This document shows positions 1-64,000 of a stretch of DNA of 64,000 nucleotides, one piece after another; the first letter of the stretch is position 1; every line of letters starts with the position of its first letter. The position numbers were made by a program, and so were the translations under genes. The DNA lies in IMG/VR virus record IMGVR_UViG_3300047160_002980, positions 5,918 to 69,917 of that record; one strand, given 5' to 3'. A model generated the notes under the pieces. That model did no database searches. It saw only the letters and a program-made list of their open reading frames with translations, and was not told the DNA's origin. The DNA is from a virus (taxonomy: Duplodnaviria > Caudoviricetes).

Positions 1-67
1 GGTCGAGGGCGTCGGCAACATCCTCAAGCCGTTGCTGCCGACGGTCGCCTACCGGGCCGACGAATAG
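1..67 (+). CDS. 3' end of a gene starting upstream of the window (…VEGVGNILKPLLPTVAYRADE*)
   Basis: Open frame from nt 2 to TAG at 65-67 with GC3-rich codons; same strand as the following early genes. Confidence 0.5.
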   Translation, partial: VEGVGNILKPLLPTVAYRADE

Positions 68-98
68 TTTCACCCCTTCTTTCCGAGGAGTAACCCCG

Positions 99-491
99 AT
101 GACTATCCCTGCCTTCCTTTTGTCCGCCATCGGCTGCGAGCGGTCGATCTGTTCCGACGCCAACTGCCGCGAGGCGGTGAAGCAGAACCCGGAGACCGGG
201 AACTGGTTTATCACCATGGGCCACCCCGGCTTTAATTCGCCGGCCAACAACCGGTCGGGCTACGCGACCAGGGAGGCGGCGCGGGCGGCGTTCAACCGCT
301 ACCGTAAGCCGCGCCTCACGCGGGACCAGAAAGCCGCGCTGGCCGCTTACGAGCATTGCCTGCGCCAGGAGGACCGCTATTTCGGCAGCGTGTTCGTCAC
401 CCCCGGTGGGGCGCGCGAGCACGAGGCCAAGACCCGCGCCGCTTACGAGCGGTGCAAATCCCTCGGCATGACTGCCGATCACGGGCTGTAG
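99..491 (+). CDS. hypothetical early protein (130 aa)
   Basis: GAGGAG RBS upstream, phage-like codon usage, tightly packed with neighbours. Confidence 0.75.
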   Translation: MTIPAFLLSAIGCERSICSDANCREAVKQNPETGNWFITMGHPGFNSPANNRSGYATREAARAAFNRYRKPRLTRDQKAALAAYEHCLRQEDRYFGSVFVTPGGAREHEAKTRAAYERCKSLGMTADHGL

Positions 492-515
492 GCCCATCCA
501 CAGGAGTATCGAACG

Positions 516-713
516 ATGACCAAGAACGACATGGCGCGAGTGATTATCACCGCGCTCTATAACCGGACCTATCTGGTTGATGCCGACCACCCGGAGGTCT
601 ACCGCCGGGCCACACGTTGCACCAAGGAGACCCTGGAAGGACAGTTGAAGATGGCGCTGCGGGTCCTCGACGTGACCAACAAGATGCACCTCGTGACGGA
701 CATCGTCCAATGA
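516..713 (+). CDS. hypothetical protein (65 aa)
   Basis: CCACAGGAG RBS; ATGA overlap with the next gene. Confidence 0.7.
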   Translation: MTKNDMARVIITALYNRTYLVDADHPEVYRRATRCTKETLEGQLKMALRVLDVTNKMHLVTDIVQ

Positions 714-1126
714 CCCGCAACGTCTTTGGCTGGTCGTACCCGCCCGGCGCGGCCAACGACCCCAACGCCCCCTACAACCAGCAAGACCCGCCTTGCGCGG
801 TCTGCGGCCAGATGGAGGACGGCTGTATCTGCCCGGAGTGCGAGGAGTGCGGTAGCGTCGGCGACCCCCGGTGTTACACCGGCCCCGAGCCGTGGGATCA
901 TCCGACACCCAGCCATGGCATGATCCGCTCCGAGGAGCAGATCGCTTCCCTTGCCGCTGCCGAAGCGGCCTGGGAGGCGGACAACGCCCATGAGAACGTG
1001 ATGGAGGAGGAACGGATGATCGCCACCTGGATGGGCGAATATCACGCCTGGGGCGATATCGAGCGCGAATGCCTGATGTCCATCGCCCTGGCGGACCCCG
1101 ACCCCGACAAGTTCCGCTGGATATAA
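710..1126 (+). CDS. Cys-rich hypothetical protein (CxxC clusters, probable Zn-binding)
   Basis: ATG at 710 overlaps the upstream stop; CAVC…CICPECEECG…C motif. Confidence 0.7.
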   Translation: MTRNVFGWSYPPGAANDPNAPYNQQDPPCAVCGQMEDGCICPECEECGSVGDPRCYTGPEPWDHPTPSHGMIRSEEQIASLAAAEAAWEADNAHENVMEEERMIATWMGEYHAWGDIERECLMSIALADPDPDKFRWI

Positions 1127-1148
1127 AAGAACCGGGATCGGTTCTTTT
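1125..1148. terminator. perfect inverted repeat AAAAGAACCG-GGAT-CGGTTCTTTT (terminator or operator)
   Basis: 10-bp stem, 4-nt loop, A/T tails, directly at the stop of the upstream gene. Confidence 0.65.
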
Positions 1149-1161
1149 CCTGCCTACACCA

Positions 1162-1191
1162 TTGAAATTGCTGGGAAAATTACCATATTAT
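1162..1191 (+). promoter_or_regulatory. sigma70-like promoter TTGAAA-18-TATTAT
   Basis: Near-consensus hexamers in an AT-rich intergenic stretch upstream of the 1302 gene. Confidence 0.55.
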
Positions 1192-1301
1192 CAGTGTGGG
1201 CAGGCCAAGGAGCCTGCCCCCTACCGGAGGGAGGCACCCCCGGCGGCACCCCAGGCACCAGCCTGGGGGTCGGACACTCCAACCACAAGGACCAACGAGC
1301 T

Positions 1302-1712
1302 ATGATCACGACCACCATCATCGACCTGAAGGCTGGCGACACCGTTCGCGCAGCCGCTTGGCACCCCCTCTCGGTCGCCGAAGTTGGCACCGTCGAGGAC
1401 TACGCGATCCGCAACGGCGATGACGTCGAGACGCGCGTCGCGCAGGCCGTCAGCCGGGGCCACAAGCTCGCCTACGCGATGAGCTTCGGCACCATGCTCC
1501 TGGGCGACCGCAAGGCGGCTGCCGCGAAGCTCGCGGAGGACCGGGCCAGGGCCGACCGGGCTTTCACCGTCAAGACGGGCGACGTCGTCCGCATCCGGGG
1601 CCGGCTGTACACCGTCAAGTTCGCCGGGACCTGGGGCGGCAACAAGGGATGCGAGTTCAAGGAGTTTCACAACTACTCCGACCCCATCCAGTTCGTTCCG
1701 GTGAAGGAGTAG
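1302..1712 (+). CDS. hypothetical protein (136 aa)
   Basis: ATG at 1302 after the structured leader; the longer ORF-track start at 1194 runs through leader hairpins. Confidence 0.7.
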   Translation: MITTTIIDLKAGDTVRAAAWHPLSVAEVGTVEDYAIRNGDDVETRVAQAVSRGHKLAYAMSFGTMLLGDRKAAAAKLAEDRARADRAFTVKTGDVVRIRGRLYTVKFAGTWGGNKGCEFKEFHNYSDPIQFVPVKE

Positions 1713-1717
1713 CCCCG

Positions 1718-1933
1718 ATGAACAAGGGCCTGGAGCAACTGAAGGCTCGCTACGCGGATCGCGTGGCGAGCTACTACCGCGACCCGGACGGCATCTGGGT
1801 GAACCTCAAGCCGAACTGGCGGATCGGCGAACACGATTACGTCCACGCCATCCACGAGATGACGACCCGCGAGGTCGCCATCGCCCTGTTCTACTGCGTG
1901 CCGTGCGATTGCGGCGCGTGCGACCCGGAGTAA
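1718..1933 (+). CDS. hypothetical protein with C-terminal CxxCxCxxC
   Basis: AAGGAG RBS, ATG 1718, contiguous with neighbours. Confidence 0.7.
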   Translation: MNKGLEQLKARYADRVASYYRDPDGIWVNLKPNWRIGEHDYVHAIHEMTTREVAIALFYCVPCDCGACDPE

Positions 1934-1938
1934 CCGAG

Positions 1939-2109
1939 ATGACGTTCCGCAACCTCACTCCCTACGAGAAGCGGGTCTTCCGCTTCATGGCGCGCCGGGC
2001 TTACACCCAGGGCCATATCGTTGCGCTCCTCCGGGTAACCACCCCGGAGGAGTACGAGGACGTCGTCCAGCGCGCGGTTGACCGCTACGCGGACTGGGCG
2101 ACCGACTGA
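1939..2109 (+). CDS. hypothetical protein (56 aa)
   Basis: GGAG RBS, ATG 1939. Confidence 0.6.
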   Translation: MTFRNLTPYEKRVFRFMARRAYTQGHIVALLRVTTPEEYEDVVQRAVDRYADWATD

Positions 2110-2124
2110 AAGAACCCTAACCCC

Positions 2125-2153
2125 TTGACAATCCACGTTCTTTTTGATATTCT
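2125..2153 (+). promoter_or_regulatory. sigma70 promoter TTGACA-17-TATTCT
   Basis: Perfect -35, 17-bp spacer, near-consensus -10, upstream of the CCACAGGAG RBS of gene 2181. Confidence 0.75.
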
Positions 2154-2180
2154 GGCAACCCTCTCCACAGGAGTACCAAC

Positions 2181-2426
2181 GTGAAGACGACCATGATGCA
2201 AGCCGGGTCTTCGATGGCCCGGCGACCAGCCCCCAATCGGGCAGACTTCATTCTCAACTGGGTGATCAAACGCGGCTCGTTCCGGGGCGACGGCAGGGCC
2301 GGCGCTGACTGGCGCGCCGCCCAGCGTCTCGTGAAGATGGACATCGGCCTGGAGATCGTCGCCGACGACAGCCTCGTCCGGGACAAGACCATCGAGGGCT
2401 GGATCATTCGGAGGACAACGCCATGA
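2181..2426 (+). CDS. hypothetical protein (81 aa)
   Basis: GTG start after AGGAG; ATGA overlap with the next gene. Confidence 0.65.
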   Translation: MKTTMMQAGSSMARRPAPNRADFILNWVIKRGSFRGDGRAGADWRAAQRLVKMDIGLEIVADDSLVRDKTIEGWIIRRTTP

Positions 2427-2778
2427 CTGCCGTGGTGATCTGCAACGGCCTGATCTGGCTGTTCAACGAGGAGGCCCAGGACCCGCTGACGCGGATTTGG
2501 GCCAACCCCGAATGCCTAGGTCTCCTCCCTGGATTTCTCGATGCGGCGGACCCGCGCCCGGCGTCGAGCAACTCGACGCCGGTTACGGCTACGGCAGTCA
2601 CTGGCGCGATAAGCCGAACCAGCTGCTGGAGGACCTGACCATGCTGTACCCCGGCGATCCGCCGCTGTACTGGGCGGCGCAGACGATCCTCCGCAACGAG
2701 CGGATCGTGATCTACCCCTACGCCATGGTGGCGGTCGTCCAGGCGGACGGCAGCTTCCTTATCCAGAGGATGGACTGA
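2423..2778 (+). pseudogene. frameshifted phage protein (LGLLPGFLDAADPRPA / VEQLDAGYG…YPGDPPL…ERIVIYPYAMVAVVQADGSF..RMD)
   Basis: ORFs 2423..2638 and 2497..2778 join into one coherent protein with a 1-nt shift near 2563; resembles a recurrent small phage family as recalled. Confidence 0.65.
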
Positions 2779-3098
2779 TGAAGCCTAACCGACCCTGGGC
2801 CGTGCGGCGCGACGACCCCCACCCGCTTCTCGTGGGTAAGGAGGTCCGCGCCAAGGCGATCAAGCTCCTCGGTATCAGCGAGGAGGAATGGTACTTCACC
2901 ACCGGGCGCTATCTGGAAGCGCGCCTGGAACTGGAGAAGCTGCGCGGCTGTCTCAAGCGGGTCGCGCAGTCCACCCGCGACGAGGCGATCATCGCCGAGA
3001 TACCGCACGACGACGCGGAGCGTGGCTGGAACCGGCTCTGCGCGATCCTCTGCGATTTCCTCGATCAGGTCGTTGACCAGCCCATGGAGGACGAGTGA
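2778..3098 (+). CDS. hypothetical protein (106 aa)
   Basis: TGATG coupling, GAGGA RBS. Confidence 0.7.
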   Translation: MKPNRPWAVRRDDPHPLLVGKEVRAKAIKLLGISEEEWYFTTGRYLEARLELEKLRGCLKRVAQSTRDEAIIAEIPHDDAERGWNRLCAILCDFLDQVVDQPMEDE

Positions 3099-3376
3099 TG
3101 GCCGTCACCGCCAAGGTCTTCTGCGCGTCCGACGGGTCACCGACACCGCATGACGGACGCTATGTCAGCTGGTGGAACCCGCACACCGAGGCCGGGGTCC
3201 TGGAGTGTGTCACCACGGACGATCTCGCTGAGGCGAAGACCTGGGCGACCATCACCGAGGTTTTCGCGGAGCGCCGCACGGTCAGCAAGGTACAGCCGAC
3301 GCGGCCCTGGGACGGGCTACCCAACCGCCCGCTGATGGGGATCGCCGTGGAGATCGACAACGTACCAACCCGATGA
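3095..3376 (+). CDS. hypothetical protein (about 92 aa, PNRPL motif)
   Basis: Overlap coupling with the upstream stop, GGAGG RBS. Confidence 0.7.
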   Translation: MMAVTAKVFCASDGSPTPHDGRYVSWWNPHTEAGVLECVTTDDLAEAKTWATITEVFAERRTVSKVQPTRPWDGLPNRPLMGIAVEIDNVPTR

Positions 3377-3389
3377 GGAGGTCGGACCC

Positions 3390-3509
3390 ATGTTCGCCGT
3401 TGCCGGAGGTATCCTCGTGGCGGTCGCCGTCCTGGCGATCCTGCGCCATATCCACTGGATTTTTATTATCCTGATCGGTCTCGCCCTGATCGGGAGATAT
3501 TGCCAGTGA
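3390..3509 (+). CDS. small hydrophobic membrane peptide (39 aa, MFAVAGGILVAVAVLAILRHIHWIFIILIGLALIGRYCQ)
   Basis: GAGGAGG RBS, below the ORF-track cutoff, almost fully hydrophobic, GTGA overlap with the next gene. Confidence 0.6.
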   Translation: MFAVAGGILVAVAVLAILRHIHWIFIILIGLALIGRYCQ

Positions 3510-3802
3510 CCGACCCGCTCAAGGGCTTGACCCCGGAGGAGATCGCACGGGCGCGGGCTAAGGCCAGCGTCCGCCAGAAGACCATCAGGGCGGTAGAGGA
3601 ATTGGGCGGGACCGAGTATCAGGCGCGGGAAGTATCGCGGGCCGTGATGATGGCCCTGGTCGAGCCGGACAACGACATGGTCGCTGCCGGTCTCGCCGAA
3701 TTGAACCTTCAGCTGGGCAAACCCAAGGACAAGATCGAGGCCGCGAACCGCCGCAACCTGATCCGGGTGATCTGGCGGTCGATGCTCTACAACGTGCGAT
3801 GA
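3506..3802 (+). CDS. hypothetical protein (98 aa)
   Basis: GTG start overlapping the upstream stop; ATGA overlap downstream. Confidence 0.65.
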   Translation: MTDPLKGLTPEEIARARAKASVRQKTIRAVEELGGTEYQAREVSRAVMMALVEPDNDMVAAGLAELNLQLGKPKDKIEAANRRNLIRVIWRSMLYNVR

Positions 3803-4161
3803 CCTTTAAGCCGCGCCCGTGGTTCCGGCGCGAGGGATACGACGGCTACCTGAAGCCGCACGTCCCGGAGATCGTCGCGCTGTGGAAGATGGGCGAGCCA
3901 TTTGCCGAGATCGCCCGGCGGATGAAGGACCATTTCCCCAACCCGAGATACGGCCCGTCGGCTGACATGATCCGCTACGTCCTGGCGCGGACGGGTCACT
4001 TACCGAAACGAGTGCCGCCGGAACATACGCCCGAGGTCCCGCCCCGGCGCTATATCGTCAACTGGGAGACCACGTTCCCCATTCGTTCGCTGGGTCGCCC
4101 CATCGACATGGGTGGGCCGCGCGACGTATGGATTGAGGCGGACCCGTGGAGCGACCTGTGA
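3799..4161 (+). CDS. hypothetical protein, possible HTH (EIVALWKMGEPFAEIARRM)
   Basis: Helix-turn-helix-like pattern; translational coupling. Confidence 0.6.
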   Translation: MTFKPRPWFRREGYDGYLKPHVPEIVALWKMGEPFAEIARRMKDHFPNPRYGPSADMIRYVLARTGHLPKRVPPEHTPEVPPRRYIVNWETTFPIRSLGRPIDMGGPRDVWIEADPWSDL

Positions 4162-4292
4162 TAAACCGTCTCTCTGCCATGTGGCGAGGACCGCCGCTCT
4201 CCTGCCGTTGGAGCGCGCTGGTGATTATCCTCCTGGCGCTGATGAGCTGGGCATTCGTCGTCGGGATCGGCGTCGCCGTGTTCGATCCCTGA
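4158..4292 (+). CDS. small membrane peptide (44 aa, one TM helix)
   Basis: GTGA overlap; SALVIILLALMSWAFVVGIGVAVF hydrophobic stretch. Confidence 0.5.
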   Translation: MINRLSAMWRGPPLSCRWSALVIILLALMSWAFVVGIGVAVFDP

Positions 4293-4319
4293 TTTCCTGG
4301 CGGATAATCAAACGCCGGA

Positions 4320-4844
4320 CTAGCCCCCGGCGGCTCGCGCGGGAATGTCCTGCGGGTCACCCGGCGTGATGGTGCCGGCGACAGCCGCGCCCGCGACGAC
4401 CTGGATATCGAGGAGCGTGATGATCTCGGTTGTCCCCGACCCCATGTCGGCATCGGCGACCGCCTGGACCTGGGCCGTCCCCAGCCCCTGGCCCTGAACC
4501 GGCGTCACCACGGCGGTCATCGACTGCGGCCCGCCGCCGGGCGCAACCGTCAGCACCGACTCGTCCGAGGACGCCCACTTCACGGCACCGTCGATACTGG
4601 CCGGGTTGCCGTTCTTGTCCACATAGGCAATCGACAGCGGCAGTTGTTTGTCGTCGGGCAGCTGGTAAGCCATGTTCCCCTCTCCTGTGACGCTAAAACC
4701 CTCATAATATGCTGTCGTGAAAGCAAGGACCCGCTTTGCCTGACCGGGCGGCGTCGTTGGTTGCGACGCGATATAGATCGTCCCGCCGATATCAATCCGG
4801 ATCGCCCCGGCCAAGTTCAGGGTGCTGTCACGAGACCTCAGCAT
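4320..4844 (-). CDS. Ig-like (Big-type) domain protein; possible internal start at 4673
   Basis: VKWASSDESVLTV and TAQVQAVADAD beta-sandwich pattern; GGAGAGGGG RBS before MAYQLP. Confidence 0.65.
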   Translation of the reverse strand: MLRSRDSTLNLAGAIRIDIGGTIYIASQPTTPPGQAKRVLAFTTAYYEGFSVTGEGNMAYQLPDDKQLPLSIAYVDKNGNPASIDGAVKWASSDESVLTVAPGGGPQSMTAVVTPVQGQGLGTAQVQAVADADMGSGTTEIITLLDIQVVAGAAVAGTITPGDPQDIPARAAGG

Positions 4845-4903
4845 CGCCGCCTCCTACCATCCTTTGGAGACCGTTTTGTGGCGGCGGGGACAGGTCGCGC
4901 AAT

Positions 4904-5500
4904 CTATAAAACCGGTGAACGATTTTCCAAATGCGGTCGCCTGTCAACGGGAAGATTTCTACTCCACTGGCGGGCGACCGTCTCCAGCCCGGCGAGCAGC
5001 CGACCGAGAGCGCGGAACGCCGGGGTAGAGAGGGGCCGGCGGATCGCCAGGGAGATGGTCGCTTCCACCCATTCGCCGGCACAACTCCGCATCACAAGCT
5101 CGGTCGCGACCGGGTCGCCGAGGCGATTTTTGATCTGGGCGACGGTGCGGAGGGCGCGCAGGCTCGACGGCGATATCCCGACCGCCGGCCCCCGAATCGC
5201 GCCGCCGGCCATGATCGCCAGCCACAGGCCGTTGACCGAGCCGGGGCTGCCGTAGACCCCGGCGCGGATCGTCGCCAGCAATTCCCCCAGGCCGCGCCCG
5301 GCATGGTAGGCAGCGAGGTCGATCAGGCCGCGCCCGAGGAGGACCCCCAGCGGATCGACCGGCAGATCGGGGTCGCCGGTCAATAGTGCCCGATGCCGGC
5401 GCAGCGTGTAGCTGCCCGGATCGACGATCCCCGCGCGACCGTTGCGGGTGGTCTCCCTGCGGCGCGCGGCAAATTTCCGCTTGCGCCCCCGCTTTGCCAT
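4904..5500 (-). CDS. putative late transcription regulator (alphaproteobacterial phage Q-like/DUF6456-type)
   Basis: Basic N-terminus MAKRGRKRK followed by DPLGVLLGRGLID…YHAG; distal gene of the replication operon. Confidence 0.45.
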   Translation of the reverse strand: MAKRGRKRKFAARRRETTRNGRAGIVDPGSYTLRRHRALLTGDPDLPVDPLGVLLGRGLIDLAAYHAGRGLGELLATIRAGVYGSPGSVNGLWLAIMAGGAIRGPAVGISPSSLRALRTVAQIKNRLGDPVATELVMRSCAGEWVEATISLAIRRPLSTPAFRALGRLLAGLETVARQWSRNLPVDRRPHLENRSPVL

Positions 5501-5531
5501 CCGGGACTTATGCCCGATTTGACCGGAGAGT

Positions 5532-5786
5532 TCAGCTGTGCTTGGCCTTGATCAGGGTCGGCATCCCATTGCATCCCTGACAGACCGACTTGCCGCGCAT
5601 GGCTGGCGGTCCCAGTTCGACCCAGCACGGGTCGCTATGGTTGCACTTCCGGGGCGCGGCCAGTTGGCGCTGCCAGCGCCATTCGGCGAAGACCTCCAGC
5701 TGATCCTCGGTGTAGGTCCGGTCAGCGGCGCGCGGTTTGACCATGATCCTCTGTCGAGGCCAGCATGTGGTGAAACGTGGTCGCAA
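5532..5786 (-). CDS. hypothetical protein with C-terminal CxxC
   Basis: ORF in the operon direction; start uncertain. Confidence 0.45.
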   Translation of the reverse strand: MRPRFTTCWPRQRIMVKPRAADRTYTEDQLEVFAEWRWQRQLAAPRKCNHSDPCWVELGPPAMRGKSVCQGCNGMPTLIKAKHS

Positions 5787-5991
5787 TCTGCATCAGCGAC
5801 GTGTCGCGCAGGATCAGCCGCATGATCGACGGCGGGTCCACCCCGTAGCTGTTCGCCTCGCAGATCACCCGGCAGCAGACACAGGTCAGGCGTTGGGGAA
5901 AGAACCTCAGCGCCGGCAGGCGGTCCATGATCTCCTCAGCGACCAGGGCGGCGGCGTCGCAGGGACCTTTCGGGACAAAGTCGATACTCAT
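5722..5991 (-). CDS. hypothetical protein (89 aa)
   Basis: ATGA overlap with the upstream gene. Confidence 0.55.
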   Translation of the reverse strand: MSIDFVPKGPCDAAALVAEEIMDRLPALRFFPQRLTCVCCRVICEANSYGVDPPSIMRLILRDTSLMQIATTFHHMLASTEDHGQTARR

Positions 5992-6206
5992 GCGACGACC
6001 CTCGGCGCGTGCCGGATCAGATAATACCGGGCATATCGGCGCTCCCCGTCATCCTCCCACACGGTCGCGATCTCGTGACCCGCTTCGCGCAGTTCGAAGA
6101 CCCGCGCCGCCAGCCGGTACACCCCGAAGCGGAGCGCGTCCTTGGGCGTCAGCGGGTGTTGCTCCAGGCGGGTCAGGACCTCCATCGTCTGACGCGACCG
6201 GCTCAT
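5988..6206 (-). CDS. winged HTH protein (HTH_39-like)
   Basis: LTPKDALRFGVYRLAARVFELREAGHEI matches the phage HTH_39 pattern. Confidence 0.75.
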   Translation of the reverse strand: MSRSRQTMEVLTRLEQHPLTPKDALRFGVYRLAARVFELREAGHEIATVWEDDGERRYARYYLIRHAPRVVA

Positions 6207-6469
6207 CCGCCCTCCTTCTTCGGCTTTACACCCCGGTCCTCGGGCGGCAGCTTGCCGCGCTCCTTGAGCCGGCGGTAGACCTTCATCAGGTCGTCGAGCG
6301 GCGCGTTGATCATCCCGTCCCCGTTCGGCAAAATATCGAGCCGGGTGCAGTAGACCAGTTCCCGCAGACGCGCTTTGTCACTGTAGCACGGCGGGACGAT
6401 TTCGAAGAACCGACGCGGCTCCTCCCTGCCGTGGTGCCGCACCACGCCGAAGAACACCGGCTCGCTCAT
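6203..6469 (-). CDS. hypothetical protein (88 aa)
   Basis: TGATG coupling at 6469, ATGA at 6203. Confidence 0.6.
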   Translation of the reverse strand: MSEPVFFGVVRHHGREEPRRFFEIVPPCYSDKARLRELVYCTRLDILPNGDGMINAPLDDLMKVYRRLKERGKLPPEDRGVKPKKEGG

Positions 6470-6714
6470 CAGATCAGCCCGTTCTTCTTCGCCAGCCACT
6501 GCGGTACCAGCAGACCCCCATCGGTCTCCCGGACTTGGGAGCGGGGCAACCAGACGGTTTGCCGCCCGTCGTAAAAATTAACCGCCTTCTCGGTCGCGCC
6601 CCTGATCTCGCCGCTGATCTCGATCATCTCGGCCCCTTCCTGCTTGCCCTCGCCGCGACGCCCCTCGCGCCCGTGGTAGCGGTTCATCCAGTCCGGCACG
6701 TCACTTGTCGTCAT
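6469..6714 (-). CDS. small conserved phage protein (TEKAV…VWLPRSQV…VPQWLAKKNGLI)
   Basis: Recurrent phage beta-barrel-like motif as recalled. Confidence 0.7.
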   Translation of the reverse strand: MTTSDVPDWMNRYHGREGRRGEGKQEGAEMIEISGEIRGATEKAVNFYDGRQTVWLPRSQVRETDGGLLVPQWLAKKNGLI

Positions 6715-6931
6715 CCCTGAACCTCCCTGCCTTTGCCAGACGCAGCGCGCACGCCGCGCAGAACCCGACGCGCGGCATTCGGATAAACTCCCCGGTGATC
6801 GGGTCGCGACGCCCGATTATACCGCCCTGCTGCAGCTCGACCAGGACGAGCTTCTTTTGCTCCTTGCGCTCCTTGCAGTACCCCTCGCCCTCAAAAAGGA
6901 TTTCCTTTATCGGGTTGTCATGCTCGGCCAT
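6701..6931 (-). CDS. hypothetical protein (76 aa)
   Basis: ATG at 6931 abutting the upstream stop. Confidence 0.55.
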   Translation of the reverse strand: MAEHDNPIKEILFEGEGYCKERKEQKKLVLVELQQGGIIGRRDPITGEFIRMPRVGFCAACALRLAKAGRFRDDDK

Positions 6932-6932
6932 G

Positions 6933-7190
6933 TCACGGCTCCAGTAGCTGCCGGACGTGCTTGGCGATCCCCGCGAGGATCGTCTCTGTCGCTTCCTCCA
7001 GCCCCTGTTCGCGGAAGCCATTGCAGTGCCGGGCGATCAGGGCTTCCAGGATTTTCTGCTGCTCCACCGGGTCGCGCGGCAGGAGGTCCAGCATCCGCTC
7101 GATAATCGGGATCAGTTCAGTCAGCGAGCGCGACGGGCGCGGCGTCTGCGGTGAGCGGTGCAGACCGTCGAGGATCAGGTCATCGGCCAT
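6933..7190 (-). CDS. hypothetical protein (85 aa)
   Basis: TGATG coupling at 7190. Confidence 0.6.
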   Translation of the reverse strand: MADDLILDGLHRSPQTPRPSRSLTELIPIIERMLDLLPRDPVEQQKILEALIARHCNGFREQGLEEATETILAGIAKHVRQLLEP

Positions 7191-7369
7191 CAATGAAGCG
7201 CCGGCCTGTTCGCCTGCCACTGGTTGAGGCAGGCTTCCGAGCAAAACTCCAGGACCCCGATCTCCTCGTCCTGGGTGTCGTAAACCGCCGCCGGCCCCGG
7301 ATTATCGTCGGCGTAAAATTTGCCGCAGCCATTGCAGAAGTGCATGTAAGCCGTCTCGCCTTCGCTCAT
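7190..7369 (-). CDS. small Zn-finger protein (CNGC…FCSEAC, TRASH/MYM-like)
   Basis: CxxC plus FCSxxC motifs; ATGA overlap at 7366-7369. Confidence 0.6.
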   Translation of the reverse strand: MSEGETAYMHFCNGCGKFYADDNPGPAAVYDTQDEEIGVLEFCSEACLNQWQANRPALH

Positions 7370-7617
7370 TTTGCCCTCATGCGACTGCGGTTGCGCTTTA
7401 GGACCTCGTGGAGATACGGCATAGCCGTCTCCTTCTCGCGCGGCCAGGACGGCCAGCACGCCTCGCAGACGTAGAGCGTGGCGAAGTGCCGCCCGTGGTC
7501 CTGCATCACCATCCTCCAGGCGGGCGCGACAGCGGTCCCGTCCTCGGTGGGGAACTGCGACAGGCAATCGACGCATATCCACGGGATCAAATGCCGGTGA
7601 CCGCCGTCGGTGATCAT
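7366..7617 (-). CDS. small Zn-finger protein (CVDC…CEAC)
   Basis: Two CxxC pairs; ATGA coupling. Confidence 0.6.
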   Translation of the reverse strand: MITDGGHRHLIPWICVDCLSQFPTEDGTAVAPAWRMVMQDHGRHFATLYVCEACWPSWPREKETAMPYLHEVLKRNRSRMRAK

Positions 7618-8087
7618 CGCGGATAGACACTCTTGCCGCCGTCAAAGGCTTGCACGGCTTTGCCCAGGCGCATCCGGCAGTCCTCCAGGTGTCTGAAGGC
7701 AAGGACCACGTTGGCGACCATCTCGCCGGTCACGTCAGCCGCCAGCCATTCGGCAAAGACCTCCAGCTGAGCCTGCTTACGCAGCGCCTGCAACATCGAC
7801 TCGGCCTGGATCAGATACTCGCGCGTCCGAAGGCAGAGTTCTTTGAAGTCGGGGTTCGGGTCCGCCTGGGTGACGGTCTCCTCCGGTGTGTCAGCCATGC
7901 GCCTCTCCTTCTCCCTGAAAGCGTTGTAGCCAATCAGGTCCCGCCGCCATTGGTCGGCCTTGGCCCGCGCCTTCTCGTCGTCCCTGGTCCGCAAGCTGAA
8001 GTGACATAATTGACCGTCGCGAGCATACTCCAGTTGCCAGATACCCCGGGCGGTTTGGTAGAGACGATTGAAGGCGACGTCACCCAC
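7614..8087 (-). CDS. two-part protein: integrase-arm-like N-terminal segment plus helical hairpin (internal start at 7898)
   Basis: AGGAG before GTG 8087; strong GGAGAAGGAG RBS before ATG 7898; SLRTRD motif; LAFRHLEDCRMRLGKA helix. Confidence 0.6.
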   Translation of the reverse strand: MGDVAFNRLYQTARGIWQLEYARDGQLCHFSLRTRDDEKARAKADQWRRDLIGYNAFREKERRMADTPEETVTQADPNPDFKELCLRTREYLIQAESMLQALRKQAQLEVFAEWLAADVTGEMVANVVLAFRHLEDCRMRLGKAVQAFDGGKSVYPR

Positions 8088-8122
8088 GTCCGCTACTCCT
8101 GTGCGTGCCGACGGCGAAGGTC

Positions 8123-8335
8123 TCAAGCGGCAGGCGTTTTGGCATCACCGGGACTCCGGCCATTGGCGGGCTGCTCCTGGTCGCCCTCACAGCAATGGGC
8201 GAAGCCACAGCCGCCGCAGTCGGGGCAGGGCTGATAGACCGAGACGCGCCGTACCGGATCGCCGGGCATGACGCCGGTCGCCGGCAGGCTGTCGCGCAGC
8301 ACTTCGCCCTTGCCGTGACAGGTCTCGCAGATCAT
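8123..8335 (-). CDS. DnaJ-type CxxCxGxG zinc-finger small protein
   Basis: CETCHGKG and CPDCGGCG motifs. Confidence 0.65.
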   Translation of the reverse strand: MICETCHGKGEVLRDSLPATGVMPGDPVRRVSVYQPCPDCGGCGFAHCCEGDQEQPANGRSPGDAKTPAA

Positions 8336-8362
8336 CGGTCCAGCCTCTCGCGCAGTTGTCTA

Positions 8363-9217
8363 TCATTGGCCCATCTCCCACGGCAGAACCAGAGCCTCGG
8401 GATCGAGGTCCTGGGCAACCCGGTACGTCGTTCCCCCCATTGCGATATGGTCGGACGCAATCCCGGTGATCGTCTTGCCATTGAGCATCCACAGCGCGCC
8501 CATGCGGTCGAGCCGCTGCCAGGGCCTTTGGCGGTCCAGGGCGAACAGCGTGTAATCGTCCCAGCCGACGTCCAGCGCGACCTCGGCCCAGGACCACTGC
8601 GCCGGATCAGGTGAGCGCATAAACCCGGAAACGTCGCGCAGGAACTGCCGCCAGCGCGCCACCGGGATCGTCGGGTGCGGAGCCTTGTGGTGATCCATCG
8701 CGCGGAATAACTCCCGCCATTTTTCGACCCGGCTCGGTTTCGTCAGCACGATGGCACCTCCCGCCGTCGGCTCAAAAACAACGTAATCTATCGGGCAAGA
8801 ATAATTGCGCTCTACGTTCCCGGTGTTCTTGGCTAACACTTCGACAGTATACCAGTAATCTTTAGTGCTGCGCGGAATAGTGGCGACGTGACTGTAATCC
8901 TTGCTGACCACCATGTAGGCCGTGACCTCGTCCCCCGCGCGCTCCACCGCCGCCACGTTGGAGACGAACATGTCGCGGTAGGGCCAGTCGGCGCGGGACG
9001 TAAAGTCGATGTCCCGGTGCTTGATCTCGATGCGCTCGCCATCGACGATCAGGTCGCCGTCGTCGAGATACTGGTCAGCCTCTGCGGCTGTCGGCGCGAA
9101 CCGCGTCTTCGGGATTTCGACCGTGTGTCCCTTGGCGTGCTGCATCTGGGCGATGACGAACACGGCGCGCGAGGAGTTTTTGAGACGTTCCAGAAACCGG
9201 TCGTGCTGCCCGCTCAT
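8363..9217 (-). CDS. PD-(D/E)XK nuclease-like domain fused to a WRQFLRD…GWDDYTLF…GALW domain
   Basis: DDGDL…RIEIKH motif; C-terminal pattern typical of primase-adjacent alphaproteobacterial proteins. Confidence 0.6.
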   Translation of the reverse strand: MSGQHDRFLERLKNSSRAVFVIAQMQHAKGHTVEIPKTRFAPTAAEADQYLDDGDLIVDGERIEIKHRDIDFTSRADWPYRDMFVSNVAAVERAGDEVTAYMVVSKDYSHVATIPRSTKDYWYTVEVLAKNTGNVERNYSCPIDYVVFEPTAGGAIVLTKPSRVEKWRELFRAMDHHKAPHPTIPVARWRQFLRDVSGFMRSPDPAQWSWAEVALDVGWDDYTLFALDRQRPWQRLDRMGALWMLNGKTITGIASDHIAMGGTTYRVAQDLDPEALVLPWEMGQ

Positions 9218-9528
9218 ACCGGGATCGCCCGCTCGCGGAACAGTTTGAGATGGAGACCGCTCCTCGGCTTGCGGTGCCGGCCATCCTTGATCCGCCCGAC
9301 CGTATTCACGCTGAGCATGGTCCGGTTGAGGATATCAAGAAACTTGTCGTGCCGCTTCGGATCGTCCGGGTCGATCCCGCAAAACAGGACGCGCTGGCGT
9401 TCCCCCGAGGACAGGATCAGCATAACCGTCAGATCGCTGCCCTCATCCTTGCCGTAGACCTCCTCCATCAGGTCGCCGATACGGCGCAATAATTCGGAGG
9501 AGTTTTTCTCGTCCCAAACGTCGGCCAT
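9214..9528 (-). CDS. hypothetical protein (104 aa)
   Basis: GGGAG RBS before ATG 9528; ATGA overlap. Confidence 0.6.
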   Translation of the reverse strand: MADVWDEKNSSELLRRIGDLMEEVYGKDEGSDLTVMLILSSGERQRVLFCGIDPDDPKRHDKFLDILNRTMLSVNTVGRIKDGRHRKPRSGLHLKLFRERAIPV

Positions 9529-9588
9529 CGAATTCTCCCTGCGGACCCCCATAATACCACCGCGCCCTAAAACCCCCGACCCCAAAAA

Positions 9589-9903
9589 TTATACGGGAGT
9601 TTTGAGCCGGCCCCGCGCCACCCGCAGGGTCTCCTCCCAGGCCGGCGCAGGCTGACCGGCGAGACCGCAATAACCCCGGCGCTCCTCCTTCGCGCTGTGC
9701 GGCTCGTCGTAGTCGAGCCAGCGCCACGCCATGCACCCGGACGCGAGGCAGCGGGTCCAGGGCGCGTCGTCCCAGGTCCGATTAACCGACGGGTTCAATT
9801 GGGTCGCCGTCGCTGCTGCTGAATGTGGCGGCAGCGGTGTTCGCGGCGTTCGACGCCCCTGCGGACACCACGCCTTCCTCGCCTCGGCTTCGGTGACGAT
9901 CAT
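9589..9903 (-). CDS. conserved phage Cys protein (WCP…RCLASGCMAWRW…GYCGLAG)
   Basis: GGAGGAGGAG RBS; recurrent alphaproteobacterial phage motif as recalled. Confidence 0.75.
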   Translation of the reverse strand: MIVTEAEARKAWCPQGRRTPRTPLPPHSAAATATQLNPSVNRTWDDAPWTRCLASGCMAWRWLDYDEPHSAKEERRGYCGLAGQPAPAWEETLRVARGRLKTPV

Positions 9904-10225
9904 GGCTTGCTCCTCCTCCACCACGCCTCTAGCTCCTCGACGCACCCTGGACAGAGATGCGCGTGTTCGCGGCGCGGTCTCAAACGCCGGGACAAAATCC
10001 CCTGTGACCCGACGTGATCCCAGGGACGATGTCGTCGCTTTAGTGGTCATCGGCTCCTCCTCTGATCGCCCTAATTTTACCACCGATCGCGAAAATCGCA
10101 CCTTAAACGTTTAGGGTCCGAGGTCCCTGGCGAGGCTGGGGTGGGTCCCGCCCCAACAGGGCGGGGGGACCCCATGCGGGCGTGACCGCAGGGAACGCCG
10201 CCAGGGGACCGAGGGTGGCACACCC

Positions 10226-10251
10226 CCAAATATATATATATATATATTTGG
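10226..10251. repeat. perfect 26-bp palindrome CCAAA(TA)8TTTGG, candidate replication origin
   Basis: Read directly; extreme AT run in a GC-rich genome, 83 bp downstream of the primase stop. Confidence 0.75.
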
Positions 10252-10333
10252 TATATAAGAACCTCCGGTTGAATGAATGATCCATATGAGGGAAACGACC
10301 ATTTCTCGACCTCCTGGCACACCAACCAATAGG

Positions 10334-12328
10334 TTAAACAGCATTGGCAATTTCTGTCGCCTTGCGCTCGTCAAGCACGACACCCTGGACCTCGTGGTTA
10401 TTGCGTTTTTTGCTCCGGTAAGGGGCGATGACCAGGACCCCGGATTTGACCCAATCACGGACCAGCCGTCTCGCCTCGCCCTTCTCCTTGTTCCCCGCCT
10501 TGCAGATCGGCCACCCCACCCAGTCGTTGGACCGGATGTCGATCAGCCACTTCTCGTCCGGCCCAGGGCCGGTACGGATCGCCGCAAAAATCTTTCCCCA
10601 TAACTCAGCCGTCATCTCGGCGTAGGGGTCCGGCGGGTACCACCGTCTGACCGCCTGGACATTGTCGCCGTGCGGATAGGTCTCGCTACTGTTGCCAATC
10701 GGGACGCCAATCAGTTCAAACCACGCCTCCGGCTCCTCTGGCGTGATGTTCACCTTGCCGTCGTCAAGCCGGACCAGGGTCTTCTGCTGTCGCTTCTCAA
10801 CCCCGAGATCGTCCGCCTCCTTGTCGGTCATCTTGGTCAGCGTCTTTAGCAGCCGCGACGCATTGACCAGGGCCGAAGCGCCGCGCACCCGGTCAGCATC
10901 CCCCGCCGAACCGGCCCCCTTGCGGTCGTGGCTGACATAATCGGCGGCGCAGCCGCAAGCATGGGCGACCCCGAGAAACTGCTGCGCGACCTGATCCATT
11001 TGCCCGTTGTCGTTCTCGTTCGCCGCGTGCGATTTGACAATCGGATCAATCGACACCAGACCGATCCCCAGCGCCCGGATACGCTCGGCCAGGGCCTCAG
11101 CCAAACCACCGGTTTCAACCTCGCCATATTTGACGACCTCCAGAAACCGCAGACCCGAGGGCGTCCAGGTGTGGAGCCAACCATTAAGCTCGCCCGGCGT
11201 GATCCGATGGGCGTCGCACGCCGCCTTGACCCGGCGCTTTAGCTCGTTCTCGTCGTCCTCCAGACACACCAGGAGGACCCTGGTTCGCTTCCAGCAATGC
11301 TCCTGGGTCAGCGGACGCCCCAGCGCCAGGGCAATCAGCTGGGTCAGCCGCAACGCGGTCTTGCCCGTCCCGCCCGCCCCGGTCAGCCCGCTCAGATAAC
11401 CGATGCAAAAATTGGTCCCCAATAACCAGCCGCGCGGCGGTATGGCGTCGAGATCATCCCAGGTCGATTTGATCTCCGGCTGCCCCGCGTCGCGGCCCCC
11501 GACCGGGTCCACGCCATCGACGATATCATCAAACTCCGACTGACCCATCCCCTGGTCCATCGCGTCGTAGATATCGCCTTTGTCGGGCAGCCCCGGTATC
11601 TCGACGATCTTGATCCACTTCGCCACACCGCCGAGCGCCGCCGCCACCTGCCGGGCGTGGGCCAGACCGGGATGGAGCGGGTCGCTCGCGTCGTTGTCCG
11701 GCAAAATCACGATTTCCTTGCCGGCAAACCATCTTGAGTAGGACGGATGCCACTTATTCGCCCCGCCCGGACTACAGGTCGCGCAGACCCCCCAATCGGC
11801 GACCATCCGGTTCGCCGCCTTCTCCCCCTCGACGATATAAACCCGAGTCGCGGCAATGACCTCCGGGAGCCGGTACGGCACCCGCTCGACCCCCTTCAAA
11901 TTCCATATCCACCCGCCGTTGCCATCCGGCCGGCGCGGGCGGAATGTCTTTGGTTCAAACCGCACGACCTGAAAAATCAACACCCCTTTGTCGGAATTAT
12001 AGGGATAAATCGCGGTAATTTTTGCTCTGGTCGTCCCCGAATTATTGCCCTTGTCCTCGACCAGCTTGTGGGTTTTTAGCCAGTCCCACGCCGCTTGCCC
12101 CTTGAGTTCCGCGTAAATCTCCAGGAAGTCCAGGACCCCGCCCTTCAGGTCTAACTCAAAGGAAATCCACGTCCCTTGGTTCGGTCCCGCCACATTGACC
12201 TTGAGCGACCCGTTGCTGCCGTAGCGCCACTCCTCCTTGTTGGACAGCTTCCAGTTTGGCTCGCCCAGCACGAGGCGGGCGATCTCGGCCATCTTGTCGG
12301 CGGGTTCAAAGCGGGAATTGTCGGCCAT
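10334..12328 (-). CDS. DNA primase-helicase (TOPRIM + AAA_25/RepA-like helicase)
   Basis: VYIVEGEKAA and ILPDND TOPRIM motifs; GAGGTGKT Walker A; VSIDP Walker B. Confidence 0.92.
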   Translation of the reverse strand: MADNSRFEPADKMAEIARLVLGEPNWKLSNKEEWRYGSNGSLKVNVAGPNQGTWISFELDLKGGVLDFLEIYAELKGQAAWDWLKTHKLVEDKGNNSGTTRAKITAIYPYNSDKGVLIFQVVRFEPKTFRPRRPDGNGGWIWNLKGVERVPYRLPEVIAATRVYIVEGEKAANRMVADWGVCATCSPGGANKWHPSYSRWFAGKEIVILPDNDASDPLHPGLAHARQVAAALGGVAKWIKIVEIPGLPDKGDIYDAMDQGMGQSEFDDIVDGVDPVGGRDAGQPEIKSTWDDLDAIPPRGWLLGTNFCIGYLSGLTGAGGTGKTALRLTQLIALALGRPLTQEHCWKRTRVLLVCLEDDENELKRRVKAACDAHRITPGELNGWLHTWTPSGLRFLEVVKYGEVETGGLAEALAERIRALGIGLVSIDPIVKSHAANENDNGQMDQVAQQFLGVAHACGCAADYVSHDRKGAGSAGDADRVRGASALVNASRLLKTLTKMTDKEADDLGVEKRQQKTLVRLDDGKVNITPEEPEAWFELIGVPIGNSSETYPHGDNVQAVRRWYPPDPYAEMTAELWGKIFAAIRTGPGPDEKWLIDIRSNDWVGWPICKAGNKEKGEARRLVRDWVKSGVLVIAPYRSKKRNNHEVQGVVLDERKATEIANAV

Positions 12329-12669
12329 AATTCCTCCAATTATTGGTATGGGGTTCTAAAAACCCGCCAATTTTTGGAGGACCGTCGCGGTATTGTCGCA
12401 AGCGTCACCGCATCGCAACAAAAATTCGCTTGCCAACGCGCCTGGAATTGTGACACTCAACATCTTGTCAGGACTGAGTGCCGGACCCCCAAACCGTACC
12501 CCCAAGCGGGATTAGGCTGGTTCCGGGCGCGCGGCGGTCCCGTCCTCCCAGGGGCGGGGCCGTTTGCGTTTTGGGTCAGGATTTCTTCATCATCGCACCC
12601 CCAAGCGCGAAGGTCAGGCAGGTAAGTCGGCTACGTTATGCCGTTGCCACCGACCCCGACAAGGGCGTT

Positions 12670-13098
12670 CTAAAAATGATAGGCCCGCAACGGGATACCC
12701 CACTCGCGCAGACACCACAGCATCTCCTTGACCCCTTCGACCAGGGTAATTTTCATCCCAGCGGCGACCAGCCTGGGGAACATCTCGTCCTGGCCGACGA
12801 GGACCCGAGGGCTACCCCGCTTGGTGTGGACGATGCGGGTCTTCGACAGGCTCATACCGGGCCGTTTGATTTCCAATCCGTAAATCGAACCAGCGTAAAC
12901 CACGAGGAAATCCGGCCATCCGCGCGCCAGTCCCGAGCGCGATAGCCGCGCCGCCTGGGCCGGGTTCAGCTGGACGTGACCCGCCGGGAAACAGGTCCAC
13001 TCAGCCGGCTTCAGGACAAAGTGATGCAGCGCCTTGGCGCAGGATTCATGGATGTCCTGCTCCTTCGGCTCCCATGAGGATAATTTGAACGGTGGCAT
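12670..13098 (-). CDS. VRR-NUC family PD-(D/E)XK nuclease
   Basis: GLARGWPDFLV…GLEIKRP motif. Confidence 0.85.
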   Translation of the reverse strand: MPPFKLSSWEPKEQDIHESCAKALHHFVLKPAEWTCFPAGHVQLNPAQAARLSRSGLARGWPDFLVVYAGSIYGLEIKRPGMSLSKTRIVHTKRGSPRVLVGQDEMFPRLVAAGMKITLVEGVKEMLWCLREWGIPLRAYHF

Positions 13099-13149
13099 TT
13101 TCTCTTAGGATCGTGTAGAATAATTGTCCTTCCACGCGCAAGATACGAC

Positions 13150-13623
13150 ATGGCAATCGACCTCACCAAGCTGGCCCGCATTCTGGGAATGTCCGGCAGC
13201 GCCCATGACGGCGAGGCGCTGAACGCCGTCCGCATGGCCGACCGGCTGATCCGCGACAACAAAATGACCTGGGAAGACCTTCTCGCCCCGTCGCACCAGC
13301 TGGAGGTCGCGACCGAAGCGTGCCGTCAGCTGATCGCCGACCTTGAGGAGTTGCGCGCCGAGAACGCCCGGCTACGCGCCAACGGTGTTGGCGCTATCGC
13401 GCCCGAATGGTCCAATGTCGGCGGCGGCAAGACCGACCACCGGGTCACCGCCCACTGGGTGATCCAGCTGGGCGACACGGGCCGGGTCTGGCTCAGCGAT
13501 TTTGAGCGCGACTTTCTCGATACCGCCCTGCGCTGGCGCGGCTCGCTCACGCCCCGCCAGCGACCGGTGTTTGACCGGATCGTCGCCAAGGTCGCCAAGC
13601 AAACCGGACTGCAGCCGCCATGA
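13150..13623 (+). CDS. conserved phage protein (KLARILGMSGSAHDGEALNA…; LSDFERDFL)
   Basis: DUF2786-like N-terminal helix pattern, coiled coil; divergent from the VRR-NUC gene. Confidence 0.7.
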   Translation: MAIDLTKLARILGMSGSAHDGEALNAVRMADRLIRDNKMTWEDLLAPSHQLEVATEACRQLIADLEELRAENARLRANGVGAIAPEWSNVGGGKTDHRVTAHWVIQLGDTGRVWLSDFERDFLDTALRWRGSLTPRQRPVFDRIVAKVAKQTGLQPP

Positions 13624-13625
13624 CC

Positions 13626-13940
13626 TCACCCGCTGATCGCGATTTTTTGCATGGTCCGGTCGGCGCTCCCCGGCGTGGCAAAGATCAGGGTGGTCACCGG
13701 GCCGACCTTGTGATGGTGCCAGCCAATCGTCCCCGCCAGGGTGCAACCCGCCGCCTCGCACCGCTCGATCATCATCATGACGCCATGCGCCGTGTCCTCC
13801 CAGACGTTGACCATAAACGCGCGGTCCTCCTCCATCATCTGGTAGAGGTCCGGGAGGGCGCGGGCGCGATGATCGGCTTCCCAGGTGACGCCCGCGCGCC
13901 AGTCCGGCTCCGCGCCGTTCGGGAGTTTTCGATCCACCAT
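13626..13940 (-). CDS. hypothetical protein (104 aa)
   Basis: GAGG RBS; converges on the 13150 gene. Confidence 0.55.
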   Translation of the reverse strand: MVDRKLPNGAEPDWRAGVTWEADHRARALPDLYQMMEEDRAFMVNVWEDTAHGVMMMIERCEAAGCTLAGTIGWHHHKVGPVTTLIFATPGSADRTMQKIAISG

Positions 13941-13992
13941 TGCAGCCTCAATTCGGTCGCCGGGTGATGGTCATGCGGACCCAGGATAAAAA

Positions 13993-14613
13993 CTACGCGG
14001 CAAGCGGCGGCGGGTCCTCCTCCGGGTGGGAATGCGGGTAATGGGTCTCCTCCTCCGCATCCGCCTCTACCTGACGGCTCCGGGGCCGCGTGTCCTTCGA
14101 CCCCTTCGGGCGTCCGGGCCGGCGACGCGGTGGGGTCAGCCTCTCGGCCAGCTGGCGTTGCCCGTCGATCCACCCGTCGTCCCACATGTTGTAGGCGATG
14201 CGGCCCGGCGTGTGCGGGTTCTCTCCCCGGTCCTGGCCGCGCAACCCGGCCATCTTGCCCTGCCACTGGATCGTCTGCATCTGCGGCTCGGTCAGTTCCT
14301 TCTCGTTGTCCTCGCCAAACATGTCGGCCTGATAACCCAGGGGTTTTCCAGCCCACTCCAGCATCTCACCGAGATGGGCGTAATAATTGCGGACCTCGCT
14401 CGCCGCCTCGCCCGCCAGATAGCGCACCGCGTCGAACGCCTTCAGCGGGAAGCCCTCGTCGGTCAGCCCCTTGCGGATTTTGCGCTTCTCGGCGCGAAGG
14501 TCGGCCATGCGCGCATCGAGATCGTCGAGAGCGTCCATCGCGCGCAGAAAATACCGCTGGCGGTCACTCTCGTTGGGCGGCAACAAATACTCGGTCTCGC
14601 CATTGCTGGTCAT
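13993..14613 (-). CDS. GapR/DUF2312-like DNA-binding domain + RMF-like motif + AT-hook
   Basis: AGGAGG RBS; LDDLDARMADLRAEKRKIRKGLTDEGFPLKAFDAV; GKMAGLRG…NPH…WDDGW; RRPGRPKGSK. Confidence 0.7.
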   Translation of the reverse strand: MTSNGETEYLLPPNESDRQRYFLRAMDALDDLDARMADLRAEKRKIRKGLTDEGFPLKAFDAVRYLAGEAASEVRNYYAHLGEMLEWAGKPLGYQADMFGEDNEKELTEPQMQTIQWQGKMAGLRGQDRGENPHTPGRIAYNMWDDGWIDGQRQLAERLTPPRRRPGRPKGSKDTRPRSRQVEADAEEETHYPHSHPEEDPPPLAA

Positions 14614-14651
14614 CCGGTCCTCCTGAAAATGCGGCGGGATTTTACGCCTCA

Positions 14652-14660
14652 TGCTATAAT
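14652..14660 (+). promoter_or_regulatory. extended -10 promoter TGcTATAAT (probably leaderless transcript)
   Basis: TGnTATAAT ends 7 nt before ATG 14668, with no SD in between. Confidence 0.55.
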
Positions 14661-14667
14661 TGTTCAA

Positions 14668-15069
14668 ATGGCTCGCAAGCCGGCTGACCCTTCCTGGAGA
14701 CTGCGGGGAGCGCGCTTCCTCGACGTCCCCGAGCCGGGTTTTTATCGCACGCGGATGGTGCGCGGCGGTCCCTGGGTCCCCTGCCTGATCTGGGTCGATT
14801 GCCCGTTCGAACTGGAGGACGAGGATAATCTGTGCTGTCCCACTGAGCGCCGCCTGTGCGCCGGCAAACAGCTCTGGAGTTTTCGCGCGTCGATCAACGG
14901 CACCGACGCCGACCCGCTGGAGGTATGGCAAAGGGGCTACAGGATCACGCCGCGCCAGTACCATAAAATGGTCCTGGTGCGCGACAGGGCGCTGCAGCAC
15001 GCGCGACACGAGCCGGAGGCAAACCCAACCAGAGCGGTGGACCTTGCCCGACAACCCAGTCTTTTCTGA
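14668..15069 (+). CDS. conserved phage protein (EPGFYRTRMVRGGPWVP…)
   Basis: Recurrent motif of genes that precede phage recombination modules, as recalled. Confidence 0.7.
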   Translation: MARKPADPSWRLRGARFLDVPEPGFYRTRMVRGGPWVPCLIWVDCPFELEDEDNLCCPTERRLCAGKQLWSFRASINGTDADPLEVWQRGYRITPRQYHKMVLVRDRALQHARHEPEANPTRAVDLARQPSLF

Positions 15070-15087
15070 ACCGATAGGTGTAAAAAA

Positions 15088-15897
15088 ATGAATGCCATGT
15101 CCCCCGGTCTCGGTCACAACCAGCCACCCGACGATCCCGATGACCCCGAATTCTTGACCCGCCTGCAAGCTCGCCTCGATCCCGAGGACAAACAGATTTT
15201 CGACCGGCTCGCCGAGTTGGAGGTCGGCCAGGGCCAGATACCCGACCCGCTGCCCAGCGAGGCGGTCGCCGCGCGTGCGGTCTCCTGGGTCGCGCAGTGC
15301 CGGCTCGCCGAAGCCGAGATAAAAAAGGCGCACAAGAAGAACAAGTCGCCGATCCTGGCGCTGGGCCGCTGGATCGACGCCCGCTATCTGCGCCGGGTCG
15401 AAGCCTTTAACCGCGACGTCGTCAATCCCATCGAGGCGCGGGTCAGGCGCTTCCGGCAGGCCAAGGCCGACGCCCAGCGGATCGCCGAGGAGGAGGCTCG
15501 CCGCAAGGCAGCCCAACAGGCCGAGGAAGCCGCCGCTGCCGCCGCCAATCGTCGGCGAGAGGCACAGCTGGCCGAGGACGCGGGGAACCGCCGTGGGGCC
15601 GTCGCGCTGACCCGGCAGGCCGAGGCCGCGCAGGCGGAAGCCGATAAACAGGACGCCCTGGCGCACATGCCGGACCAGCCGGTGCGGATTGAAGGCGAGC
15701 ATGGCGCAACCGCCTATGCCGTCAAACGCTGGACTTTTTATGTCGCCGACCCCGAGACCCTGCCGGCGCGGTTCTGGATGCCGGACGAGACCGCCATCAA
15801 GGACGAGATGAACCGGCAGATCGCCGAAGGCAAGGACCCCACCATCCCCGGCGTGAGCTTTACGCTGGAGGAAGACACCCGGATCAGGAGATGCTAA
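15088..15897 (+). CDS. Gp157/Gam-like coiled-coil protein of the recombination module
   Basis: GHNQPP N-terminus, long Ala/Glu coiled coil, WTF…IPGV C-terminus; directly upstream of RecT. Confidence 0.65.
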   Translation: MNAMSPGLGHNQPPDDPDDPEFLTRLQARLDPEDKQIFDRLAELEVGQGQIPDPLPSEAVAARAVSWVAQCRLAEAEIKKAHKKNKSPILALGRWIDARYLRRVEAFNRDVVNPIEARVRRFRQAKADAQRIAEEEARRKAAQQAEEAAAAAANRRREAQLAEDAGNRRGAVALTRQAEAAQAEADKQDALAHMPDQPVRIEGEHGATAYAVKRWTFYVADPETLPARFWMPDETAIKDEMNRQIAEGKDPTIPGVSFTLEEDTRIRRC

Positions 15898-17330
15898 TGG
15901 CCGAGACGACAAACCAGGACCTGATGAAGCTGCCGCTCAACCAAGCGGTCCAGCTATACGCGCCGCAAATGGCGGTCGCCTTCCCCTCGCGGATCGCCTG
16001 CAACCAGGGCCGGCTGGTCCGCGTCATCCAATCGACGCTGACCTTCTTCCCCGACCTTCAGCACAAATGCGACCGGGCGTCCCTGTTCCGCGCCCTGGCC
16101 CGCTGCGCCCAGGACGGGTTGTACCCGGACGGGCGCGAGGCGGCGCTGGTACCCTACGGCAAGGAGGTCCAGTACATCCCGATGTACAAGGGGATGCTGA
16201 AGCTGATCTCCAACTATGTCCTGTCGGTGACCACCGAGGTCGTCTGCGAACACGATTATTTTGAGCGCGAGATGGGCGACGACGCCCGGATCAGCCACCG
16301 CGCGCCACCACTCGATCAGGACCGGGGCGAGATGATCGGGGTCTATTGCCTGATCCGGCTCAAGACCGGTGACTTAATCCGCGAGGTAATGCCCAAGTCG
16401 GAGGTCGAGCGCATCCGCACCACCTATTCGAAGAATACGCGCGACGATGCACCGTGGAAGCGCGAGTACAACGAGATGGCGCGCAAGACCGTGTTCCGCC
16501 GCGCGGTAAAATGGGTACCCATCGAGGACGAGGAAATTGCCCGCGTGTTCGACCGGCCCGACGACGACGAGATACCGCTGGCCGAGGTCGCCGCCCCGCC
16601 CCGGATCAGCGACGAGGACGTGACCGAGAACGGCCCCAAGCGCCAGCGTCAGCGCAAGGCCGCGCCGGTCTCCGAGGTCATCCCCCCGGAGCGGGAGGGT
16701 CGCCTGCCGCCCGAGATGGAGCCGGGGGATTTCGACGACGAGATGCCGCCGCTCCCCGGCGAGGATGCCGAGCCTGCCGGGAGGGACGCGGATGCTGGTA
16801 GCGCGCCCCAGGTCACGCCGGCCTACAGCTTTGGCGACAGCGTCGGCGAGGTCTTTGAGTTCGACAGCGTTGCCGAGGCGGTTGCCGCCTACACCGAATT
16901 CCTGGAGAAAGCGGCAAAGGACCCGAAGGCTATCGCGACGCTGTGGGACAACGGCCACAACCTCCGCGCCGCCCTGGTCAATGACGGCAAGCACGAGATC
17001 GTCAAGGCCCTGGCGGAACTGCACGACCGGCTTACCATGCAACAGCGGGCCGACGCGCCAAAGAACCTCCGCGAGGTCGCCGAAGCGCCAAAGACGAACG
17101 GCCAGGACTTCATCATTCCGTTCGATGGAGAGCGGACCCAGGCTTGGTACCGCGACGCCATCGCCAAGCTGAAGGCGATGCAGGCGGCGAGCGCGCCCCC
17201 AGCCGACTTTGCCGCCTTCAAGCAACAGAACGCCAAGGCCCTAGCCGCGCTAGAGAAGGGCGAGAACGCCTTCCCGTCACTGTTCCGGCCCCTAAATCAG
17301 ATACTGACATACGAGACGAGGCCCCGATGA
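15891..17330 (+). CDS. recT: RecT-family single-strand annealing recombinase with a long acidic C-terminal extension
   Basis: CAQDGLYPDGREAALVPY, YKGMLKL, PW…EMARKTVFRRAVKWVP. Confidence 0.9.
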   Translation: MLMAETTNQDLMKLPLNQAVQLYAPQMAVAFPSRIACNQGRLVRVIQSTLTFFPDLQHKCDRASLFRALARCAQDGLYPDGREAALVPYGKEVQYIPMYKGMLKLISNYVLSVTTEVVCEHDYFEREMGDDARISHRAPPLDQDRGEMIGVYCLIRLKTGDLIREVMPKSEVERIRTTYSKNTRDDAPWKREYNEMARKTVFRRAVKWVPIEDEEIARVFDRPDDDEIPLAEVAAPPRISDEDVTENGPKRQRQRKAAPVSEVIPPEREGRLPPEMEPGDFDDEMPPLPGEDAEPAGRDADAGSAPQVTPAYSFGDSVGEVFEFDSVAEAVAAYTEFLEKAAKDPKAIATLWDNGHNLRAALVNDGKHEIVKALAELHDRLTMQQRADAPKNLREVAEAPKTNGQDFIIPFDGERTQAWYRDAIAKLKAMQAASAPPADFAAFKQQNAKALAALEKGENAFPSLFRPLNQILTYETRPR

Positions 17331-17427
17331 TCCCTCACAGCTGGCGGCTCGCAGACGGCGCGATCCGGTATATGCGGCCTATCAGGCCACACTGGCGCGT
17401 GCGCTGTCATCGCCGCTGGCGGGCAAT

Positions 17428-17458
17428 AAAAAAGGCCCTGCCCTTTTGGGGCAGGGCC
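17428..17458 (-). terminator. intrinsic terminator of the late operon
   Basis: On the minus strand GGCCCTGCCCC-AAAA-GGGCAGGGCC followed by TTTTTT, at the point where the operons converge. Confidence 0.8.
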
Positions 17459-17525
17459 AGATGAGTTTAGGGAGGAACGCCGGTCATCCCCGAGCGGCGT
17501 TCCGCAACTCTACTCTTGATATATG

Positions 17526-18041
17526 TCAGCGGCGAGACTTTGGGACCATGATGCCTAGGGGCAGAGCGAGGACTGAAAAATCAAACCCTCTAGCTTCTCG
17601 CATTGGAATCGTAGGTCGAGGGACATACGGTTCTTGGGAACCTCCCGTCGGATCATCTCGATCAGCCTCAAACTTTCGTCGGCTATCCCGAGGTCGATCA
17701 TCTCCTCGACTAAATCGACGGTTTCGTCTGACATGGCTCAGCCCCATGCGAAGCGCGTAGCGAACGCGCCGTTGCTGTCTCGCGCACTCCCGGCACTGCC
17801 CGTCGCTGCCCCGGCCAAACCGGATGATATCATGCCCGTAAGGGCAGACCGGCACCGGATGGCGACCAGCGGTCCCGTAAAACCGGATACCCATGGTCCG
17901 GGCCATGTGATTGACGGCGTCGCGACTGCGCTCGTACCCATCGAGTTTAAGCGCAGCCGACGTCCGTGCATAGGACAGACCACCCTCCGCGCAGCGGCGC
18001 AGGGTGGCGATCTCGTCCTCGCTCCAGTGCCGCCCCACCAT
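17526..18041 (-). CDS. GcrA-like HTH fused to a CPxGH…CxxC zinc motif
   Basis: WSEDEIATLRRCAEGGLSY…RSRDAV…G; CPYGH…CREC. Confidence 0.6.
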   Translation of the reverse strand: MVGRHWSEDEIATLRRCAEGGLSYARTSAALKLDGYERSRDAVNHMARTMGIRFYGTAGRHPVPVCPYGHDIIRFGRGSDGQCRECARQQRRVRYALRMGLSHVRRNRRFSRGDDRPRDSRRKFEADRDDPTGGSQEPYVPRPTIPMREARGFDFSVLALPLGIMVPKSRR

Positions 18042-18550
18042 TACCGCCGCATCGGATCGGGCGGCGGCGGCGGCGCGGCTGACGGCGGGGTGACCAGCGA
18101 CGCGCCTGTGACCGGCGGTCGCATCGGCGGGGTAAAGACCCGCGCCATCGGGATCACGGGCGGCATGATCGGGGGCCAGGGCAGATCATCCGGCCAATCC
18201 GGAGGCTTCGGCAGTTCGGGAGGACCGCCGCCCGGCGGGATATCCGGTGGCCCGCCCGGAGGACCGGCGTCGGTATAGCCGAGTGCGGCCAGGGCCTTTT
18301 TGATTACGTCGGCGGATTTCTGGAGCGCGTCCGATAATCCTTTGAGGACCGCCGGATCGTCAATCGGCGGGCTGATGCTGATGCTCATCGGCGGCGTCGA
18401 GGCCGGCGCATTATCGGTCGGCGGCGGTGGTGAAATCGTCGCGTAAGTGATGCTCGACCCGGCCAGACCGAGCATCGCTATGGCGTCATTGACGACCGCC
18501 AGCTGCTGGTAAAGCTCGTTGGCAATCGGGATTGTGGCGACATCGGGCAT
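18041..18550 (-). CDS. Pro-rich fibre-associated protein (paralog of 26978..27313)
   Basis: PIANELY…AIAML N-terminus; lies after a fibre gene. Confidence 0.7.
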   Translation of the reverse strand: MPDVATIPIANELYQQLAVVNDAIAMLGLAGSSITYATISPPPPTDNAPASTPPMSISISPPIDDPAVLKGLSDALQKSADVIKKALAALGYTDAGPPGGPPDIPPGGGPPELPKPPDWPDDLPWPPIMPPVIPMARVFTPPMRPPVTGASLVTPPSAAPPPPPDPMRR

Positions 18551-18565
18551 GGGTCTCTCCCCTCG

Positions 18566-18820
18566 TTAGGATTTCGGCGGCGGCGGCTGCTGAACCTTCC
18601 AGTTGGCCGGTATCCCGACCCCTATCGGCGGCACGGTATCCTGGGTATGGAGCGAAAACAGGATCGTCGAGACGGCGCTGGTAATCGCGCGGGCGCGCCG
18701 GATCGCCAGATTGATTTCGTCGGTCGCCAGATAGTCCTCGCCCGTCTCCGGGGCGATGCTCTCCAGCAGCGTCCGCGCCGCTGCGCTATACATGTTCAGA
18801 GCGTCAATCGAGAGTGCCAT
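18566..18820 (-). CDS. hypothetical fibre-associated protein (84 aa)
   Basis: Directly after the fibre 1 stop. Confidence 0.65.
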   Translation of the reverse strand: MALSIDALNMYSAAARTLLESIAPETGEDYLATDEINLAIRRARAITSAVSTILFSLHTQDTVPPIGVGIPANWKVQQPPPPKS

Positions 18821-18823
18821 CGG

Positions 18824-21172
18824 CTAAGCCCTTCCTGCTTCCAGCGCCTCGACGCGCGAGGCCAGTTCCTTGATCGAGTTGAGCATCGCGTAAAAGAGCG
18901 GGGCGACGTCGAGAGCCATGATCGGCTCATCGAGGGTGTGCGAGGTCTCGTACTGGTCTTTGACCATCTCCGGGATAACCGCCTTTACCTCCTGGGCGAT
19001 CAGGCCGACGTGCCGCTCGTAATCGAGCAACATATCAAACGCGCCATTGTACTCGTAAACACGCGGTTCCAGTCGTCGAACGTCGGCGAGACCACGCTGA
19101 TACGGCTCGATGTTCTTCTTTAGCCGCTCGTCCGAATAATCGTTCCAGAACGAGCCGTACTTGGCGGCGTTGCTGCTCAGCAGGGAAATCCACGGCCCCT
19201 GGCCGGTGTCATTGCCGGACGCCGCGCCAAACCCGTGATTACGGAAATCGCCGCCCGCGTAAAACCCGCCCCAGCAGAAAAAATCGTCGCCCGAGGAGAC
19301 CTGACACCCCTGGCCCCAGATGCCAAAAGCGTGGCTCATCGAATTCGGCCACCAGCTGTTGCCGTAGACGATCATCCCGGCCCGAAAATCCCAGTAACCC
19401 TCCGACTGGCAAAGCTGAAGACCGCCGACAAAGATGCAACCGTTGATAACCGCACTGCCATCGACGTTGATGTTCCCGAGCGAGTGCATGTTGGCGGTCA
19501 GCAGCCCGTAGGGTAGATAGGGCGTGGCGCTGATCTGGAGGTAGCCCGAGCCTTGGTTAAACATCGGGATGCCATCGGCCCACAGCGCCCCGGCGGCGCG
19601 AATGTCGCCGGACGAATAGAGATAAGCGCCTTGAATAGTGCTGCCGCTGAGGATCGGGGAACCCGTATAGAACCAGCCGCCGTTGTTGTAGAGCTGGATG
19701 CCGCCGACATAGAGCGAGCCGTTGGCGTGGACGTCGCCCCAGCTTTGCACACCCCCGGCGTAGAGCCAGCTGCCGACGCTGCAGTTGCCGGGGATGTTGA
19801 TGCTGGCCCCGAGATAGACGTTGCCCTCGATGACGACGTTATGGTTGCCGTTGACCGCGATATAGACCTGATTGTCGGAGCCCATGCCGATGAGCGCCCA
19901 CTGGGTCCCGCCCGTGTCGGCACCGTAATAATAGGCGTTATTGTTGAGCGTGACCGACGCGCCGCCGGCAAACCCGATATTGTTGTAGCAGTAGAGACCG
20001 TTGTTGAAGACGTTCGACGCGCCCGCGTAGTTGGTGGTGAGGCCCGCCTGCCCGACCTGACAGACATTGTCGCTGCGAATGCCGAGGATATTGTAGGGCG
20101 AGCCGCTAGCGATTGTGCCGTAGTACCAAGCGTTGTTCGGCACGACCACGTTCGACTGGTGCCACGTCGTCCCGGTGATGTTGAGGTTCGGGGCGCGGAT
20201 CGTGACCGCGTGCGTGCCGTCCCCGAGATAGGTCACGTTGTCACTGGCGATGCCGGCGACCTGGAAGTTGGAACCGCTGGTCGCCGTCCCCCAGAGGAAG
20301 ACGTTGTTCGGCAGGACAATCGCCGAATTGAAGTAGTGGTTGCCGCCCGCCGCCGCCCGGTAATAGCTCGACGCCGGTCCCGGCCCGAAATAGAGGTTGT
20401 TGTCGCTGTAGATAAAGGCCAGCGCATAGCTGGCGGTCCCGGCGGCATTAAAGCTGTTGACGGCGAGAGAGTTCGGCAGGAAGACGTTGTTGTTGAAGCT
20501 GTGGCTCGCGCCGACGTAGGAGACCGGAGCGCCGGTCGATCCCACCTGGATAAAGTTCGAACTGTTCATCCCGATCAGGCCGTGCTGCACACCGCCCGTG
20601 TCGCGCCCGAGGAAGTAGCTGTTGTTGGGCAAGCGGACTGAAGGACCGCCGGTATTGAAGTCGATAAAACCGCTCATCGTGCCGCCGGCCAAGGGCAAGT
20701 ACAGCCCGAGATTCGGGCCGGGCGGCAAGGCGGCGATGATTAGCTTGTTGATCGCCTCGCTGAAGTAGCTGACATACTTGAGGAGGTCGCCGTCATCGTA
20801 AACGTAGAGCGTCAGTTGACCGGCGATAAAGGTCGAGATCGCCGCCGCGACGAAGGTCCCCTGGCGCAGCGAGCGGTTGACGAAAGCCGAGCGTGCGATC
20901 CCCGGCAAGTTGCCCGACCCGGTCTGCGGGTCGGTGCCATAGGATTGCATGTCCTCCACATTCGGCGAGTTACCCGCCGAGCCGCAGGCGAAGATAATGA
21001 AATCGGTGCCGTAAGGCCCGACCCAGGGCGTCAGCGGCTCAACCGTCGGCGGCGGGGCCTGCGCGCCAAAGCGGACACCGGCAAGGCTCGCCTCGCTCAT
21101 CGCGCCGTAGAACCGCCCGGTAATCGGGATATAGGGACCGGGGGTCGTCGGCGGGATGTGTTCTTCGCTCAT
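18824..21172 (-). CDS. tail fibre 1: baseplate-anchor N-terminus, five ~55-aa repeats, Peptidase_S74 chaperone
   Basis: SAFVNRSLRQGTFVAA…YDDGD anchor; LPNN…G repeats; SDERLKKNI…GLIAQEV. Confidence 0.9.
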   Translation of the reverse strand: MSEEHIPPTTPGPYIPITGRFYGAMSEASLAGVRFGAQAPPPTVEPLTPWVGPYGTDFIIFACGSAGNSPNVEDMQSYGTDPQTGSGNLPGIARSAFVNRSLRQGTFVAAAISTFIAGQLTLYVYDDGDLLKYVSYFSEAINKLIIAALPPGPNLGLYLPLAGGTMSGFIDFNTGGPSVRLPNNSYFLGRDTGGVQHGLIGMNSSNFIQVGSTGAPVSYVGASHSFNNNVFLPNSLAVNSFNAAGTASYALAFIYSDNNLYFGPGPASSYYRAAAGGNHYFNSAIVLPNNVFLWGTATSGSNFQVAGIASDNVTYLGDGTHAVTIRAPNLNITGTTWHQSNVVVPNNAWYYGTIASGSPYNILGIRSDNVCQVGQAGLTTNYAGASNVFNNGLYCYNNIGFAGGASVTLNNNAYYYGADTGGTQWALIGMGSDNQVYIAVNGNHNVVIEGNVYLGASINIPGNCSVGSWLYAGGVQSWGDVHANGSLYVGGIQLYNNGGWFYTGSPILSGSTIQGAYLYSSGDIRAAGALWADGIPMFNQGSGYLQISATPYLPYGLLTANMHSLGNINVDGSAVINGCIFVGGLQLCQSEGYWDFRAGMIVYGNSWWPNSMSHAFGIWGQGCQVSSGDDFFCWGGFYAGGDFRNHGFGAASGNDTGQGPWISLLSSNAAKYGSFWNDYSDERLKKNIEPYQRGLADVRRLEPRVYEYNGAFDMLLDYERHVGLIAQEVKAVIPEMVKDQYETSHTLDEPIMALDVAPLFYAMLNSIKELASRVEALEAGRA

Positions 21173-22593
21173 GCAAAACCCCCTTGCGCTCCGGGAATGT
21201 AGCCCTGGCCCGGTGGCACCAGGATAGCCCACTGGCCTTGGTCCCACCCGGCAATCGAGGTTGACTCGCCGTCAAAGGCGAATAGCGGCACGCCGGGGAG
21301 CGACTGGAACATGTAGTATCTCAACTCGATCCCCTCGGGCTTCAGGTCCATCTCGCCGTTGAGGAACAGGCTGAGGAGGACCGCGTCGGGCTGAGTCTGC
21401 CCGAGCAGCCCATAAGCCATGGTCATATCGCCCCAGTCCTGGATGACGACCTGGAGACCGGTCCCCCGGAACACCACGTCCCAGGATGCGTAGGCTTCCG
21501 GGACCGACCCATCCCAGTGATTGGCGACAATCGCGGCGTAGAGGAGGAGCCGGTAGTGCCAGTCGTCGAGCCGCTGTAGTGAGTTCTCGGTATCGTAGGG
21601 TCCCTGCCAGTTCGCCTGATCCCAGCCCAGTCCCGGCGTGTCCCAGGAGAAGAACACGTTGGGGATTTCGACCCAGCGCGACTTGCCAACCCATTGCCCG
21701 ACAACGTCTAATTGAGCGCCGACCGCCACGTCGATATCATAGAGGCACGGGATCGCGGCAACGGTCCCGGTATCGGTGACTATCGGCAGGATCGTATCGG
21801 CGACCGTCGTCATGTAGTTTGGGCGCTGATTATGTTCGCTCGTGATCAGGTTCAGGTAGTAATCGACGGGCCGGGTCCAGCGCGGCTCGCACGGCGGCTC
21901 GGCTGGCTCGCCAATCGTGAAGGCGGCGTTGTCCGGCGCTTCGGACGACGCCCAGGCGACGACGACTTTAGCGGTAAAGTAGATAAACGCCGCTCTGTCC
22001 GCCGGCTCGGTGACCGCGAAGTGAGCATGGACCGGCGAGTTGATCCGAAACGCCGCATGATCCGGCGCTTCCGTCGCGGCGATATAGCCGTGGTTGTTGC
22101 GGATATGGAAGGCGGCGACGTCGCATGGTTCATGCGCCCGGAGCCACGCGCCGTTCGCGCGATTAGCCCTGAAGCTGGCCGCGTCGGGCCGCTCGGTTAC
22201 GGCGAAATGGGCGGTGACGTTCCCGATATGAAATCGAGGGACGTCCGGCGCGTCGGTCGCTCCCAGGGCGACATGGTTCGCCACCCCGACTCGGAACGTC
22301 GCCCGGTCGGGCGCTTCCTTCGCGACCAGGGCGGCGGTATTGCGCTGGTGGATAGCGAACGTCGCCTCGTCCAGCTGTTCGGTCGCGGCGAGGTGCGCCC
22401 GATTAAGCTGGCGGGTGCGAAACGTGGCGAGGTCCGGCGGCTCGACGACCGCCAGGGCAATCGTCTTGTACGGCTGGGTCGTGAACCGCGCGGTATCGGT
22501 CGGTTCGGTCGCGTGGAGATAAGCGGGGGGCGGGCCTAGCCTAAACGATGCGCTGTCGGGAGCTTCGGAGGCCCCGAGGACCGCGTTCGCCAT
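21169..22593 (-). CDS. DUF2612 baseplate wedge protein with 11 N-terminal A(T/S)ExxD repeats
   Basis: YYLNLITSEH…DIDVAVGAQLDVVGQWVG…YRLLL…NHWDG…QDWGDMTM; about 21-aa repeats. Confidence 0.85.
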   Translation of the reverse strand: MANAVLGASEAPDSASFRLGPPPAYLHATEPTDTARFTTQPYKTIALAVVEPPDLATFRTRQLNRAHLAATEQLDEATFAIHQRNTAALVAKEAPDRATFRVGVANHVALGATDAPDVPRFHIGNVTAHFAVTERPDAASFRANRANGAWLRAHEPCDVAAFHIRNNHGYIAATEAPDHAAFRINSPVHAHFAVTEPADRAAFIYFTAKVVVAWASSEAPDNAAFTIGEPAEPPCEPRWTRPVDYYLNLITSEHNQRPNYMTTVADTILPIVTDTGTVAAIPCLYDIDVAVGAQLDVVGQWVGKSRWVEIPNVFFSWDTPGLGWDQANWQGPYDTENSLQRLDDWHYRLLLYAAIVANHWDGSVPEAYASWDVVFRGTGLQVVIQDWGDMTMAYGLLGQTQPDAVLLSLFLNGEMDLKPEGIELRYYMFQSLPGVPLFAFDGESTSIAGWDQGQWAILVPPGQGYIPGAQGGFA

Positions 22594-22600
22594 CGGCTAA

Positions 22601-22975
22601 TTACCCGTGGGTAATCGTGCCGCTCGTCAGGATTAGCGGGTCGCCCGTGTTGATCGTCGTCGTGTTGACGATCACATCGGCGGCGGTCGTGCCAACCGTC
22701 AGGCCCTGCACGACGACATTGCCCGCGCTATCCTTGATCCGCGCTATCGCCGCCGTCCCTGAAGCCGCCGCCGTCCCGGTAATCGGCACCCCGGAGACCG
22801 TGATAGTCTGCGCTGCTTCGGTAAAGGACGGCTTTAGCAGGGTCAGGATGACCAGGACCGATGCGTAGGTCGCGCTGCAAATCTCCATCGTCGCGGGACC
22901 GGGGCCGGCGTCGCACGCGGTGACAACCGCCGTCATCCGGGTATCCTTGAGGGCGTTCGAATAGATAACGGTCAT
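22601..22975 (-). CDS. small beta-strand structural protein (paralog of 44333..44743)
   Basis: GTAAIARIKDSAGNVVVQGLTVGT…TSGTITHG. Confidence 0.8.
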   Translation of the reverse strand: MTVIYSNALKDTRMTAVVTACDAGPGPATMEICSATYASVLVILTLLKPSFTEAAQTITVSGVPITGTAAASGTAAIARIKDSAGNVVVQGLTVGTTAADVIVNTTTINTGDPLILTSGTITHG

Positions 22976-22983
22976 GCTTCCCC

Positions 22984-24213
22984 CTATCGCCTGCGGCGGG
23001 TCTGGCCGGTCTGCTGGCTCGGCAGATGGACGGTAACGGCTACGGTCGTCGGATCGGCCCAGGCGGCTTCGATAAACGAGACCGACACGTCGATATTCTG
23101 CGGTGGTCCGCCGTCGCGCGACTGGAACACGCTGGTCACGTCATAGGTGAGACCGTCCGGCTCCGGGAGTTCGGTCGCGGCGATCAACTTGGTCAGGTAG
23201 CTGTCATAGCCGATAGGTAGCGTGGACAGGAACTCCACGACCTGGGCTTGGATATTGTTCTGGATTGTCTGGGTAAAGCCGGCCAGCGCGGTCACCGTGA
23301 TCTGCACCGTGATCGGGACCAGGATCAGTTCGAAGAAGTTGATCCGCGTCGGGATGCCCCGGACGTCGTAGACCATAATGTTTGTGGTGCCAAAGGTCGG
23401 CGAACCCGGTGTCTTGCGCAGCGCGATCATGTTGGCAATCGCCTGGGCGTCGCCGCCCTCGACGACGACCGCCATCGAGTAAGCCGGTATCCCGTTCGCG
23501 TCCGGCGCGGCGGTCGGATTTTCGTAGACCATGCACCGCTGAACGCCCTCCAGATTAGAGATTGCGCCCTGAATGCCGACGACGATGGTCTGGCTCGGAT
23601 TGGCAACCGAGATCGTCTGCCGGCGGCGCAACTGGGCGTCGTTCTCGGTCGGCGCGCCGACGACAGCCGGGAAATCGTTGGTCACCGTCTGAAACCCAGG
23701 CACGGGAGTCAGGATACGGGTAATCGAGCCGATACCGGCCCCGACCGACCCGGAAACGCTACACACCGCCGTCGCCTCGACCTGACCCGAGGGCGGGATA
23801 ATCAGCGTGCCGCTGCCAAAGGTCCCCGGCAGTATCCACTGCGTGTTCAGGTTCAGATTATCGCCGAGGGCAATACCGCTGATATCGGTCCCGGCCTGCC
23901 CGACGCACAGGACGTTGACCGTGCTGGTCGATGACATGAGCCGGCGAATGCCGTTGATTTTGACGACGCTGGAGAGACCCGCGCCCTGGGCGTAGGTCGG
24001 GCTGAACGCGTTGTAAGTGTCCACGATAGTCATGTTCGCGTCGTGGATAGCCGAGGCAATAACGCTGAGCCACTGGCCGTCCTGCGTGTCCGCCGCGATA
24101 TTGATGTCCTCGCCGTAGATCGACTGATATTGCGCCTGGAGCCAGGAGAGAACGTCGGTAAAGAGCGGCGCGGCAATGCCGTTGCCGTCAATCGAGACGA
24201 CCGGAACAGTCAT
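22984..24213 (-). CDS. baseplate J/gp47-like wedge protein
   Basis: YGEDINIAADTQDGQW…FSPTYAQGAGLSSVVKINGIRR; ENDAQLRRRQ. Confidence 0.9.
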   Translation of the reverse strand: MTVPVVSIDGNGIAAPLFTDVLSWLQAQYQSIYGEDINIAADTQDGQWLSVIASAIHDANMTIVDTYNAFSPTYAQGAGLSSVVKINGIRRLMSSTSTVNVLCVGQAGTDISGIALGDNLNLNTQWILPGTFGSGTLIIPPSGQVEATAVCSVSGSVGAGIGSITRILTPVPGFQTVTNDFPAVVGAPTENDAQLRRRQTISVANPSQTIVVGIQGAISNLEGVQRCMVYENPTAAPDANGIPAYSMAVVVEGGDAQAIANMIALRKTPGSPTFGTTNIMVYDVRGIPTRINFFELILVPITVQITVTALAGFTQTIQNNIQAQVVEFLSTLPIGYDSYLTKLIAATELPEPDGLTYDVTSVFQSRDGGPPQNIDVSVSFIEAAWADPTTVAVTVHLPSQQTGQTRRRR

Positions 24214-24216
24214 GCC

Positions 24217-24735
24217 TTACCTCCACACGGTAGAGCGCGCTCTGATCGGCTCCTTGGCCGGCTTCGGCAGTCGCTGGAGGGTCGGCGAGGCCGGACGGGG
24301 ATTACTATCGTAGACCTTGAGTTCGACCGTCGGATGCGCTCCGGGAGCCGAGGCAGCCGTGATAAAGAGCGGCCCGCCGTAGATCGTGTTGATGGTCGCG
24401 TTGACGCTGAAGGTCCGGGTCGTCGGGTCAAAGCTAGAACCCCAGGTCGGCATGTTGAGGACGCCGTAGGTCGAGATAATCCGGTCGCGGATCGCCGCCT
24501 CGCGCGTTATCCGGGTTTGCTCGGCCAGGATACGGCCCTGTTCGACGACGACCGGATTAAGCGGAAACCCGCCCCAGGGCGTCCCGTCCGCGAGGTTCAG
24601 GAACCACTCACCGGTAAAGAGCAAGAGCCTCGTCTTGACCGATTGCCCGACCGCGTCGGCGTCGTCCTTCCAGAAATCCGCTTCGCCGTGACCAAACTGC
24701 ATGTCGCCGTTCTGGTCGAGCTTGCGGTATCTCAT
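24217..24735 (-). CDS. baseplate wedge / sheath initiator (gp25/gp46-like)
   Basis: MRYRKLDQNGD…FG…AVGQSVKTRLLLFTGEWFLNL..GTPW. Confidence 0.85.
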   Translation of the reverse strand: MRYRKLDQNGDMQFGHGEADFWKDDADAVGQSVKTRLLLFTGEWFLNLADGTPWGGFPLNPVVVEQGRILAEQTRITREAAIRDRIISTYGVLNMPTWGSSFDPTTRTFSVNATINTIYGGPLFITAASAPGAHPTVELKVYDSNPRPASPTLQRLPKPAKEPIRARSTVWR

Positions 24736-24738
24736 GCG

Positions 24739-24981
24739 CTAGGACGCGCCGGGATGATCGGAGCCGTTCGGCATCGGCGTCGCGCCGGGCTGTGGCCCCG
24801 CCTGCGCCCCCGCCTGCTGCTGAAGCTGTTCGCCAATCGCCTGGATCAGCGGCGCGGCGACCTCGTAGGGGGCTTTTGCCAGCGCGCCGAGAACCCCATT
24901 CCACTGCTGCGCCTGGAGGACGACCGTCATCTGGGCGTCGGCCTGCACGGGCTGCTGACTGAGCGGCTGTCCTGACATCAT
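24739..24981 (-). CDS. small fibre-associated protein
   Basis: [16 protein letters not shown] pattern typical after S74 fibres; ATGA overlap. Confidence 0.65.
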
Positions 24982-26978
24982 TGGATCATTCTCCTTTTGA
25001 GGGTTTCAAGTTCGTCGGCGAGGGTTTGTACCGCGCGCCAGAGAACCGCTGTCAATTCCGAATAGGCAATTCCCTCGTGACCGTCGCGATTGGTATAGCC
25101 GCCGAAGTCCTGGCCGAGGACCGCCGCGACCTCGTCGGCGATAAACCCGGCGTGGAGCCGGCGTTCAACGCGCTCGTCATGGATCAGCGTCCCCTCCTCG
25201 CGCCAGTGAAAATTTACCGGCTGAAGCGCGCGGACTGCCGCGAGCGTGTCCCTCAGGGGCGCGATATCGGTCTTCTCAGCGCGCCCGCTCACCGTGTTGA
25301 ACCAATAACTCGCCACTTGCGCCCAGGCGTTGCCGCCAAGGCCGCAGGACGCATTGTTGTTGTCGAGAAGGATGCCGCCGGACGTCCACAGGCAGCTGTC
25401 GCAGCGCATGTAGTTCGCCCAGTTATGCCAGTTCAGCCCGCCGATATAGACCCAGCCGTCGGCGCGGACGTCCCCCGACGAGTAGAGGTAAGTGCCGGCG
25501 ACAGAGGAGTTTGAGGAGACGGGGCCGCACCAGATCGTGCCGCGATTTAGCAGATTGACGTTGCCGTCCGTCTGGAAGTCGCCGCAGCGCATACCGCTGC
25601 CGGTGTACATCCAGCCGCCATTGTTCGACCAAGCCGGCCCGCCGGTCCCGCCGGCCCGCAGATAGCCGTTCGCCGCGATGTCGCCGCCCGAATTGAAGGA
25701 CGAGTAGCTGTAGAACCAGCCGCCATTGTTGATGCACTGGCAGCCATTGACCCAGAGATAGCCTCCGGTCGCAATCGAGTGCGACGAGTAGACCTCGCCC
25801 GTCGCCGAGACCCCGCCGTTGGTGTTGATCTGGCCGCTCGTGAAGAAATTGATGTTCGGGAACTTGATCGTGTGGTTGTTGTCGGCCCCGATATAAATCT
25901 GGTTGTCGGTATTCATCCCGATAAGGGTCCAGACCGAGCCGCCCGTGTCGTAGCCGTAGAGCCACCGCCCGTTCGGCAGGACACAATTCATGTAGAGCCA
26001 AAGCGTGCCGTCGCTGCTGATGCGGAACCGGTCGGCCCCGTTCCACAGGCGCGCTTCGTTCCCGTTCGAACAGTACCACTGCCACTGATAAGTGCTGCTC
26101 CGGTCATAGAAGACGAGACCGGCACCGCTCCCGGCGGACGCGATCTGACCCCAAACGTAGAACTGGCCGACCGCCTCAAGGTGCAAGTTCAAATGACCGG
26201 ACGAGATCGGGTCCCAGCCCATATAGCCCATGCGGGTCCCGTTTGGGTCGTACCACGCCGTATAGCCGGAATTGCTCGGCGTGCCGGGATTAAACTGGAC
26301 CCACCCGGAGCCGCCCGCCGTCGCCTTGATGATGTTGTTGTTGACCTGGATCGGCGCGTTCACGGTCAGCTGACCGCTGAGGGTGCCGCCCGACAAGGGC
26401 AAGTAGCCGCTGAGCTGGCCCTGCGTCGCGATAGTGACGGTCGCCGCCCCGTCGATATAGCCGAGGAGGTTCGCGCCGTCCCAGCCAAAGGCGATCCGGT
26501 GACCCGACCCCGTGCCGGGGTAACCGAGATAACTGATCCCCTGTCCGCCGACCCCGAGCGTCCCGCTAAGCGATCCGCCCGCAAGCGGGAGATACGGCGT
26601 CGCGACGTCAATCGTCTGCTGCGGCGCGGTCGCGGTGATCTTCAGGCCAGGACCGGCGATATACCCGGCGTCGCCGCCGACACCCTGCGGACCTTGCGGA
26701 CCCGTAGCGCCCTGCGCGCCCTGAGGACCTTGCGGCCCAGCGACACCCTGTAGCCCTTGCGGCCCCTGCACACCCTGCGCGCCTTGCGGCCCGGTTTGCC
26801 CGGTTGCGCCCGTATCCCCACGGGGACCCGCTGGCCCGGTCGGCCCCGGCGGACCAGGGACCGGCATCGTATTGTTGGCTTCCCACTTTTCGCCGTCGTA
26901 AATCCACGAGTTATTCGACGGCGGGCCGGGCGAGTAGATTTGCCCGACGGTCGGGCTATCGGGCCAGTCGAGGGCCAT
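24978..26978 (-). CDS. tail fibre 2: collagen-like segment, beta-rich body, Peptidase_S74 chaperone
   Basis: [12 protein letters not shown]…WIYDGEKW; GXY repeats; SGRAEK…GFIADEV. Confidence 0.88.
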
Positions 26979-27313
26979 TATCCGCGCCGGGAGGGCGGAC
27001 CCGGCGGCGGCGGCGGATTATTGATCTCCAGCGTCGCCAGTTCCTCGTTAATCGCCGCCTGCCGTTGAACGAGCCATGCCCGAAGATCGGCGAGAAGCGC
27101 ATCGGAGGCGGGCCGCTCCAGGGTAATGGTAACCGACACCCCGGTCGTTATCGTCGGTACGACGGGCGGCGGCTGATTCGTTGGCGCGGGAGGAGGGCCA
27201 ACGGTAAAATTCAGCAGACCTCCCCCGCCGTCGAGATTGGAGACCGCCGCCTGGGTCCGCTCGCTCTCACCATAAAGCATGTTGGCGCGGGGAAGGTCGG
27301 TATATTCGGTCAC
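26978..27313 (-). CDS. fibre-associated protein (paralog of 18041..18550)
   Basis: PRANMLY…AAVSNL; GTGA/TAATG coupling. Confidence 0.7.
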
Positions 27314-30300
27314 GCGAGCCTCGCTTTCAGGGATTGCACTTCAGCCGCCAGTTCCTGCACGGCCTTCCATAACACGGCAGTTATCTCATTGTAGTTGATG
27401 GCTTCGCGCCCCCATTCGTCCCGGTCGTAGCCGCCAAAATCCTCGCCAAGCGCGCTCGCCACTTCGTCGGCGATAAATCCGCTGTGTATCTTTGCCTTAA
27501 TCCGCAAAACCTGCGGGTGGAGAGGCGGTATGTCCTCCTCTGGCGTGAAGTTGATCATGCCTGCGCCCCGAGGCTCGTCTCTCCAGCGAAAGACGCGCGG
27601 CGTCAACGCGGTGACCCTGTCGAGCGCGCCGCCGGGCAAGTCGGCGATATCGGTCTTCTCGGCCCGGCCCGACGGATTATTGAACCAGTACGCGGCGACC
27701 TGTGCGTAAGCGTTACCCGAGAGACCGTCACTCACGGCGTTGTTTGAGTTGGGGAGGACGCCGTTGTTCAGGAGAACCTTTGAGCCGTACTGGTACCCGC
27801 CGGTCGCCTGGATATAGTAAGACGTGTCGCCGCTGTAGTAACAGACGCCGCCGCTAATAATGACATTACCCGAACACTGAATATTGCCGCCGCTGGCCTG
27901 CCAGTACGGCCCGCCGGTCCCCCCGGCTCTCAGCACGCCGTTCGCGGCAATATCGCTGCCGGAATTGAAGGGGCTACCCGTGTAGGCCCAGCCGCCGTTG
28001 TTCTGCCAGACGACGCCATTGGTGTTGAGGTAATTGTCGGTGTGGAGCGGCCACGGGCAATACATGTAGCCAGAGTTATTCTGCCAGTACATGCCGTTGA
28101 TGTAAACGACGCCGCCATTGGCCTGGAGGTTGCCGCCGCTGATGACGGTCTGCGGCGAGTACATGTTGCCGCTCTGGCTCTGCCAAGACGGCCCACTGTT
28201 GCCGACGTAGAGGACGCCGGCAGTGTTCAGATTGCCGTTTGAGTAGAAATCGGCGGCTCTGAGCGAACAGTTGAACTGGAACCAGCCGCCGTTCCAAGTG
28301 CAAGAGGTACTGCCCCCGCTAACGTCGAAATAAATCGTCGCGCCGCGAAAGTGCGTATTATGGCTTGGTTCGCCAACGTAAGTCTGGTTATCGGTGTAAA
28401 AAGCATAAAAGACCGGATAGGTCGTGCCGCCCGTGTCGGTGCCGTAGATTTCGACATTGTTGGCGAAATAGAGACCGCTGTTGAAGTTGACCCGATGACC
28501 GAAGCTGACCGAGCCGTCAACCATGCCGACCGTGAAGGGCCGCAGGGCGTTCCAGGAACCGTATTGGCTACCCGAGGCGGTCAGCAGGAGATAAAAATTG
28601 CTGCCGTCCTGGCGGAACATCGCACCGTAATTGCCGCCGACGAGCCTGAGACCTCCATAATTGCCAGCGCCGAGCGTGCTGATCAGTTCGCCATTGATAC
28701 TGAAAGTGCCGATATCGCTCAGTGAGGCGATAACCGCCGAGAAGGCGCTATTGATAAACTCCAGCCCGCCGGTCTGGTTGACCCGCAAGTATTTGTTTGG
28801 GTTCGTCGTCCCGGCGCTAGAATTGGTTAGCTGAAATCTGCCGCTGTAGCCACCGCCGTCCGTGTTGTTCATGACGAGATAACCGCCGTAGAACGTCACG
28901 CTATTTGAGACGTTAATCCAGCTGGCTCCCGACCCGCCGATATTGATATTGTTCCCGTTATCCACGCCGATCAGCGGGATATAAGCCGTCCCGGCGGCAT
29001 TGGTCCCGTAGTAGCTGTTGCTGTTGGTCAGGACGACGTTGCCGCCGCCCGAGAACCAATGCCCGCCCGACGCGATATAGCGGATCTGATTAGGCGCGGC
29101 GCTGGCGCTGCCATAGACCTGGATCGCTGGCCCGTTACCGTTCCAGAAGCCAAAGGTCCCCTGGCTCGTCGTCGCGCCGGTCCCGACACCGTAGTTCGCC
29201 GCGTAGATGTATCCGCCGGTCCAGATATTCCCGACGCTGTCGAACGTCACCCGCGAGGTCCAGGTCGGGGTAGACCCAGCCGCCCCGGTCGGGGCCGTCT
29301 GCCAATTAAATGTGTTGCCGGTCAGGGCGATAAGATTAGCAACCCCGGCGTTCATCAGCTTCCAGTTGGAAGTCGCCGAGGAGAAATAGGCGTTGAAGGC
29401 GACCGACCCGCCGCCCCAGGTGCTGACACCCGCCGCGATAACTTGACCTCCCGCTGAGTCCGCCGGGAGGTTGAACCCCGCCGATAGCGTCCCATCCATC
29501 TGGAGGTTGCCCGGCCCGGCGAGATGCCCACCGGTTAGCGGCAGATACGGCGTAACCACGTCAATCGTCGGCGGGGTCGTACCGCTGTTGATCGTCAGGC
29601 CCGGCCCGGCCTGATACCCCGACGTCCCCGGATTACCCTGTGGCCCCTGCGGCCCGACATCGCCGCGCGGGATCGTGAAGTTGAAGACCGCCGCGCTGGT
29701 CGTGCCGACATTGACGACGTTGGCGTTGGTGCCGGGCGCGCCGGTCGTCGTCGTTCCGGCGGTTGCTGTCGCCGCCGTGCCGGTCGCGCCGGTCGGCCCG
29801 GTTGCGCCCGTAGCGCCAGTCGCCCCGGTGTCGCCCTTATCGCCTTGCGGCCCCTGCGGCCCGAGCGGACCTTGCGGCCCGACCGTTCCCTGTATCCCTT
29901 GCGGACCTTGCGGCCCCGGTGTCCCTTGCGGACCTTGCGGCCCGACCAGCGAGGTCCCGGAGGGAGGCCACCCCACCGAGGTCTTCGGACCCCAGATAAA
30001 ATGGCTAGACGTGTCGAGATAGAAATCGCCGGCCTGCCCGATAGCGTTCGATGGCGGGCCGGACCCGTGCCAGATCGTGTTGCCGTTCGGCGGACCAATC
30101 GGCCCCGGCGGCCCCGGCGGGCCGATCATCCCAGGATTACAGACAACCCACTGGTCGGACGTCCCGTCGTCCACCCAGATGTACAACTGGCCCCCGTCCA
30201 TATCGTACCAGAGGTCGCCCGGCAGGACGTCGAGCGTCGGCGGGTTCGGGCTGGGCGTGATACTACTTCCCCCGCCGCCTCCCCCACCCCCGCCGCCGCC

Positions 30301-31032
30301 GCCCCCAATCGGCACGCCGTTGATATAGAACCCGCCTGTGGCATCGACGCGACCGCGCGCCTTGACGTTCCCGGTGTGGGTCGTCTGCGGCGTGTCGAGC
30401 GTGATCTGGTTCGCCGACTTGAGGTTGCTGTTCTGGACGTTTGTGTTGAAAGCCGAGCCGGCGACCGTCGTCGGATTGTTCGGCGTGTTCATCGTAATCG
30501 ACCCGTTATTCTGCGGGTCGAACGTGAAGTTGGTTTTGCCGTCGTCGGTCCTGATCTGGAACGTCTTGTTGTCCGGCGCTGGATTCAGTTTGTTCGGTTG
30601 CGACCTGAAGCCGGGGAACATGAAGGCGTCGCTGATGTCGTGCATCCGCGCGTCGGTCTGTTCCTGCGGCTGCCCCTGTTGCCACCATTTGTCTATCGAG
30701 CGAGACGCAAAGATCGCCAGCCCCTCATCGCCCTGCTTGACCGGCAGGACCAGGGTCACACCGCCACCTGACGGGTAGTAGATCGGCACGTCCTGGAGGA
30801 TGGGCATCTGGACCCACTGGTCCGAGCCGTCCGGTTTGAACTGCCGCAACTTGATCGTCGGCTGTATCTGGACGACGTTCCGCCCGTCATCGGGCTGATG
30901 GATCGCCGCCGGCAGCGAGGTCCACAAATGGGTACGGTCAGCCTCGACAACCCGGCGGTCGGTCTCCTCCTCATGGTCGTATCGCTCGCGCGGATCAAAC
31001 AGGCCGTTGCCGCCATTCCCGCCGTCGGCCAT
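27310..31032 (-). CDS. baseplate central spike (Gp138/gpV-like) fused to a collagen fibre and Peptidase_S74 chaperone (1240 aa)
   Basis: LWTSLPAAI…VQIQP…[11 protein letters not shown]…[21 protein letters not shown]…RMHDISDAF; Gly13 linker; GXY repeats; SGRAEK. Confidence 0.88.
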
Positions 31033-31040
31033 GGCACCCC

Positions 31041-31382
31041 CTATGGCGTCGAGATAAAGAGATGCCCTTCCTTCCCGAGATTGGTGAAGGTCGGCACGTC
31101 GTCGGGCGGGACGCCAGGACCGATGGTCATGGCCGTAAGGATCGAGCGACCGACCGCGACCGGCGCGGCGCTGAGGTAGGCGAACTGCTCCAGGAGGTCG
31201 CACCCGGTCACGATAGGGATACCGCGAAGGATCGGGACGGTGCCGGTCTGGTCCCAGAGGTCGAGGACCCAGCACTTGCTGACCCAGTTCCAGCAAAAAT
31301 AGAGACTGTAGGTCACGCCGAGGACGGTCACGCGCTCGGTGAATGGATGACCGGAGACGGTCGGGATTTCGTAGTTGAACAT
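31041..31382 (-). CDS. baseplate plug-like protein
   Basis: WVLDLWD…ILRGIPIVTGCDLLEQF…NLG…L; conserved position. Confidence 0.8.
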   Translation of the reverse strand: MFNYEIPTVSGHPFTERVTVLGVTYSLYFCWNWVSKCWVLDLWDQTGTVPILRGIPIVTGCDLLEQFAYLSAAPVAVGRSILTAMTIGPGVPPDDVPTFTNLGKEGHLFISTP

Positions 31383-32164
31383 CAGAAGCCCGAAGACTGC
31401 GCCATCGGCGACGGCTGCGTGAAGCCCTTGTCGCCCAGCTGTTCGGACGTCGTGTTGAGGTAGACCGATTGGGTGACGGTCGCGTCGTTCCCTGGGCTTC
31501 CCGAAGCGTCGCCGGGCGGTATGTCGGTCGGCCCGGTCCCCGTGCGTACCGAGCTAAATCCGCCCGTCGCGGGCGCACCGGGATTTTCACCCGGCGGTAT
31601 CTCGGTCGGCCCGGTCCCGCTCCGCACCGTGTTAAATCCCCCGCTCGTCGTCGTCGGTTTAGGCTGCTGGTCGCCGTTCTTGGTCTGCGCCGAGGTCGAT
31701 TCAGGATCGCTTTGCTGTGTCGAGTCCGAAGAATACGATTGCAGCTGCGCCGTCTGGGTCGAAACGATAATGATCTGCTTGCAGATCAGTTCGGCCATCA
31801 GGACGAAGGCGCTGCTCTGGTCGGTTGAAACGACGATCCCCTGGAGGAGCATGTCGCGGTAGTGGCGCTTGCCCGTGTAGAGATCGAACGGCTGCAGCGC
31901 CGATTGCCACGCCAGAAGCGTGCCGTAGACCCCGCTCGTGTCGCTAAGGTCGCCCGCCCACCCGGCGGACCAGCCACAACGTATGATTACTTCCGACGGG
32001 CGCTTATAAGCGTGATCCGAGATCGGCGCGCCCTGTTCGACGGGATGCTCCGTTATGTGTAGCTCGTCCCGCTCCTGTTCGGAAATCCAGACCTGGGCGA
32101 CAATCCCGCCGACCGAGCGCGGATAGGGGACGAAGATACCGGGGGTCCAGGGGTTACCTTGCAC
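31382..32164 (-). CDS. Dit-like tail/baseplate protein
   Basis: AGGAGG RBS before GTG; ITEHPVEQGAPISDHAYKRP. Confidence 0.85.
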   Translation of the reverse strand: MQGNPWTPGIFVPYPRSVGGIVAQVWISEQERDELHITEHPVEQGAPISDHAYKRPSEVIIRCGWSAGWAGDLSDTSGVYGTLLAWQSALQPFDLYTGKRHYRDMLLQGIVVSTDQSSAFVLMAELICKQIIIVSTQTAQLQSYSSDSTQQSDPESTSAQTKNGDQQPKPTTTSGGFNTVRSGTGPTEIPPGENPGAPATGGFSSVRTGTGPTDIPPGDASGSPGNDATVTQSVYLNTTSEQLGDKGFTQPSPMAQSSGF

Positions 32165-33473
32165 GGCGGAACCCTCCTGGCGCGAGCGCGGGCGCGTTGC
32201 CGGGGTTCTGACCACGGCCCGGCGTCCCCAGCGAGGTCGCGGGGACCATGGTCCGGTCGAGCGCGTTGCCGTGCCACGCGCCTTGCAGGAGCGTACCGTC
32301 CTGGCCGGCGGCGACACAGACGATATGCGAGTACCATGGATTGCCGCGCGTGTCCCCATTATGGCCCAACGTGAGGATTTTGTAGACCCCGGTCGGACTT
32401 AGCGCCGGGGCCTCAAAGCTCCAATCGCCCATCGACGTTCCGGTCTGTGGATCGGTCCCTGAGAACGGTTTCGGGTCGCCGGGGATAAACGGAACGTCGG
32501 TCAGCAGCCCGGTGTCGATCTGGACTAGCGTGCCGAGCCGCAGCTTTGGATTTAGCAGGCACTCGGCTTCGATCCCGTCCGGCGTGACCTTTGGGATATT
32601 TACCAGCCCGGTCTTCGGCGACAGGATCACGACCTCGCTTTCGCGATACCCATTCCAGCTAATCGCGTGAGCCGTGCCGTTCTCGACGTACCAGTCCGAG
32701 CTGCAGGCGTTGGTCAGGTCGCGGATCGCGCGCCAGGACATCCCGCAATAGGCCGAGGCTCTGAGGCTCGGTTGCTTGCCGCCCGGCCCCATGTTAATCG
32801 TGCCGACCCTTAGCCCCATCTGTTCGGTGTGCTTCTTGACCTTGTCCTCCGGGGTCGTCCCCGCCGGGAAGGTCAGAACCGACGTCGAGCCGTTGATGTA
32901 GGTGTCGGCGTCGCCCGCGAATATCTCCAGATAGGAATCGACCGCGCTCTCCTTGCCGACGATATAGATCGCGACCGAGCCATCGAAGATCGTGCCGTAG
33001 TTATCGGTCTGATATCCCGCCGCCAGCTGAATGCGGCCAAACTGCTTGACCTGATCCTGGGTCTTTTTCGACAGGTTGTAGACCCGCGCGTGAAGCTGGT
33101 TCGGCTGCGAATCGACGGTCAAATGGAGGTCGAACGTGATCCGCATATTGCTGAGTTCGATACCGCCCTGGCTCGCCCCCTTGTCGCCGCCGCCGCCGAA
33201 GTCTCCCTGGTTAGGGTTAGACGCTGCGCCATAGGCAACAAGACTGCACTTCCGTAGCCATTGTCCCTGCCGGCCCTGGGACCGGCCCTGCGTGTCGAGA
33301 ACCCGCTCGGATGCGTTGACGCCCCACGGCTGATTTTGCGCCGTGGTCTCCTGCGGGTTGCTGACCTGGGGAAAGGACGCGGGCGCGGTCGGCGTGGAGT
33401 CGCCGATGGGAATTTCGGTCGGCCCAGAGCCGCCGCGTACCGTGCTAAAACCGCCAGGAGGAGCGTCAGCCAA
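32154..33473 (-). CDS. baseplate hub protein
   Basis: QWLRKCSL…RVYNLS…LAAGY…IFDG…LSPKTGLVNIP…CLLNPKL…GDTRGNPWY; probable TTG start. Confidence 0.85.
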   Translation of the reverse strand: MADAPPGGFSTVRGGSGPTEIPIGDSTPTAPASFPQVSNPQETTAQNQPWGVNASERVLDTQGRSQGRQGQWLRKCSLVAYGAASNPNQGDFGGGGDKGASQGGIELSNMRITFDLHLTVDSQPNQLHARVYNLSKKTQDQVKQFGRIQLAAGYQTDNYGTIFDGSVAIYIVGKESAVDSYLEIFAGDADTYINGSTSVLTFPAGTTPEDKVKKHTEQMGLRVGTINMGPGGKQPSLRASAYCGMSWRAIRDLTNACSSDWYVENGTAHAISWNGYRESEVVILSPKTGLVNIPKVTPDGIEAECLLNPKLRLGTLVQIDTGLLTDVPFIPGDPKPFSGTDPQTGTSMGDWSFEAPALSPTGVYKILTLGHNGDTRGNPWYSHIVCVAAGQDGTLLQGAWHGNALDRTMVPATSLGTPGRGQNPGNAPALAPGGFRRAR

Positions 33474-36255
33474 TGGCCGTCCTCGCGTTGCGCCCGGTGA
33501 TCTGCGCCTGCCGCCGCTCGTGGATATGGCGGACCACGTGCCGGGCAACGTCGTCAGGATGAGCCGTGCCGTTCACGTTCACCGTGACGACCTGATTATT
33601 GGTCGTGGTCCCTGGCTTATCGGCATACATCCACGCCGCCTGCCGGATATAGGCGCGATGGGCGCGACCGCCGAAATCGAAGTGCATCAGGTCCGGCTCG
33701 TATCGGTTCGCCCGGCTCGTGCCAAATTCGCCGCCCCAGGCAGCCTTACTCGCCAGTTCCGGGTGCAGCTTGAGGACCTGTTGATACCACTCGTGCGCCA
33801 GCCGGGTGTACATGCCGGTGACGTCCGCCCCGCGATTGGGTATCGGCTGCCCGTTATAGAGGATTTTGACGTCCATCGCGTTGCCGCTGATGTGCTGCGA
33901 TCCCGGCGAATGACCCTGTGCCGGCCCTCCCTGGCCCGCCGTCGCCACGATGCTGTAGCCTTCCGGCATAAAGGCCGATGCCGCTTTCAGGGTCTCAGCC
34001 AGCGCAGGCCGGACCTTGCTCATATCGACCCTGCCGGGGTCCCATCGGACCCGGCCCGTTCCTGGCCCGCCGGCCAGGGGTCCTCCGGGCTGATCGCCCG
34101 CGACGACCGGCGCGCCCGGCTTCGGTCCCATGCCGCCGCCCGGCTGCTCGCCACCGAGATAGCGCGTCGCGTACTCCTGGAGCTTTTCCGGCGAGACGTT
34201 CCGGCGACCGCCAAACTCGTTTTGCTGCATGACGTCGAGAACCTTCGCCAGGATCGCCGGGTCCTGGAGGTTCAAGTGCTTGTCGATATCGCCCAGCGCC
34301 GCCTGGGCGCGCCGCATCATCTGCGGCTGGCTCGGGTTCTCAAAGAGCGGTGCCCATTTTTGGATAATGCCGCGCATCGTGTCGATGCCGCCGCCCGCGT
34401 ATGTGCTGCTCATCAGGAGCCGCGCCGCGTCGGCGACCCCGGCGAACTCGCTGGCATAGGTCCGAAACCCGCCCATGCGCGAGGGCGCGCGGATACCGGC
34501 GAAGTTGAAGCCGCCCTTCTGCCATCCCTGGTCGTGACCTTCGGCGAAATGGGCCGGGGCCGAGCCGGTGTACCACGTCGTCCCCTCGCCCTGGATCGGA
34601 CCACCGCCGGAAGCGGGCGGGGCGGCGGTCCCGGACTGGCTCGGTGGGGTGCCGGCGGAACTCGCCGCGCCAGTGTTATCGCTGCCGCCTCGCTTGTCGC
34701 GCGGGGTCCCGTCCGCCTTGAGGTTCAGCGCGTCGCGGATCGCCTCGATCAGCCGCTCCCAGAAAGCCGGGACGACCATGACGTAGGGATGGAACGCCTC
34801 CGACCCGGACCACCAGTGCTGGAACCCCTGGAGGAGAAGGTTCAGGTCGCCTTCGGCCCCGATGCCGGGGATCGGCGACCCGCCGTAACTGTGCGGACGA
34901 TCCGGGCTAAACCAGTTGCGGATCGCATCGTGAGCGCGCCCCGGCGCGCCAAAGATTTTTGAGAACCATCCGCCGGTCGTCTCGTCGAGTGACTTCTGAA
35001 TGTCCGCTTGCTTCTTTTTGTTCTTTGCCGAGTTCGGGTCGAAATCTTCGGCGTCCGCGTTGGCGACCTCATACGCCGCCGCGAGCCACGGCAGGAACGC
35101 CAACCAGCCGCCGATATTTGTTCGTCCGCCCGGCTTAAAGCTAGCAGCACTGCCGGGCTTTGCGGCAGCGCCGCCGCCAGGACCGCCAGCGCCCATGCCG
35201 CCACCAAGCATGGCGATCTTTTTCATGTTCTCGTAGAGCTTGACGACGGCAGCTACCGCCTTGATCCCGAGACCGGCGACAAACAGACCGATAATCCACT
35301 CAACGTGATTGCCGACGAAGACGAGAATCTTATCGAGTTGATCGAGGGCCTTGTTGAACTTCTCGATATTCTCCTTGGTAAAAGCCTTCTCTATCTCCGT
35401 CGCAATATTGCCGAGCGCGGTCCCTATGTCGCTAAAGAACTTCTCGATTTTTGGGATCGTCTCCGGGTCGTTGATCCAGTCGTCGAGTATCTTGGTCCAT
35501 CGCTTAACGTGTTCGGCCCCAGGTCCGGCAAGCCAGTGGGCGAAGTCTTTGAACAGCTTGTCGAGCAGCGGCATCGTGTGGATGCTCAGCACGTTGAAGC
35601 CGGTCTTGACCTCCTCCCAAACCAGCCGCCAGTCGTTCATCACGCTGACGGACTGCTTTGCCGCCAGTTCGCTGTTCAGACCGAAGGCGTGATAAATCTC
35701 CTCAGCCTTCTTCGACCACTCGATCTCCTGGTCGCGGTTGAGCGCCCGCTGACGCTCCATGTCCGGGTCAATCCCGAACCGCCGCATCCGCCGCCGCAGC
35801 TGCGCTTCCGCGAAGACTTGCGCCTGTCCCCCCATCTTGAGGACTTCGGCGTACTGGTCGCGGAAGCGATCGAGGATTTCCTTGGGTGTCGTCGCGCCGG
35901 TAAAGGCCCCCGCTAGGTTCCTCAGTCCTGGCCGGTCGAGAAGCGACGATTGCAGACTGGAAATCGCCGTGTCGGCGTCCTTGGCGCTCAGCCCGATTTG
36001 CCCGAAGGCAAACTCGACGGCCTGAAGCTGCTGAACCGCGACGCCGGTCTGTTGTGACAGATAAAACAGATTTTCGAAGTGGACCGCCGTTCGGCGAACC
36101 GACTCCTCGACGCTCGCCATAAAGCCGACGACGCCGACGGCGAAGTTGCGAACCAAGTGGCTCGTCTTCTCTATCGACTCGGCGAATTGCGCCGCCGACT
36201 GCTTATTGACGGTGTAGGAGAGGAGGACCTGAAACGATTTGATGACGTCAGCCAT
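33466..36255 (-). CDS. tape measure protein with lysozyme-like and M15-type Zn-peptidase domains
   Basis: MADVIKSFQVLL helical N-terminus; IIQKWAP..EN motif; SQHISGNAMD and DLMHFD. Confidence 0.88.
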   Translation of the reverse strand: MADVIKSFQVLLSYTVNKQSAAQFAESIEKTSHLVRNFAVGVVGFMASVEESVRRTAVHFENLFYLSQQTGVAVQQLQAVEFAFGQIGLSAKDADTAISSLQSSLLDRPGLRNLAGAFTGATTPKEILDRFRDQYAEVLKMGGQAQVFAEAQLRRRMRRFGIDPDMERQRALNRDQEIEWSKKAEEIYHAFGLNSELAAKQSVSVMNDWRLVWEEVKTGFNVLSIHTMPLLDKLFKDFAHWLAGPGAEHVKRWTKILDDWINDPETIPKIEKFFSDIGTALGNIATEIEKAFTKENIEKFNKALDQLDKILVFVGNHVEWIIGLFVAGLGIKAVAAVVKLYENMKKIAMLGGGMGAGGPGGGAAAKPGSAASFKPGGRTNIGGWLAFLPWLAAAYEVANADAEDFDPNSAKNKKKQADIQKSLDETTGGWFSKIFGAPGRAHDAIRNWFSPDRPHSYGGSPIPGIGAEGDLNLLLQGFQHWWSGSEAFHPYVMVVPAFWERLIEAIRDALNLKADGTPRDKRGGSDNTGAASSAGTPPSQSGTAAPPASGGGPIQGEGTTWYTGSAPAHFAEGHDQGWQKGGFNFAGIRAPSRMGGFRTYASEFAGVADAARLLMSSTYAGGGIDTMRGIIQKWAPLFENPSQPQMMRRAQAALGDIDKHLNLQDPAILAKVLDVMQQNEFGGRRNVSPEKLQEYATRYLGGEQPGGGMGPKPGAPVVAGDQPGGPLAGGPGTGRVRWDPGRVDMSKVRPALAETLKAASAFMPEGYSIVATAGQGGPAQGHSPGSQHISGNAMDVKILYNGQPIPNRGADVTGMYTRLAHEWYQQVLKLHPELASKAAWGGEFGTSRANRYEPDLMHFDFGGRAHRAYIRQAAWMYADKPGTTTNNQVVTVNVNGTAHPDDVARHVVRHIHERRQAQITGRNARTAIG

Positions 36256-36492
36256 CGCGCGGCCTCATCGCCTCGTTAGCCCGATTTTGGTTTTCCTGAT
36301 CGACCGTCGCGTACTCGTTCATCATCTCGATATCGTCGAGACTGAGCGTGCCGTCGAGCAAGGATTCGTAGCGACACATGCCGAGAGCAACGGGCCGCAG
36401 GACCCATTGCTCGTCGATATCGTGCATCGTTACGAACTCGACGGGGACGGGGAATCCTCTGCCGGCGAACTCTGGCCGCCAAGTAACCCTGG
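36248..36492 (-). CDS. tail assembly chaperone C-terminal extension (gpT-like, probable -1 frameshift product)
   Basis: WVLRPVALGMCRYESLLDGTLSLDDIEMMN; lies in the -1 frame relative to the chaperone. Confidence 0.7.
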
Positions 36493-36921
36493 CAAAAAGG
36501 GGGCGAGATTTTCGTTGACCACCGCCATGACCAAGTTGATCAGGACCTCCAGGGTCGTGGTCTCCTGAAACATCAGCGTCGTCCCTTGCGCCATCTTGGC
36601 CCAGTTCGACCCGTTCCACCGGTCACAGACGCTGAGACACTTGAAGATCACATAGTTGACGTCGTCGTCCGTCATCTTCGCCAGGATTTCCGAGATCGGC
36701 ATCATTACTTCGAACATGGTCTGCGTCGGGATGCCGCCCTCGTCCTCGCCGTTTGCCATCGCCAAGTGACCGTTGATCTGCTGGGCCTTGTTCGCGATCT
36801 CGGCGTAGCCGCCCATCATGGTGAACCAGATCGGTGCAACTTTCCGGGCGACATGCGCCTGATCGAAAACATTCATCCGGTTGATCCGGTAGCGCCCGCC
36901 TGCGATCTCGACTTCCGCCAT
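36430..36921 (-). CDS. tail assembly chaperone (gpG-like)
   Basis: YRINRMNVFDQAHVARKVAP…ENLAPFL; lies between tube and TMP. Confidence 0.85.
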   Translation of the reverse strand: MAEVEIAGGRYRINRMNVFDQAHVARKVAPIWFTMMGGYAEIANKAQQINGHLAMANGEDEGGIPTQTMFEVMMPISEILAKMTDDDVNYVIFKCLSVCDRWNGSNWAKMAQGTTLMFQETTTLEVLINLVMAVVNENLAPFLPGLLGGQSSPAEDSPSPSSS

Positions 36922-36925
36922 TTAG

Positions 36926-37393
36926 TTACCCCGCTACGCCAGTCGCCGCCGCGATCCCGCTCCCGAGGACGAAGTCAACGACGCCAGCGTGAAACGTCCA
37001 CGTCATTTCACCGCCATCTTTGGCGTAGGTGACATCGGCAAATTTGGCAAAGGCTGCGTCTCGGCAGACGATCACGTCGTTGCGCGACATGTCGCGGACG
37101 CTGATCGTGTTGAACCCCCAGTTCTGGGAGTTCTGCGCGTCGGCGGCATACATCGCCGACAACAGAGCGTTCGTCGGCGAGGTCTTGAGAAGACGTACCG
37201 TCACCGTCGCCGACTTGCTGGCGTGGAGCGAGTGCATGACCTGACCGTCAGCACCCAGCGTCATGGTGTCCTTGTCTTCGGTCATCACCACGCTGATGCC
37301 GCCTTCGGCGTCCCCCGCGCCGGCCCCCAGGCTAAACGAGCCGTTCGGACCAACGATGCTGCACATGTTGTCCTGAAATGAGTAGGTCGCCAC
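36926..37393 (-). CDS. tail tube protein (DUF3277)
   Basis: MATYSF…EGGISV…GADG..MHSL…TVRLLKTSPTNALLS. Confidence 0.9.
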   Translation of the reverse strand: MATYSFQDNMCSIVGPNGSFSLGAGAGDAEGGISVVMTEDKDTMTLGADGQVMHSLHASKSATVTVRLLKTSPTNALLSAMYAADAQNSQNWGFNTISVRDMSRNDVIVCRDAAFAKFADVTYAKDGGEMTWTFHAGVVDFVLGSGIAAATGVAG

Positions 37394-37431
37394 TTCTCCC
37401 TCCGTGAGGCTAGGTCGTTGAAATCAAAGGA

Positions 37432-38925
37432 TCACCGATTGACGTTGATCAAAACGTCGGAGAAATGGACCGCGCCCGCGAGTTTTACCGCGATCTGGAT
37501 CAGGGGCGCGATGCGCTGTTCGCGGGTCGGCTGATCCTGGTCATCGACCGACTGGGCGTAGGTGTACCATCCGCTCGCCAGGAGCGCCCCCTGGTACAGC
37601 TGGCCGAAGCCCGGCGCGTTCCACCGGCCCGGCGCGATCAGCCCATTGGTGACACCTTGTGACAGCCCGCCGTCGGCGGCGGTGACCAACACATGGACGC
37701 CGGGGTCGGTCTGCGGAATTTTTGGTGACTGATAGAGGACGTTCCACATGTCGTTCTGCACGCGGTTCGCTAACCAGTCCAGCCCGGTCATCTCGTCGAA
37801 GTAGGCCCGCCCGCTGCAGACGCCCTCCTCCAGGATCGCGGTCCCGTTATTGTAGATGACGTAGGCGTTCAGCCTCTTGTTGGCGAGCGTACTCGCCTGC
37901 GTGGCGTTCATCAGCTCCGGGGTCACTCCAGGCTCTTGTTTAAATTTCATCGTAATCGTTGTGTTTGACCCCTCGTAGTTCACCGTCAAAGCGCGCCCGA
38001 GATACGAGTTCACCGCGTGCGGCGTGTTCGACCATTGGATGACCGTCCGCATGTAGTCGGCGAGCATCGCCTGCGACCCGATATCGGTGGTGTTCGCCGG
38101 GTCGAGACAGGACCCCTCGTTTGTGGTGATCCCGTAGATATGCTTGTCGCTCGCCGCCTCGATATAACCCGAGATCGCCAGATGCTGCACGTCGGTCAGA
38201 ACGTGGGTCGCGGCGAAGGTCAGCGCATACCATCCGTACCCGTCCACGCGCGCGACCGCCGCAACCGGGGTCTCAATCGCCATGCCGGGGACGCTCCGCA
38301 CAGCCAGAGCGGCAGTGCAAAACATCTGGGTCGCGAGGTCGGTGATCGGCGGGGTCGGCGGGGTCAGGAAGGTAACCTGCGAGGTCGGCCCCGAGGATTT
38401 CGACTGGAACTGAAACGCCTGACCATTCCACACACAGGTCGCGTTAACCGACGGCACCGCTGCCGCCATCGCCGTGTTGATGATCGTCGCGACGCCGTTC
38501 AGATTGACGGCGGTCGAGAGATTGATCCCGCCGACATGGACGGCGGTCGCGCCATCGATCCCGATAGTAAAGCCGCCGCTGGTGACGACGGTCCAGAGCG
38601 ACATCGCCTGTTGCGCGTTGGGGATCGGCCCGCCGGTCATCCGGCCCGAGGTCGGCGTTGCCGCCCAGGCTCCGATCAGCAGCTGATTCGGCTGCGGGAC
38701 CTGGGAGAAGTAAAGATCGGCGGCGAGATATTCCGGCGCGGTCGTGCCAAAATCGGCGGCGACGTCGGCGATGGAGTTGTACTCCCTCATCGCCTCGCCC
38801 GTGTCCACGACCCCGGAGTCGCCCATGATCAGCAGATTAAACGGCTGCTGCACCGCCGAGACCGGCGCAAACGACACTTCGACATCGACGACGCGCGATA
38901 CGCTCAAGCCTTGGTTGGTCGCCAT
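37432..38925 (-). CDS. tail sheath protein (DUF3383)
   Basis: ADFGTTAPEYLAADLYFSQ…ITMKFKQEPG…KIPQTDPG…KLAGAVH. Confidence 0.92.
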   Translation of the reverse strand: MATNQGLSVSRVVDVEVSFAPVSAVQQPFNLLIMGDSGVVDTGEAMREYNSIADVAADFGTTAPEYLAADLYFSQVPQPNQLLIGAWAATPTSGRMTGGPIPNAQQAMSLWTVVTSGGFTIGIDGATAVHVGGINLSTAVNLNGVATIINTAMAAAVPSVNATCVWNGQAFQFQSKSSGPTSQVTFLTPPTPPITDLATQMFCTAALAVRSVPGMAIETPVAAVARVDGYGWYALTFAATHVLTDVQHLAISGYIEAASDKHIYGITTNEGSCLDPANTTDIGSQAMLADYMRTVIQWSNTPHAVNSYLGRALTVNYEGSNTTITMKFKQEPGVTPELMNATQASTLANKRLNAYVIYNNGTAILEEGVCSGRAYFDEMTGLDWLANRVQNDMWNVLYQSPKIPQTDPGVHVLVTAADGGLSQGVTNGLIAPGRWNAPGFGQLYQGALLASGWYTYAQSVDDQDQPTREQRIAPLIQIAVKLAGAVHFSDVLINVNR

Positions 38926-38935
38926 GAGGTTCTCC

Positions 38936-39478
38936 TCAGAGAAGCGGAAAGCCGATGATGTAGAGATCGACGATGACTGGGGATGGCTCTGGCGTGTTGA
39001 CGTTGAAATAGAGCGCCCCGGAAAAGCTGTAAGTGTCGGTGTTGTTGTTTTGCTGCTTTGCGATAGAGCCTGAATTGGGTAGCCAGCTATTCATGCTGAA
39101 GACGGTGACCCCGGTCCCGTTCGGCCCGGAATTGATCCCGCCATAGCAGGTGCCAGTTCCTACCCCCGAGGGTTTGACGAGATAGGCCCCCGTCAGGACG
39201 CAGGCCGTCGTGCCGGGCGGCAGGGTCAGCGGAATTGCGGTGTCGCCGACAACCGACAGATCAACGGCACGGACGAGTCCGACGATGCCGGTGTTGCCTT
39301 TGCTGAGGATATAGTCGCTGACCTGCGCCATCGACATGCGCGCTAGCGGGTCGGTCGGGCCGCAACCGCCGGCCTTCTGGCAGACGAGGAACTCGTCGGT
39401 GTCCTGCGCCGCCACCGCGTTCGGCAGCGCCGACATCGAGGTGACCGGCGGCGCTAGCGTGTCGCGGGTGTCGCTCAT
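38936..39478 (-). CDS. extra putative structural protein between tail terminator and sheath
   Basis: ATGA coupling; beta-rich composition. Confidence 0.7.
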   Translation of the reverse strand: MSDTRDTLAPPVTSMSALPNAVAAQDTDEFLVCQKAGGCGPTDPLARMSMAQVSDYILSKGNTGIVGLVRAVDLSVVGDTAIPLTLPPGTTACVLTGAYLVKPSGVGTGTCYGGINSGPNGTGVTVFSMNSWLPNSGSIAKQQNNNTDTYSFSGALYFNVNTPEPSPVIVDLYIIGFPLL

Positions 39479-40179
39479 GTTCCGCTCCCCAGGACGCCCC
39501 CGGTGCCGGTGAGCAGCATCGCGCCCGCGCTGCCCAGCACCTGCGGCGTCGGCTGCACGACCTGCGGGATAAAGCCGGTGTCGAAGTCGTCGGTGATGGT
39601 GCGGGTGCCGTCTCCCGGCGGCTGGGCGATAATCTCGCCCTGCGCCCGGAGCAGCGTTCTGACCGGGTAGTTGTACCTGATCTCGCGGCGCAGGATCAGA
39701 TTAACGTCAATCCGGTTGATCCAGATATTCTGGATAATTTCCGGGACGCGCGCCAGTTCGGTGGTCTCCACGAGACCGACGGCGTTCGCCCGCAGCACGG
39801 CGCGGTTCTGCCAGACGTAGAGACCGCGCCGCAGATAGCTCGCGTACAGCCCGGCGTTTGGCCCGTAGAAGGTACACAGAACCACGCTGATCTCATGTTC
39901 CTGGAGGAGGTCGTCGCCCTCTCCAGCGTCCGAGTGACCAATCCACGGGTTCGGATCGACCCTGGTCTCGGTGACGCCGACGGCGACCCAGTCGCTATTG
40001 AGGTCCGGCAGATTGGGCGGCTCGTTCTGCCATCGCGGGCGGACCATGGTCGGGTCCATCCCGGTGACCCCGGCGACCAGGGCTTGCAGGAAATCGTCGT
40101 ACTTGTCGTCGTCAATCGGCTGCGGCGTCGCTTCCGGGCCGAGAAAGCCCGGCGTGGTCGAATCGAGAACAAACGCCAT
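39475..40179 (-). CDS. neck / tail terminator protein
   Basis: VRPRWQNEPP…TFYGPNA…LRRGL…QN; conserved position before the sheath. Confidence 0.8.
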   Translation of the reverse strand: MAFVLDSTTPGFLGPEATPQPIDDDKYDDFLQALVAGVTGMDPTMVRPRWQNEPPNLPDLNSDWVAVGVTETRVDPNPWIGHSDAGEGDDLLQEHEISVVLCTFYGPNAGLYASYLRRGLYVWQNRAVLRANAVGLVETTELARVPEIIQNIWINRIDVNLILRREIRYNYPVRTLLRAQGEIIAQPPGDGTRTITDDFDTGFIPQVVQPTPQVLGSAGAMLLTGTGGVLGSGT

Positions 40180-40182
40180 CGG

Positions 40183-40527
40183 CTAATGCCGGGTCGGCAC
40201 AAACCGCGAGCGGACACCATGGCCCATGATCGGTGTCTGGCGACGCACGACCGGCGGGTTCGCCGCCAGCCCGAGGATCGCATCCGGCTTGTCGCCCGCC
40301 ATGAGGTCGGACAATTCCTTGGCGATAGCGGTGTGCATCTCGGCCATGGCGGTAGCCTGTTCGGCGGTCGGGTCCTTCGGCGGCGCGTGATCCTCACCGC
40401 CCTCGCGGGTCGGACGCCGCCGGCCATTGCCGGACGTCTCTGCGGGTTTTTGCTCGCCGTACCACTCGGCCATCTTGACGTGGTAATCGACGATCCGCCC
40501 CAGTCGGGTGTGTTCCATCTGGTTCAT
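40183..40527 (-). CDS. hypothetical protein (114 aa)
   Basis: ATGA overlap; in operon. Confidence 0.6.
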   Translation of the reverse strand: MNQMEHTRLGRIVDYHVKMAEWYGEQKPAETSGNGRRRPTREGGEDHAPPKDPTAEQATAMAEMHTAIAKELSDLMAGDKPDAILGLAANPPVVRRQTPIMGHGVRSRFVPTRH

Positions 40528-41060
40528 GGGAGCTTCCCTTTCTCGACCACAGAAGTAATCGCCTTGACGAGGTTGCCGGTGTCATAAAGCGGCGTCGTGT
40601 CACTGGCCGATTTAGCCTTGCGCCGGTACTTCGATCCCTTCGACCGGCGGCGGCGCGCGGCGATTGTTGCCGGCTTTAATGGCGGTGGAATCCCGGCCCT
40701 GATCCGGTTACGGACCCCGTTGACCGCCGCCTGACCGGCAGCCATCAGCGCCTTCTCGACCGCGCCGGGGTCCCACATCAGACCGGTCGCCGCCTCGCCG
40801 GCCCGCTCCATCTGCTTCTGCCACGCATCGCGCGACGCGAGGACCCCCGGCACCAGCCAGGGCCGGGGCGGGATATTCCTGATCGGCGAGCCATGCTCAT
40901 GGATATAGCCGAGCGCGGCATTGCCGATTGTGTCCGGGGCCGGGCGCGGGTCCTTGTCCTCCGGGATACCGACCAGCACGCGGAACTCGGATAGCTTTTG
41001 TATATTTTCGGCGAGCTTTGCAGTGTTATCGAGCGTGACGACGATCTTGGCGTCGGCCAT
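40524..41060 (-). CDS. neck protein (HK97 gp10 / virion morphogenesis-like)
   Basis: VLVGIP…NAALGYIHEHGSP..NIPPRPWL…PLYDTGNL. Confidence 0.85.
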   Translation of the reverse strand: MADAKIVVTLDNTAKLAENIQKLSEFRVLVGIPEDKDPRPAPDTIGNAALGYIHEHGSPIRNIPPRPWLVPGVLASRDAWQKQMERAGEAATGLMWDPGAVEKALMAAGQAAVNGVRNRIRAGIPPPLKPATIAARRRRSKGSKYRRKAKSASDTTPLYDTGNLVKAITSVVEKGKLP

Positions 41061-41443
41061 CAGGCTTGCGGCGCGTTCGGGACCGCGACCGTGGTGGAAC
41101 ACTGCGCCACCACAATCCCCTGTCCATATTGGCTGTAGTCTTCGACATTCGACACGACGTAGAGCGTCCCCCGATACATGATCTGGTCCGGCTGAAATCC
41201 GGGCGACGCGCCTTTGAGGCGATAGGGCGTCACGATAGTAATCGTCTTGCGGTTGGTCTCGTAGTCGGCCTGCCGGACCAGCGCGTTATCGCCGGTTGGA
41301 TAGATCGTTCCCTGCGCCTGGGCGATCACCTGACTGGTGGACGAGCGGCCAAACTCGGTAATGGTCTCGGGCCGGCTCATTACCTGGAACCAGTCGGCGA
41401 ACTCCGGGCAGACCGGGACATCGGAGACATCGAGCGTCGCCAT
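41060..41443 (-). CDS. head closure (stopper) protein
   Basis: MATLDVSDV…F…GTIYP…PDQIMYRG..Y.V…YG.G. Confidence 0.8.
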   Translation of the reverse strand: MATLDVSDVPVCPEFADWFQVMSRPETITEFGRSSTSQVIAQAQGTIYPTGDNALVRQADYETNRKTITIVTPYRLKGASPGFQPDQIMYRGTLYVVSNVEDYSQYGQGIVVAQCSTTVAVPNAPQA

Positions 41444-42255
41444 TACGAGCTAAATCCCGCGATAGAGGGGAACGGCCAGGGGCCGGACCACGCCCCGACC
41501 GGGAGCGTTGCGTTCGCCGCCGGGGACGGCGGATAGGTCGCCGCGCCGATCTGGAGCGGGGTGCCGACACCGAGGAGGCGCGCCATCGACCAGAACTGGC
41601 GACCGTAGATAGTCAGGTTATACTGGCCCGCGCCGTCCTCCGAACCAAGCTGGTTATCGTAGGCGACCGAGACCGGCCCGACCGATTTCGACGAGACGAG
41701 ACCCGAGACGCCGGTCCCGGCATTGCCCGCTGCCAGCCCGTCGGGTCCCATCTTGGTTAGCTCGTGCGCGGCCCAGAGCGCCTGCCCCAGCTGAAATTGC
41801 TTGCCCCAGATACAGCACTGGATCGGACAGAGGTTGATCCACGCTTGAATCATCGCGTCGGTGTAAGGCGGGTCCGGGAAGTTAATCCCGAGAAGGGCGC
41901 GAAATGTAGTTACAGTGACCGGCGCGCAGGGATCGGCCACCGGCTCGACGATAGTGCATTCGATCCCGGCCTGATCGGTCAGGGTCCGCCCGTCGCTCGT
42001 CTGCACGGCGACTTGCAGGATATAGAAACACCCGTCCAGCATGTTCCCGACCAGGGCGTTGGTCTTCAGCGGACTGAAGGTCGGCGGGCTAAGGATACGC
42101 GAGGTCGGGTTAAGGTCCTGGACCGGCGAGGTCGGATCGACGATACACATCCACGCCGCCGCCGTGATCGTCCCGGTCCCCGCCAGCTGGGCGGTAAAAT
42201 CGAAGACGAAGCTATCGCTGGCCGGGGCCGGCGGGATCGGGCCAAACATGTCCAT
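41443..42255 (-). CDS. head-tail connector (DUF4054) with an N-terminal fibre-adaptor-like domain
   Basis: C-terminal LWAAHEL…VSSKSVGPVSVAYD…YNLTIYGRQFW; N-terminal FVFDF…TI..AAW…V..SDGRT. Confidence 0.8.
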   Translation of the reverse strand: MDMFGPIPPAPASDSFVFDFTAQLAGTGTITAAAWMCIVDPTSPVQDLNPTSRILSPPTFSPLKTNALVGNMLDGCFYILQVAVQTSDGRTLTDQAGIECTIVEPVADPCAPVTVTTFRALLGINFPDPPYTDAMIQAWINLCPIQCCIWGKQFQLGQALWAAHELTKMGPDGLAAGNAGTGVSGLVSSKSVGPVSVAYDNQLGSEDGAGQYNLTIYGRQFWSMARLLGVGTPLQIGAATYPPSPAANATLPVGAWSGPWPFPSIAGFSS

Positions 42256-44336
42256 CAGGCGGCTCTCCGTACCGGAGGGACAATAATCTCGCGCTTCGAC
42301 GCGCCGTTGCCAATAACACGCCCGCTCGCCGCGCCTGGAGGCGCTACAGCCACACGTTCTGGCGGGGCTACCCAGACCACCCTGTCCGGCGCTTCGCTCG
42401 TCACACGCCCCGGCGGCGCGTCCGGCACCGTGCCAGGAAGGCCATCGACCCACCCGGCGTCGTGAACCGACCCGCCGAAGACCAGGACGTCGCTCTCGTC
42501 GGTCGCCGCCAGGACGCCCGACCACTCGACCCGGCCATCAACTAATGCAGCGTCCGATTTATCGACAGCCCCCAGTACCCCGTTATCGACGACGTTCCCG
42601 ACCAGGACTGCATCGTCGATAAGATCAGTGGCAAGTAAGGAGCCTTGATTGACGACGGTACCTACAAGCGACGCCGCGTCGTGGAGGTCGGTCGCCGATA
42701 GCGTGCCGGTGATCACGCTGAGAACCGCACCGGTCAGTGCTGCCGCGTCGGCGTGATCCACTGCCGACAGCGTCCCGGCAACGCCAGTGACCGATCCCCC
42801 GACCGCTGCCGCGTCCGCCGGGTCGGTCGATGCCAGGACGCCGCCGACACCCGAGAGGACAGAGCCGGCGAGGGTCGCGGCATCGACCGAGTCCGTCGCC
42901 CCCAGCGACCCGGTGATGACCGAGAAGACGTTCCCGGCCAGAGACGCGCTATCAATGTGATCGGTCGCGACCAACGTGGTGGACCACGCAACGCCGCCTG
43001 ACAGCACGGCGTTGTCCGGCGCTTCGGTCGCGGCCATCGTCCCGAGCCACGCCACGGTCCCAGGTAGGGACGCGGTGTCGTGCGGGTCCGTCGCACCCAG
43101 ACTACCGAGCCACTGGACGGTGCCGGGGAGCGCCGCTGTATCGACGGGATCGGTTGCGGCCAGGGAGCCAGTCGAGATCGGGACCAGATTACCGGCGATG
43201 CTCGACGCATCGACCGGGTCGGTCGCGGCGAGCGGACCTTGGGTAACCAAAGCGGCGACGGTCCCCGCTATCGCCATTGTGTCAACAGTGTCAGTGGCGG
43301 CGAAGGGGCCAAACAGGTCGGCGGTACCAGCGACGGCAGCCGTGTCGAGCGGGTCGGTCGCCCCCAGGGTCCCCAACCACTGGACCGTCCCGGTGACGCT
43401 CGACACGTCGAGAGGATCAGTCGCGCCTAGCGTACCTGGGATCGCCGGCCATGCGACCGTGCCGGCTATCGACGACGCGTCGATGGGGTCGGTACTGGAG
43501 AAGGGACCGATAAGACCAGCGGTCCCGGAGATCGCCGAGACGTCAATCGGGTCGGTTGAAGCGAAGGGACCGAAGACGTTGCTCTGACCGGTGATCGACG
43601 CCGTGTCGAGCGGGTCGGTCGCCCCCATCGTGCCGGAGACCGTGTTCTGGTAGTTCGCCGTCGTGACCGACGCGGCGGACTGATAGAACAGGACGTTGCA
43701 GGTGTTCGACCCGCCAGCGGTCGTGACGATCCATTCGACTTCGATAAAAAGATATTCGGCGTTGAGCGTGATCGCCGGGGCCGACCAGCTATAGGTGCTG
43801 GTGTAGGTCGTGGTCGTCGTCGCCAGCGAGACCGTCGATGCCTGGGTCGCGCCCGAGGTCAGTTCGCGCGGACTGCTGCCATTGACGTTGGCGCTGGCCC
43901 AGACCCGGAACCGCACCGCGCCCGCCTGTGACGACGAGGTCGTGCAGCGCATCCCGAAGTTGAAGGTCCAGGTCCCGGCGACAAACGCGCCGGTATAGGC
44001 CGTGGCGGTGCTGAAGAAATCGCCCGCCGTGGTCGCGCCGCTGCCGGTCCCGGTAATCGGCCCGGTTGATGAAGCAAGGCCCGAGGACGCCGCCGAAGCC
44101 GACGATGTCGCGGTCGCGCCGATATAGCCGCGCCAGTACGGGGTCGCTGTCGAGGTCTTGCCGACGCCCCAGCCAAACGCGCTGTTTGCGGCGGTCGGGG
44201 CGGTCCCGCCATCCTGTATCGACCCGGCCCAGGCGGGCGACGCGGCTGTGGTGTTGAGGAGGTAAAGGGTCTTCGGAGCCGCCGCCAGCGGCTGGGGATC
44301 GGGCGGCAGGCCGTCGAACATAGCGTCTAGACTCAA
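42255..44336 (-). CDS. repeat fibre/appendage protein: N-terminal beta domain plus 18 G-x-L-x-ATDxxD repeats
   Basis: Repeats counted in the translation; C-terminal RVxVxxxxR motifs. Confidence 0.8.
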   Translation of the reverse strand: MSLDAMFDGLPPDPQPLAAAPKTLYLLNTTAASPAWAGSIQDGGTAPTAANSAFGWGVGKTSTATPYWRGYIGATATSSASAASSGLASSTGPITGTGSGATTAGDFFSTATAYTGAFVAGTWTFNFGMRCTTSSSQAGAVRFRVWASANVNGSSPRELTSGATQASTVSLATTTTTYTSTYSWSAPAITLNAEYLFIEVEWIVTTAGGSNTCNVLFYQSAASVTTANYQNTVSGTMGATDPLDTASITGQSNVFGPFASTDPIDVSAISGTAGLIGPFSSTDPIDASSIAGTVAWPAIPGTLGATDPLDVSSVTGTVQWLGTLGATDPLDTAAVAGTADLFGPFAATDTVDTMAIAGTVAALVTQGPLAATDPVDASSIAGNLVPISTGSLAATDPVDTAALPGTVQWLGSLGATDPHDTASLPGTVAWLGTMAATEAPDNAVLSGGVAWSTTLVATDHIDSASLAGNVFSVITGSLGATDSVDAATLAGSVLSGVGGVLASTDPADAAAVGGSVTGVAGTLSAVDHADAAALTGAVLSVITGTLSATDLHDAASLVGTVVNQGSLLATDLIDDAVLVGNVVDNGVLGAVDKSDAALVDGRVEWSGVLAATDESDVLVFGGSVHDAGWVDGLPGTVPDAPPGRVTSEAPDRVVWVAPPERVAVAPPGAASGRVIGNGASKREIIVPPVRRAA

Positions 44337-44743
44337 CCGTGAGTTATTGTCCCGCTAGTAATTGTAACAGTCTGGCCCGAGGTAATCGACGTGCTGTTCA
44401 AGTTAATATCGCTGCCGCTGGTTCCCACGGTCAGACCGCTGATAACCGTCGTTCCGGCGTTATTGCGAAACTCAGCCAAGGCGGCGGTCCCTGTCGCAGA
44501 AGCGACCGCAGAGAGCGGCACTCCTTGCAGTGTCATAACCGCGCCGGCAACGGTAAAAGCCGTGGCGGCGAGCGCGATGGTCGCCAGCACGCCGGTCGCA
44601 CCCGCCAGCGCCGCCGTGCCGATGACAAGCTGACCGGCGGTCGCGGTGCCGGTCGCCGCCGCTGGTGTTCTGCTCGCGATAACATCGGCCGCGACTTGCA
44701 TACGAGGGGTCTTTACGGTCGCGGTGACGTAGGTGACGGTCAT
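44333..44743 (-). CDS. small beta-strand structural protein (paralog of 22601..22975)
   Basis: GGAGGGGAG RBS; GTAALAEFRNNAGTTVISGLTVGT…TSGTITHG. Confidence 0.8.
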   Translation of the reverse strand: MTVTYVTATVKTPRMQVAADVIASRTPAAATGTATAGQLVIGTAALAGATGVLATIALAATAFTVAGAVMTLQGVPLSAVASATGTAALAEFRNNAGTTVISGLTVGTSGSDINLNSTSITSGQTVTITSGTITHG

Positions 44744-44883
44744 GGCTCCCCCTCCGGTTCTAACTCGTCGTGGGGGTCGATGACGTCGAGGACCCCGACA
44801 ATCGGCGGCAAGAGCGTCCCGCAATCGGGGTCATGCTGTTCGGTCGTGCCGCTACAATAGGGACACGCCGTGTCCCCCGTCAT
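44740..44883 (-). CDS. 47-aa peptide with CPYC…H…C motif
   Basis: ATGA overlaps at both ends; not in the ORF track. Confidence 0.5.
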   Translation of the reverse strand: MTGDTACPYCSGTTEQHDPDCGTLLPPIVGVLDVIDPHDELEPEGEP

Positions 44884-45485
44884 CGCTTCCCCCGGTCGCG
44901 CGGCGCGACACCGTGCGGTCTCCAGAACTGTTCGTTCTGGCGCTGGATTTCGGAAATGGTCAGCGAAGGATTTGCCAGTTCGGCGCGCGGCGAGGCTTGC
45001 ATCGCTTGGTCGCTGCGGTCCCCCCAGACCTGGACGTTCGGCTGACCGAAGACCCCGAAAGGATTGATGCCACCGGTAACCGACCCGTAGGTCGAACGCC
45101 GCGCCGGCTGATCGGCGGAACTGGGCGGCGTCGAAGCGTCCGGGTGCAGCTGCGGATGCTCCAGTCCCTGTTCCGCCGGGGAGGGGTCGGGCGGCATCAC
45201 CAGCGGCGGCTCCGGGGCCTGATCACCGCGATGCCACGGCTCTGTCGCTTCCTGGGCAGCCAGGGCCTGTAGTTGCGGATGCTCCGGGCTAAGCTCGTGC
45301 GGCGACTGGTCGCCGGACGGCTCAGCCATATCGGCGCAGTCTTCCTCGCGCGTTTCGGGCATGTCGTGTACTCCCGTGATCGTCCCTTTGTTGGCGGATG
45401 CGTAGAAGACCTCCTCACCCTTTTCTTTGCCGTATTGCTCCTCCATCGCCGATTTGATCTCGGAGCCTTTTGCGGTGAGGGGCAT
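44880..45485 (-). CDS. phage protein with MPLTAKG…YG.EKGEEVFYAS.NKG N-terminus and low-complexity tail
   Basis: Recurrent N-terminal motif as recalled; GGAGG RBS. Confidence 0.7.
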   Translation of the reverse strand: MPLTAKGSEIKSAMEEQYGKEKGEEVFYASANKGTITGVHDMPETREEDCADMAEPSGDQSPHELSPEHPQLQALAAQEATEPWHRGDQAPEPPLVMPPDPSPAEQGLEHPQLHPDASTPPSSADQPARRSTYGSVTGGINPFGVFGQPNVQVWGDRSDQAMQASPRAELANPSLTISEIQRQNEQFWRPHGVAPRDRGKR

Positions 45486-45494
45486 CGGAACCTC

Positions 45495-45812
45495 CTAAAC
45501 CTTGGTCGCGCCCTGGGCCTTGAGATACGGGTGATCGACCATCGACGCCGGGACCTCGTCGATACCGGCTTTGAAATCGACCCCCTGATAGTCGTCGGTC
45601 GTCAGGGTGAACCCGTTCGGGATCATCATTTTGACCGTCCCTTCGCCGTGGGCTTTAGCCCAGGACGCGCCGGTTGCCCGCCCGCCGTCCGGCGAGCCGG
45701 GGAGCGGGAGGTCGGCGGTTTTCGCTTCAGCCGCGTCGCGGGTCTGTTCCTCATCCCGATGCGCCTGATGCTGCCGTGCGGTCTCGGTCGGAGACTGGGT
45801 CTGCGCCATCAA
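45495..45812 (-). CDS. head-region accessory protein (STY1053-like)
   Basis: FTLT.DD…FKAG..E.P…HPY; position after the MCP. Confidence 0.65.
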   Translation of the reverse strand: MMAQTQSPTETARQHQAHRDEEQTRDAAEAKTADLPLPGSPDGGRATGASWAKAHGEGTVKMMIPNGFTLTTDDYQGVDFKAGIDEVPASMVDHPYLKAQGATKV

Positions 45813-45821
45813 AACTCTCCT

Positions 45822-45977
45822 CTAATGAATGCCCTGCCCCTGAAGGAGCCACATCAGGATAACCAACGCGACCGCTAGCCAGCCGAAATGTGGACGCGGA
45901 AAAGGCCGCGTCCACGGCTGAATCGCCTCGATCAGAGACAGGACAAAAGCGAATACCAGGAGGATCAGACCAAGCAT
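45822..45977 (-). CDS. 51-aa two-TM membrane protein (holin candidate)
   Basis: GGGGAGGG RBS; MLGLILLVFAFVLSLIEAI…FGWLAVALVILMWLL; not in the ORF track. Confidence 0.6.
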   Translation of the reverse strand: MLGLILLVFAFVLSLIEAIQPWTRPFPRPHFGWLAVALVILMWLLQGQGIH

Positions 45978-45995
45978 GGCACCCTCCCCGACGGC

Positions 45996-47123
45996 TCAGA
46001 GACCGTCAAAGTAACCGATGGTCTCCCCGTAAGGGACCTCGATTTCGCCCAGCTTGGCGAAGTACGACGTTTTCTGCCAAATCGCGTCGTACTGAATCGG
46101 GGTCCGCTGGAGGAGCGTCATCGGGAACCGGACGTAGTTGACGTCCTTGGTGTAAACCACCATCCGGTCCACGGTCCCCGCCTGCCCGAGCGTGCCGCCG
46201 GCACCCGCGCCGTTGCACCACTTGCAGGGGAGGATTTCCAGACTGCCGACGCCGGACCTCGCGAGGAGATTATTTTCCTCGATAAAGCGGAGGATCGACG
46301 TCGTGCCAGCGGTGCTGACGAGGGTCGTCGCCAGGAAACCGTATTGCTGGGTCGGCAGGAGGATGCGCGACGGCACCACGGCCCAGGCCGACTGCTGCCA
46401 CACCTGATTAAGGGCGTAGTTGAAGTCGGCGAGGATTTCCGCCGCCGTCTTCGCGTTGAGCCCCATCCAGTGCGACGAGCCGGCAGCGCCGTTCGGGAGG
46501 TTGGTCGTGATCCCGACGCCCTGCACGCCAGAGGCTTGTAGCGGCATGTTGACCAGCCCCTTGGCTCCGACATCGGCGTCCCCGGCGTAGACCTGGGCGT
46601 CGATATCAAACTGCCATTTCAGTTTGATGCCGTCGTACTTCTGCTGGTCAATCGGGCGACCGAGGCGCAGAGAGCTTTCCAACTCAAAAATCGTATATTT
46701 GAGTTCCATCGCCCAGGCGCGCAGCGGCTTGACCAACAGACCCGTATCGACCGAGACGCCCGTGATCTGGTTGGCGTCCTTGCCGATCCAGGCTTTACCG
46801 CCAGCAATGTTCGACGGGGTCCCCATGCCGGACGGCATCCCATACGACAGCTGAGTAAAACTCGTGCCGTCGTCGGCAATGGTCACGTCCTGGCGAAGGT
46901 CAATATCCCGGCCCCAAGTAACCGCTGCCAGCGGCAAGTGCATTGTGGGGTCGAGGCGGATAAGTTCGCCGTGGAGAAACGCGCCTGTACTATCGTAATA
47001 CTTGCCGTCGTAGGCTTTATACGGTGTCGAGAAGCGTTTCCCGAGCGCATTTCCTACGGCGTCGTGCGTGCGCGGATCGCCGCCAGCGAGTCCGACGCGC
47101 GGAAAAATACCGTCAAGCGGCAT
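45996..47123 (-). CDS. major capsid protein (DUF2184)
   Basis: GAFLHGELIRLDP..HLPL..VTWGRDI…AWIGKDAN…GRPID.QK. Confidence 0.92.
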   Translation of the reverse strand: MPLDGIFPRVGLAGGDPRTHDAVGNALGKRFSTPYKAYDGKYYDSTGAFLHGELIRLDPTMHLPLAAVTWGRDIDLRQDVTIADDGTSFTQLSYGMPSGMGTPSNIAGGKAWIGKDANQITGVSVDTGLLVKPLRAWAMELKYTIFELESSLRLGRPIDQQKYDGIKLKWQFDIDAQVYAGDADVGAKGLVNMPLQASGVQGVGITTNLPNGAAGSSHWMGLNAKTAAEILADFNYALNQVWQQSAWAVVPSRILLPTQQYGFLATTLVSTAGTTSILRFIEENNLLARSGVGSLEILPCKWCNGAGAGGTLGQAGTVDRMVVYTKDVNYVRFPMTLLQRTPIQYDAIWQKTSYFAKLGEIEVPYGETIGYFDGL

Positions 47124-47137
47124 TGCCCCCTCCTGGG

Positions 47138-47659
47138 TTAGATGTTGAAAGCCAGTTCGGCGAGACCGTTCGCATCGACCCCGCTTGAGAACGTCGTCTT
47201 GGTCGAGCCGATAGCGATGGTATTGCCCGCCGAGGCAGCAGATTCAAACCCGCCCTGGAGATGCGGCGCGGCGGTCGGCGCGGCCCAGCAGTAGACCGGC
47301 GCGCCAATGTTCGGGGTCCCGTTAACCGGCACCATGATATAGCCCGAGCGCAAGATCGACATTGGCTGCGGCGGCGAGGGAATCGCCTGGGACGCTCCCA
47401 GCGGCTGCTGGCCGTAAGGACCCTGCGCCGTTCCCATCTGTTCCGGGTAGGGCCGGGCGGCGATCCCGAAGACGTCGGTGTCGGTATTGTCGCCGATCAC
47501 CAGTTGCCGGACAGCGCCGGTCGTCGGGTCGATCTTGACCGCCAGCCCGTAGGAGAGCGGCGGGTTCGACGCGAGGGCGGCTTTACTCTCGGCCTGGAAC
47601 ATGTGCCGGGTGATCTCCCCGGCGACCCCAAACGGGGGCCTGTAAGCATATGCGACCAT
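47138..47659 (-). CDS. capsid decoration/cement protein
   Basis: AY.YR.PFGVAGEITR…YGLAVK…GIAARPYP…ILRSGYI; position before the MCP. Confidence 0.85.
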   Translation of the reverse strand: MVAYAYRPPFGVAGEITRHMFQAESKAALASNPPLSYGLAVKIDPTTGAVRQLVIGDNTDTDVFGIAARPYPEQMGTAQGPYGQQPLGASQAIPSPPQPMSILRSGYIMVPVNGTPNIGAPVYCWAAPTAAPHLQGGFESAASAGNTIAIGSTKTTFSSGVDANGLAELAFNI

Positions 47660-47680
47660 GGGTCAGTCCTCCTTCTGGGG

Positions 47681-48622
47681 TTAGTGTTGACGCCGGTCTT
47701 TCCAGAAATCGTTCTGGGCGTCCTGGATCGTTTGCAGCGTCATCGTCCCGACCGGGTGCGACGCCCCGTCGGCGACCGGCGGCGCGCCGGTCCTGCGGTT
47801 CATCGCGGCGTTCTCGCGCGCCTTGGTTGCCCCGGCGGCGATAAACAGGTCGCGGATTTGCGAGCAATCGAGGGTCTTGACGTCGCCGGTAAAGTGACCG
47901 CCGGTCAGGTCCTCAATCAGGGTACGGGTCTCAGGATTAGTCCAGGCGAGGTCGATAACCTTGGACCGGAACCCGCACAGCGCGTCGAAGGTCTTCTTTG
48001 GCGGCGAGGCGCTATCGAAGGTCGGGAGCGCAATCCCCGGCACCAGGACCTCCGCGTAAGCACAGGTCTGCTGGTAGCTGTCCGACATGAAGGCGCTGTC
48101 GCGCGCTTTCTTGTTAGCGTCGGCAGTCCCCGGCGGGGCTTCCATTTCGAAGCCGGGAATGATCCGCCGGTTGCCGTCGCCACCCGCCTCGGGCGGATCG
48201 CGGAAAGCGTCGCCGTTCTTCTTTTCCTTGTCCTCGTCGTCCTTGTCCTCGTCGCGACCGCCAGCGCGCTTGTCACCGGTCTTGTCGTCGTCGTCCTTCT
48301 TCTCCTCCTCGTCGAAGATACCCATCCGCTTGCGGCGGGCGCTCCTGGCGATAAAGGCATCGCGTGACCGGCCCTTACCGTTCAGGGCCTGCCAAAGCTC
48401 CTCAAGCTCGGCGTCGTGCGCCTTCAGGGCGTTGTCCACCGGCATCGGCATACCGGAGGGGATTTGGTCCCCTGGCACGGCCCCGTTGCCGTTCCCTCCA
48501 ACATGGAGATGGAGTTCGGCGTTCTCCGGGAGTTCGTTGATTGCGTTCTCCAGTTCGCCTTCATCACGCGCTTGAAAGGCGCGGCGAATCCGGTCGCGCC
48601 ATGTGCCGTTTGCCTGCGCCAT
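47681..48622 (-). CDS. capsid scaffold protein
   Basis: GAGGAGGAG RBS; WRDRIRRAF..RD; AEVLVPGI…DS. Confidence 0.8.
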   Translation of the reverse strand: MAQANGTWRDRIRRAFQARDEGELENAINELPENAELHLHVGGNGNGAVPGDQIPSGMPMPVDNALKAHDAELEELWQALNGKGRSRDAFIARSARRKRMGIFDEEEKKDDDDKTGDKRAGGRDEDKDDEDKEKKNGDAFRDPPEAGGDGNRRIIPGFEMEAPPGTADANKKARDSAFMSDSYQQTCAYAEVLVPGIALPTFDSASPPKKTFDALCGFRSKVIDLAWTNPETRTLIEDLTGGHFTGDVKTLDCSQIRDLFIAAGATKARENAAMNRRTGAPPVADGASHPVGTMTLQTIQDAQNDFWKDRRQH

Positions 48623-48646
48623 CGCTACTCTCCTCCTCCTCAAGAA

Positions 48647-48889
48647 TCAGTTGGCTTGCAGCTTGCTGCGGACGTCCTCGCACCGCTCGGTGACGGCAAT
48701 GAACCCCCCGTTGCCCATCACCAGGATACAGTGGGTGCCCTTGCCCCACTGATGCCCGCCAATATCCACCGGCTGGCGCACGCTGCTGACCTGGGACGGG
48801 TTGATTTCGATCCGCTGCCCGTTGGGCGAGTGCAGCTCGACCAGCGAGATACCGGCGATCAGCGCCGCCCTAGCGAAACAGCGCCCCAT
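48647..48889 (-). CDS. FlbD-like small protein
   Basis: LVEL…NG..IEINP.QV…IL.M.NG..I.V.E..EDV..KL. Confidence 0.55.
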   Translation of the reverse strand: MGRCFARAALIAGISLVELHSPNGQRIEINPSQVSSVRQPVDIGGHQWGKGTHCILVMGNGGFIAVTERCEDVRSKLQAN

Positions 48890-49478
48890 GGATCAGGACT
48901 TTTGGGGGTTTCCGCAGGACTTTGGCGGACTTTCCAGGGCTATCGCCAATCGAGCATCGAAACCCGCACCGGCCCTGATCGACCAGGGCGACATGATTGA
49001 TCCTGATGTTGGTCTGCCGCCCGCGACCCGGCCCCAGGCTCTCGTAATCCGCGTCGTAGCCGCAGGAAATCTGGTTCTTGCCGTTCTGAATATCCCGGAT
49101 GGCGCTCTGGTCGTAGATGATCAGGTCGGCGATCAACAGGTCCGGCTCGACGTCGCTCTGCCGGGGATTGGTGCAGGACCCGACCGCCAGCTGCCGCCAG
49201 TTATCTGGGGTAATGTCGATCCGCCCGCCCCAGGAATCGGACGGGTGATCGTTGCACACCGGCTTGCCCCAGATCGCGTTGATGGCGTCGGGCGAGAAGA
49301 CCTCCTCCGGGTCGCGGTCGATCTGGACATAATCGCCGGTTATCGGGGTCTCGCCCGGCCCATAAGCCTGGGTCCCGGTACGGGCAATCGGCACGCCGAC
49401 GCAGCGCATAAATCCCTCCTGGGTAAAGCTCCGACAGGAACCGCCAGGAAGCGGCTGAGCAAAGTCGATCCATTTCAT
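48870..49478 (-). CDS. DUF2213 prohead protease-like domain
   Basis: VPIARTGTQ.Y…R.PEEVFS…HP…ISCGYDA…NHVALV.QGRCG.RCSIGD. Confidence 0.88.
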   Translation of the reverse strand: MKWIDFAQPLPGGSCRSFTQEGFMRCVGVPIARTGTQAYGPGETPITGDYVQIDRDPEEVFSPDAINAIWGKPVCNDHPSDSWGGRIDITPDNWRQLAVGSCTNPRQSDVEPDLLIADLIIYDQSAIRDIQNGKNQISCGYDADYESLGPGRGRQTNIRINHVALVDQGRCGFRCSIGDSPGKSAKVLRKPPKVLIHGALFR

Positions 49479-49523
49479 CGCCCGACACTCCGTCGCTCGC
49501 GCTACACGCCCGCCCGCTGCGCG

Positions 49524-50657
49524 CTACTGCCGGGTCAGCCGTAAGCGGTCGAACTGCGCCGACAGGTCGTCGTAGAGTCGCCGCGTGACCGCCAGAAGCT
49601 CGTCTAGCCGGTTAACCTCCTCCACGTCACCGCGCCGGGCGGCGGCATGAATATCCTGCTGAAGCTGAGCCACCGCCTCGCGCGCCTCGGCGAGGCGGGC
49701 GGCTAATCGTGGGTTCGCCATCCGCGCGCGATGAACTGCCGCGCTTCGTCCGCCGCCCCCGGCTTCCACCGCCTCAAGATAGGCGAGGGAGCGCGGCGTC
49801 GCGCCTTCCTTGACCTCCTCGCCAGGAAGAACCGGTTCTGGATAGCAGCGGCAATTCGGCCCAGCGCCCGCATGATAGACCATCTCCTTTTGGCCCGGCT
49901 CCGAAGCGACCGGCGGCTCGGTCCATTTGTGGTAGGTCCCCTCCAGCCTCTTGTGCTTGGGCCGGACGTCGGCGTCCATCGCCGTCCGCCAGATATACCC
50001 CTCCGACCCCAGATGTTCGGCGCGAACTTTGGTGAAGTTGGTCGCGGCGCGACTGGTCTCGGTCCTGGCGATCAGATTGGCGCGCGAGATCGTGACCTCG
50101 CCGGTCGCCAGGATATCGGATACGAGGTCTTCCCAACGGCGACCGCCGAGCATGAAGTCGCCTGACAGTTGATGCACCCGGTTCGCCGCCACGGTCGGAA
50201 TGCTCCTGATCAGTCCGACCTGTTCCGCCATCAGTTGATGGTAGGCCGAGCCGATAGGTGCGCTTTCGATCTCCTTGCGGAGCGCCCGCCCCATGCGCTG
50301 GCCGTGCCGGTGCCACGCCAGGGCGTCACGGCGCATAACGTCGGTTAACATCGCCTGCGCCATGGCTTCGGCCCAGGGTCCCAGAAGCCGCTCGTAATCC
50401 GCCAGGGCGCGGGTCACTGCCGCGATGGTGTCCGGGTCGTCGGGATTAAAGATGCCCCGGACGATATCGCCGACATGTTGCGCCAGCCGGCGCAGCCGCC
50501 GGGCGTATTCCCGCTCTGCAATCCGCGCTCTGGCAAATCGGCCCCGCTCCTCACGCGCCTCGCGCCGGGCATCGACACTGGGCCACCAGTTGAATCGGCT
50601 CTGCCGGCTCGGGTCGATCCCGATAAAGACGTTCGACTGTGGCGTTGTCGCCGGCAC
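49524..50657 (-). CDS. minor head morphogenesis protein (SPP1 gp7 / Mu gpF family)
   Basis: LIARTETSRA…YIWRTAMDADVRPKH…G…NCRC. Confidence 0.9.
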   Translation of the reverse strand: MPATTPQSNVFIGIDPSRQSRFNWWPSVDARREAREERGRFARARIAEREYARRLRRLAQHVGDIVRGIFNPDDPDTIAAVTRALADYERLLGPWAEAMAQAMLTDVMRRDALAWHRHGQRMGRALRKEIESAPIGSAYHQLMAEQVGLIRSIPTVAANRVHQLSGDFMLGGRRWEDLVSDILATGEVTISRANLIARTETSRAATNFTKVRAEHLGSEGYIWRTAMDADVRPKHKRLEGTYHKWTEPPVASEPGQKEMVYHAGAGPNCRCYPEPVLPGEEVKEGATPRSLAYLEAVEAGGGGRSAAVHRARMANPRLAARLAEAREAVAQLQQDIHAAARRGDVEEVNRLDELLAVTRRLYDDLSAQFDRLRLTRQ

Positions 50658-52306
50658 TATCCTTTGCCTCGCCCCAGGCTGATCGTCGGCGGCGGCACCG
50701 GATTATGCGGCTTCGGGGCCGAGAACGAGGCGACGTTGCCGCCAGGGGCCGGCGCACCGGGTTGCGGCTGTCCTGGCGATCCCGGATGACCGGTCGTCGT
50801 CTCCGCGCCGGGCGCAGGCGGCGCGCCGGGCATCGGCATCATCTCGCTCATCTGCTGCGCCATCAGGTCGTCCTGTTCGGCTTCCTTGATCTCCTCATCG
50901 GTCAGGGTGGACCAAATACCCGTCTGCTGCGCGGACTGGCGCAACTCCTCCAGGGCGCGCTTCTTACCGATCACCCCAAGCTCCTCAGCGGAGAGGACCG
51001 TCCGGGTCACCGTCTCGGCGAGTTCCGCCTTCTCCTTCGGCAAGAGTTGCCAGAGCGGTTCAAAGTTGATCAGCGCGTCGTCGGGAAGCTCGATCCCCTC
51101 CGACTTGGCGATCACCCTGGCGGTAATCTCGACAGGCCGGCGCAGACGTAGCTCCTGCTGCTGATGGATCGCGTCATAGTACGTCCGCAAATCCGACTCG
51201 CCGGTCGAGTTAAGACCGGCGGGGGATTGTCCGAATAGCCGGACGAGCGGGATACCGAGCGCGCCCGACAGTTGCTGCCCGAAGGTCAGGAGGGCTTCAT
51301 CCAGACCGGCAAAGGAGTAGGTCGTGGTGCCAAATTCGTCGTCGCCGTCGAGCATGGTGATGCCTTCGTTCGACTGGAAAAACCTGATCATGTTCACCTG
51401 ATTCAGGATTTTCTGCATCTCCGTGCCGCCGACGGTGATCATCTCCCGCAGGCCCTTGATTTTGACCCACCGCAAATACGCTTTGTAGATCAGCTGGGCG
51501 ACGCCCTGGGTCGCGCTGTCGAAGGCGACGAGCCGGTCATAAAGCCGCTCGTAGATACTCATCGACCAAAGATTCTCTGCGACCTTCTGCCAGTACGGGA
51601 GCGCGAAGCCCTCATAGCGAAAGCACCGGCTGTAGTGGATCGTCTGCGCCGGGTAAGCCGGCGCATCCGCCGTGACCCGGTAATAGCGGGGAAGACCTCG
51701 CTCGGTGCGGCTCTCGTCCTCCGCGACGAGGTCGGACAGCGACGGCTCGACCATCCAGCGGTCCATCGGGGTCAGACCGCGATAACTCCCCTTCGGGATC
51801 GTCTCGATACGCAGTGGCGTTTTCGGGTCCTGGCCGGCAATTTCGATAACGGCAATCGCGCCGCCGTATAATCGCCCCCACTTTATGAGATCGTTCAGCT
51901 GACCCCAGACGTTGAAGTCGCGGAAACAGCGGTGCATCTTCTCCTGGTCGTCGGGCGGCATCTGCCCGGTCCAGTCCACCCCCATCTTCGTCATGTCGTC
52001 GGCGACGACATCGACGGCGACCCCGCAAATCCAGCTAGAGCGATACATCCACTCCAGAAGGGTCCGCTCGCGTGTAATCGGGTTGAAGCCGTATGTACTG
52101 TTCGACTGTAGATTTTCGGTCCCGATACCGACCGACGCCATGAAGTTCTGGTACGAATCGTCGGTTTTCCAGGACTTGCCGCCGTCCGGGCGATGTAGGC
52201 CGGGCATCCCCTGCGGCGGGACATTGATCTGGTCGCCACCCGGCGGCTGTGGACGCGAGGAGATCGGGTTGCCGTCGGGGCCAAGTAGCGGCATGGGCAA
52301 CCCCAC
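50657..52306 (-). CDS. portal protein (DUF1073)
   Basis: YRSSWICGVAVDVVADDMT…WGRLYGGA…IPLVRLFGQSPAGLNSTGESDLRTYYD. Confidence 0.92.
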   Translation of the reverse strand: MGLPMPLLGPDGNPISSRPQPPGGDQINVPPQGMPGLHRPDGGKSWKTDDSYQNFMASVGIGTENLQSNSTYGFNPITRERTLLEWMYRSSWICGVAVDVVADDMTKMGVDWTGQMPPDDQEKMHRCFRDFNVWGQLNDLIKWGRLYGGAIAVIEIAGQDPKTPLRIETIPKGSYRGLTPMDRWMVEPSLSDLVAEDESRTERGLPRYYRVTADAPAYPAQTIHYSRCFRYEGFALPYWQKVAENLWSMSIYERLYDRLVAFDSATQGVAQLIYKAYLRWVKIKGLREMITVGGTEMQKILNQVNMIRFFQSNEGITMLDGDDEFGTTTYSFAGLDEALLTFGQQLSGALGIPLVRLFGQSPAGLNSTGESDLRTYYDAIHQQQELRLRRPVEITARVIAKSEGIELPDDALINFEPLWQLLPKEKAELAETVTRTVLSAEELGVIGKKRALEELRQSAQQTGIWSTLTDEEIKEAEQDDLMAQQMSEMMPMPGAPPAPGAETTTGHPGSPGQPQPGAPAPGGNVASFSAPKPHNPVPPPTISLGRGKG

Positions 52307-52344
52307 TTATTTGATTCGAAGGGCAGTAAATCAGCGAGGTAGCA

Positions 52345-52659
52345 ATGGCGGGCGTGAAGGGCCGCAGCGGCGGTCGTCGCCCCGGTGCCGGCAGGCCGAA
52401 GGGTAGCAAAAGCCAGACAACCCTGGATCGCGAGGCGCGAGACCAGAAACTCGACCGCGTGCTGAATATCCTGATCGCCGAGCAGCAGGCCCGGCGCAAC
52501 CAGTACGAGTCACTGCCATCGGTCCTGCGCCGCCTCGTCGAGATCGAAAAGCTTCTCCAGATGCGCGAGCGGGTCCGGGTCGAACGCCACACCCGGAATC
52601 AGCCGATGGGCAAGTCCGCCGCCGCCGAGCGGCTATTCAAGCCGGCAGAGGCGGATTAG
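52345..52659 (+). CDS. AT-hook-type protein, antisense to the late operon
   Basis: GGRRPGAGRPKGSK; fills the terL-portal gap exactly. Confidence 0.6.
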   Translation: MAGVKGRSGGRRPGAGRPKGSKSQTTLDREARDQKLDRVLNILIAEQQARRNQYESLPSVLRRLVEIEKLLQMRERVRVERHTRNQPMGKSAAAERLFKPAEAD

Positions 52660-54176
52660 AGCATCCCGCCCCAGGCGCGCTTCCACCGGGGCTGCAGAGG
52701 CGCAAAGCAGAGCATCAGAGCGTCGGCCCGGTCGGGGGAATCGACGCCGCGCTCCTTCATCTTCTCCTTGCGCTCGATCTCGATTTGGCCCCGGCTCGTC
52801 ATGCCGTACTTGATATTTGTCAGCTGGCCGGCGAGATCGTCATCGTCCGGGATCGCGATAGTCCCCTGTTCGAACCGTTCCCGCAACCGCCAGAACAATT
52901 CGGCCCGGAGATTGAGGAAACGGTCGCTCTCGCCTCTCTCGTCGCCGGCGCGGTCGTGTCGGTCGGACGCACCGACGCCGACATTGATCGGGATCAGGTC
53001 GATACTCTGATGACCGAACTCGCCGTGCGCTTGTAGCTCCTTCAGGCGGTCGGTGACGCCGCCGCCGAGACCGGCATCGTCGAGCTTGCAGACCGACGCC
53101 TTGGTGTCCTTGATCGCCCGGACGATCTCCCCGGTGACGTGCATCAGGTCGCGCTGGTGGACCGTCTTGTAGAGATGCGCGCGGTCGCCGCGCCGCAGCA
53201 TGATGACCGTCTCGTTCGACCCGAACCGGGCGATATCGCATCCGAGTTCGATATCGGAGACTCCGTCCGGGGTCTCCTCCCAGCGGTCGATTGCCTTGCG
53301 GACCCATCCTGGCGGGATCAGCGTATCGTCGCCAACCTCCGGGAACTGGCCCATGACCTTGGATTGCCAGAGCGGCGACGCTTCGCCCCACATCCGCCGC
53401 TTGTCCTCGACCCAGTCGGACGAGGTCAGCATGTCGCGGACCCGGTCGGGACACTCCTCGCCGGTAAAGTTCGGGCTATCAAAAGCCGAGACGTGGATCA
53501 CATGCCATCCCGAGCCGGGCTTGCACATCTCGGCGAAGTAGGACGCGGGGTCGTCCGGGTTGCCGATAGCGAGCATTCGCGACCCCGAGGTCGTCGCCAG
53601 GGAGTCAGCGGCGGTCCAGATATTGCCGGGGACGCCGCAGGCTTCGTCGATCACCACGAGGAGCCGTTCGGCGTGATAGCCCTGAAACGCGGTCGGACTG
53701 TAGTCGGCGGGCTTGCGGCCGATGGCGACCTGATACGGCCCCTGCCACCATTCGGTGCGGCTCATCCTGCCGCCGAGATGCCCGCGCGTGTGCGCGCTGT
53801 GGATTTCCTGCCACAGGATACCCGTGACCTGTTGTCCGGTCGGCGCGGTTGTGATCGCCTTAGCCATCCCCGGCGGCGAGGTCGCGATAAACCACGCGAC
53901 CACCCGAGCCGCCAGGAAGGACTTGCCGATCCCGTGCGCTGACGCCACCGCGACCTTGCGGTGGACCGACACGGCTTCCATGATCTCGCGCTGTTTCGAC
54001 CAGATAAAATCGCCGACGACCTCGTTGACGAACTCAACCGGGCGGTCGTGGTACTGGATCAGGCCGGCGCGCATCCGCGCGCGGCGATCTTTCTCGTCCC
54101 GCAGCTTGCCTTCCAGGCGCTCGCGGCGGCTTTGCGCTTTCCGGGCGTAAGCGCCGCGCTCCCAGACGAGCGTCAT
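52656..54176 (-). CDS. terL: terminase large subunit
   Basis: SAHGIGKS Walker A; LVVIDEA Walker B; GCDIARFG and DRADAL nuclease motifs. Confidence 0.95.
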   Translation of the reverse strand: MTLVWERGAYARKAQSRRERLEGKLRDEKDRRARMRAGLIQYHDRPVEFVNEVVGDFIWSKQREIMEAVSVHRKVAVASAHGIGKSFLAARVVAWFIATSPPGMAKAITTAPTGQQVTGILWQEIHSAHTRGHLGGRMSRTEWWQGPYQVAIGRKPADYSPTAFQGYHAERLLVVIDEACGVPGNIWTAADSLATTSGSRMLAIGNPDDPASYFAEMCKPGSGWHVIHVSAFDSPNFTGEECPDRVRDMLTSSDWVEDKRRMWGEASPLWQSKVMGQFPEVGDDTLIPPGWVRKAIDRWEETPDGVSDIELGCDIARFGSNETVIMLRRGDRAHLYKTVHQRDLMHVTGEIVRAIKDTKASVCKLDDAGLGGGVTDRLKELQAHGEFGHQSIDLIPINVGVGASDRHDRAGDERGESDRFLNLRAELFWRLRERFEQGTIAIPDDDDLAGQLTNIKYGMTSRGQIEIERKEKMKERGVDSPDRADALMLCFAPLQPRWKRAWGGML

Positions 54177-54595
54177 CGGCGTGGGAAGCTGACGACGTTC
54201 TCGGCCTTGGCGTCCTCAATCCCGAGGCGGCGGTCGATTTCCTCGTCCGACATCTCGGAGATCGGGCGCAGGACCTCGACCACCTGGGTTTCCTTCCAGC
54301 CGGCGCGACACTTCAACCAGAACATCGCGGCGACGATCCGGTCATGCTCGCTTTGAAACGGCTCCTGGGTCTCGCTCCCAACAATCCCGGTAAAGAGGAA
54401 CTGGACGATCCGGGCATTCGCCTTGTGCAGCCCGGTGTCGAGTTCGACCCGCAGCTTCTTGTTCAGGGTCGATGGGCTGATCCCCAGGGCGGCGGCGATC
54501 ATTGGCTGCGGCACGCCGCACGCCGCCATCGCCTCGACGGTGCGCCGGTTCTGGTCGCTCGGATAGAAGGTCTTCGCGCCAATGGTACGAGGCAT
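54173..54595 (-). CDS. terS: terminase small subunit
   Basis: HTH (IAAALGISPSTLNK); AAMFWLKCRAGWKE; ATGA overlap with terL. Confidence 0.85.
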   Translation of the reverse strand: MPRTIGAKTFYPSDQNRRTVEAMAACGVPQPMIAAALGISPSTLNKKLRVELDTGLHKANARIVQFLFTGIVGSETQEPFQSEHDRIVAAMFWLKCRAGWKETQVVEVLRPISEMSDEEIDRRLGIEDAKAENVVSFPRR

Positions 54596-54598
54596 CGA

Positions 54599-55198
54599 CT
54601 ACTCCTTCGCGACGAATAGGTGATTGCCGCACTTGTTGCAGACGACCTCCAGGTAGTCCGGCTGGGCCGGCGGCTCCGGTTGGGCCGCGCCCTCATCGGT
54701 CCCGGCCCCGGTATGGTCCTGGCCGTTCTCCTGCGGCGGCGCGGCGACTACCTGGGCCGGCTCAGTCGGCGTGTTTATGTCAAAATTGACACTTCCCGCT
54801 ACGCCGATGTCAAAATTGAGCGATCCCAGGTCGAACTCAAACGGCAGATTGAGCGCCCCCAGTTCGCTCTTGAGGAGGTCGGTGTCCCATCCCGAGAACT
54901 CCTGGACCCGGTTGTCGGCCAGCCGGTCGAGCCGGATCGTCTCCTCGTCGGCGTCGCTGTAGACGCACGGGAGCGCCGTCATCGCGAGGCGGATACCGGC
55001 TTTCCACCGGGTGTGTCCCTTGACGATCACGTTATCGCGGTCGAGGACAAGCGGCACGTTGAACCCGACTTTCGGGATCAGTTCGACCAGCTTGTCCACG
55101 GTCGCGTCATTGCGGCGCGGATTACGGTGGTACGGCTTGATCTGGGCAATCGGCACCATGACGATCCGGTCGGTCACGGCAATGGCTGTGGCTGCCAT
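54599..55198 (-). CDS. ParB/Sulfiredoxin N-terminal domain protein
   Basis: IKPYHRNPR…GFNVPLVLD…IVKGHTRWKA…RLADNR; C-terminal CNKC. Confidence 0.9.
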   Translation of the reverse strand: MAATAIAVTDRIVMVPIAQIKPYHRNPRRNDATVDKLVELIPKVGFNVPLVLDRDNVIVKGHTRWKAGIRLAMTALPCVYSDADEETIRLDRLADNRVQEFSGWDTDLLKSELGALNLPFEFDLGSLNFDIGVAGSVNFDINTPTEPAQVVAAPPQENGQDHTGAGTDEGAAQPEPPAQPDYLEVVCNKCGNHLFVAKE

Positions 55199-55206
55199 CG
55201 GGTCTC

Positions 55207-55758
55207 CTACGCTACGAAGGTGGGCGACTGGCGCGAACGGGGACGCCGCCGGTCGATGGCCGACAAGCCGACCCTATGCTGCACCAGCGAAGGGACGTGC
55301 TGCCAGTAGCTTTCGCCGCGCTCCTTGAGCCAGTCCGCCACCATGCTGTCGGTTCCGCCCGGCCCGATCCCGACGCGGTTCCGCCAGCGCGGGCAAAACT
55401 CGTAGATCATCCGGCAGTAGGTCGGCGGGAAATAGACACAGAGGTTGTAGAGAAAGCCGCCGCCGGACATGAAGCGCGACCCTACCGTCAGGTCCTCCTT
55501 GCGCCGGCTGAAGAAGTTGATCACCCGGTTGGGCCGGCGCGCGATCTCGGCTTCGACCTTTGCGACAAGCCCGCGACATGGCTCCGCGTCGTCCTCCATC
55601 AGCACAGCGGCGTCGTCGCCGACGGTCAGCAGGGTTAGCAGGAAGGTGTCGAGCGCGACGCGGGTGCGGTCCCGGACGATCTCCAGATGCGGGATTTCGG
55701 CGACCAGGGCGGGCAGCCATTGTTCCCGCTGCGGGACGGATCGGACGAGAAATCTCAT
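55207..55758 (-). CDS. GT-A fold glycosyltransferase-like protein
   Basis: VLMEDDA acidic motif; HVPSLVQH C-terminal motif. Confidence 0.7.
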   Translation of the reverse strand: MRFLVRSVPQREQWLPALVAEIPHLEIVRDRTRVALDTFLLTLLTVGDDAAVLMEDDAEPCRGLVAKVEAEIARRPNRVINFFSRRKEDLTVGSRFMSGGGFLYNLCVYFPPTYCRMIYEFCPRWRNRVGIGPGGTDSMVADWLKERGESYWQHVPSLVQHRVGLSAIDRRRPRSRQSPTFVA

Positions 55759-56204
55759 CCGTTGCCGCTGATGTTGAGACACGGGCGCGTCTTCGGGACC
55801 GGCCTGCCGCGCGCGTCGGTATCGACGCTGTGGCCCCCGACGAGCTTCAGGGTCTCGGTACGGTCGATCAGCATCCCGTCGATCTCGTAAAGGTCCAGGG
55901 TCCGCGCGAGGAACCGGATCACCGTTAGCGGATTGAAGTCGGCGCAGCTGTAGAGGTCGAACTGGTAGAGCGTCATCGCCGGGCCGGGCCAGGAGTGAAG
56001 GACACAGTGGCTTTCTTCGATCACCGCCGCGACGGTCACGCCCTCGTTGCCGGGGATCGCGCAATCGTAGACGACCGGATTACCGGGCACGTCGGCGATG
56101 TGCATCGCGATTTCGCGGATGATTTCGCGGACCAGATACTCGGCCTGCAACGGATTAACGTCATTCCGGCCCTGCGCCCGGACGATAAGATGCTGGTGCT
56201 TCAC
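55755..56204 (-). CDS. speD: S-adenosylmethionine decarboxylase proenzyme
   Basis: GVTVAAVIEESHCVLHSWP with the E/S-H pyruvoyl self-cleavage site; FDLYSC. Confidence 0.85.
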   Translation of the reverse strand: MKHQHLIVRAQGRNDVNPLQAEYLVREIIREIAMHIADVPGNPVVYDCAIPGNEGVTVAAVIEESHCVLHSWPGPAMTLYQFDLYSCADFNPLTVIRFLARTLDLYEIDGMLIDRTETLKLVGGHSVDTDARGRPVPKTRPCLNISGNG

Positions 56205-56761
56205 CGCCCCTCCTCGTATTTCAGCCGCTCCTCGATTTGTACCGGGGTCTCGGTCGCTCGACTGTAGCTGCCGTTGAGGAAGAATTTCGCATAGCCGGTG
56301 ACGTGCTTGAGCCGGCGAAGTTCCTCCGGCTCAAGACCGATCTCGTGACAGATACGCGCGTCGGTCCAGCCATTGTTCAGCATCTCAATGACCAGGGACG
56401 ACATGCCGGCGACCGTGTGCTTCCCCCTGGCGCGGTTATGCCGGATCGTCGAAGCCATGCGCTGATTGATCGGCTTGTCGATCACGACAATCGGCAGGAG
56501 ACCGTGGTTCTTCTCGTAGATATCGCGCCGGGTCTTGGTGATCAGGTAGCGGTGGAACCCGTCCACGACCTCCCAACGATCCGGGCCAGCCTGATAGGTC
56601 ACGACCGGCTGGGTGTACCCGTCCTCGCGGATCGACAGGTAGAGGAGGTCCATCTCGGTCTGGGCGACCGTGTTCGGATTATAGTCGTTGGCGAAGACCT
56701 TCTCGACCGGAACCCACTCTACCCGGCAGATCGGATTATGGCTGAGGTCCGGCAGCGACAT
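56201..56761 (-). CDS. ibrB: IbrB-like ParB/Srx protein
   Basis: ANDYNPN.VA..EM.LL..SI.EDGYTQP…VVDGFHRY…MASTIRHNRARGKH. Confidence 0.85.
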   Translation of the reverse strand: MSLPDLSHNPICRVEWVPVEKVFANDYNPNTVAQTEMDLLYLSIREDGYTQPVVTYQAGPDRWEVVDGFHRYLITKTRRDIYEKNHGLLPIVVIDKPINQRMASTIRHNRARGKHTVAGMSSLVIEMLNNGWTDARICHEIGLEPEELRRLKHVTGYAKFFLNGSYSRATETPVQIEERLKYEEGR

Positions 56762-57350
56762 GCCACTCCCCTCCCTTGCGCCGGATGCGGTCCACCATGA
56801 CGGCGAGCCGCGCCGCGTTGAGTTCCGTGCCGACAAACCGCCGGCCCGCCGCAAAGGCGCTGCGCCCGACCAGTCCCAGCCCCATGCAAGGGTCGGCGAT
56901 CATATCGAAGGTCTCGGTCTTGCACACCGTCGCGATGATCTCGGCCTCATCGAGATTGCTGTAGTCGAGCGGCGGCATATCCTCGCCCGCGCGCAGCACG
57001 GTACACGGGTGCCGGCGATAATAGGTCGAGGGGTAAACCATCAGGTGCGCGTCCGGCATGAGCCGGCGCAGACGAATCGCGAACGGCTGATATTTGGTCC
57101 CGCACTCGACAAAGCACGTCCGGGGCGCGATCTCGGCCAGCCGGGCAAACAATGTGTCGAGAAAGCGGTTAAAACCGAGCTTATTGTGGGCGAGACCCGC
57201 CTTGGTGCGAAAGCCGTTCTCCAGGGCGGCGTTGTAGGGCGGATCGACAAACACGCAATCTGCCTCGCGCATAAAGTCGGGTAGCCCGTGGTAGAGGTCG
57301 TGGACCATGACCCGGCCCAGGCCGCAATCCCACAATTCGCCGATTTTCAT
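56736..57350 (-). CDS. short beta-class amino-methyltransferase-like protein (DPPY)
   Basis: FVDPPYN before DPCMGLG and GTELN; no evident target-recognition domain. Confidence 0.75.
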   Translation of the reverse strand: MKIGELWDCGLGRVMVHDLYHGLPDFMREADCVFVDPPYNAALENGFRTKAGLAHNKLGFNRFLDTLFARLAEIAPRTCFVECGTKYQPFAIRLRRLMPDAHLMVYPSTYYRRHPCTVLRAGEDMPPLDYSNLDEAEIIATVCKTETFDMIADPCMGLGLVGRSAFAAGRRFVGTELNAARLAVMVDRIRRKGGEWHVAAGPQP

Positions 57351-58048
57351 CGGGGCGAGCGGTAATTCTGATGCGGGTATTTGTGGCTCCCCCAGTAGAC
57401 CTTGTAGCGGATATTGCGGTGGACCGTGACGAGCCGACTGTCCCAGTCCTCGCCGCTGACATCGCGCCGGTAGGTCGTCGCGACCTTGTCCCAGCCATTG
57501 TGGTCCTTCGGGTTCAGCAGCGAATCCATGGCGCAGAGATGCTGACAGATCGACGGGACCGTGGTGATACAGCGGACGCGATCCGCCAGGGCGAACTCAC
57601 CAATGGCGCGGTCGTTGTGCGGATAGCCCTCGCCCAGATATTTGGCGATCCAGTCGTGACAGGGCCGGATCATGCCGGCGTGCATCATCATCGCGACGCC
57701 GTGAATGTTCGCCCCAGGTAGGAGGACATAGGGCGACCGGACCTTCCGGTCGGAAAACCTCATCCCGGTGTGAAAGAAGGTCAGGATCGCGTCGGGATGC
57801 GCGACCGCCGCCCGCTCGACGATAGAGACGAAGTCATCGCAGATGTCGGCGTCGTCCTGCAGCACCAGCCGGTGCATGGCGTCGGGCGGCATCGGCTGAA
57901 GCCATGTCAGGCGCGACGTGTACTGGGCATCGCCGCCGGCTGGCCGGTCGTCCCAGGTCACGATGCTTTCATCCTTGCCGAGCCGCCGCAGGAGTGAGGC
58001 GACCAAATCGCGGCGCTTCGGATGCGCCATGATCCGAATGTCGATCAC
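57347..58048 (-). CDS. GT-A fold glycosyltransferase-like protein (paralog of 55207)
   Basis: IMAHPKR; LVLQDDA; VPSICQH. Confidence 0.7.
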   Translation of the reverse strand: MIDIRIMAHPKRRDLVASLLRRLGKDESIVTWDDRPAGGDAQYTSRLTWLQPMPPDAMHRLVLQDDADICDDFVSIVERAAVAHPDAILTFFHTGMRFSDRKVRSPYVLLPGANIHGVAMMMHAGMIRPCHDWIAKYLGEGYPHNDRAIGEFALADRVRCITTVPSICQHLCAMDSLLNPKDHNGWDKVATTYRRDVSGEDWDSRLVTVHRNIRYKVYWGSHKYPHQNYRSPR

Positions 58049-59220
58049 TGGCTCAGTTGCCGTATCCGTTCCTGGGTCTGGTTTCGGTAGTAATCGTTCT
58101 TCTTGCGGTCGGCCAGCTTAAACACGCCCCTGGCGTTATCGGTCAGCTTGCCCTCGATATCGTTGATCAGCAGTTCCTTGACTTGCATCTTGTGCCAGCG
58201 TTCCAGGTCGCCGGTGCTCAGGCTCTTGCGCTTCCAGCGTTTGCGGAACAGGGCGTGGTACTTCGGCTCGATCAGATGGATCAGCAGATAGTCCCGGTAC
58301 TCCTGCCAGTCCTTGAACGGGGCCGGTAGCTGGCGCGGCATGATATCCTCGCCGAAATGGGCAAAGGCGCTGGTGCCGTGGATACGCCGCAAGTAGCGCG
58401 CGTAGGTCTCTGGCTCCATCTCCTGCAAGCGCCGGATAAAGTGCCACGAGGTCTCGTGGATCAGGGCCGACACCCGCATCATCCGGGGCGTCACGCCATA
58501 CTGGAACATCTTGTCGTAGATGCGGTTATAGGCGAGGTCGTTCTGCGCGATGCACACCCAGACGTCTTTATCGAGCCAGTCGTAGATCGGCCAGAAAACC
58601 CTGGTGTTGCGGACAGGGGCGCGGCTCCAGGTGATCCCCTTGAAGTTCGATTTCGCAGCCCCGGCATAGTCGCCGCTCCGCGACCAGCCAATCGAGATAC
58701 GGCGCTGGACGCTCTCGGCCATCCGCATCCCGACCAGGACCCCGACATGCTGCTTGTCGCGGGTGTCGCAGCCGGTCGCCAGGACCTTGATGACGTCTTC
58801 GAACAAGTCGCAGCCGAACCGGTTCTCCTTGATCGAGATCGGGTCCTGGTCGCGTATCCAGATATCGCGGTCCTTCGGGTTCCAGCAGTAGAGGAAGTCA
58901 TCGGTCGCCGAGAGGCTATTGGTGAGCCGCCACGGGAACTGGAACCAGAACGGGCTGACGTCCGGGCTGTACATCACGCCGCGCATGAAGTCGGCGGTCG
59001 CCTGCCATTCGGCTTCCTGGTCTAGCCACTGGACCTTGAGCGGTAGCCGGCCTAGCTCGGTCGCGACCCGGCGGGCGAGGTGGAGGAGGACCGTCGAGTC
59101 CTTCCCACCCGACATGCTGACAATGACGTCGTCGCAGTTGTCGAAGACAAAGCGGACGCGGTCTAGCGCCGCCTCATAGACCGTCAAGCCGAGGCTGGTC
59201 GAGACCCGTCGGATCGTCAT
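58045..59220 (-). CDS. ibrA: IbrA-like PAPS-reductase-fold (PP-loop) protein
   Basis: VSMSGGKDS PP-loop; LDQEAEW; GMRMAES..R; PIYDW…VW; MRVSALIHE. Confidence 0.88.
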   Translation of the reverse strand: MTIRRVSTSLGLTVYEAALDRVRFVFDNCDDVIVSMSGGKDSTVLLHLARRVATELGRLPLKVQWLDQEAEWQATADFMRGVMYSPDVSPFWFQFPWRLTNSLSATDDFLYCWNPKDRDIWIRDQDPISIKENRFGCDLFEDVIKVLATGCDTRDKQHVGVLVGMRMAESVQRRISIGWSRSGDYAGAAKSNFKGITWSRAPVRNTRVFWPIYDWLDKDVWVCIAQNDLAYNRIYDKMFQYGVTPRMMRVSALIHETSWHFIRRLQEMEPETYARYLRRIHGTSAFAHFGEDIMPRQLPAPFKDWQEYRDYLLIHLIEPKYHALFRKRWKRKSLSTGDLERWHKMQVKELLINDIEGKLTDNARGVFKLADRKKNDYYRNQTQERIRQLSQ

Positions 59221-59590
59221 CGGTCACCGTCGCCCGGTTGATAATGTTCCCCATGCGCCAGTATTTGAACCCGTCGCCGGGGATCAGATAGCGGTAATAA
59301 TACTTGCCGAATTTTATACTGATGCCGTGCGCCTTGATCGCCACAGCGAGGATCGCGTGTTCCTCCGGGGCCTTGTGTTCAAGGCTCCACCAGTGCGGGG
59401 CGCGTTCGGCGTAGGTCTTCGCCCAGGTCCAGGACATGCTGGCGACCAGGACGCGGAGTTCGGTGGCTCGCTCAAGGGACAGGGGTTCAGGCTCTCGCCT
59501 GCGGGATCGTGGCAAGGGTCGCTCCTGTGGAATGTCGGCCTTTCGGCCTTCCACCATTATAGACGCGACCGTAACGAGGTCGAGCGACAT
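59174..59590 (-). CDS. conserved hypothetical protein (W.WAKTYAERAPH…G.KYW.MG..INR)
   Basis: Motif recalled from genes near phage ParB/IbrA clusters; in operon. Confidence 0.65.
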   Translation of the reverse strand: MSLDLVTVASIMVEGRKADIPQERPLPRSRRREPEPLSLERATELRVLVASMSWTWAKTYAERAPHWWSLEHKAPEEHAILAVAIKAHGISIKFGKYYYRYLIPGDGFKYWRMGNIINRATVTDDDPTGLDQPRLDGL

Positions 59591-59607
59591 TGCAAAATTC
59601 CCCTGAA

Positions 59608-59811
59608 TTATAGGGACCGCTTCAGGTAGACGTAAGCTCCGTCGCAGGCGAACGCCTCCCAGCCTTCAGCGCCAGCCTCGTTCAGGGCGTCTTCGATCTG
59701 GTGATGCGGGAGCATTCCGCCAAAGGACATCGTCTTGTACTCCCAGCCGCTGGTCTGGCCGGGCGGGCGATCCGCTGGCCCTTCCGGCGGCGGACGTCGG
59801 GTGTCGCTCAT
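59608..59811 (-). CDS. DUF4177 domain protein
   Basis: WEYKT…LNEAGAEGWE…YLKR. Confidence 0.75.
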   Translation of the reverse strand: MSDTRRPPPEGPADRPPGQTSGWEYKTMSFGGMLPHHQIEDALNEAGAEGWEAFACDGAYVYLKRSL

Positions 59812-59820
59812 CGCGGGTCC

Positions 59821-60096
59821 TCACTTTGTGACCGGTAGCCCACCCGAGTTGGTCGTGTGGCGGCGGTGATGCACCACCGGGGCGGACGTGGTCCTGTAGT
59901 GGGTGTGGGCGTCGTAGTGCCGGTGGTGCCGGTGATAGCGGTGCGTCGGCGGCGGCTCGACGTATTCCGGCGGGGCCGGCAGCGGCGGCGGATAGGACGC
60001 GACCACAGGTGGCGGCGGGACCGGGACCGGGACCGGGGCCGGCTGGGGCGCGCACGCCACCAGGGCAACCAAGGCGGGAACGATCAGGTGCCGCAT
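59821..60096 (-). CDS. Pro/His-rich lipoprotein
   Basis: AGGAG RBS; signal peptide with LVA-C lipobox (Cys15). Confidence 0.7.
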   Translation of the reverse strand: MRHLIVPALVALVACAPQPAPVPVPVPPPPVVASYPPPLPAPPEYVEPPPTHRYHRHHRHYDAHTHYRTTSAPVVHHRRHTTNSGGLPVTK

Positions 60097-60130
60097 TCAT
60101 CTCTCCTGCAAAGCGCCCCTAGATAGCACA

Positions 60131-60240
60131 ATGGCGGCGCAAGGGACCTCGCGCCGCCATCGGCTCCGGTTGTGCCGGACTGACCCCCACCCCTTCCACA
60201 GGACGAAAGGAGGCGGGGCGTGTTGACGCCCCGCCCTTTC
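60131..60240 (-). terminator. two GC-rich hairpins in the late-operon leader (candidate attenuator/terminator)
   Basis: ATGGCGGCGC-10-GCGCCGCCAT (60131-60160) and GGCGGGGCGT-4-ACGCCCCGCC (60212-60235) with a TCCTTTC tail on the minus strand. Confidence 0.6.
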
Positions 60241-60268
60241 ATTTCCAAAGGCAGAGGTCAGAGGACCA

Positions 60269-60298
60269 ATCATATGGGAAAGCCGGCTCGATTGTCAA
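60269..60298 (-). promoter_or_regulatory. leftward (late) sigma70 promoter TTGACA-18-TATGAT
   Basis: Read from the reverse complement of 60269-60298. Confidence 0.7.
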
Positions 60299-60320
60299 GC
60301 CGCCATTTACCCGTAACCCA

Positions 60321-60349
60321 TTGCAATATCTGACACTTTTCTATATGAT
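60321..60349 (+). promoter_or_regulatory. rightward (early) sigma70 promoter TTGCAA-17-TATGAT
   Basis: Near consensus, upstream of the CCACAGGAG RBS. Confidence 0.7.
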
Positions 60350-60374
60350 AGGCACCCCACAGGAGACCCCGACC

Positions 60375-61391
60375 ATGGCCCTGCTTATCGACGAGATTGC
60401 CCATTTCGCACCCCAGGCGCGAGCGTTAGCCGACCCGGTCCTCGATATCTACCCGGCGCTCTGTGACAAGTTGAAGGGCGCGCCGCGCTTTATCTTCGAC
60501 GAGAACGCCATCCACACCAGCGTCGAGTTGACCCTGGGGCGACCGAAACTCCTTCTCGACGCGATGCGGCACGTCCGCGTCCCCTACCCTTCGATGTGGG
60601 TCGAATGGCCCGAGTCCGGGCGGCACCGTATCCGCGAGGTCTTCCCGCATCTGAGCGACGTGCCGCCGGAACGCCCGCTGCCGCTCCGCGTCGGGTACCT
60701 CATCGAGACCGACGAGACAGGCCGGCGCGGTCTGGTGACGTGGTGCTGGAACGGACCCGACAGGGAGGAGCTTCGCGTCCTCGGTTGTTCGCCGCCGAAT
60801 GTCGCGCCGATAGGGGCCTACTTCGACCTGGACCAGCGCAAGGATCAGCCCGCCGGGATCATGGAAGGATTTCTGCGAAACAACCTCGTGCGGCTCTGGA
60901 ACGACAACCCGATACAGCGCGAGGCTCTGTTCGATATCTGGCGGACCTCCGACCACCGCTTTACCGACTGGGGCCGCAAATACCTCGTTGCCCAGGAACG
61001 GCGCGTCGGCCCGAGGGCGCTACGCGACCAGCTGCCCTACATGTGGAGCGACGTCTACGGTGAGTATATCGAGGTCTGGTCCACTATCCTGATGCTCACC
61101 GCCAGTCGGCGGATCGTGGACTATCGCCCGGTTGACCGCGCGAAGTTGAACAAAGCTCGCGCGAAGAACAAGAAGGTCCCGCTGATGGACCACACCGCCG
61201 TCACGATGCACATCGGCGAGACTCATGCCCAGGGCCAGCGCCGCCAGCCACTGGGCTACGCCCGCAAGTCGCCGCGCATCCACATGGTGTCCTCGTACCT
61301 AGCGAGACGTGGTGATAAACACTGGGTATGCTTACCCTATTGGAGGGGATCAGGTGACGTCATCCACCGAGAGGTCAGGGTCAGGAGTTAG
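60375..61391 (+). CDS. conserved early protein with C-terminal RKSPRIH motif
   Basis: AGGAG RBS; APRFIFDENA…RVPYPSMWVEW; paralog at 63124. Confidence 0.8.
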   Translation: MALLIDEIAHFAPQARALADPVLDIYPALCDKLKGAPRFIFDENAIHTSVELTLGRPKLLLDAMRHVRVPYPSMWVEWPESGRHRIREVFPHLSDVPPERPLPLRVGYLIETDETGRRGLVTWCWNGPDREELRVLGCSPPNVAPIGAYFDLDQRKDQPAGIMEGFLRNNLVRLWNDNPIQREALFDIWRTSDHRFTDWGRKYLVAQERRVGPRALRDQLPYMWSDVYGEYIEVWSTILMLTASRRIVDYRPVDRAKLNKARAKNKKVPLMDHTAVTMHIGETHAQGQRRQPLGYARKSPRIHMVSSYLARRGDKHWVCLPYWRGSGDVIHREVRVRS

Positions 61392-61893
61392 CCGTGAGCT
61401 AGTCTCCGAGTACCTGAGTTACGAACCGCAAACCGGTATCCTCCGCTGGCGTAAATCTACTTACCGACGCGGCAGACCGGGCGATATCGCTGGAGCGATC
61501 CGTGCCGGGCATCGAACCGTAAATCTGCTTGGCAGGCGCTATGTAGCGACTCACCTCATCTGGCTACTGATGACAGGCGAGTGGCCGCCAAACCAGATTG
61601 AGCATCGTAACAATGACGGCACCGACGATCGCTGGGACAACCTTCGCCCGGCGACGCAGACCCAAAACACGTACAACAATAGCATCCGCCGCGATAACAC
61701 CAGCGGATACAAGGGCGTGCATCCGTACCGGCGCGGTAACTCCTCCCGCTGGGTGGCGCAAATCGGCAAGCAGCATCTCGGCTACTTCAATGCAGCGGAG
61801 GAGGCGGCCCGCGCCTACGACGAAGCCGCAGCCGAGGCATACGGCGAATTTGCGTTCCTAAACTTCCACCGTCGGGTCCAAGTAAAGGGATAG
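61309..61893 (+). mobile_element. HNH (HNH_3-type) homing endonuclease with AP2 domain
   Basis: LSYEPQTG.LRW; IEHRNNDGTDDRWDNLR..T..QN; NTSGYKGV…HLGYF…EEAARAYD. Confidence 0.85.
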
Positions 61894-61950
61894 AAAAGAA
61901 CCCGACGTCGATTTCTTTTACTTGTATCAGGGGTGGGGATTTACTATTTT
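61894..61950 (+). promoter_or_regulatory. AAAAGAA…TTCTTTT palindrome followed by TTGTAT-17-TATTTT promoter candidate
   Basis: Same architecture as 1125-1191. Confidence 0.5.
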
Positions 61951-62012
61951 TATCTGTGAGGCGACCGCCTCTCCTGTTCCACCAGGACCACGCAAACACA
62001 AGGACTACCCCG

Positions 62013-62396
62013 ATGAAGTACAGCGTCTTCTATATGCGCCCGGACTGGTTCCGGGATGGCTCGCTCGGCGGCTTAATCTGGAACGACCCGGACCAGGAAA
62101 AGGCCCGCAAGTATCTGCCGCATCCGGCACGCCTGCGCGCGACCCATGCCTTCCTGACATCGGTTGAGGCCGACGAGGGGATCAACGGGCTGGAGCAAAT
62201 CTTTCACGACATGCAGGGCCATATCTGGTCGCCCAACGGTGAGGCGCGGAGCCTGATCGAGGCGCGCGGCCTGTCGCATACCTCGATGTCGGTCGGCGAC
62301 GCGGTCGTCGATGAAACCGGCAAGTGCTATCTCGTCGCGTCGTTCGGCTTCATCCAGTGGAACAGCGACGTCGCCCGCTGGGAGGACCTGTCGTAA
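62013..62396 (+). CDS. YodL-like domain protein
   Basis: LEQIF…HTSMSVGDAVV…YLVASFGF. Confidence 0.65.
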   Translation: MKYSVFYMRPDWFRDGSLGGLIWNDPDQEKARKYLPHPARLRATHAFLTSVEADEGINGLEQIFHDMQGHIWSPNGEARSLIEARGLSHTSMSVGDAVVDETGKCYLVASFGFIQWNSDVARWEDLS

Positions 62397-63127
62397 TGCT
62401 CCTCTACCACGGCACCAACGGTGCGTGGCTCGGCAATATCCTGCGGCGCGGCCTGGAGCCGCGCCACGGGAAGCCGGGCCGCAATAACTGGACGCATGTC
62501 CCGCATCAGTCGAATGCGCGCTGCGTCTACCTCACCAACTCCTACGCGCCCTACTTCGCTTTCAACGCGGCGCAGGGCGACCCCGGATACTGCGCCGTCG
62601 TCGAGATCGACACCGACCGGCTGGACACCGACAACCTGTACCCGGATGAAGATTTCCTGGAACAGGCGAGCCGTAACAGCAGGGTCGATGGAATGCCGCC
62701 CGGTCTCAACATGTCCGGGCGGACCCTGTGGTTCCGCAAGCGCCAGTTCGACTATGGCGCTGACTGGGGATACCGGGACCCGGACACCAAGCTGCCGACG
62801 ACGTGGTGGGAAGCCAGCCTGAAGTTTCTCGGGACCTGTTGCCATCGCGGGACGATCCCGGCTTCGGCGATCACCCGCGCCGTCTCCTGGCCGGACAAGC
62901 CGAATATCGGGCTGCACTTCGTCTGGGACCCGACGATCACGATTCTCAACCAGCGGATCGTCGGCGCGCAGTATCAGGCCCTGACCGCCAAGCTGTTTGG
63001 CGACGAGACGCCCCGGTTTGAGCCGGTCACCGTGGTCGCGACCGGCGAGCAGATCGAGAATTTCGATCAGCGCGCGGTTGACGCCTTCGACCCGGCGGGA
63101 ATCGCAGACCTTCGGCGATTCCCATGA
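62396..63127 (+). CDS. ADP-ribosyltransferase-fold protein (H-Y-E/KptA-like clade)
   Basis: LYHGT…I.RRGLEP…VYLT…VVEID…IP..AI; TAATG coupling. Confidence 0.65.
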   Translation: MLLYHGTNGAWLGNILRRGLEPRHGKPGRNNWTHVPHQSNARCVYLTNSYAPYFAFNAAQGDPGYCAVVEIDTDRLDTDNLYPDEDFLEQASRNSRVDGMPPGLNMSGRTLWFRKRQFDYGADWGYRDPDTKLPTTWWEASLKFLGTCCHRGTIPASAITRAVSWPDKPNIGLHFVWDPTITILNQRIVGAQYQALTAKLFGDETPRFEPVTVVATGEQIENFDQRAVDAFDPAGIADLRRFP

Positions 63128-64000
63128 AGACCCCGCGCGACCTCAGCCTGATGGACGCGGTCCACGCCTGGACCTTCGACCCCAGGGTAAACAGTCATCC
63201 GGTGACCGGCCTGGGCAAGGCGGTCCTGATGAAGCAGCGTCAGCGGTTGCGGGCGGCAGAGCGGTTTGTGCTGGATGACGAGGCCGTGCGCCTCGTCTGC
63301 CGTCTATCGCACGAGGCCGACCGGCTGGCCGGATGGTCCTTCCTGGCGCGCCTGCCCTACGACACCCTGTGGATTGAGTTCAGCCTGCACGTCCGCTGCG
63401 ACGAGTACGAGAAGATGGGGTCGCTCAACGCCCCCTTTGACCCGGAGGACGTATCGGAGCGCCTGGGCTATCTCCTGTTCAAGGACGGCGGCGGCAGCGA
63501 CGCGCGCTGGGTCTGCCACGAGTTTCAGATCGTCAACAACCAGCCGACATGCGGGATGTTCGCCTACGTCTTCGATCCCGAGGGTGATGCCGTTGTCCCG
63601 GTCAAGGGCAGCGATCTCTGGCGATCCCCGACCCTGTCGCTGATCCCCGGCTTCCCGCGCGTGAAGGCGAAGAACAGCGCGACCGGGGTGACCTACGAGA
63701 TCGACCCGGAGTTTATGCTGGCCGGTATCTTCGAACAGGACGCGGAGCAGCACGCCACCGCGCCGATCTGGTTTATCAACCGGTCGGCGGTCATCATCGA
63801 CCCGTTCTGGAACGCCCGATTCGGCACCGACAAGATCAGTCAGCACTTCCCGACCTTCGCCACCGAGCTACAAGAACTGCGCGGCAGCCTGCGCTGGCTC
63901 GTCGTTCTCCTGGCGACGATCAACGGATTGCCCCGCGACGTGAAGCCCGCCGTGACCCGGCCCGGCAAGCGCGCCGTCGGGATGAACCTCCTGCCCTACT
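63124..64000 (+). CDS. paralog of the 60375 protein, truncated by the window end
   Basis: ATGA overlap; RLRAAERFVLDDEA…RLPYDTLWIEF; no stop codon before the end. Confidence 0.75.
   Translation, partial: MKTPRDLSLMDAVHAWTFDPRVNSHPVTGLGKAVLMKQRQRLRAAERFVLDDEAVRLVCRLSHEADRLAGWSFLARLPYDTLWIEFSLHVRCDEYEKMGSLNAPFDPEDVSERLGYLLFKDGGGSDARWVCHEFQIVNNQPTCGMFAYVFDPEGDAVVPVKGSDLWRSPTLSLIPGFPRVKAKNSATGVTYEIDPEFMLAGIFEQDAEQHATAPIWFINRSAVIIDPFWNARFGTDKISQHFPTFATELQELRGSLRWLVVLLATINGLPRDVKPAVTRPGKRAVGMNLLPY

Follow-up and report, generated by a model that had tools for sequence, protein, structure and literature searches.

The eight genes next to the terminase genes of this phage are probably a DNA-modification cassette. 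Sequence comparison shows that they are a variant of a widespread, modular phage IbrA/IbrB-ParB cassette with variable accessory slots. The best explanation is that this variant heads the packaging operon and would chemically mark the phage DNA. We give this reading a probability of about one half. The window, which is the whole 64,000-nucleotide stretch that was analysed, belongs to a viral record of 69.9 kb that is 72% complete. Whole-record gene searches cover that much. The phage carrying the cassette has been described as a soil phage. A literature search found no paper on the mechanism of the IbrA/IbrB cassette.

Gene order and operon

The initial annotation listed eight genes followed by terS and terL. 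All are present on the minus strand, with the eight genes at 59590 to 54599 (Table 1). It also described them as tightly coupled. The nine junctions from the first small gene to terL all lie between -47 and +8 nt (in order, -47, -4, -4, -26, -4, -4, +8, +3, and -4 nt). Core and accessory genes are interleaved. GT1 is placed between IbrA and the methyltransferase, and IbrB is separated from ParB2 by the decarboxylase and GT2. A search for terminators inside the operon gave no strong site and 8 weak ones, compared with 5.2 ± 2.7 in shuffles. The eight genes and the packaging genes form a real operon that runs directly into terS/terL. The grouping is far above chance, because the same genes are found together in many unrelated contigs.

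Table 1. Features of the operon, with positions in the window
Feature	Position	Strand	Basis
Unknown small protein, 138 aa	59174..59590	-	ORF; PHxY-domain homologues
IbrA-like PP-loop ATP pyrophosphatase	58045..59220	-	PF01507 3e-14; phrog_2302 4e-80
GT1, GT-A-fold glycosyltransferase-like	57347..58048	-	phrog_854 5e-13; AF2 model
DPPY TRD-less beta-class amino-methyltransferase-like	56736..57350	-	Motifs IV + I; profile matches
IbrB-like ParB/Srx-fold protein	56201..56761	-	phrog_2159 3e-68; DGFHRY motif
Divergent SpeD/AdoMetDC-family pyruvoyl decarboxylase proenzyme (predicted)	55755..56204	-	PF02675 5e-12
GT2, second GT-A-like protein	55207..55758	-	phrog_854 2e-8; BLAST to GT1 2e-5
ParB2, canonical ParB N-terminal domain	54599..55198	-	phrog_620 7e-37; GHTRWKA box
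terS, small terminase subunit (HTH)	54173..54595	-	Profile matches
terL, large terminase subunit	52656..54176	-	Profile matches
Candidate sigma-70-like promoter, TTGACA-18-TATGAT	60269..60298	-	Pattern match, 11/12 consensus positions; upstream of operon

The IbrA/IbrB core and its methyltransferase

The conserved core of the cassette consists of the PHxY protein, IbrA, IbrB, and a second ParB-like protein. The PHxY protein is the small first gene product. Its C-terminal ~90 amino acids form a conserved 'W.WAKTY..PHWY...YW.M..IINR' domain (PHxY), and the protein had no match in Pfam, PHROG, or NCBIfam. Homologues were found in L002, L005/L021, L006, L022, and L047. In clade-1 cassettes, the domain lies directly upstream of IbrA or overlaps it. 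A weak match lies inside gp156 of phage Hendrix, which is annotated as 'methyltransferase'.

The IbrA-like protein contains a PAPS_reduct N-domain with SGGKDS, and its DUF3440 match is weak (0.01). The AF2 model contains a PAPS-reductase-like N-domain and a helical DUF3440-like C-domain. The nearest solved folds are the FAD synthase PAPS domain (FMN adenylyltransferase), APS/PAPS reductase, and CysD (ATP sulfurylase). These act on small nucleotides, not nucleic acids, and TilS, NcsA, and TtuA ranked lower. The PP-loop and other residues are strictly conserved in the family alignment. The 17 aligned members have no invariant Cys, and the earlier remark that the protein lacks a CxxC holds. The family contains 740 clusters (50% identity) at E <= 1e-30, and homologues are present in 223 cultured phage records. 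SEA-PHAGES annotators label IbrA 'adenylyltransferase'. Membership in the DndC-like proteins was rejected. The TIGR03183 match was 6e-6, with 25 bits versus a cut-off of 290, and there was no conserved Cys for an Fe-S cluster or persulfide.

An IbrB-type partner is kept in 37 of 41 labelled IbrA-bearing loci. In 21 of 41 IbrA loci, among them that of cultured phage FCL-2 (gp07), the gene directly upstream encodes an SNF2 helicase; this arrangement belongs to another clade than the window's. One protein, P0170, is a ParB_N-IbrA fusion. The upstream SNF2 helicase and the fusion point to DNA as the likely substrate. ParB2 belongs to the type that phrog_498 proteins carry joined to a DNA methyltransferase.

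The E. coli ECOR-9 IbrAB island and the phage PHROG 2302 + 2159 pairs contain the same two-gene core, a PAPS_reduct + DUF3440 protein beside an IbrB-type ParB-fold protein. Unlike the reference pair, the window pair is split, with GT1 and the DPPY methyltransferase between IbrA and IbrB. The window also encodes a second ParB, the PHxY protein, two GT-A enzymes, and the pyruvoyl decarboxylase. The Dnd (DndC) and Ssp phosphorothioation systems likewise pair a PAPS-reductase-family PP-loop ATP pyrophosphatase with DNA-associated partners. Unlike them, the window operon shows no cysteine desulfurase and no DndD/E partners.

The DPPY protein carries motif IV (DPPY) at residues 36 to 39 and motif I (DPCMGLG) at 153 to 159. 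Compared with the family consensus, ~19 aa are missing from its N-terminus. At 204 aa, it has no space for a TRD between the motif blocks. DPP[YWC], D153/G157/G159 of motif I, and the RRFVGTELN block are invariant in 34 aligned sequences. The family profile matches the DpnA-type adenine methylases 5hek/5hfj, CcrM (6pbd), and MboIIA (1g60). The protein itself scores 22.7 bits against PF01555 (N6_N4_Mtase), below the gathering cut-off of 26.7. It shares the motif order IV (DPPY) to I (DPxxGxG) with small beta-class N6-adenine methyltransferases (DpnA-type M1.HpyAVI) and with the ParB-methyltransferase fusions of phrog_498. All are small, without a separate TRD, and partnered by a ParB domain. 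Sequence similarity is confined to the two motif regions (E ~2e-7). Distant relatives are ParB-methyltransferase pairs or fusions (L026-L046; phrog_498).

Of 16 viral loci with a DPPY homologue, 13 have IbrA and/or IbrB next to it. Among 26 bacterial genome loci, which span many phyla, 22 show the same adjacency and 20 contain the full colinear IbrA-IbrB-methyltransferase triad. Two of the four bacterial exceptions are truncated where their contig stops. Metagenome contigs L005 to L007 have the same arrangement. The family is tied to IbrA/IbrB in a way that ordinary methyltransferases are not. The DPPY protein is a DNA-methylase homologue and appears to be an obligate partner of IbrA/IbrB. L047 has no DPPY gene and encodes a Methyltransf_24 enzyme instead, so the DPPY gene is dispensable in the window's lineage. 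Other nonhomologous methyltransferases in this neighborhood are a class I enzyme (Laroye gp8) and Hendrix gp156. The cassette chemistry seems to include methylation.

Accessory genes and related cassettes

The cluster had been proposed as a candidate new eight-gene modification system. It is not a unique eight-gene system; accessory content differs between relatives. L047 is 74% identical to the window in IbrA and 82% in terL, and the L002 cassette contains no glycosyltransferase, methyltransferase, or decarboxylase. The co-occurrence survey that had been suggested as a check came out in favor of the cluster; IbrA, IbrB, ParB, methyltransferase, and GT-A genes do recur together elsewhere. Cultured carriers are Microbacterium phage Hendrix, Arthrobacter phage Laroye, and Flavobacterium phage FCL-2. 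Hendrix encodes two glycosyltransferases, a methyltransferase, and an acetyltransferase with its IbrA/IbrB cassette. It repeats the layout of two glycosyltransferases, methyltransferase, IbrA, IbrB, ParB, and terS/terL, with identities to the window of 39% for IbrA and 38% for the GT2-like protein. The cassette abuts terS/terL or sits between terL and portal in Laroye, Hendrix, FCL-2, L002, L016, L018, L022, and L023.

GT1 has a GT-A fold in its AF2 model (pLDDT 87). Foldseek matches the model at probability 1.00 to GT13, GT25-type, and other GT-A structures, with POMGnT1 and GnT-I as the best PDB hits. Its invariant residues are R12, WDDR 32-35, QDD 64-66, and QH 169-170. GT2 is a distant, GT-A-like paralogue of GT1, with invariant residues R11, EDD 55-57, and LVQH 158-161. 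GT-A genes are found in at least 8 independent IbrA cassettes (L003, L007, L013, L018, L019, L023, L047, and the window), and most IbrA/IbrB cassettes contain no glycosyltransferase. These genes are recurrent but facultative. Relatives ~40% identical to GT1 lie between tail and lysis genes (tail-fibre before, holin/amidase after) with no IbrA nearby, so a non-DNA acceptor is possible. This weakens the earlier proposal that glycosylation of DNA is a step of the pathway.

Glycosylation of DNA by phage GT-A enzymes has been shown experimentally (bioRxiv 10.1101/2023.12.21.572611). These 5hmC enzymes and the trypanosome base-J glucosyltransferase share the GT-A fold with GT1. Like the window's pair, the phage 5hmC enzymes sometimes occur two in series, near ParB, methyltransferase, and terminase genes (bioRxiv 10.1101/2023.12.21.572611). 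Their R...DDD...EDY/F motif set is not evident in GT1, which has R...WDDR...QDD...QH. The 5hmC and base-J systems need a C5-methyltransferase with TET, or ThyS-type enzymes, as acceptor makers. C5-methyltransferase (PF00145) and ThyS-like (PF00303) searches had no match in the 69.9-kb record (72% complete), and a TGT gene is absent from the same record at that completeness. A Tet_JBP (PF12851) scan of the record matched nothing, and its control matched nothing either.

The decarboxylase is predicted to be a divergent SpeD-family pyruvoyl enzyme. It shares the Pfam AdoMet_dc domain and the processing and catalytic Ser, His, and Cys (EESHCVLHSWP...YSC) with class 1b AdoMetDC/SpeD and with its neofunctionalised relatives SpeDA/SpeDC; these residues of the SpeD-family proenzymes are defined in PMC10407285. 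Its EES-H-x4-H...YSC pattern aligns with the Aquifex AdoMetDC motif. It is very divergent from class 1b SpeD. The best PDB match has E 0.005 over 38 residues, and its TIGR03330 score is 38 bits, where the cut-off is 75.65. No aminopropyltransferase (Spermine_synth) and no spermidine synthase partner are encoded in the 69.9-kb record (72% complete). In phages, SpeD homologues often decarboxylate arginine or ornithine (PMC10407285), so the substrate is not assignable from sequence. The earlier statement that the enzyme makes dcSAM for aminopropyl transfer reflects the family name only. The gene is a cassette member only in this lineage. Elsewhere, in T4-like and other phages, its relatives stand alone and have gyrase or capsid genes as neighbors.

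Readings of the cassette

The operon may be mixed, with only the IbrA/IbrB/ParB/methyltransferase core acting on DNA and the other genes occupying a permissive late-operon slot. The substrates of the GT-A enzymes would then be virion proteins or the host envelope. The decarboxylase would be a metabolic gene leading to agmatine, putrescine, or a polyamine derived from dcSAM, which might for instance serve as a counter-ion of packaged DNA. We consider this possible but rather unlikely. It fits the solitary GT1 and decarboxylase relatives, the Arg/Orn decarboxylase activity documented for phage SpeD homologues (PMC10407285), and the variation of accessory genes between close relatives. It also fits the nearest solved folds of GT1, which are protein/glycan glycosyltransferases (POMGnT1, GnT-I, ColGalT1, and KfiA), and the record's lack of a ThyS-like or C5-methyltransferase hydroxylated-base pathway, with the TET/JBP scan as blank as its control. 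But 4-nt start/stop overlaps interleave the glycosyltransferase and decarboxylase genes with core genes, and GT-A genes recur in cassettes more often than a random moron would.

It is improbable that IbrA/IbrB and ParB2 work together as an NTP-driven DNA clamp of the ParB type, or as an anti-silencer, and make no covalent change to DNA. Such a clamp would activate late transcription or mark the packaging start site for the terminase. ParB-family proteins are NTP-dependent DNA clamps, and the cassette has a constant position at the head of the late/packaging operon beside terS. The E. coli IbrAB subsystem is named 'coactivators of prophage gene expression', and E. coli IbrAB reportedly activates prophage gene expression in experiments. 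A clamp leaves unexplained the obligate DNA-methylase-like partner with intact catalytic motifs, the strict conservation in IbrA, and the repeated recruitment of methyl-, glycosyl-, and acetyltransferases. A nucleotide-sugar or small-molecule pathway is very unlikely. In it, the nucleotidyltransferase IbrA and the Srx-like IbrB would activate a sugar or other small molecule, which the GT-A enzymes would transfer and the methyl/acetyl enzymes decorate on a virion or cell-surface acceptor. The closest IbrA folds are nucleotidyl transferases on small substrates, and the Hendrix cassette resembles a glycan-tailoring set. Against this, the majority of cassettes have no glycosyltransferase, and a DNA-methylase homologue, SNF2 helicases, and ParB domains accompany IbrA/IbrB.

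It is also doubtful that the whole cassette builds a DNA hypermodification without a hydroxymethyl-pyrimidine precursor, by adenylation, amine installation, and then methylation and glycosylation. On DNA loaded with ParB proteins, IbrA would adenylate a backbone group or the carbonyl of a base. The decarboxylase would supply an amine for installation, either agmatine, putrescine, or a group derived from dcSAM, and the DPPY enzyme and two GT-A enzymes would methylate and glycosylate the new side chain. If true, this would be TilS-like chemistry transplanted to DNA.

The initial annotation took DNA as the target. DNA is the most likely target, which we infer from the DNA-methylase-like partner, SNF2, the ParB domains, and the position beside packaging genes. 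Points against the preferred reading, a marking cassette at the head of the packaging operon, are the small-nucleotide substrates of the nearest IbrA folds, the activator role reported for E. coli IbrAB, the GT1 relatives beside tail and lysis genes, the absence of ThyS-like, C5-methyltransferase, and TGT genes from the 72% complete record, the restriction of the decarboxylase to one lineage, and the missing DPPY gene of L047. For this reading we infer the following order. The ParB-like IbrB and ParB2 would load on phage DNA. IbrA, without sulfur-handling cysteines, would spend ATP on activating a group of the DNA or close to it, by adenylation or in another way. The TRD-less DPPY enzyme, dependent on IbrA/IbrB, would methylate an amino nitrogen at the activated site. 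The two GT-A enzymes and the pyruvoyl decarboxylase may be lineage-specific tailoring or helper genes in variable slots. The mark would be placed on the DNA during packaging or shortly ahead of it, and would probably serve to escape host nucleases.

Gene organization of the cassette

The 69.9-kb IMG/VR virus record from which the window was taken (bases 5918-69917) is 72% complete by CheckV, and the G+C content is about 64%. The cassette forms part of a run of ten consecutive minus-strand genes that extends from 59590 to 52656. Their junctions are, in order, -47, -4, -4, -26, -4, -4, +8, +3, and -4 nt. The initial annotation of the cassette was right in every item, including the gene order, the gene identities, and the coupling to terS and terL.

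A promoter-like sequence was found upstream of the operon by pattern matching. Terminator-like sites within the operon are weak and not enriched over shuffled sequence. About 700 nt separate the promoter-like site from the first cassette gene. This stretch contains a 10-bp GC hairpin and only small or doubtful ORFs, and it may be a regulated leader. The phage also encodes a primase/helicase and a RecT-like annealing protein, but the 69.9-kb record yielded no integrase.

Features of the window and of compared loci (coordinates are those of the window unless a locus is named)
Feature	Location	Strand	Details
Gene 1, small PHxY protein	59174-59590	minus	138-aa unknown; first of ten
Gene 2, IbrA-like		minus	PAPS_reduct with SGGKDS and weak DUF3440; phrog_2302, 4e-80
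Gene 3, GT1		minus	phrog_854 'glucosyltransferase', 5e-13
Gene 4, DPPY methyltransferase-like	56736-57350	minus	204 aa
Gene 5, IbrB-like ParB		minus	phrog_2159, 3e-68
Gene 6, AdoMet_dc-family protein		minus	PF02675, 5e-12
Gene 7, GT2		minus	phrog_854, 2e-8
Gene 8, second ParB (ParB2)		minus	phrog_620, 7e-37
Genes 9 and 10, terS and terL		minus	end of the ten-gene run
Promoter-like site	60298-60269		TTGACA-18-TATGAT
Stretch before gene 1	59591-60300
GC hairpin	60212-60235		10 bp
Primase/helicase and RecT-like annealing protein	10334-12328; 15891-17330	minus; plus	phrog_239, phrog_25693; phrog_148
Merged public gene call	L047 4609-5586		325 aa
ParB2 match	L047 5315-5899
Hendrix gp156	L003 6991-7986		annotated 'methyltransferase'
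PF16473 insertions	L011 8304-8843; L067 4257-4796; L068 2971-3510

IbrA, IbrB, and the methyltransferase-like partner

Homologues of IbrA were found in 223 cultured phage records, and clustering of the family at 50% identity gave 740 clusters (E <= 1e-30). In the family alignment, the PP-loop is strictly conserved, and there are many further invariant residues. Because none of these is a cysteine, sulfur chemistry of the DndC or CysH type is excluded. DndC-like phosphorothioation was rejected on the same grounds and on a score far under the model cut-off. The IbrA structure model (pLDDT 79) best matched the PAPS domain of FAD synthase, APS/PAPS reductases, and CysD, with TilS, NcsA, and TtuA ranked lower. 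Its helical C-domain had no structural match. ParB_N and IbrA are fused in one representative protein (P0170). Another from the representative search (P0128; 653 aa) is an IbrA homologue with an Intein_splicing domain between its PAPS_reduct and DUF3440 parts. Essential DNA-metabolism proteins are the usual home of inteins. In three loci, an inserted Rv2179c-like 3'-5' exoribonuclease-domain protein (PF16473, 7e-53) separates IbrA from IbrB.

The C-terminal ~90 aa of the small PHxY protein form a conserved domain (W.WAKTY..PHWY...YW.M..IINR). This domain lies directly upstream of IbrA in five other loci (L002, L005, L006, L022, and L047). The protein had only subthreshold matches in the protein atlas. 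Gp156 of the cultured Microbacterium phage Hendrix contains a weak match to the domain near its N terminus (E 3e-4), which hints that the small protein may be a methyltransferase adaptor.

The DPPY family contains proteins of 200 to 240 aa with an invariant DPP[YWC], a motif I (DPCMGxG), and an RRFVGTELN block. Its profile matches the small DpnA-type adenine methylases 5hek/5hfj, CcrM, and MboIIA. The proteins are too short to accommodate a target-recognition domain. Among viral contigs fetched with the profile, 13 of the 16 true family members adjoin IbrA and IbrB, and one of the three exceptions ends at a contig edge. In contigs of bacterial genomes from many phyla, the triad of IbrA, IbrB, and methyltransferase is colinear in 20 of 26 loci. 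IbrA and/or IbrB adjoins the DPPY gene in 22 of them, and of the other four, two run into the end of their contig. Isolates with the gene include Peptostreptococcus sp. D1, Pelotomaculum propionicicum MGP, Clostridium luticellarii DSM 29923, and Anaerobacterium chartisolvens DSM 27016. The dependence is one-way. No cultured phage in the collection carries a DPPY-family gene, and tblastn of this collection retrieved zero relatives. From these gene neighborhoods, the DPPY enzyme is a dedicated accessory of IbrA/IbrB.

The DPPY protein of the window begins about 19 residues after the family consensus and lacks the 'W.YDGS..RFP.KPG' start. Its gene lies between GT1 and IbrB and overlaps them by 4 and 26 nt. 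The shortened start and the overlapping position suggest that the gene was recently inserted or rearranged. More distant relatives of the DPPY N terminus lie directly behind a ParB2-like domain in the ParB-methyltransferase family phrog_498. Nonhomologous methyltransferases occupy the same neighborhood in Hendrix (gp156), the cultured Arthrobacter phage Laroye (gp8, class I), and L047 (Methyltransf_24). HMM searches ruled out DPPY-family membership for gp156, for gp8, and for gp07 of the cultured Flavobacterium phage FCL-2. The first two are annotated methyltransferases of other kinds, and the third is an SNF2-related protein.

The closest relative of the window, L047, has 74% identity in IbrA, 85% in GT1, and 82% in terL. 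Its cassette encodes the decarboxylase and both glycosyltransferases, with no DPPY gene, and has the Methyltransf_24 enzyme before ParB2. The public gene call there merges this ~234-aa enzyme with the start of ParB2, which is likely a gene-calling artifact of high-GC DNA.

An SNF2-family helicase is encoded in 21 of 41 IbrA-bearing loci, most of which also encode an unknown protein of ~291 aa directly upstream of IbrA, IbrB, and the methyltransferase. Pfam confirmed the helicase in L007, L056, L058, and FCL-2 (gp07). These four loci (FCL-2 is L051) and 17 others define a second clade. The block directly before IbrA-IbrB-DPPY in this clade consists of an unknown protein of ~389 aa (16 loci), the SNF2 protein of ~475 aa (21 loci), and the ~291-aa protein (20 loci). 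In eight loci, a ~180-aa protein (phrog_12389) comes next. The SNF2, 291-aa, and 389-aa proteins are absent from the window. In the clade of the window, the small PHxY protein and ParB2 take the place of this block, and the cassette usually abuts terL.

Glycosyltransferases and the pyruvoyl decarboxylase

The GT1 model, built from a 24-sequence alignment, is a confident GT-A fold (pLDDT 87). The closest solved structures are POMGnT1, GnT-I, mimivirus R655, KfiA, and ColGalT1. Among viral models, the Hendrix glycosyltransferase and gp87 of mycobacteriophage Ardmore are among the closest. Invariant residues of GT1 are R12, WDDR, QDD 64-66, and QH 169-170. GT2 is a distant paralogue (BLAST 2e-5) that repeats this pattern with R11, EDD 55-57, and LVQH. 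GT-A genes of this family occur inside the IbrA cassettes of Hendrix (gp154 and gp155), L007, L013, L018, and L023, and the L019 cassette contains two GT-A genes. The Hendrix cassette repeats nearly the entire layout of the window, in the order GT, GT, methyltransferase, acetyltransferase, IbrA, IbrB, ParB, ParB, HTH/terS, terL. L002, with an IbrA 52% identical to that of the window, contains zero glycosyltransferases. The glycosyltransferases are a facultative part of the cassette. A tblastn search of cultured phages with GT1 gave one weak match only.

The decarboxylase retains the processing Ser, His, and Cys of class 1b AdoMetDC (EESHCVLHSWP...YSC). It is highly divergent, with a best PDB E value of 0.005 and a TIGR03330 score of 38 bits against a cut-off of 76. 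Diverse phage SpeD homologues are inactive as AdoMetDCs and act as arginine or ornithine decarboxylases (Li et al., PMC10407285). No spermidine-synthase-type aminopropyltransferase gene was found in the 69.9-kb record. "SAM decarboxylase" is therefore a family label and not a function. The aminopropyl transfer from dcSAM proposed in the initial annotation found no support, and neither did the DPPY enzyme as the aminopropyl transferase; the DPPY family is conserved in dozens of cassettes without a decarboxylase, and L047 retains the decarboxylase without a DPPY gene. Within IbrA cassettes, the decarboxylase was seen only in the lineage of the window, and no IbrA was near its relatives in the five contexts checked.

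Candidate functions and significance

No thymidylate-synthase-like hydroxymethylase, TGT/DpdA, or C5-methylase was found in the 69.9-kb record (72% complete), and the 5hmC/5hmU and 7-deazaguanine routes were rejected on this basis. A Tet_JBP scan of the record gave no match, and its control matched nothing either. DNA-glycosylating phage GT-A enzymes use 5hmC made by a C5-MT and TET (bioRxiv 10.1101/2023.12.21.572611), whereas this precursor route was not seen in the record.

Our main reading, at a probability of about 0.5, is that the cassette is a modular DNA-marking system. The ParB-like proteins would load on DNA, IbrA would activate a group using ATP, and the dependent DPPY enzyme would methylate an amino nitrogen. 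The glycosyltransferases and the decarboxylase would be tailoring or helper genes that vary between cassettes. By association, DNA appears to be the substrate: the cassette is accompanied by SNF2 helicases, ParB domains, the terminase, and a homologue of DNA methylases, all of which point there. A single eight-step hypermodification pathway with an amine made by the decarboxylase has little specific support and appears improbable.

A mixed operon, with the glycosyltransferases and decarboxylase serving virion or envelope glycosylation and polyamine supply, is possible but rather unlikely. GT1 relatives at the ~40% level occur in siphoviruses without IbrA, between tail-fibre and holin genes. 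In other phages, decarboxylase relatives at the 34-42% level stand alone, with gyrase or capsid genes as neighbors. A noncovalent regulatory or packaging role for IbrAB has a low probability. IbrA and IbrB lie beside packaging genes in phages of Actinomycetota, Bacteroidota, Bacillota, and others. A pathway acting on nucleotide sugars or small molecules is very unlikely.

Literature searches for the mechanism of phage IbrAB, DUF3440, or YbdN/YbdM gave annotations only, and no published functional test of phage IbrA/IbrB was found. The window contributes a variant that is unusually rich in genes, encoding two GT-A enzymes, a methylase lacking a target-recognition domain, and a pyruvoyl decarboxylase. 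It also adds comparative evidence, namely, the obligate IbrA-IbrB-methylase triad, the link to SNF2 helicases, and the ParB-IbrA fusion. The value of the finding lies in these comparative constraints and in the cultured phages that enable a test; the idea is directly testable in Hendrix, Laroye, and FCL-2. If the cassette does modify DNA, it would give phages a new chemical means of escaping restriction or CRISPR, and it would supply new enzymes for DNA modification.
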